From NCBI GenBank assembly GCA_046050355.1, contig JBJOPW010000016.1:1-19739 (forward strand): a stretch of DNA of 19,739 nucleotides. The letters are read 5' to 3'. The DNA comes from Candidatus Parcubacteria bacterium. Its GTDB lineage: Bacteria; Patescibacteriota; Minisyncoccia; Phycocordibacterales; UBA918. Shown in pieces: positions 1 to 19,739 of the stretch. The notes below the pieces were generated by a model. The model did no database searches and had not been told where the DNA came from. It saw only the letters and a program-made list of their open reading frames with translations. How positions within the stretch are numbered: the stretch's first letter is position 1; each line of letters starts with the position of its first letter. The position numbers were made by a program, and so were the translations under genes.

Positions 1-74
1 TGATTGAAGAATACATCAAACACCACTTTGAGGGTGAAGCTGGTAAAGATGCGTTCAATGTGCAGGAACCATGA
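1..74 (+). mobile_element. tnpA: 3' end of probable IS200/IS605-family Y1 (HUH) transposase, partial at window edge
   Basis: Frame starting at 3 reads IEEYIKHHFEGEAGKDAFNVQEP* (TGA 72-74). This resembles the C-terminal helix of IS200-type TnpA (I-x-x-Y-I-x-H-H-F-E, carrying the catalytic Tyr) and is followed directly by subterminal hairpins. Confidence 0.7.
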
Positions 75-76
75 GA

Positions 77-124
77 GACTTCAGTCGTGACCCACTCTGT
101 GCACTTCTAGTGCACAGTGGTTGA
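77..124 (+). mobile_element. Putative IS200/IS605 right-end hairpins
   Basis: GACT-TC-AGTC (77-86) and CTGTGCACT-TCT-AGTGCACAG (97-117), extended by CCA/TGG and followed by TTGA. Layout typical of Y1-transposon ends. Confidence 0.6.
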
Positions 125-125
125 A

Positions 126-160
126 AACACAAAATGGCGCTATAGGCGCCATTTTGTGTT
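126..160. terminator. Intrinsic terminator-like hairpin
   Basis: Perfect 15-bp inverted repeat AACACAAAATGGCGC (126-140) / GCGCCATTTTGTGTT (146-160). Confidence 0.75.
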
Positions 161-215
161 GCTCACAGGGATAGAGAATTAAGAACACTAACACTTGTTA
201 CAATAGAACCGTCAT

Positions 216-989
216 ATGGACGTTCCTTCAAAAAGTTGGCATATACTGACCATTACGTTGTACTCAGCAATGGTGACGTTCGTGGCCGTTATATTTTCAT
301 GGCCGGTGCCGCTGGCGTTGTTCTTTCTCTGTGGAGTCCCTCTGGTTGTTTTATTGTACGAAACCGATTTACCGCTCGGACGGCTCTTAGGTATTGTGAG
401 CATATTGTCGGTAATCGTGGTGGTGCTTGATGCCGTTGCACACACGACCGGTAGTTGGTACACCGTCGTTGGTTCGCCCTGGCAACTCCTCGGGGTGACG
501 TTTGAGTCGGTGCTGTTTGCCTTTGTGCATACCCTCTATTTCCTCGTGCTCTATGAGTTTATGTTTGACGATACCAGGGTGCGTGGCATGGCTCGTCGTG
601 GCGTGGCTGGTATGGCAGCCGTGGTGGCTTCGCTCGTGATTGCCGGTTTCTACTTATTTTCTGTTTGGCTCGTTACCTTTGCTTTTGTATGGATAATCGG
701 ACTGCTGTTTGCTCTCGTGCTGGCGCTTATGTGGCTCGCTCATCCCGGCGATTCAACCCGATTGGTTACCAAGGCGTTCTTGTTTGGTGTCATGGTATTC
801 CCGTTGTCGCTCTTATTTGAGCTAGTTGCTCAAGAAGGAGACGTACGGTTGTTTGCTTTTACCAACGAGTACCTGTTTATGGTGCCGCTGATGGGTCATC
901 TGGTGCCCGTTGAGGAACTCCTCCTCCTCGTGCTGTGGCCGACGCTCCTGGTATTTCTTTACGAGTGTTTCGTTGATGATGGCATCTAG
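216..989 (+). CDS. Polytopic membrane protein with two lycopene-cyclase-domain-like repeats
   Basis: 257 aa, very hydrophobic. Two similar halves end in D..A...GSW...LLGVTFES..F...LVLYE and E..A..G.....LMGHLVPVEELL...FLYE; the PxEE motif is characteristic of CrtYc/Yd-type domains. TGTTACAAT extended -10 at 196-204. Confidence 0.6.
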   Translation: MDVPSKSWHILTITLYSAMVTFVAVIFSWPVPLALFFLCGVPLVVLLYETDLPLGRLLGIVSILSVIVVVLDAVAHTTGSWYTVVGSPWQLLGVTFESVLFAFVHTLYFLVLYEFMFDDTRVRGMARRGVAGMAAVVASLVIAGFYLFSVWLVTFAFVWIIGLLFALVLALMWLAHPGDSTRLVTKAFLFGVMVFPLSLLFELVAQEGDVRLFAFTNEYLFMVPLMGHLVPVEELLLLVLWPTLLVFLYECFVDDGI

Positions 990-1116
990 AGTCTGTCCAA
1001 AAATCCCTCAGACTTTGTTGTACTGCATATCAGAAACACTCACCGTATGTCTATATACGGCTCTCATTTCTTCATTTGCACGCCTCGCCTGAGGGCTTTT
1101 TTGATCAGACTCATAG
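986..1116. repeat. Structured MITE/REP-like element, copy A
   Basis: Arms GAGTCTGTCCAAAAATCCCTCAGAC (989-1013) / GCCTGAGGGCTTTTTTGATCAGACTC (1087-1112). Core CTTTGTTGT...CTCACCGTATG-TCTA-TATACGGCTC...GCACGCCTCG is shared with copies B and C. Confidence 0.8.
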
Positions 1117-1130
1117 GGCGTTGTATAAAG

Positions 1131-1139
1131 TGGTATAAT
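1131..1139 (+). promoter_or_regulatory. Extended -10 promoter (TGGTATAAT), probably leaderless
   Basis: Consensus TGnTATAAT ending 7 nt before ATG 1147; no Shine-Dalgarno. Confidence 0.7.
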
Positions 1140-1146
1140 AGTTTTT

Positions 1147-4100
1147 ATGATTAATCTCCACGACGAAGCCTACCAAACCGCTTACCAGCGTCTCAATGCC
1201 AAGCAAAAAGAAGCCGTTGATACTATCGAAGGGCCGGTGATGGTGATTGCTGGTCCGGGGACGGGGAAGACCCAGATACTGACACTCCGGATTGCGAATA
1301 TCCTTCGTCAGACCCAGATGAACCCCGAGAATATTCTCGCACTCACCTTTACGAAGTCGGGAGCCAAGGCGATGCGTGAACGACTCTTTCAGTTTATTGG
1401 CAATGCTGCCTATCGTGTCAGTATAAATACCTTTCACGGTCTTGCCGAACGACTCATTCGAGAATATCCCGAAGCTTACACCAAGATTATTGGTGGCAAA
1501 GCGATCACCGCCATTGAGAAGATAGAAATCATCGAAACGATACTCAAAGCTCCGGAACTACGACTCTTACGCCCTACCGGAGCACCGGAGTTTTATGTGT
1601 CTCCACTACTCCAGATCATCAGTACCATGAAGCAGGAAAATGTGTCACCAGACGATTTGGCGACGCTGATTACTACCCAGCAACACGACCTTGAAGCCAT
1701 TCCTCGTTACCACGAAAAAGGCGCCCACAAAGGCAAAGAACGAAGTGAATATACCAAAGCGGCGGCGAGTATAGAAAAGCAGCGGGCGCTACTCGTCGTC
1801 TATCGGCAGTACGAAGCGCTCTTACGTGAACGGCAACGCTACGACTTTGATGATATGATCGTTGAGACCGTGCGGGTCCTCAAGGAAAATGAGTCGGTTC
1901 GGCTTGATCTCCAAGAGACGTACCAGTATATCTTGGCAGACGAACACCAAGACGTGAACGGTGCCCAAAACGAGATACTCGTGCAACTCACATCGTACCA
2001 CTCGAATCCCAATCTCTTTGTGGTGGGGGATGAGAAGCAGGCTATTTATCGCTTCCAAGGAGCGTCACTGGAGAACTTACTCCACTTTGAAAAACTCTAT
2101 CCCGAGACAAAGGTGATTGTCTTAACTGCCAACTACCGTTCGACCCAACCAATTCTTGATGTCAGTCATGAACTGATTAAGGTTACTGACGGACCGCTCC
2201 TGGACTACCGTATTGCGTTGACTGCTCATGCTACATCTGACACCGCACTCACACTGACAGCCTTTAGCAACGAGCAACACGAACATGTAGCCCTCATTGA
2301 ACAAATCAAAAAGTCACTTGAGGCTGGTATTGCGCCAAACGAAATTGCTGTCATCGTACGTTCGAACCGCGAGGTGGAAACTATTGCAGAGTTGCTCATA
2401 GGAGCCGGTATTACGGTTGAAGCCAGTGCTGATGCTGATGTGCTCGAACACCCACTTTTTTTGTCGGTGGTTGGTCTGCTTGAAGCGGTTCTAAATCCTG
2501 GTGATATGGCCAGGCTCACACAGGTCCTTATGGCCCCGTATTCTGGGGTAGGGGCGGCCGATATGGCTCGGATTATGGCTCATCTCTCGTACGATACCCC
2601 GCTCGCGGCACGTCTTAAGGACAGGGAGTGGCTTATGAGTATTGGTGTGGAGGATGTCAATGCTTGTACACGCCTCGTGACGCTCCTTGAGACGATACGG
2701 AGCAAGGCGCTCACTACCTCACCACACCGTCTCCTCGCTACCTTATTGACCGAAAGCGGGCTCTTGAGAGACGCTGTTGGTACTCTACCACAAGAGAGTA
2801 CGCGAGTTTTGCGTCGTCTCTACGATGAGGTAGAAGGGTTTGTCCGTAACGGTGAGGCGTTGACTCTCGCGGACGTTGTGCGACTTTTACGTCGACGGAT
2901 GGAATATCGGGTACCACTTACCGCCCCGTTTGTATCGGTAGGAAATGAAGCGGTTCAGGTGATGACCGCACACAAGTCAAAAGGGCTTGAGTTCGATACT
3001 GTTTGTATTCCACATTTGACCGAGGGGAGCTGGGGTAAGGGCAATCGAGTAGAATATTTTAAAGTACCCCTGCTAACCACCGCGAGTTTGAAGCTTGAAG
3101 CGAACGAAGATGAACGACGCCTGCTCTACGTTGCGATGACGAGAGCGAAACGAGCCTTGTTATTATCATACGCTGATCTAAGTAGTGATGGTAAAGTGCT
3201 TGTGCCAACACAATTTGTAAACACATTAGGCGGCGCTCTTCCTGTTTCGATTGCTGCCACTAGTATCACTCATGAATCATTGCCGTTGCCAAAAATTGAG
3301 TCACCAGCTATTACTACTATAAAAAGTATTCTCTTACGCACACTCACCGACCGAGGTCTCTCCGCCACCTCACTTAATAATTGTATTAAAAATCCATGGA
3401 CGTACTTATACCGTAATGTCTTTCATGTACCCGAGGTGCAGGCGCTCCCGATGCTCTATGGTACGGCTATGCACGGTGTGCTGGAGATGGCTACTACATA
3501 CCAGACGGCTCACGGAGCGCTCCCAACGCTTAGTCAACTACGCGATGTTCTTGTGCGCGAGCTCGGTCGGTTACCTTTGAGTACAGTTGAGTTCAGTGAC
3601 TTACTAGAAAAGGGCCAAGAGACTCTCGTTGTGTATCTGGAACATCTCACCACCACATTATCACCGGCTTCTAAAGCGGAATTACCAGTCAGAGTGCTCT
3701 TGCCGACACAGCACCCGCTCCTACCACTCCTGCCACTGACGGGTAAGCTTGACCGTATTGATCTTAATCCTGATGGTACAGCCCTCCGGGTAGTTGACTA
3801 CAAAACCGGTAAAGCCAAGTCGCGCAACGAAATAGAAGGTAAAACCGCTAAAGCCGATGCCTCGTATCGGCGTCAATTATCATGTTACTCGCTACTGCTG
3901 TCACTGTATGATGATGAACGATACCGAACAGATACGGGAGTACTTTCATTTATTGAGCCAGATAGTAAGGGTCGTATCCATGAAGAAGTGTATGTGAGTG
4001 GGGAAGACGAGCGGCGAGCGTTGGTGGCCGAAATTGAGACTGTAATCGATACAATCATTACTGGTGAGTTTCTCTATGATGAATCATTACTCGAGGCCAG

Positions 4101-4149
4101 TGATTATGCGTATTTGGGTAAATTGCTGTTTAGACAGTTACATGGATAA
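1147..4149 (+). CDS. UvrD/PcrA-family SF1 DNA helicase with C-terminal PD-(D/E)XK (RecB/AddA/AdnA-like) nuclease
   Basis: Helicase motifs AGPGTGKT, LTFT, LADEHQD, VVGDEKQAIYRFQGA, NYRS, MTAHKSKGLEFD, ERRLLYVAMTRAK. Nuclease motifs LSATSLN, YGTAMH, GKLDRID, VVDYKTG, QLSCY. Confidence 0.95.
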   Translation: MINLHDEAYQTAYQRLNAKQKEAVDTIEGPVMVIAGPGTGKTQILTLRIANILRQTQMNPENILALTFTKSGAKAMRERLFQFIGNAAYRVSINTFHGLAERLIREYPEAYTKIIGGKAITAIEKIEIIETILKAPELRLLRPTGAPEFYVSPLLQIISTMKQENVSPDDLATLITTQQHDLEAIPRYHEKGAHKGKERSEYTKAAASIEKQRALLVVYRQYEALLRERQRYDFDDMIVETVRVLKENESVRLDLQETYQYILADEHQDVNGAQNEILVQLTSYHSNPNLFVVGDEKQAIYRFQGASLENLLHFEKLYPETKVIVLTANYRSTQPILDVSHELIKVTDGPLLDYRIALTAHATSDTALTLTAFSNEQHEHVALIEQIKKSLEAGIAPNEIAVIVRSNREVETIAELLIGAGITVEASADADVLEHPLFLSVVGLLEAVLNPGDMARLTQVLMAPYSGVGAADMARIMAHLSYDTPLAARLKDREWLMSIGVEDVNACTRLVTLLETIRSKALTTSPHRLLATLLTESGLLRDAVGTLPQESTRVLRRLYDEVEGFVRNGEALTLADVVRLLRRRMEYRVPLTAPFVSVGNEAVQVMTAHKSKGLEFDTVCIPHLTEGSWGKGNRVEYFKVPLLTTASLKLEANEDERRLLYVAMTRAKRALLLSYADLSSDGKVLVPTQFVNTLGGALPVSIAATSITHESLPLPKIESPAITTIKSILLRTLTDRGLSATSLNNCIKNPWTYLYRNVFHVPEVQALPMLYGTAMHGVLEMATTYQTAHGALPTLSQLRDVLVRELGRLPLSTVEFSDLLEKGQETLVVYLEHLTTTLSPASKAELPVRVLLPTQHPLLPLLPLTGKLDRIDLNPDGTALRVVDYKTGKAKSRNEIEGKTAKADASYRRQLSCYSLLLSLYDDERYRTDTGVLSFIEPDSKGRIHEEVYVSGEDERRALVAEIETVIDTIITGEFLYDESLLEASDYAYLGKLLFRQLHG

Positions 4150-4191
4150 TGATCACAAAAGCACCCCAAAGGGTGCTTTTGTGATCATTAT
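4146..4191. terminator. Bidirectional intrinsic terminator between convergent genes
   Basis: Perfect 21-bp stem ATAATGATCACAAAAGCACCC / GGGTGCTTTTGTGATCATTAT with a CAAA loop. Confidence 0.9.
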
Positions 4192-4203
4192 GATTGTGTC
4201 TTC

Positions 4204-4971
4204 TTATGATCCTGTTTCAGTTTTAGTATTACCACCTTCAAGCTGAGCAATCAGACGTTCAATGATTTGTTTGACCACGGGATATGGCTGAGCGCCATTA
4301 ATGACCGCTTTTTGGTCTCCGACAGTGACAATTGAATAGGGTGTACCCTGAGCCCCTGCTTTCACACCATCTTTGAGACTGTCTTCTACAGCCGTGGTGT
4401 GACGACCACTAGACAAACAGGTGTTAAATTCAGTTCGGGAGACACCGGCTTTTTCTGCAAACTCTGGCAATTTGCTCATGTTGGTTGGTTCATTCACTTC
4501 TCGCTCTCCAAAGACAAGATCAGAGAATGTCCAGAAGGCTTCGTCGCCACCGAGCTCTCCTACGCAGTAAGCCGCTTCAGAAATACGAGGAGCATTTGGG
4601 TGGAGTTGTGCCAATGGGAATTGGCGGTATACCCAAGCCACTTTACCAGTCACGCCATAATCTTCCATGATGAGTTTCATCGTATCGTGGAAGTTTTTAC
4701 AAAATGGGCAGTCATAATCTGAATACTCAACAATCACAATCGGTGCGTTTGGATTACCACGAATGAAATCTTTTTCGGTGACGGGTGAGAGCTCAATAGC
4801 TTTTTCTTCCTCAGGAGTAGCGGTAGGTGTCGTAGCCGGAGCAATTTTGCTACCACTAAAATAAATAGCTATGGCAATAAACGCAAAACCAACAACAATA
4901 GCAAATGGGATCCCCATATTTGATGCGGGCTTCTGCATCGGGACTTGATTCTGATTTGTCTCTTCAGGCAT
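4204..4971 (-). CDS. DsbA-family thiol-disulfide oxidoreductase, membrane anchored
   Basis: N-terminal TM segment, then RGNPNAPIVIVEYSDYDCPFC (CxxC), YRQFPL..LHPNA and the GTP cis-Pro loop. ATG 4971 preferred over TTG 4977. Confidence 0.92.
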   Translation of the reverse strand: MPEETNQNQVPMQKPASNMGIPFAIVVGFAFIAIAIYFSGSKIAPATTPTATPEEEKAIELSPVTEKDFIRGNPNAPIVIVEYSDYDCPFCKNFHDTMKLIMEDYGVTGKVAWVYRQFPLAQLHPNAPRISEAAYCVGELGGDEAFWTFSDLVFGEREVNEPTNMSKLPEFAEKAGVSRTEFNTCLSSGRHTTAVEDSLKDGVKAGAQGTPYSIVTVGDQKAVINGAQPYPVVKQIIERLIAQLEGGNTKTETGS

Positions 4972-4999
4972 ACACAAAACTAATTACGAATATGGCAGT

Positions 5000-5041
5000 A
5001 GTATATCACGGCCGTAGACAAAGTTAATGCCGTGGTATACT
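5000..5041. promoter_or_regulatory. Divergent extended -10 promoters for dsbA-like and uppP
   Basis: TGATATACT on the minus strand (5008-5000) and TGGTATACT on the plus strand (5033-5041). Confidence 0.6.
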
Positions 5042-5057
5042 CAGAGGTACACAACCT

Positions 5058-5867
5058 ATGACATTAATTGAATCTATAGTCCTTGGACTGTTGCAGGGAA
5101 TTACTGAGTTTTTACCGATTTCGTCTTCTGGACACCTAGTGCTGGCACATGATTTTCTTGGTGTCATTGGCGAAGGATCATTAGCATTTGATGCCGTGCT
5201 TCATTTAGCAACCGCTACGGCCGTCCTTATCTATTTTAAAAAAGACTTCTGGATACTCTTTCAAGCATTGTTACGAAAGTTGGGTAAATTGCCGGTAGAA
5301 AATCGAGACGTTACTTTGGCATACGCGCTTCTTATTGGTACCATTCCAGCAGTAATTGTTGGTGTTTTATTGGAAGACATTATGGCGACGCTATTCCGGA
5401 ACCCCCTCCTCGTGGCTGGATCATTAATTGCTGGGTCACTATTGTTTATTTATGCTGAATGGCGCTATTACAACAACGTGCCACAAAATGATATGTCACT
5501 AAGTAAGGCTGTGAAGATCGGTCTCTTCCAATGTTTGGCGTTTGTACCGGGTTTTTCTCGCTCTGGGGCCACTATTGCCGGTGGTATGCTCATGGGTCTG
5601 TCCCGGAGTGAAGCCGCTCGTTTTGGGTTCCTTTTGGCGGTGCCACTCCTGATGGGGGCAGGTGGCAAGAAGCTCCTTGAGCTGATTGCGGTCGGTGGCG
5701 ACTTTGCTTGGGGAGTCATTTTTCTCGGTGCTATTACTGCTTTTGTGGTCGGACTGGCGGCCATTCACTTTATGCTGTCCTTTGTGCGGAAGTATTCGTT
5801 GTGGCCGTTTGTGTGGTATCGGCTGTTTTTGGCCCTTCTTGTCATATACATCTTCGCCCTCAGCTAA
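5058..5867 (+). CDS. uppP: Undecaprenyl-diphosphate phosphatase (BacA)
   Basis: Signature motifs QGITEFLPISSSGHL and QCLAFVPGFSRSGATI; 269 aa polytopic membrane protein. Confidence 0.97.
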   Translation: MTLIESIVLGLLQGITEFLPISSSGHLVLAHDFLGVIGEGSLAFDAVLHLATATAVLIYFKKDFWILFQALLRKLGKLPVENRDVTLAYALLIGTIPAVIVGVLLEDIMATLFRNPLLVAGSLIAGSLLFIYAEWRYYNNVPQNDMSLSKAVKIGLFQCLAFVPGFSRSGATIAGGMLMGLSRSEAARFGFLLAVPLLMGAGGKKLLELIAVGGDFAWGVIFLGAITAFVVGLAAIHFMLSFVRKYSLWPFVWYRLFLALLVIYIFALS

Positions 5868-5989
5868 GATCGGTGAAAATACCTCATTAGCTTTGTTGTG
5901 CTTCACAAAACAACATTCAACGTACAACAAGTACGCCTCATATTGTTTTGCTCGCACGCCTCGCTTCTGAGGCATTTTGACCAATCTTA
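5865..5989. repeat. Structured MITE/REP-like element, copy B
   Basis: Arms TAAGATCGGTGAAAATACCTCATTAGC (5865-5891) / GCTTCTGAGGCATTTTGACCAATCTTA (5963-5989). Core CTTTGTTGTGC...TTCAACGTAC-AACAA-GTACGCCTC...GCACGCCTCG. Confidence 0.8.
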
Positions 5990-6019
5990 TTAGGTGGCTA
6001 AAATTATCAACGTACTTTG

Positions 6020-6065
6020 ATCTATTAACAAAACCGCGCACGGTTTCGTGGCGGTTCAAATAGAT
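6020..6065 (-). terminator. Intrinsic terminator for minus-strand transcript
   Basis: Minus strand AACCGC-CACG-AAAC-CGTG-C-GCGGTT followed by TTGTT, enclosed by ATCTATT/AATAGAT. Confidence 0.6.
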
Positions 6066-6164
6066 GGTCGACGGCATTGCGGGATCAATCACAATGTCTT
6101 TTGATGTATGATCTACACATCGACCGGTAGTTCAATATATTGATATGTACTTAGTTACAAAGTC

Positions 6165-6407
6165 CTAGGTTGTAGGCATGCACTCGATGTCGTAGACGTT
6201 TTTCAGTCCATGGTGCACTGAACCACCTATGCAGGTGAGTAGAGTGCCAGGAGCAACATCGTCACGAATCCAGTACAGGTACAATCCGCCATCAGGCATC
6301 CTGCCCTCCAACAGAAACCACTTCCATTTAGGATTACTCGGTTCGATGGAGCCTAGCACAATCAAGGTTGTAGGGCTGTGCCGCTCGTGTAGTGCTGGAG
6401 CAATCAT
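6165..6407 (-). CDS. Hypothetical 80-aa protein (orphan)
   Basis: Perfect AAGGAGGT Shine-Dalgarno (6420-6413) 5 nt before ATG 6407; open to TAG 6165; downstream terminator. The longer 117-aa call overlaps the upstream gene and is less likely. Confidence 0.65.
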   Translation of the reverse strand: MIAPALHERHSPTTLIVLGSIEPSNPKWKWFLLEGRMPDGGLYLYWIRDDVAPGTLLTCIGGSVHHGLKNVYDIECMPTT

Positions 6408-6469
6408 CTGACACCTCCTTGTCATGGGGCAACATCGCCCGTCAGATTTATATATTAAAACATTCTTTT

Positions 6470-7045
6470 TTAAAAAAGTAAAGAGTGGGTCATGGCGGCA
6501 TCTTCTTTGATCATCCAAGTGGAGATATCAAGGGGGATTTCGCGCTTGCGACTGCCGTCTTTGAACTTTACATGGCCATGGGCCATGGCGTAGTCAAACA
6601 CCTTTTTAGTGACACGCACGTCTTGTTCGCAGTACTTTTTGATTTCATCAATTTTGCCTTCTTTCCACCAGCGGACGGCTTGGAGTCCGTGGGCGGATTT
6701 TTTGGCACCGACCGTGGCTTCGGCGACACTATCGAGCCGCAGCCGGCGGCCAAGTGACTGACGAATACTCTCAAGGAGGTCGATACTCTTGATGTGAGAC
6801 AGGTCACCAGGGTAGTACTTATTGAGGAGGGGAATATCGAAGTGGTTACTGTTGTAGCCGACCAGCGCATCAGCCTGCTCAATAATTGGCCAGGCTTTCG
6901 CAAGCTCATCTACGGTGACGGTGAGGTACGTATCAGTACCGCTATCATAAAAGGTCGCCACCGAGATATCGAGCGCGGCTGGGTCACTTGAACCCACTTC
7001 CTCAAAGATATTTTGCGTCTCCAGGTCAAAAATTACGTACCGCAT
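6470..7045 (-). CDS. RNase H-like / DEDD-type 3'-5' exonuclease (YprB/RNase_H_2-like)
   Basis: Exo I VIFDLET, Exo II VGYNSNHFDIPLL, Exo III YCEQDV. Start MRYVIFD at ATG 7045 with TGCTATACT 12 nt upstream. Confidence 0.88.
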   Translation of the reverse strand: MRYVIFDLETQNIFEEVGSSDPAALDISVATFYDSGTDTYLTVTVDELAKAWPIIEQADALVGYNSNHFDIPLLNKYYPGDLSHIKSIDLLESIRQSLGRRLRLDSVAEATVGAKKSAHGLQAVRWWKEGKIDEIKKYCEQDVRVTKKVFDYAMAHGHVKFKDGSRKREIPLDISTWMIKEDAAMTHSLLF

Positions 7046-7068
7046 AGATAGAGCGACAGTATAGCACA

Positions 7069-7097
7069 AACGGACGACCGAGTGAGGATCGTCCGTT
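7069..7097 (-). terminator. Hairpin after hisS, probable terminator
   Basis: AACGGACGA (7069-7077) / TCGTCCGTT (7089-7097); short T tract on the minus strand. Confidence 0.55.
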
Positions 7098-7102
7098 ACG
7101 TA

Positions 7103-8371
7103 TTATTCAGCATCGGTGATGTGGTTGACGAGTTCATCAAGGGTGCCTTTGATCTCAGTCTCTTCGATGAGATTCTTGAGGGTATAGGTACCTGAGGTAA
7201 GTTCGTCTTCGCCGACGACAATGATGTATTCAACGAGGCGTTCGGCGGCGTCACTAATCTTTTTGCCAAGCTTACGGGTACCAATATCGGTCGCAACAGA
7301 AATTTCTTTTTGGCGAATGGCCATGGCGATTTTTTGCGCGGCAAGATTGTGACTCGCTTCCATCGGTATGATCATTACGGTTGGAGCGGTAATACTTGCG
7401 GTCATAAGGTCGTGGGTCTCGAGGAAGTCGCGCATGGTGACGTCACCCATACCAAAGCCAATGCCAGAGATTGGGTCGGCACTAAACATACCGGTGAGGT
7501 TGTCGTAGCGACCACCACCGAGCATCGAGCGGTTGTTCTCGCCAGAGACATCAAATATCTCAAAGATAGTCCCGGTGTAGTAGTTAAAACCACGAGCGAT
7601 AGAGCGATCGATTTTGACATTCTCGATACCAAGTTCACGAAGTCCATCAACTACTCGGTTGGTGTCATTGGTATCGCCACCAGAGACGAGGGTATACACA
7701 GATTCGACAATAGTCTCGTCACTAACAATCTCTTTGAGTGCCGATTTGTATTCATCGGCAGAGATCTTATGAAAACGATCATTGAGTCTCGTGATAGCAT
7801 CTTGCTTTTCAATATCCTCTATTCCGTATGCGCTATATTTTTGGCGCATTTCGGCACGGTCATTGATACGAATTTCAAATAGGTTCGCTTCGGCGCCAAA
7901 ATTTACGATGAGTTGGTACGCGAGCGCTATAATCTCGACATCCGCGGTGTAATCATCCGCACCAAAGATATCGCAGTTAAGCTGCCAGTGTTCGCGCAGG
8001 CGACCTCGTTGTGGGCGTTCGTAGCGGAAGAGGTTTGGAATACTGTACCAACGGACCGGGAGCGAGAGCTCACGACGACGACCGGCGACCATGCGGGCGA
8101 CGGTTGGGGTCATCTCAGGACGAAGGGTGACTTCACGGTCACCACGATCGATGAAGGTGTAGGTCTGTTCGTTGACCATTTCTTCGTTCTCGGCCCCTTT
8201 GCTCTTGTAGAGGATGGCGGGTTCAAGGACCGAGGCGTCGTAGCGCTCAAAGCCAAAGCTTTCGGCGGTAGCGGCCCAAACATCAAAAATATAGCGCTGT
8301 ACCGCCATATCTTCTGGATAAAAGTCACGGACGCCTTTGTAAGGGTCGGTCGATAGATAATTGTCTGCCAT
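7103..8371 (-). CDS. hisS: Histidine--tRNA ligase
   Basis: KGVRDFYP, TLRPEMTPTVAR, FRYERPQRGRLREHWQ, RGFNYYTG, GGGRYDNL, GIGFGMG, and a C-terminal anticodon domain (IIVVGEDE). ATG 8371 preferred. Confidence 0.97.
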   Translation of the reverse strand: MADNYLSTDPYKGVRDFYPEDMAVQRYIFDVWAATAESFGFERYDASVLEPAILYKSKGAENEEMVNEQTYTFIDRGDREVTLRPEMTPTVARMVAGRRRELSLPVRWYSIPNLFRYERPQRGRLREHWQLNCDIFGADDYTADVEIIALAYQLIVNFGAEANLFEIRINDRAEMRQKYSAYGIEDIEKQDAITRLNDRFHKISADEYKSALKEIVSDETIVESVYTLVSGGDTNDTNRVVDGLRELGIENVKIDRSIARGFNYYTGTIFEIFDVSGENNRSMLGGGRYDNLTGMFSADPISGIGFGMGDVTMRDFLETHDLMTASITAPTVMIIPMEASHNLAAQKIAMAIRQKEISVATDIGTRKLGKKISDAAERLVEYIIVVGEDELTSGTYTLKNLIEETEIKGTLDELVNHITDAE

Positions 8372-8378
8372 GCGCTTG

Positions 8379-8407
8379 ATTCTAGGGGAAAATTGTGGTG
8401 CTGGCAA
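8379..8407 (-). promoter_or_regulatory. Sigma70-type promoter of hisS (TTGCCA-17-TAGAAT), probably leaderless
   Basis: -35 TTGCCA at 8407-8402, 17-nt spacer, -10 TAGAAT at 8384-8379, then 7 nt to ATG. Confidence 0.65.
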
Positions 8408-8408
8408 G

Positions 8409-8496
8409 TTCAGCCCGTTAGAAGTTGCAAAAAAGTACTATTTACTGCAGGAATATGTTCTGGCAACTTTATTAGGGCGACTTCTAACGGGCTAAA
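8409..8496. mobile_element. MITE-like element with terminal inverted repeats
   Basis: TTCAGCCCGTTAGAAGTTGC (8409-8428) versus the reverse complement of 8477-8496, TTTAGCCCGTTAGAAGTCGC: 18/20 match; non-coding interior. Confidence 0.7.
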
Positions 8497-9060
8497 TTAG
8501 TCGGGAATAACAGGAGAGTCACCTAAAGATTGCATCCGCGCATCCATAGCGGTTTGAATGAGTGACTGGAGCCCACGGGGGTCAGGCAACGCTGGCGAGG
8601 TGAAGTTGCTCTCGGCGGCACTCGCGGTCTGCGCCCGAATAGTGCCGAAGTTAAGCAGGGTAGGGATGATACCAGAAATGGTCACCTTGATATCCTGCAT
8701 GCGCTCGAGGCGGAAGTTACTGACTTTGCGATTGAAAAAGCTGATTTGTTCGATCACTATAATCCGTCGGTCTGTAATCACCCAGAGGTCGAGGTAGTAG
8801 TGGGTCCAAGACACCGTAGCGGCCATCACTGAGAGGAGAAGCCAGGTTGAAAGGAGGAAAATAATCACCGCCATATTATCGGCAAACAGATTAGCGATAT
8901 CGAGATTGAAAGGGAGGTTTAAGAGGAGGATACAACCAATGACGGGCAGTAACCCCATCATGACAATTGAGAGAAGTTCAATCACAATCACAAACCAATG
9001 TTTTCGTACAGTTCGTAGTACTTGCTCATCAGGTTCGAGTTCAATTTTGTCGTACAACAT
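8497..9060 (-). CDS. Membrane protein with bacterial PH (bPH_2/YdbS-like) domain
   Basis: LEPDEQVLRTVRKHW, two TM helices, then YYLDLWVITDRRII..EQ..FFNRKVS..RLERMQDI...LLNFGTIRAQTA. ATG 9060 lies 1 nt after the upstream stop. Confidence 0.85.
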   Translation of the reverse strand: MLYDKIELEPDEQVLRTVRKHWFVIVIELLSIVMMGLLPVIGCILLLNLPFNLDIANLFADNMAVIIFLLSTWLLLSVMAATVSWTHYYLDLWVITDRRIIVIEQISFFNRKVSNFRLERMQDIKVTISGIIPTLLNFGTIRAQTASAAESNFTSPALPDPRGLQSLIQTAMDARMQSLGDSPVIPD

Positions 9061-9061
9061 A

Positions 9062-9262
9062 TTATAAGAAAGCAATAGCGGCCATGACAATAAGGAGCGG
9101 AAGCGAGAAGAGGGCAAAGGCAGTGTATGTCTGCAGAGTCACCGCACTTGATACGGAATAACTCTGCCAGTGATAAAAGAGAACGGCGGTAAAAGTAGCG
9201 TAGACAATAGCGATAAGATAAAACCCGAGCTGCAGGAGGGGGGTGATAGAGAGTGCTTCCAT
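9062..9262 (-). CDS. Small two-TM hypothetical membrane protein
   Basis: 66 aa, two hydrophobic helices flanking YHWQSYS; fits tightly between prmC and the PH gene as an operon member. Confidence 0.75.
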   Translation of the reverse strand: MEALSITPLLQLGFYLIAIVYATFTAVLFYHWQSYSVSSAVTLQTYTAFALFSLPLLIVMAAIAFL

Positions 9263-9266
9263 ACGT

Positions 9267-10052
9267 TTATTCTGCCACAAGTGGCGTAAGGATGCTATAG
9301 CGGTATGTGTCGTATTGGTCGCAGTGGTGCGTGACGCTGAACTGGTGGGCTATAGCGAGTGCGGCAATCGCTTCGCATTGGAATGGTTCGTGCTCAATCC
9401 AGAGTTGTCCCTGGGGCGCGAGCGAAGCTCGCGCCCCAGCCATAATGCGCTCAATGATTTCCATACCATCTGCACCACCAAAGAGGCCGAGGTGCGGTTC
9501 GTGGAGAGCAACACTCTCCTCGACGGTATCTGCAGCTTTATCAATATAGGGAGGATTCGTCAGAATAAAATCAAAGGTTCCATCGATATTAGCAAACAAA
9601 TCACTCTCGACAGTAGGATATTTAATACTACTATATATAGTAGTATTTTCGGTGAGATTTTTTTTGATGGTAGGGAGGTGAGTAGGGTCAATCTCGGCAA
9701 AGGTGACCGAAGCCCCGGGAATGGCTTTGGCGACTGCCACCCCAATCGCACCACTACCGGCGCAGAGGTCGAGTACCCGAATCATCCCGAAGGGCGGTCC
9801 TTCGCGAAGGACCGCCCTTCGGGAGAAGTTTTTAATTATAGTGATAGCTTTTTCGACCCAGTACTCGGTCTCCGGGCGGGGGATGAGAGGATGGGAATCG
9901 AGATGGATAGTAGCATCGAGGAAGGGAATCGAGCCGATGATATACGCGAGTGGTTCACCGGCTTCGAGCCGGGCACAGTCGGCGAAAAAAGCCTCGCTTT
10001 TTTCGCCGTTATATTTCTCCCGCAGAAGCCACTCGATTTCTTGATTTTTCAT
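9267..10052 (-). CDS. prmC: Release factor glutamine methyltransferase (HemK)
   Basis: GEPLAYIIG, LIPRPETE, VLDLCAGSGAIG, LTNPPYI, HEPHLGLFGGADG. Start MKNQEIEWLLREKY at ATG 10052 with TGTTACTAT upstream. Confidence 0.95.
   Translation of the reverse strand: MKNQEIEWLLREKYNGEKSEAFFADCARLEAGEPLAYIIGSIPFLDATIHLDSHPLIPRPETEYWVEKAITIIKNFSRRAVLREGPPFGMIRVLDLCAGSGAIGVAVAKAIPGASVTFAEIDPTHLPTIKKNLTENTTIYSSIKYPTVESDLFANIDGTFDFILTNPPYIDKAADTVEESVALHEPHLGLFGGADGMEIIERIMAGARASLAPQGQLWIEHEPFQCEAIAALAIAHQFSVTHHCDQYDTYRYSILTPLVAE
9785..9824. repeat. Perfect 40-bp palindrome (REP-like doublet) inside prmC
   Basis: TCCCGAAGGGCGGTCCTTCG|CGAAGGACCGCCCTTCGGGA is its own reverse complement. Confidence 0.95.
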
Positions 10053-10114
10053 ATAATTTGTTGTATAGTAACAAATAGAAGCTGAATCTTCAACAACCAA
10101 CATGCGAGGAAAAA

Positions 10115-10852
10115 ATGTCTGCAATCGACAACCTGAAAGTTCGTATCGAAGCTGAACAAAATGCGCTGGACGAAGAACTGAAAGCCATGCTTGTCCAAGC
10201 AATGTTGCGGTGGAAACAAATCCAGCAAGAACTGCGTGGAGTGGTCGGCATGGATTATCTACCTCCGGCGCCAGATGCAGAACTCTTCATTAACACGCTC
10301 CGAACGATCATGTCGCTTGTCGATGGACGTGAGTGGGATGTGTTGAAGTCGTTGGGTTTTGATGGAGTCACTGCTAAGGCATGGCTCGAATTCGAAGTTG
10401 AGTCCGCTCCCAAGATTAATGGGAGGGAGATTCTCGAACTCATCTTTGGTCGGGCTTCAGCTCTCTTTGGTGATGTCGGGGTCTATGATTGGCTCCAAAG
10501 CAAATCACAAGACGTCGACGAAATCATTCGAGATGTTGAGGCGAGGGTGGCTGAAGCGTCTGGTCTTTCTCCCAAGGAACGTATAACTCTAAAAACCCGA
10601 CTTCGTGCAATTGAAGGCTTGTCTTCACGGATCAGGTATCAGCTGAGTCACAGCTTTCCCTACCTGGGTGATGTTTTGCTTGAAACTGAGGCTGGGGTGT
10701 TGCGTGAGCCAAACGTTGGTCGAAAATCCCTCAACGAGCTGAAAGAGTTTTTGCGTAGAAATGGTTTCCGACTCTCTGCTGATGGTGAGAAACGAAAAGC
10801 TGATCCGGAATTCGAAGAATTCCTAGACTGGAGAGCTCAACAAGGAGCTTGA
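10115..10852 (+). CDS. Hypothetical protein with C-terminal RNA polymerase alpha-CTD-like (HhH) domain
   Basis: LSSRIRYQL...YLGDVLLETEAGVLREPNVGRKSLNELKEFL aligns by eye to alpha-CTD LTVRSANCL...[31 protein letters not shown]. N-terminal part is unlike alpha-NTD. GAGG RBS and own terminator. Confidence 0.75.
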   Translation: MSAIDNLKVRIEAEQNALDEELKAMLVQAMLRWKQIQQELRGVVGMDYLPPAPDAELFINTLRTIMSLVDGREWDVLKSLGFDGVTAKAWLEFEVESAPKINGREILELIFGRASALFGDVGVYDWLQSKSQDVDEIIRDVEARVAEASGLSPKERITLKTRLRAIEGLSSRIRYQLSHSFPYLGDVLLETEAGVLREPNVGRKSLNELKEFLRRNGFRLSADGEKRKADPEFEEFLDWRAQQGA

Positions 10853-10868
10853 GTCAACAATCGCAAGA

Positions 10869-10898
10869 AAAGGGCGGTGCTTCGGCGCCGCCCTTTCT
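10869..10898 (+). terminator. Intrinsic terminator with C(UUCG)G tetraloop
   Basis: AAAGGGCGGTGC-TTCG-GCGCCGCCCTTT-CT. Confidence 0.85.
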
Positions 10899-10934
10899 AC
10901 GTCTTTAAAGAGTAAATCTGCTATACTGCTACTT

Positions 10935-11672
10935 ATGTCAGACACACCAATGTTAGAAATTAAAGACCTCGTGAAGGTTTATGGCAGTGGCGCAAAGGCG
11001 AAGCGAGCGGTTGATGGTATCTCACTTTCAATTCCGCGAGGAGCGTTTTTTGGACTCTTGGGCCCTAATGGTGCCGGGAAGTCGACCACCATCCACTGTA
11101 TTACCGGGATTGCCCAGCCAACCTCTGGCTCTATCACTATCGATGGTACTGACGTTGTGCAGGATTATAAGCGTGCTCGTACGAAGGTTGGCCTCTCACC
11201 ACAGGAGTTTAATGTTGATATCTTTTCGACTCCCGAGCAACTTATGGACTACATGGGTGGGTACTACGGTATTCCGCACGATGAACGCGTGAAGCGGGTG
11301 CATGAACTCATTAAGCGCTTTGATCTCGAAGCCCACCGTGATGTGAAGTTTCAAAAGCTCTCGGGTGGTCTCAAGCGCCGGGCCATGCTTGGCCGCGCAC
11401 TTGTGCATATGCCCGGACTCCTCATCCTCGATGAGCCAACTGCTGGAGTGGACGTTGAGCAGCGTCGTGACCTTTGGGCCTACCTCAAGGAGCTTAATGA
11501 TGCTGGTACGACTATCATTCTCACCTCCCACTACCTCGAGGAAATCCAGCAGCTTTGCAATCACATTGCGGTCATAAATCACGGGACAATTATTTGGAAT
11601 GGTACCAAGTCAGACTTTATGGCTGGAGGGAAGTCGGTTGAAGATAAATACTTAGAACTCCTCAAAAATTAA
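10935..11672 (+). CDS. ABC-2 type exporter ATP-binding protein (YadG-like)
   Basis: Walker A GPNGAGKST, signature LSGGLKRR, Walker B LLILDEPT, H-loop TSHY. TGCTATACT 7 nt upstream of ATG. Confidence 0.95.
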   Translation: MSDTPMLEIKDLVKVYGSGAKAKRAVDGISLSIPRGAFFGLLGPNGAGKSTTIHCITGIAQPTSGSITIDGTDVVQDYKRARTKVGLSPQEFNVDIFSTPEQLMDYMGGYYGIPHDERVKRVHELIKRFDLEAHRDVKFQKLSGGLKRRAMLGRALVHMPGLLILDEPTAGVDVEQRRDLWAYLKELNDAGTTIILTSHYLEEIQQLCNHIAVINHGTIIWNGTKSDFMAGGKSVEDKYLELLKN

Positions 11673-11679
11673 TCAACAT

Positions 11680-12591
11680 ATGAAAGAAAATTATCAAAAG
11701 CAACCGGATAAAGCTTTGTTGAATGAAATGCGAGGAGTGGGAGAGACTGCGACTGAGGCTTATCGTGTATACGATGAAGAGCAGGCTTCGAACCACAACA
11801 AAGCAGTTCGGCAACAGAGGTTTATCAGGACAAATTGGATAGGGTTATATACGATGGTCCGCCGCGAAGTAAAACGGACAATGCGAGTGGTAGTGCAGAC
11901 CCTGATTGCACCGGCTGTTTCAGCGGCACTCTACATTTTCATTTTTGGTACGGTGATTGGAAGTAAGATTGATGATTTTGCTGGTGTTCCGTATATATCA
12001 TTTGTATTCCCGGGTGTGCTTATGCTCTCGATTATTAATGCGTCGTTCTCGAGCGCCTCGTCCGCCCTCTACTTTATGCGCTTTACGCGCGGGATTGAAG
12101 AGATTCTTATCACCCCATTTTCGTACGTGGAGATGCTCATTGGATTTGTGGGGAGCGCGGTGGCGCGAGCGGTGATGGTGGCAGTTCTCATTCTCCTCGT
12201 TGGGCTGGCGTTTGGGGCAGTGAGCCTCGTCTCACCATTAGGATTCCTCTTGTATATTAGTGCAATTGCGGCAATATTTGCGATGCTTGGAATAGTAGTG
12301 GCGCTCTGGGCTGAGAGCTTTGAGCAGCTCCAGGTCCTTAATACCTTTGTCATTACGCCACTGACATACCTTGGGGGTATCTTTTATTCTATTACGATGC
12401 TGCCTCCGCTCGCTGCTACCATTACCCGCTACAACCCCTTCTTCTACTTTGCCGACGGGGTGCGCGGCAGCATGATCGGGTACCACGAAGCGAATACCAC
12501 GGTTGGATTTTTGGTGATTGGGGGACTGGTAGTCGGATTAGGAGTAATCGTGACTACTATGTTCCGCCGCGGTTGGAAAATCCGCTCATAG
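11680..12591 (+). CDS. ABC-2 type exporter permease (YadH-like)
   Basis: QTLIAPAVSAALYIFIFG, YISFVFPG, FVITPLTYLGGIFYSITMLP, NPFFYFADG; about six TM helices; directly follows the ATPase. Confidence 0.93.
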   Translation: MKENYQKQPDKALLNEMRGVGETATEAYRVYDEEQASNHNKAVRQQRFIRTNWIGLYTMVRREVKRTMRVVVQTLIAPAVSAALYIFIFGTVIGSKIDDFAGVPYISFVFPGVLMLSIINASFSSASSALYFMRFTRGIEEILITPFSYVEMLIGFVGSAVARAVMVAVLILLVGLAFGAVSLVSPLGFLLYISAIAAIFAMLGIVVALWAESFEQLQVLNTFVITPLTYLGGIFYSITMLPPLAATITRYNPFFYFADGVRGSMIGYHEANTTVGFLVIGGLVVGLGVIVTTMFRRGWKIRS

Positions 12592-12711
12592 GCCACAGTC
12601 CGGGAAACTACCTTGTTGTCTTCGCTAGAAAAAAGCTCACAGTACAAATCAGTACAGCTTGCTTTTTTCTAGCTCGACGTCTCGTATTTTCCTCCGCCTG
12701 AGTCCTATGAG
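12585..12711. repeat. Structured MITE/REP-like element, copy C
   Basis: Outer CTCATAGG/CCTATGAG and GGAAACTAC/GTATTTTCC. Core CCTTGTTGTC-TTC-GCTAGAAAAAAGC-TCACAGTAC-AAATCA-GTACAGCTT-GCTTTTTTCTAGC-TC-GACGTCTCG. Confidence 0.75.
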
Positions 12712-12775
12712 TAGTTGATTCAGTCCACAGTGATTACAAGCCCATAAGGACTCTGGCTGGTATGCTATAGGAAGT

Positions 12776-13801
12776 ATGAACACACAAGCAAAACTGTACG
12801 AAACAGTGGCTGCCATGATGGCGCCCGGCAAAGGTATTTTAGCAGCGGATGAAAGCGACGCGACAGCGGGGAAGCGGCTCGAGATGGTGCATCTCCCAAA
12901 TAGTCCCGAGAATCGTCAGGATTTTCGCGAACTCTTATTTACTGCCCCGGGTATCGAAGAGTATCTTTCTGGAGTCATTATGTACGATTCCTCAATGCGC
13001 ACCGCTACTGATGCGGGTGTCCCATTCCCAGATGTGCTCACCGCTAAAGGCATTTTGCCTGGTATCAAGGTAGATCTTGGTACTAAAGATCTCGATGGCT
13101 TCCCGGGGGAGGTAGTCACGCAAGGGCTTGATGGTCTTGAAGAGCGATTCCTTGAATACTACGACCTCGGTGCACGTTTTGCGAAGTGGCGAGCAGTTAT
13201 TACAATTGATGATGGTCTGCCTACCGATGCGTGCCTTGAAATGAACGCCACCATGCTCGCGCGGTACGCGCAGATTGCGCAGCGTTGCGGTATTGTTCCG
13301 ATGGTTGAACCAGAAGTAATTTTTGCTGGTGATCATGATATCGCAACAGCGGAGATGGTCACCACGCGCACTCTCCAGATTCTCTTCCAGACTTTGATAA
13401 AATACCGAGTTGATTTGGGGGGACTGATTCTGAAATCCTCGATGGTGCTTGCGGGTGATTTGTGTCGGGAACAATCGGTTCCAGCTGAGGTAGCAAATGC
13501 TACTCTACGTACTTTCCATATGTCCGTCCCGCATGAAGTTGGTGGTATTGTTTTTCTCTCAGGTGGTCAGTCGCCTAAGCGCTCGACAGAAAACCTCAAT
13601 GCGATTGGGAAAATGGGGGCGCAGCCGTGGCCAATTACATATTCCTACTCACGAGCGATTGAAGAACCATTTCTCGAAGCGTGGCAGGGTAAGCCTGAAA
13701 TGACCCAAGAAGCGCAGAAAGTCCTCCTCCATGCCTGTAAGATGAATAGTTTAGCGACTGAAGGGAAGTACGAAGTCACCCTTGATCAGATACTTAAATA
13801 A
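12776..13801 (+). CDS. Fructose-bisphosphate aldolase class I (eukaryote-like Schiff-base type)
   Basis: GKGILAADES, PGIKVD, GARFAKWR, VPMVEPEV, LKSSMV (Schiff-base Lys), FLSGGQS, TYSYSRA. Confidence 0.95.
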   Translation: MNTQAKLYETVAAMMAPGKGILAADESDATAGKRLEMVHLPNSPENRQDFRELLFTAPGIEEYLSGVIMYDSSMRTATDAGVPFPDVLTAKGILPGIKVDLGTKDLDGFPGEVVTQGLDGLEERFLEYYDLGARFAKWRAVITIDDGLPTDACLEMNATMLARYAQIAQRCGIVPMVEPEVIFAGDHDIATAEMVTTRTLQILFQTLIKYRVDLGGLILKSSMVLAGDLCREQSVPAEVANATLRTFHMSVPHEVGGIVFLSGGQSPKRSTENLNAIGKMGAQPWPITYSYSRAIEEPFLEAWQGKPEMTQEAQKVLLHACKMNSLATEGKYEVTLDQILK

Positions 13802-13835
13802 AGAAAAAACCTCGCTTGGCGAGGTTTTTTCTTTA
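13799..13835 (+). terminator. Intrinsic terminator after aldolase
   Basis: Perfect 17-bp stem TAAAGAAAAAACCTCGC / GCGAGGTTTTTTCTTTA. Confidence 0.9.
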
Positions 13836-13859
13836 CATCTTGAACAATGCTGGAAATGG

Positions 13860-13896
13860 CACCAAAAAGGCGTCCTTGGAAGGGACGCTTTTGGTG
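13860..13896 (-). terminator. Terminator-like hairpin downstream of rpmG
   Basis: CACCAAAAAGGCGTCCTT-GG-AAGGGACGCTTTTGGTG, with T tracts on both strands. Confidence 0.7.
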
Positions 13897-14032
13897 AAAG
13901 TTCGCTATTGTCGGCCTACTTCTACAAAGCGAGTTCAACTCAAGTTCTGTATAACGCGGATGGGGTCATTAGGGATAGACCCCACTCGCGGAAATTCGCC
14001 ATAGTCGCCCTACGGGCTCGTTGGCTCATTCC
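13896..14032 (-). repeat. Hairpin cluster with degenerate 24-bp direct repeat in the rpmG 3' region
   Basis: Hairpins at 13955-13990 and 13990-14032. GAAAGTTCGCTATTGTCGGCCTAC (13896-13919) resembles GAAATTCGCCATAGTCGCCCTAC (13991-14013). Confidence 0.6.
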
Positions 14033-14211
14033 TATTTCTTCTGCTTGTACTTCGTGTGCTTGCGGGCAACTGGGTTAAATTTGACCGTTTCGTACTTCTT
14101 GCTTGGGTCCTTCTTTACTTTGTTATTGTAACGGGTGTAGTAAACGTGACCTTTACCAACGCCGTTTTCGTCGCCGGCTGATACGAGTTTTACGAGTAAA
14201 TCTTGTGACAT
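14032..14211 (-). CDS. rpmG: 50S ribosomal protein L33 (Cys-free form)
   Basis: 59 aa, basic: VKLVS....G.GHVYYT..N...DPSKKYE..KFNPVARKHTKYKQKK matches the L33 pattern. ATG 14211. Confidence 0.88.
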   Translation of the reverse strand: MSQDLLVKLVSAGDENGVGKGHVYYTRYNNKVKKDPSKKYETVKFNPVARKHTKYKQKK

Positions 14212-14221
14212 AGTGGGGTGG

Positions 14222-14250
14222 ATTGTAGCAGAAAAGGCATTTTTCGTCAA
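14222..14250 (-). promoter_or_regulatory. Strong sigma70-type promoter of rpmG
   Basis: TTGACG (14250-14245), 17 nt, TACAAT (14227-14222) with TG extension; 10 nt to ATG. Confidence 0.75.
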
Positions 14251-14378
14251 TCTGGTTCGTATCAGTACAAGCAAAACAGAGTCTATCAACAGCCAATTTG
14301 GCTTTTTGGAGACCGGTCTTTCAACCCACATGCTACTATGAGGATGCGAACGTCAACAATGATTGGTGTGGTGCATTT

Positions 14379-15596
14379 ATGCGTGTATTAACCTTTGGCT
14401 GGGATTTCCCCCCGATGAAAAACGGCGGCCTCGGTGTTGCCTGTTTTGGGCTCACGCGTGAGTTAGTGGGGCAAGGGGTAGAGATCGTTTTTGTACTGCC
14501 TAAAAAGCAGGCAACCATTGGCGATCCAACGTTTATCTTTGCCGACGAGGCCCATAAGATTACGGTGCGACCGGTTGAATCATCACTCCTGCCGTATCAG
14601 TCAACTGATACCTATATAGAGAGTATCGAATATGACAAAGTCACTGGTGCACCTATACACCGACGACGTACAATCCTTGAAGAGATTCATCGGTTTGCTC
14701 ATCAGGCTTCGCTCATTGCTAAAGAAGAGCAGTTTGATCTCATTCATGCTCATGATTGGACGTCGTACCTCGCTGGGGTGGCCGCCAAACGTGCCTCGGG
14801 GAAACCTTTGATGCTCCATGTGCACGCCACCTCCTTTGATCAGGCAGCGAGTGTACACGTTGATCCGGCCATGTACCAGGTTGAGTGTGAAGGCTTTGCG
14901 GCAGCGGACATTATCGTCGCAGTGAGTGAGTTCACGAAGCGGATACTTATCGAGAGACATGGTGTTGATGCTCGGAAGATTGCTGTGGTGCACAATGGCT
15001 GTGATACGACGACACCCGCAACACTTACCCCGATGCTTGCTGATCTGAAAGCTCAAGGTAAAAAGATTGTCCTCTATCATGGACGCATTACGATTCAAAA
15101 AGGGGTCGATTATTTTGTGAGAGCGGCTAGGCGGGTCGTTGATGTTGATCCGAATGTCGTCTTTGTTATTTCGGGGTGGGGCGATATGACTACCCAGATT
15201 ATTGAACAGGTAGGACGCGAGCGTCTCTCCGGCCATGTGATATTTGCAGGAGCCTTGTGGGATGAAGAGCGTGACCGGATGTATCAAGCGGCTGATCTTG
15301 TCGTGATGCCATCGGTGTCTGAACCGTTTGGTCTCGTTCCGCTTGAAGCGCTGCAACATGGTACGCCATCAGTGATTTCAAAACAGTCAGGGGTGGCTGA
15401 GGTCCTCTTGCACGCCCTTAAGGTTGATTTTTGGGATGTCGATGAGATGGCTAATCAAATACTGGCCGCACTTCGCTATGATGTCTTGCGTCAACAACTC
15501 ACTAATCATGGCCGTGGCGAATTACAAAAATTATCGTGGCGGGAAGCGGCAATAAAAGTAGCGAAGCTGTATCAGCGTCTGGTACACTATGTATAG
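14379..15596 (+). CDS. GT4 retaining glycosyltransferase (glycogen/alpha-glucan synthase-like)
   Basis: MRVLTFGWDFPP..NGGLG, DLIHAHDW, GRITIQKG, PSVSEPFGLVPLEA (E-x7-E motif). Confidence 0.92.
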   Translation: MRVLTFGWDFPPMKNGGLGVACFGLTRELVGQGVEIVFVLPKKQATIGDPTFIFADEAHKITVRPVESSLLPYQSTDTYIESIEYDKVTGAPIHRRRTILEEIHRFAHQASLIAKEEQFDLIHAHDWTSYLAGVAAKRASGKPLMLHVHATSFDQAASVHVDPAMYQVECEGFAAADIIVAVSEFTKRILIERHGVDARKIAVVHNGCDTTTPATLTPMLADLKAQGKKIVLYHGRITIQKGVDYFVRAARRVVDVDPNVVFVISGWGDMTTQIIEQVGRERLSGHVIFAGALWDEERDRMYQAADLVVMPSVSEPFGLVPLEALQHGTPSVISKQSGVAEVLLHALKVDFWDVDEMANQILAALRYDVLRQQLTNHGRGELQKLSWREAAIKVAKLYQRLVHYV

Positions 15597-15597
15597 T

Positions 15598-16953
15598 ATG
15601 TTGTCTGTCTGTCCTTATTTTCATGTTCATCAACCGTATCGTGTTAAGCGCTACCGAGTTTTTGATATAGGCCAAGATACTGAGTATTTCAATGACGATA
15701 GTCAGAGCGATCTCAATAATCGTCGCATCATAGAAAAAGTGGCGGACAAGTCCTATCGCCCTACTAACCGGATTTTAAAAGAACTACTCGACACTCATCC
15801 CGAATTTCGCTTCGCATTGTCATTTTCTGGTACTGCCCTTGATCAATTTGAAGCCTTTGCTCCTGATGTACTTGAATCATTTCAGGAATTAGTCGATACC
15901 GGACGAGTGGAAATCCTCGCCGACACTTACTATCACTCACTAGCCTTCTTTTATTCGCTTCCTGAGTTTGAACGGCAGGTAGCCTACCATGGTCGTCGGA
16001 TCAAAGAGCTCTTTGGGGTGACCCCGCGCGTCTTTCGTAATACCGAAATGTCCTACCGCAACGACCTCGCAAAGTGGTGTGAAGACCATGGCTACCTCGG
16101 CATCTTAGCCGAAGGTTGGGACAAGTACCTCGGGTGGCGCAGTCCTAACTATGTCTATCGGCCAACTGGTACTGAAAAAATTAAAGTTCTCTTGAAGAAC
16201 TACAAACTCTCTGATGATGTCGCATTTCGCTTTGGTAATCGTGAGTGGGCCAGTTGGCCGCTCACAGCCGAGACGTATGCCAATTGGATTCATAGTCACC
16301 ATGGCGACGGGCAGACCATTAATCTCTTTATGGACTACGAAACCTTTGGTGAGCACCAGTGGGAAGACACGGGTATTTTTGATTTCTTACGCGTCTTGCC
16401 AGAGACACTAATGCGTCACCCTGATACCTCATTTAAGACACCAACCGAGACGGTCCTCGCGTACGATGCGATGGGAGAATACGATGTGCCCGATATTCTC
16501 ACCTGGGCTGATACTGACCGAGACCTGACTGCCTGGACTGGGAACGATATTCAACAAGATGCCCTCAAAAAAACCTACGAAATCGAAGCTGCCGTACTCG
16601 CGAGTAATGACGCAGACCTCATCGAACGGTGGCGAAAGCTCCAAACCTCCGACCACTTCTACTATATGTGTACGAAGTGGTCGAACGATGGAGATGTCCA
16701 TGCCTACTTCAGTCCATACCAATCACCATATGACGCTTACATCTCTTTTATGAATGCTCTTTCTGACCTCAAGCTACGAGTAGATCAGAAGCAGCCGTTA
16801 CCAGAACCAGTGCCGGTGGCGACTGAGGTTGTTGAGCTTGATATAACCTTAGGGATGCTTATGAAAGCATCTTGGCGACATATTGTGACAGCATCTGCTC
16901 CGGCTGGGTGGTGGAGACGGATGAAAAAAGCTTTTTATAAATTAGTAACCTAA
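15598..16953 (+). CDS. Glycoside hydrolase family 57 (alpha-amylase-like)
   Basis: HVHQPY, TYYHSL, FRNTEM (nucleophile Glu), MDYETFGEHQW (acid/base Asp), LQTSDHFYYM. ATG 15589 is an alternative start. Confidence 0.93.
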   Translation: MLSVCPYFHVHQPYRVKRYRVFDIGQDTEYFNDDSQSDLNNRRIIEKVADKSYRPTNRILKELLDTHPEFRFALSFSGTALDQFEAFAPDVLESFQELVDTGRVEILADTYYHSLAFFYSLPEFERQVAYHGRRIKELFGVTPRVFRNTEMSYRNDLAKWCEDHGYLGILAEGWDKYLGWRSPNYVYRPTGTEKIKVLLKNYKLSDDVAFRFGNREWASWPLTAETYANWIHSHHGDGQTINLFMDYETFGEHQWEDTGIFDFLRVLPETLMRHPDTSFKTPTETVLAYDAMGEYDVPDILTWADTDRDLTAWTGNDIQQDALKKTYEIEAAVLASNDADLIERWRKLQTSDHFYYMCTKWSNDGDVHAYFSPYQSPYDAYISFMNALSDLKLRVDQKQPLPEPVPVATEVVELDITLGMLMKASWRHIVTASAPAGWWRRMKKAFYKLVT

Positions 16954-16958
16954 TCATT

Positions 16959-17288
16959 ATGCCAACCAAAACCAAATCAACAGCTGCTACCAAAAAAGTA
17001 GCTACTAAGCCAAAAGCCAAGACCATGCCTGTGATGGACGTTCCTTCAGAAGTCGCTTTTTGGACCATTGACGGTGCAGTGTTTCACTCGCTGGCGGAGT
17101 TGGCTGATGGGCTTTTAGTGATGGCGCCGCGGGTGTATCGGTACCATGCCGACAAAGATCATCAGGACTTTGCCAATTGGGTAGGGAGTATATTTCATGA
17201 TAAACCACTAGCAGCCCTCCTCAAAAAAGCCACCACCACCAAAGCGGCGGAGAAGGTTATCCGCACTCACCTCAAAGCAAGTAAGTAA
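16959..17288 (+). CDS. Small conserved glucan-operon protein (DUF5752-like) with Lys/Thr/Ala-rich N-terminal tail
   Basis: AFWTIDG...SLAEL..GL..M....YRYH......DFANWV; tightly packed between GH57 and GH15. Family name is from recall. Confidence 0.65.
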   Translation: MPTKTKSTAATKKVATKPKAKTMPVMDVPSEVAFWTIDGAVFHSLAELADGLLVMAPRVYRYHADKDHQDFANWVGSIFHDKPLAALLKKATTTKAAEKVIRTHLKASK

Positions 17289-17292
17289 CACT

Positions 17293-19275
17293 ATGGCTCG
17301 TGCAATCACGCTCGGAAATGGCAATATGCTCGTTGGTCTCGATTATCGTGGCCAAGTGCGTGATTTGTATTACCCGTATGTGGGACAAACGAACCATGTG
17401 AGTGGCGCGAGTGGCAGCTTCGTGCACCGGATTGGCGTCTGGGTCGATGGTGAGACCACCTGGCTGGATGATAGCGAATGGGCGGTCACGATTGGGACAG
17501 ATAGCGATAGTGTCATTGGGCATGTCACTGCGGTGAATGAAAAGCGGGGCGTGACCCTCATGACGCGGGACGCGGTACACAACGAACACGATGTTTTTTT
17601 GCGGCACATGATTGTGCACAACGACCGTGAGGAAGAACGGGAAATAAAAGTATTTTTTGCACAGCAATTTCGAATTGCCGAATCTCGCCGTGGTGACACC
17701 GCGCTCTTTGACCCGCGAGTGAGTGCTATCGTGCACTACAAAGGCAAAGACACCTTCCTTATTAATGCTATGATCAATGACGTGCAGTTCACCGAATACA
17801 ACATCGGTCTGTTTGGGATTGAAGGCAAAGAGGGGACATGGCACGATGCGTTTGATGGTTCGCTTGAGATGAATCCAATTGAGCATGGCTCAGTCGATTC
17901 GGTTCTCGCACTTTCGCATACCTATGCCGCTGACGAGAGTGCCGATGTCTTTTACTGGGTAGTGTGCGCAGACTCAATACCAAAAGCCCATACCCTTGAT
18001 GAGCTCGTCATCGATGAGACGCCGCTACGGCTCATTGTCTCAACTGATGCCTACTGGAAGGCGTGGCTCGAGAAAGACAATCGCGATATGAGTGCGCTAC
18101 CAGCCGATTTGGTGAAGCTTTACCGGCAATCGCTCGCAACCATTCGCGTCCATACCGACAATCGTGGTGGCATCATTGCTTCTTCTGATACTGATATGTT
18201 GCACCATGGACGAGACACGTATAGCTATGTCTGGCCCCGCGATGGCGCCATGATTGCCCGCGTGCTCGATAAGGTGGGGTACCAAGATGTCGCGGAGCGG
18301 TTCTTTGAGTTTGCATCGCGATGCCAAGAGCCGGGCGGCTATCTCATGCACAAGTACCTCACCGATGGATCACTTGGTAGTTCTTGGCATCCCTGGCTCC
18401 AGCACGGGAAGCCGTACCTTCCAATTCAGGAAGACGAAACCGCGTCGATACTATTTGCACTCTGGGAGCACTACGAGGTGAGTCACGATCTGGAGTTTAT
18501 CGAAACTCACTACAACAGCTTTATCGAACCGGCCGCCAAGTTCCTTGCCGACTACATCGAGGCTACCACTGGACTGCCACAGGCATCATTTGACCTTTGG
18601 GAAGAGAAGTATGGCACGTCGACCTATACCGCTGCCTCAGTCTACGGTGGGCTTATGGCGGCCACCCGTTTTGCCGGTCTCCTCGGCAAAGACAACGATG
18701 CCCGTACCTACCAAGCGATAGCACAGCGCCTTGGCCAGTCCATCATGACCCATCTCTACAAACCGGAATTGAAGATGTTTGTGAAGCAGGTGACGCATAC
18801 CGAAGATGGACTCACCTACGACGACACGCTTGATGTCTCGAGTTTTTACGGGGTAGTGCTCTTCGGAGTGCTGCCGGTTGATGATGAACGTATAAAAACA
18901 TCTCTCAAAACAATTGAAGCAAAACTCGCGGTAAATGCCGAAAGTCATGGTTTTGTCCGCTACGAGCGCGACACCTACTACACGATGCAAGAAGCGGGGA
19001 GTCCAAACCCCTGGGTGATTACCACCCTCTGGGTCGCGCAATATTACATCGCGACAGCGACCAAAGCCGCCGACCTCAAGACTGCACTTGGAATACTCGA
19101 GTGGACGGCTTCACACGCTGGTGCTGGTGGTACTTTGGCTGAACAGATGCATCCACATACGCGTGAACACAAATCAGCCGCCCCTCTCATCTGGAGTCAT
19201 GCTGAATTTGTACTAGCGGTCGATGCCTACCTCAAGAAGCTTGAATCGTTCAAAACCAAAACTGCCAAAAAATAA
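17293..19275 (+). CDS. Glycoside hydrolase family 15 (glucoamylase-like)
   Basis: GGIIAS, YSYVWPRDG, IQEDETA, FDLWEE (acid), RYERDTY, LAEQ...APLIWSHA (base); N-terminal beta domain LGNGNMLVGLD. Confidence 0.93.
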   Translation: MARAITLGNGNMLVGLDYRGQVRDLYYPYVGQTNHVSGASGSFVHRIGVWVDGETTWLDDSEWAVTIGTDSDSVIGHVTAVNEKRGVTLMTRDAVHNEHDVFLRHMIVHNDREEEREIKVFFAQQFRIAESRRGDTALFDPRVSAIVHYKGKDTFLINAMINDVQFTEYNIGLFGIEGKEGTWHDAFDGSLEMNPIEHGSVDSVLALSHTYAADESADVFYWVVCADSIPKAHTLDELVIDETPLRLIVSTDAYWKAWLEKDNRDMSALPADLVKLYRQSLATIRVHTDNRGGIIASSDTDMLHHGRDTYSYVWPRDGAMIARVLDKVGYQDVAERFFEFASRCQEPGGYLMHKYLTDGSLGSSWHPWLQHGKPYLPIQEDETASILFALWEHYEVSHDLEFIETHYNSFIEPAAKFLADYIEATTGLPQASFDLWEEKYGTSTYTAASVYGGLMAATRFAGLLGKDNDARTYQAIAQRLGQSIMTHLYKPELKMFVKQVTHTEDGLTYDDTLDVSSFYGVVLFGVLPVDDERIKTSLKTIEAKLAVNAESHGFVRYERDTYYTMQEAGSPNPWVITTLWVAQYYIATATKAADLKTALGILEWTASHAGAGGTLAEQMHPHTREHKSAAPLIWSHAEFVLAVDAYLKKLESFKTKTAKK

Positions 19276-19307
19276 ATCTTTTTCAATCGAACTCAAAACG
19301 CAATACT

Positions 19308-19739
19308 TCATTTAAATGAAGTATTGCGTTTTGTTTTTATTACGAAATTACGTGGTGGCATGATACCACCTACTGTCAAAATCGAGTCTATAATAGTAAG
19401 AAGGTCCAAGAAGTTTCTTTTATTTTTCGATAGTGGTGCAACAATATTTTTGAACTCATTATTCTTGTATCGTTTTGCCAGTTTAGCTACCGTTGCCTCG
19501 CTTACTTTGAGAGAGTTTGCGATTGCATACCCAGAACGTTTTTGGTGGAGCATCAATATGATAGCCAATCTTTTTGCAAATATTTCTTTCTCTTCATATC
19601 CAAAAAGCTCATTATAAGGCCTCAATTTGGGCGGGTGATTTCCCTCGTCTTCAGACGATAACTTCAGTATAATTCTCGTAATGACCGAAGAATATCGCCG
19701 AGCATCACACACGATGTTCTCTATTAATTTGCATATTTG
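19308..19739 (-). pseudogene. TrpR/YerC-like HTH protein, probably 5'-disrupted; frame open to window edge
   Basis: ELFGYEEKEIFAKRLAIILML...SGYAIANSLKVSEATVAK matches the TrpR-like pattern (E...akRL...mL....y..I...L.vS.aTv). Sequence upstream of ~19617 does not look like a TrpR-like N-terminus. Visibly AT-rich. Confidence 0.55.

Follow-up and report, generated by a model that had tools for sequence, protein, structure and literature searches.

A family of stop-codon-anchored palindromic repeats of about 129 bp in Candidatus Parcubacteria and other bacterial phyla

Copies of the element in the window and their anatomy

The window, that is, the whole analysed stretch of 19,739 nucleotides from a Candidatus Parcubacteria bacterium, contains an ORF at 216–989, the uppP/bacA gene at 5058–5867 (Pfam BacA match, 2.8e-80), an ABC ATPase gene ending at 11672 and an ABC-2 permease ORF at 11680–12591, all on the plus strand. 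Among these genes lie four copies of an imperfect palindrome, located with the covariance model of the family (R1):

984..1114, plus strand: element copy 1 (R1 88.1 bits, E 9.8e-18)
5862..5990, plus strand: element copy 2 (R1 122.9 bits, E 3.2e-26, the top score in the genome)
11703..11832, minus strand: element copy 4 (R1 63.6 bits, E 9.2e-12)
12582..12712, plus strand: element copy 3 (R1 87.7 bits, E 1.2e-17)

The sequence-only reading of this DNA had counted three copies; the three on the plus strand hold, and the fourth, on the minus strand, had been overlooked. The long imperfect hairpins it had described at the three plus-strand stretches are real: the RNAfold z values are −6.6 to −6.9 for the plus strand and −6.8 to −11.4 for the minus strand, and none of 200 shuffles folded as well. 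The folding energies (RNAfold, plus and minus strand, in kcal/mol) are −41.6 and −51.5 for copy 1, −42.0 and −62.9 for copy 2, and −46.5 and −54.9 for copy 3.

The conserved motifs are likewise found where they had been claimed in all three copies, CTTTGTTGT or CCTTGTTGT on the left and ACGCCTCG or ACGTCTCG on the right. In copy 1, CTTTGTTGT lies at 1013–1021, the apex hairpin, composed of TCA, CCGTATG/TATACGG and CTC, at 1040–1064, and ACGCCTCG at 1080–1087; in copy 2 the corresponding positions are 5891–5899, 5917–5940 and 5956–5963; copy 3 has CCTTGTTGT at 12611–12619 and ACGTCTCG at 12677–12684. As had also been stated, each left arm holds a stop codon. The basal stem of copy 1 contains TAG 987–989, which ends ORF 216–989, that of copy 2 contains TAA 5865–5867 of uppP/bacA, and the stem of copy 3 contains TAG 12589–12591 of the ABC-2 permease together with the four preceding coding bases.

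Copy 4 is inverted relative to the flanking plus-strand genes and separates the ABC ATPase gene from the conserved beginning of the permease. It is open in the frame of ORF 11680–12591, in which the Pfam ABC2_membrane match begins only at residue 56. A second inverted copy lies in frame within a 1166-aa ORF elsewhere in the source genome (G000:C6:34654-34782). Coding potential was rejected as a general property of the element, since no frame is generally open and at most 14 of 109 copies are open in any antisense frame.

In the closest genome (G007), the syntenic place of copy 1 lacks the element and holds 2.2 kb of other DNA, that of copy 3 gives no R1 match, and that of copy 4 is an empty site with a 13-nt gap between the aligned flanks; at the site of copy 2 the element is present, with merely 65% identity. 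Within the genus, the element follows uppP in 9 of 30 loci, the source genome among them.

Distribution and turnover of the family

That many copies would exist genome-wide was borne out: R1 matches 47 copies in the 0.94-Mb source genome and 63 in G007. The 47 copies lie after housekeeping genes on 16 of the 17 contigs, and all are 127–132 bp long, about 129 bp being typical. When relatives were scanned with the covariance model, the element was found in 24 of 24 members of the genus, in 44 of the 150 further genomes scanned from the order and in 7 of 150 further ones from the phylum, these belonging to other classes; within one genus, copy number varies from 2 to at least 77. A motif scan of named genomes was positive for Paceibacteria, Kaiserbacteria, Saccharibacteria, Campbellbacteria and Zambryskibacteria, and, outside Patescibacteria, for Smithella/Syntrophaceae and Omnitrophota; R1 gave 79 matches among the 80 motif-scan loci listed. 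That the family crosses phyla is an addition to the sequence-only reading.

The element is uncatalogued. The comparison with Rfam 15 gave no family at gathering score in the window; when 20 copies were compared at E values up to 1, only two mir-1255 matches appeared, both at one locus (L008) and both below threshold, and these are regarded as the chance similarity of a microRNA precursor hairpin. A literature search found no paper on the element. No blastn match to it was found among plasmids. Carriage by phage was also rejected, because neither of the two pattern matches in the viral collection was upheld by R1.

Pairwise identity among the copies of the source genome is 57% at the median and 75% at most, so that there is no sign of recent movement in this genome. 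Over longer times the family does turn over. Among 43 sites comparable between the source genome and G007, 28 are shared and 15 lack the element in G007; the search for empty orthologous sites yielded six clean ones, in which the position of the stop codon is unchanged. At 15 shared sites the two copies are merely 56–74% identical, while at 12 shared sites they are 80–93% identical and the flanking DNA 75–89%. In addition, one copy of the source genome, with an empty counterpart site in G007, matches a copy at another place in G007 at 82% identity. That is to say, copies have been gained, lost and replaced over evolutionary time.

Stop-codon anchoring, covariation and strand asymmetry

With genes called as longest ORFs rather than by a trained gene finder, the left arm contains the end of a gene of 80 aa or more in 38 of the 47 copies of the source genome, and in 25 of these 38 the stop lies at model positions 2–5. 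The anchored stops comprise 22 TAA, 16 TAG and no TGA, against a genome usage of 468/261/123. Anchoring is also seen in 53 of 63 copies in G007 and, among the best copies, in 18 of 22 from the genus, 9 of 11 from other families and 5 of 7 from other classes. Orientation was tabulated against gene and replication arm: 15 gene-anchored copies of G007 lie against the local GC skew, which shows that orientation follows the gene and not the arm. The gene after the 38 anchored copies is co-directional in 29 cases (within 50 nt in 11) and convergent in 8. Canonical terminators are located after some copies, and in one empty/filled pair the identical terminator is present with and without the element.

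The stems covary above both shuffled and slid-partner controls. In an alignment of 33 copies from the source genome, 80.6% of cells are paired (52.3 ± 0.9 when shuffled, 33–43% with slid partners); in an alignment of 43 copies from other genomes, none of which was used in model building, 86.2% are paired (53.4 ± 0.8 and 31–42%), and since both alignments were fitted to the model, these counts lean towards it. Comparison of orthologous copies in the two genomes gave 153 changed pairs of 647, of which 52 are double changes from one Watson–Crick pair to another. Base pairing is thus kept at the locus by compensatory change, and, together with the low identity within the genome, this upholds the claim of selection on structure rather than recent copying.

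Double changes would also be produced, with no selection at all, by template switching, an established process in imperfect palindromes, in which one arm is copied onto the other at replication. As an account of this family it is highly improbable: it should erase the asymmetric internal loops, which are instead conserved in other families, other classes and the matches in named genomes, and it leaves unexplained both the orientation to genes and the 3 to 1 excess of A·C over G·T that is found in both transition classes.

On the gene-sense strand, A·C/C·A mismatches number 122 against 26 for G·T/T·G outside one invariant pair, and T·C/C·T mismatches 113 against 11 for G·A/A·G. The 3 to 1 excess is that of one-sided changes between orthologous copies, 33 A·C to 10 G·T on the sense strand, made up of 18 to 6 among pyrimidine changes and 15 to 4 among purine changes; intermediates are tolerated when the antisense strand can still pair. 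The antisense strand also has the more stable fold in 47 of 47 copies of the source genome (mean −51.1 against −35.8 kcal/mol for the sense strand) and in 59 of 61 copies of G007, and both observations uphold the earlier proposal that it is the antisense strand of the host genes that folds. Mutation bias is an unlikely cause of this asymmetry, because C is about equal to G in the 3′ flanks of element-less genes, the C/G ratio is 1.34 at four-fold sites and 1.58 in the element, and both transition classes are biased.

The same mismatch pattern bears on the idea that the element works in the mRNA, as a long intrinsic terminator or as a 3′-end stabiliser, a role demonstrated for the REP sequences of E. 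coli. The element lies in the transcribed 3′ region, many copies carry 3–6 consecutive T after the inner stem, the sense strand still gives stable hairpins (z about −6.7), and in one genome (G047) a plain terminator hairpin takes the place at uppP that the element occupies in others. The mismatch pattern is nevertheless the reverse of that expected for a sense RNA, A·C being tolerated and G·U not; the canonical terminators after some copies, and the terminator shared by the empty/filled pair, also speak against it, and a simple terminator scan called only small apex hairpins and no element. A sense function is accordingly quite improbable.

A function in the opposite transcript would make the element a domesticated trap for antisense RNA, of use to the host whenever RNA polymerase comes into a gene from the 3′ side. 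A near-perfect 60-bp helix would form in the antisense transcript alone and would either stop the polymerase or be cut by RNase III, while the mRNA would bear a mismatched, harmless version. The stronger antisense fold in 47 of 47 copies, the antisense-strand pairing maintained at orthologous loci, the orientation tied to the gene and not to replication, the stop-codon position that also holds in other families and classes, and the conservation of some copies beyond that of flanking coding DNA are consistent with it. Moreover, no Rho RNA-binding domain was found in the genome, which is 99.97% complete, and RNase III is present. On the other side, the 29 of 38 co-directional next genes, 11 of them within 50 nt, mean that the source of an antisense transcript is not obvious; a needed function sits oddly with a copy number of 2 to at least 77 in one genus and with the 106 further genomes of the order, out of 150 scanned, that gave no match; the conserved unpaired motifs are given no role; and the family also occurs in Smithella-type genomes, which lay outside the Rho search. 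Such a trap may therefore be entertained as a possible but unlikely explanation. Clearly unlikely is its extended form, a domesticated, direction-sensitive RNA device that, in those genomes in which Rho was not found, would stand in for it in silencing antisense transcription and that would have passed from phylum to phylum as a mobile insulator; selection would here have tuned the two strands of the palindrome apart, so that the mRNA hairpin is weak and G-poor, while an antisense transcript entering from the 3′ side would become a near-perfect long helix with tandem G·A motifs and be terminated or cut by RNase III. A Rho utilisation site on the C-rich sense strand was also considered, and it was dropped because no Rho RNA-binding domain was found.

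Mobile-element features and relation to known repeat systems

Bacterial MITEs are characterised in Table 1 of PMC2229807 as elements of about 100–200 bp with terminal inverted repeats and a target-site duplication, whose transcripts fold as a long stem-loop. The size and the long fold are seen in all 47 copies of the source genome, and filled and empty sites are seen in that 15 of its 43 comparable sites lack the element in G007, six of them being clean empty sites. A terminal 6-mer inverted repeat with at most one mismatch is present in 107 of 108 copies, the terminal sequence differing between lineages, and no terminal inverted repeat is conserved across lineages; the conserved parts are the internal loops and the apex, which a transposase reading terminal repeats would not need. 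Among the copies from candidate-phyla-radiation (CPR) bacteria, identical flanking 3-mers occur in 8 of 108 against 3.6 ± 1.7 in the control, so that a target-site duplication is not evident, and in 52 of 108 the palindrome is simply extended by its flanks. The Smithella-type copies are alike; a script found the same 3-mer on both flanks in 15 of 37, mostly as T-N-A direct repeats.

Neither an autonomous IS sharing the element ends nor an accompanying transposase was found. The source genome has no DDE_3, DDE_Tnp_1, rve or TnpB-type family, and element ends border none of the 12 DDE loci inspected in five Smithella-type genomes. Near one Smithella copy (L327) a weak DDE fragment lies 175 nt away, in an ORF that runs through the element, and was taken as chance. 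One group-II-intron-like RT, under the NCBIfam cut-off, was also noted in the source genome.

The only transposase-like genes found in the source genome are HUH Y1 enzymes, which act on DNA hairpins. This brings in the reading of the element as a folded single-stranded DNA site whose bottom strand is the substrate of a strand-specific enzyme, by analogy with attC sites and integron integrases or with REP/REPIN and RAYT. The logic resembles that of attC, namely an imperfect palindrome after an ORF in a fixed orientation, structure over sequence and a bottom strand that folds better; with DNA energy parameters, the antisense strand is predicted to be the more stable in 46 of 47 copies. Yet two of the three RAYT-like genes are bordered by their own, different perfect hairpins (the best R1 score in the flanks of such genes is 26 bits), and the IS200 copy has its own end hairpins. 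A Y1_Tnp match is present in 28 of 44 genomes with the element and in 62 of 106 without it, related genomes that are not independent, and so shows no co-occurrence; no Y1 match was obtained in six genomes with 12–21 or more element matches (G148, G081, G149, G179, G181 and G160). RAYT and IS200 were rejected as partners. Orientation independent of replication direction, and dispersal among housekeeping genes with no cassette arrays, also weigh against a single-stranded DNA site of this kind, which is improbable.

The sequence-only reading had named three candidate natures (a domesticated non-autonomous element, a single-stranded DNA protein-binding site and an antisense structured RNA) and chosen none; the evidence favours the first. 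On balance, and with some reserve, the element probably represents an old, non-autonomous family of MITE-like palindromic repeats, each about 129 bp, that is of the ERIC/REP kind and occurs in several phyla, and is best read as being held under selection for bottom-strand pairing. The left end of a copy supplies or overlaps the TAA or TAG stop of the preceding gene, placing the copy between the stop codon and the terminator or next gene, where it should be co-transcribed. Whatever maintains the element would need the folded single strand, that is, the bottom strand as DNA or RNA, and copies would survive mainly in the orientation that gives the mRNA the weaker, G-poor hairpin, as this may do least harm to the host gene. 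Among the points against the repeat-family reading, beside those given above on duplications, terminal repeats, transposases and recent movement, is that a purely selfish element is expected to decay at its locus, and these copies do not.

Small palindromic repeats are usually taken as genome litter or typing markers. Here, a conserved core persists from CPR bacteria to Smithella-type deltaproteobacteria, and the combination in one family of stop-codon placement, one orientation and selection for the fold of the unexpressed strand opens to test the long-standing question whether such repeats are useful, merely tolerated or selfish. Should the bottom-strand fold benefit the host, this would hint at an unknown policing of transcription in tiny genomes without the usual factors. 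A covariance model of the family would also help annotation, clearing these genomes of many false small ORFs and wrongly called gene starts.

Among known systems, the integron attC site is an imperfect palindrome after an ORF, fixed in orientation and variable in sequence, with a folded, functional bottom strand. The element is similar in length, position, orientation, conserved structure and bottom-strand fold; it differs in that its copies follow conserved housekeeping genes in conserved synteny with no cassette array, and no R box motif was seen in two copies read by eye. Rickettsia palindromic elements (PMC2229807) are called to mind by the two inverted copies that lie in frame within ORFs, but these are exceptions in a family with no frame generally open.

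REP/BIME/REPIN sequences are described in PMC3733652 as palindromes that for the most part follow genes, where the neighbouring ORFs are co-directional or convergent; their termini can provide a TAG stop to the flanking ORF, and some copies are inside genes. The element shares with them the palindrome, the position downstream of genes, the stop-supplying termini, the occasional copy inside a gene, the long life and the vertical inheritance. It is, however, a single 129-nt hairpin, whereas REPs are 20–40-nt units with a GTAG or CGTC tag, the hairpins beside the RAYT-like genes of the source genome are other ones, and across genomes the element does not co-occur with Y1 transposases.

De Gregorio et al. 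reportedly found in 2005 that ERIC copies at or beside stop codons favour one of the two orientations. ERIC/IRU sequences are given in PMC2229807 as intergenic 127-bp imperfect palindromes, co-transcribed with their neighbours and with an orientation-dependent effect. A blastn comparison of copy 2 with 5,426 E. coli genomes (E up to 0.01), made in place of an ERIC reference sequence, gave no match. The element resembles ERIC/IRU in size class, long 5′–3′ hairpin, intergenic position, expected co-transcription and TA at the termini; it differs in that no TA duplication is evident, and in that its internal loops and apex are conserved while its stems vary freely in a family that spans phyla.

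Copies of the element and pairing of its stems

The sequence-only reading had named three structured stretches in the window, and analysis of sequence, reading frames and folding confirmed that all three are hairpins and carry the stated motifs and stop codons. In the genome to which the window belongs (G000; 939,894 bases in 17 contigs, the window being contig 16), a strict motif search gave 12 such stretches and a looser one gave 32 overlapping matches, of which 27, including the three window copies, were chosen by eye as true copies and aligned. The covariance model of the element, R1, has four helices with 47 pairs, its structure being taken from the RNAalifold result and a gapless outer stem. 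The expectation of many copies genome-wide was borne out, since R1 recovered 47 copies in G000, every one full length (E 3e-26 to 1.5e-7), and one of them adds a fourth to the three window copies:

Window 11703-11832, minus strand: fourth copy of the element (R1 match)

Rfam 15 gave zero matches to the window at gathering score and, for 20 element copies at E up to 1, nothing except two chance microRNA-hairpin matches; no paper on the element was found in literature searches.

In 33 model-aligned G000 copies, standard pairs fill 80.6% of the pair cells (shuffles 52.3 ± 0.9%, slid partners 33-43%) with two-sided changes at 42 of the 47 pairs, and in 43 copies from other genomes, none of which entered the building of R1, they fill 86.2% (shuffles 53.4 ± 0.8%, slid partners 31-42%) with two-sided changes at 43 of 47; both alignments were fitted to R1, so that these counts lean toward the model, and the shuffle control takes no account of relatedness. 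That is to say, the proposed covariation of the stems holds above both controls, in own-genome and other-genome copies alike.

The mismatches are unevenly divided between the strands. On the sense strand, that of the host gene ending at the element, there are 122 A.C/C.A cells versus 56 G.T/T.G cells, 30 of the latter being a single invariant T-G pair, and 113 T.C/C.T cells versus 11 G.A/A.G cells; the A.C/C.A and T.C/C.T cells, when read on the antisense strand, are G.U wobbles and tandem G.A pairs. The antisense RNA fold is the stabler one in 47 of 47 G000 copies, averaging -51.1 vs -35.8 kcal/mol; G007, the closest relative, shows this for 59 of 61 copies, and with DNA parameters the antisense strand is stabler in 46 of 47 G000 copies. 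The lopsided mismatches and the better antisense fold thus support the earlier proposal that the folded strand is antisense to the host genes. The sense strand of the element is poor in G (16.5% of 14,540 bases).

Position at stop codons and within reading frames

Genes were called with our own ORF scripts rather than a trained gene finder. A same-strand ORF of at least 80 aa terminates at positions -5 to +20, counted along R1, in 38 of the 47 G000 copies, with its end exactly at position 4 in 15 copies and at positions 2-5 in 25; the remaining nine copies include inverted ones. The 38 stops are TAA 22, TAG 16 and TGA 0, and those of long ORFs genome-wide are TAA 468, TAG 261 and TGA 123. In the whole of G007 (two contigs), 53 of 63 copies are anchored likewise (TAA 31, TAG 20, TGA 2), so that in both genomes most copies have their left end at the host stop codon, as had been claimed from the three window copies. 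The host genes are ordinary, those in the window encoding a hypothetical protein, UppP/BacA and an ABC-2 permease. Of the 38 anchored copies, 29 precede a co-directional gene at a spacing of -10 to 294 nt, 8 face a convergent gene and 1 has no next gene, the genome-wide split of neighbours being 655 co-directional and 284 convergent. A canonical terminator stands behind several copies. Because 15 anchored G007 copies run counter to the local GC skew, the orientation of the element is set by the gene and not by the replication arm. An orientation of ERIC at stop codons was reportedly described by De Gregorio et al. in 2005.

Several individual copies bear on their neighbouring genes. At C6:48714-48842 of G000, the outer stem extends into the final three codons of the upstream gene, where four synonymous differences from G007 in nine positions pair with the right arm and leave the protein end LKI the same; these changes would fit selection for a stem enclosing the stop codon. 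In copies 1 and 2 (window 1102-1137 and 5977-6004), a TTGAYC hexamer of the right arm is spaced as in a promoter from a -10-like hexamer in the flank, and a scan called TTGACC-16-TAAAAT at window 5977-6004; the element may donate a -35 box to downstream genes. The RNase III gene (C6:40158-40550) is preceded at 134 nt, possibly by chance, by a copy on the same strand (C6:39894-40024).

Two inverted copies lie in reading frames. The one in the region of window 11680-11845 is open in the ABC-2 permease frame, and directly behind it stand conserved N-terminal codons of the permease (NWIGLYT), which differ from G007 by synonymous changes alone. Since the element is open in frame with these codons just behind, it may be the present source of the permease start codon and of an N-terminal extension of up to ~50 residues. 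The weakest copy, C6:34654-34782, is inverted within a 1166-aa ORF of the other strand, which stays open; G007 has an empty site here, and the in-frame insertion resembles the Rickettsia palindromic elements.

Turnover and selection at orthologous loci

Synteny holds between G000 and G007, where the 1.2-kb flanks of the copies are 70-93% identical, and colinear flanks exist in G007 for 43 of the 47 G000 copies. An R1 match stands at the same place in 28 of these 43 (27 in the same orientation) and is missing in 15. The search for empty orthologous sites, which the sequence-only reading had advised, yielded six clean ones in G007 (opposite C1:71038, C2:64492, C6:25825, C6:34654, C6:48714 and window 11703), and where a gene ends at such a site the position of its stop codon is unchanged with or without the element. 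Element identity is given for 27 of the 28 shared sites: 12 are 80-93% identical, as much as or more than the flanking, mostly coding DNA (75-89%), and 15 are 56-74% identical, like random family members (median 57%). The uppP site gives a like picture across the genus, with the element standing behind uppP in 9 of 30 orthologous loci, once inverted; in the genus relative G047, a plain terminator hairpin takes its place. No two G000 copies exceed 75% identity, in agreement with the earlier view that the copies are not recent. For one G000 copy the G007 site is empty, yet a G007 copy located elsewhere shares 82% identity with it, which suggests movement or conversion.

Fourteen orthologous pairs were compared base pair by base pair, namely the 12 at 80-93% identity and two at 71-74%. 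In total, 153 of 647 base pairs differ, and 52 of these have passed from one Watson-Crick pair to another with both sides changed, so that the structure itself appears to be under selection, as the sequence-only reading had held. One-sided changes on the sense strand lead to A.C in 33 cases and to G.T in 10; the bias is present in pyrimidine changes (18 vs 6) and purine changes (15 vs 4) alike, and avoidance of G alone is therefore insufficient to explain it. General strand composition was also rejected as the cause, with C/G at 1.34 in four-fold sites and C about equal to G in element-free gene 3′ flanks. As judged from sequence comparison, the pattern of change at these loci reveals that pairing is selected for on the strand left unexpressed by the host gene.

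Distribution, possible partners and known relatives

The scan of related CPR genomes found further copies in the genus, the order and other classes. R1 matched 24 of 24 sampled genus genomes, with 2 to at least 77 copies each (up to 84 candidates per genome scored). In two further samples of 150 genomes, it matched 44 from the order (up to 22 scored; by genus 38 of 131, that of G000 included) and 7 from the phylum, every one of the 7 in another class. The best copies elsewhere are stop-anchored in 18 of 22 cases in the genus draw, 9 of 11 in other families and 5 of 7 in other classes (TAA 25, TAG 7, TGA 0). A degenerate conserved-core pattern, scanned over one genome per species, gave at least 122 stretches; the 80 loci among the matches listed bear record titles of Paceibacteria, Kaiserbacteria, Saccharibacteria, Campbellbacteria and Zambryskibacteria, together with many Smithella/Smithellaceae/Syntrophaceae contigs and two Omnitrophota contigs, and R1 gave 79 matches across them, mostly full length. 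Two pattern matches in viral contigs were not upheld by R1, and blastn against a plasmid collection and an E. coli collection gave no match.

The Smithella-type copies are far more alike among themselves than the CPR copies. At the left end, 18 of 36 have the stop of an ORF of 40 or more codons, TGA included (sense-only 14 vs reverse-only 4), and an identical T-N-A triplet stands on both flanks in 15 of 37 by script and in more by eye. No such duplication was seen in CPR copies, where identical flanks occur in 8 of 108 (control 3.6 ± 1.7) and the palindrome just continues past its ends in 52 of 108.

Four Y1_Tnp matches were found in G000. An IS200 transposase of 149 aa, scoring above the NCBIfam cut-off and with end hairpins of its own, is one of them, and the others are RAYT-like:

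C2:111287-111997: RAYT-like gene L161, paralogous HUH protein
C1:5784-6458: RAYT-like gene L162, paralogous HUH protein
C1:69071-69706: RAYT-like gene L163, paralogous HUH protein

These three proteins (211-236 aa) have REP-associated tyrosine transposase as their best NCBIfam match, below threshold; two of the genes have, on both sides, perfect hairpins of their own that are unlike the element, in the manner of REP-RAYT modules, and the third has a terminator-like hairpin alone in the one flank read. Genes of this kind are also present in 90 of the 150 further order genomes. A Y1 partner was rejected, Y1_Tnp being found, within the order sample, in 28 of the 44 genomes that carry the element and in 62 of the 106 that lack it, and no Y1 match was found in six genomes with 12-21 or more copies. 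G000 gave zero matches to DDE_3, DDE_Tnp_1, rve and a TnpB-type family, and 12 DDE_Tnp_1 loci in five Smithella-type genomes are without element ends. A reverse transcriptase (C11:987-2036, 349 aa) matches group II intron RT/maturase best, scoring 156 bits where the cut-off is 300. A perfect hairpin with an 18-bp stem at window 9785-9824, inside overlapping long ORFs, is nearly a copy of the hairpins flanking L161 (C2, ~111.2-112.0 kb), differing by compensatory exchange of the three central bases; by sequence likeness, they are a second, REP-like repeat family in G000.

As for function, a novel but less probable possibility is that the element serves as a direction-sensitive trap for antisense transcripts. 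Such a model would fit its orientation, strand asymmetry and conservation, and also the gene content of G000, in which RNase III is encoded and a Rho RNA-binding domain was not detectable, but it fits poorly with the patchy distribution of the element.

The element is read as an old, palindromic mobile element that is now maintained, because it combines the anatomy and habits of known repeats with three departures from them. As described in the reviews by Delihas (PMC2229807) and by Di Nocera and colleagues (PMC3733652), bacterial palindromic repeats are ~100-200 bp long hairpins, co-transcribed and with orientation-dependent effects, whose termini can provide stop codons and whose copies occasionally lie within genes, and the element shares this anatomy and these habits. 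However, in the repeats treated there the conserved parts are the ends, whereas in the element they are the internal loops and the apex; these are held across phyla while the stems change freely; and, further unlike those repeats, pairing of the strand unexpressed by the host gene appears to be selected locus by locus.
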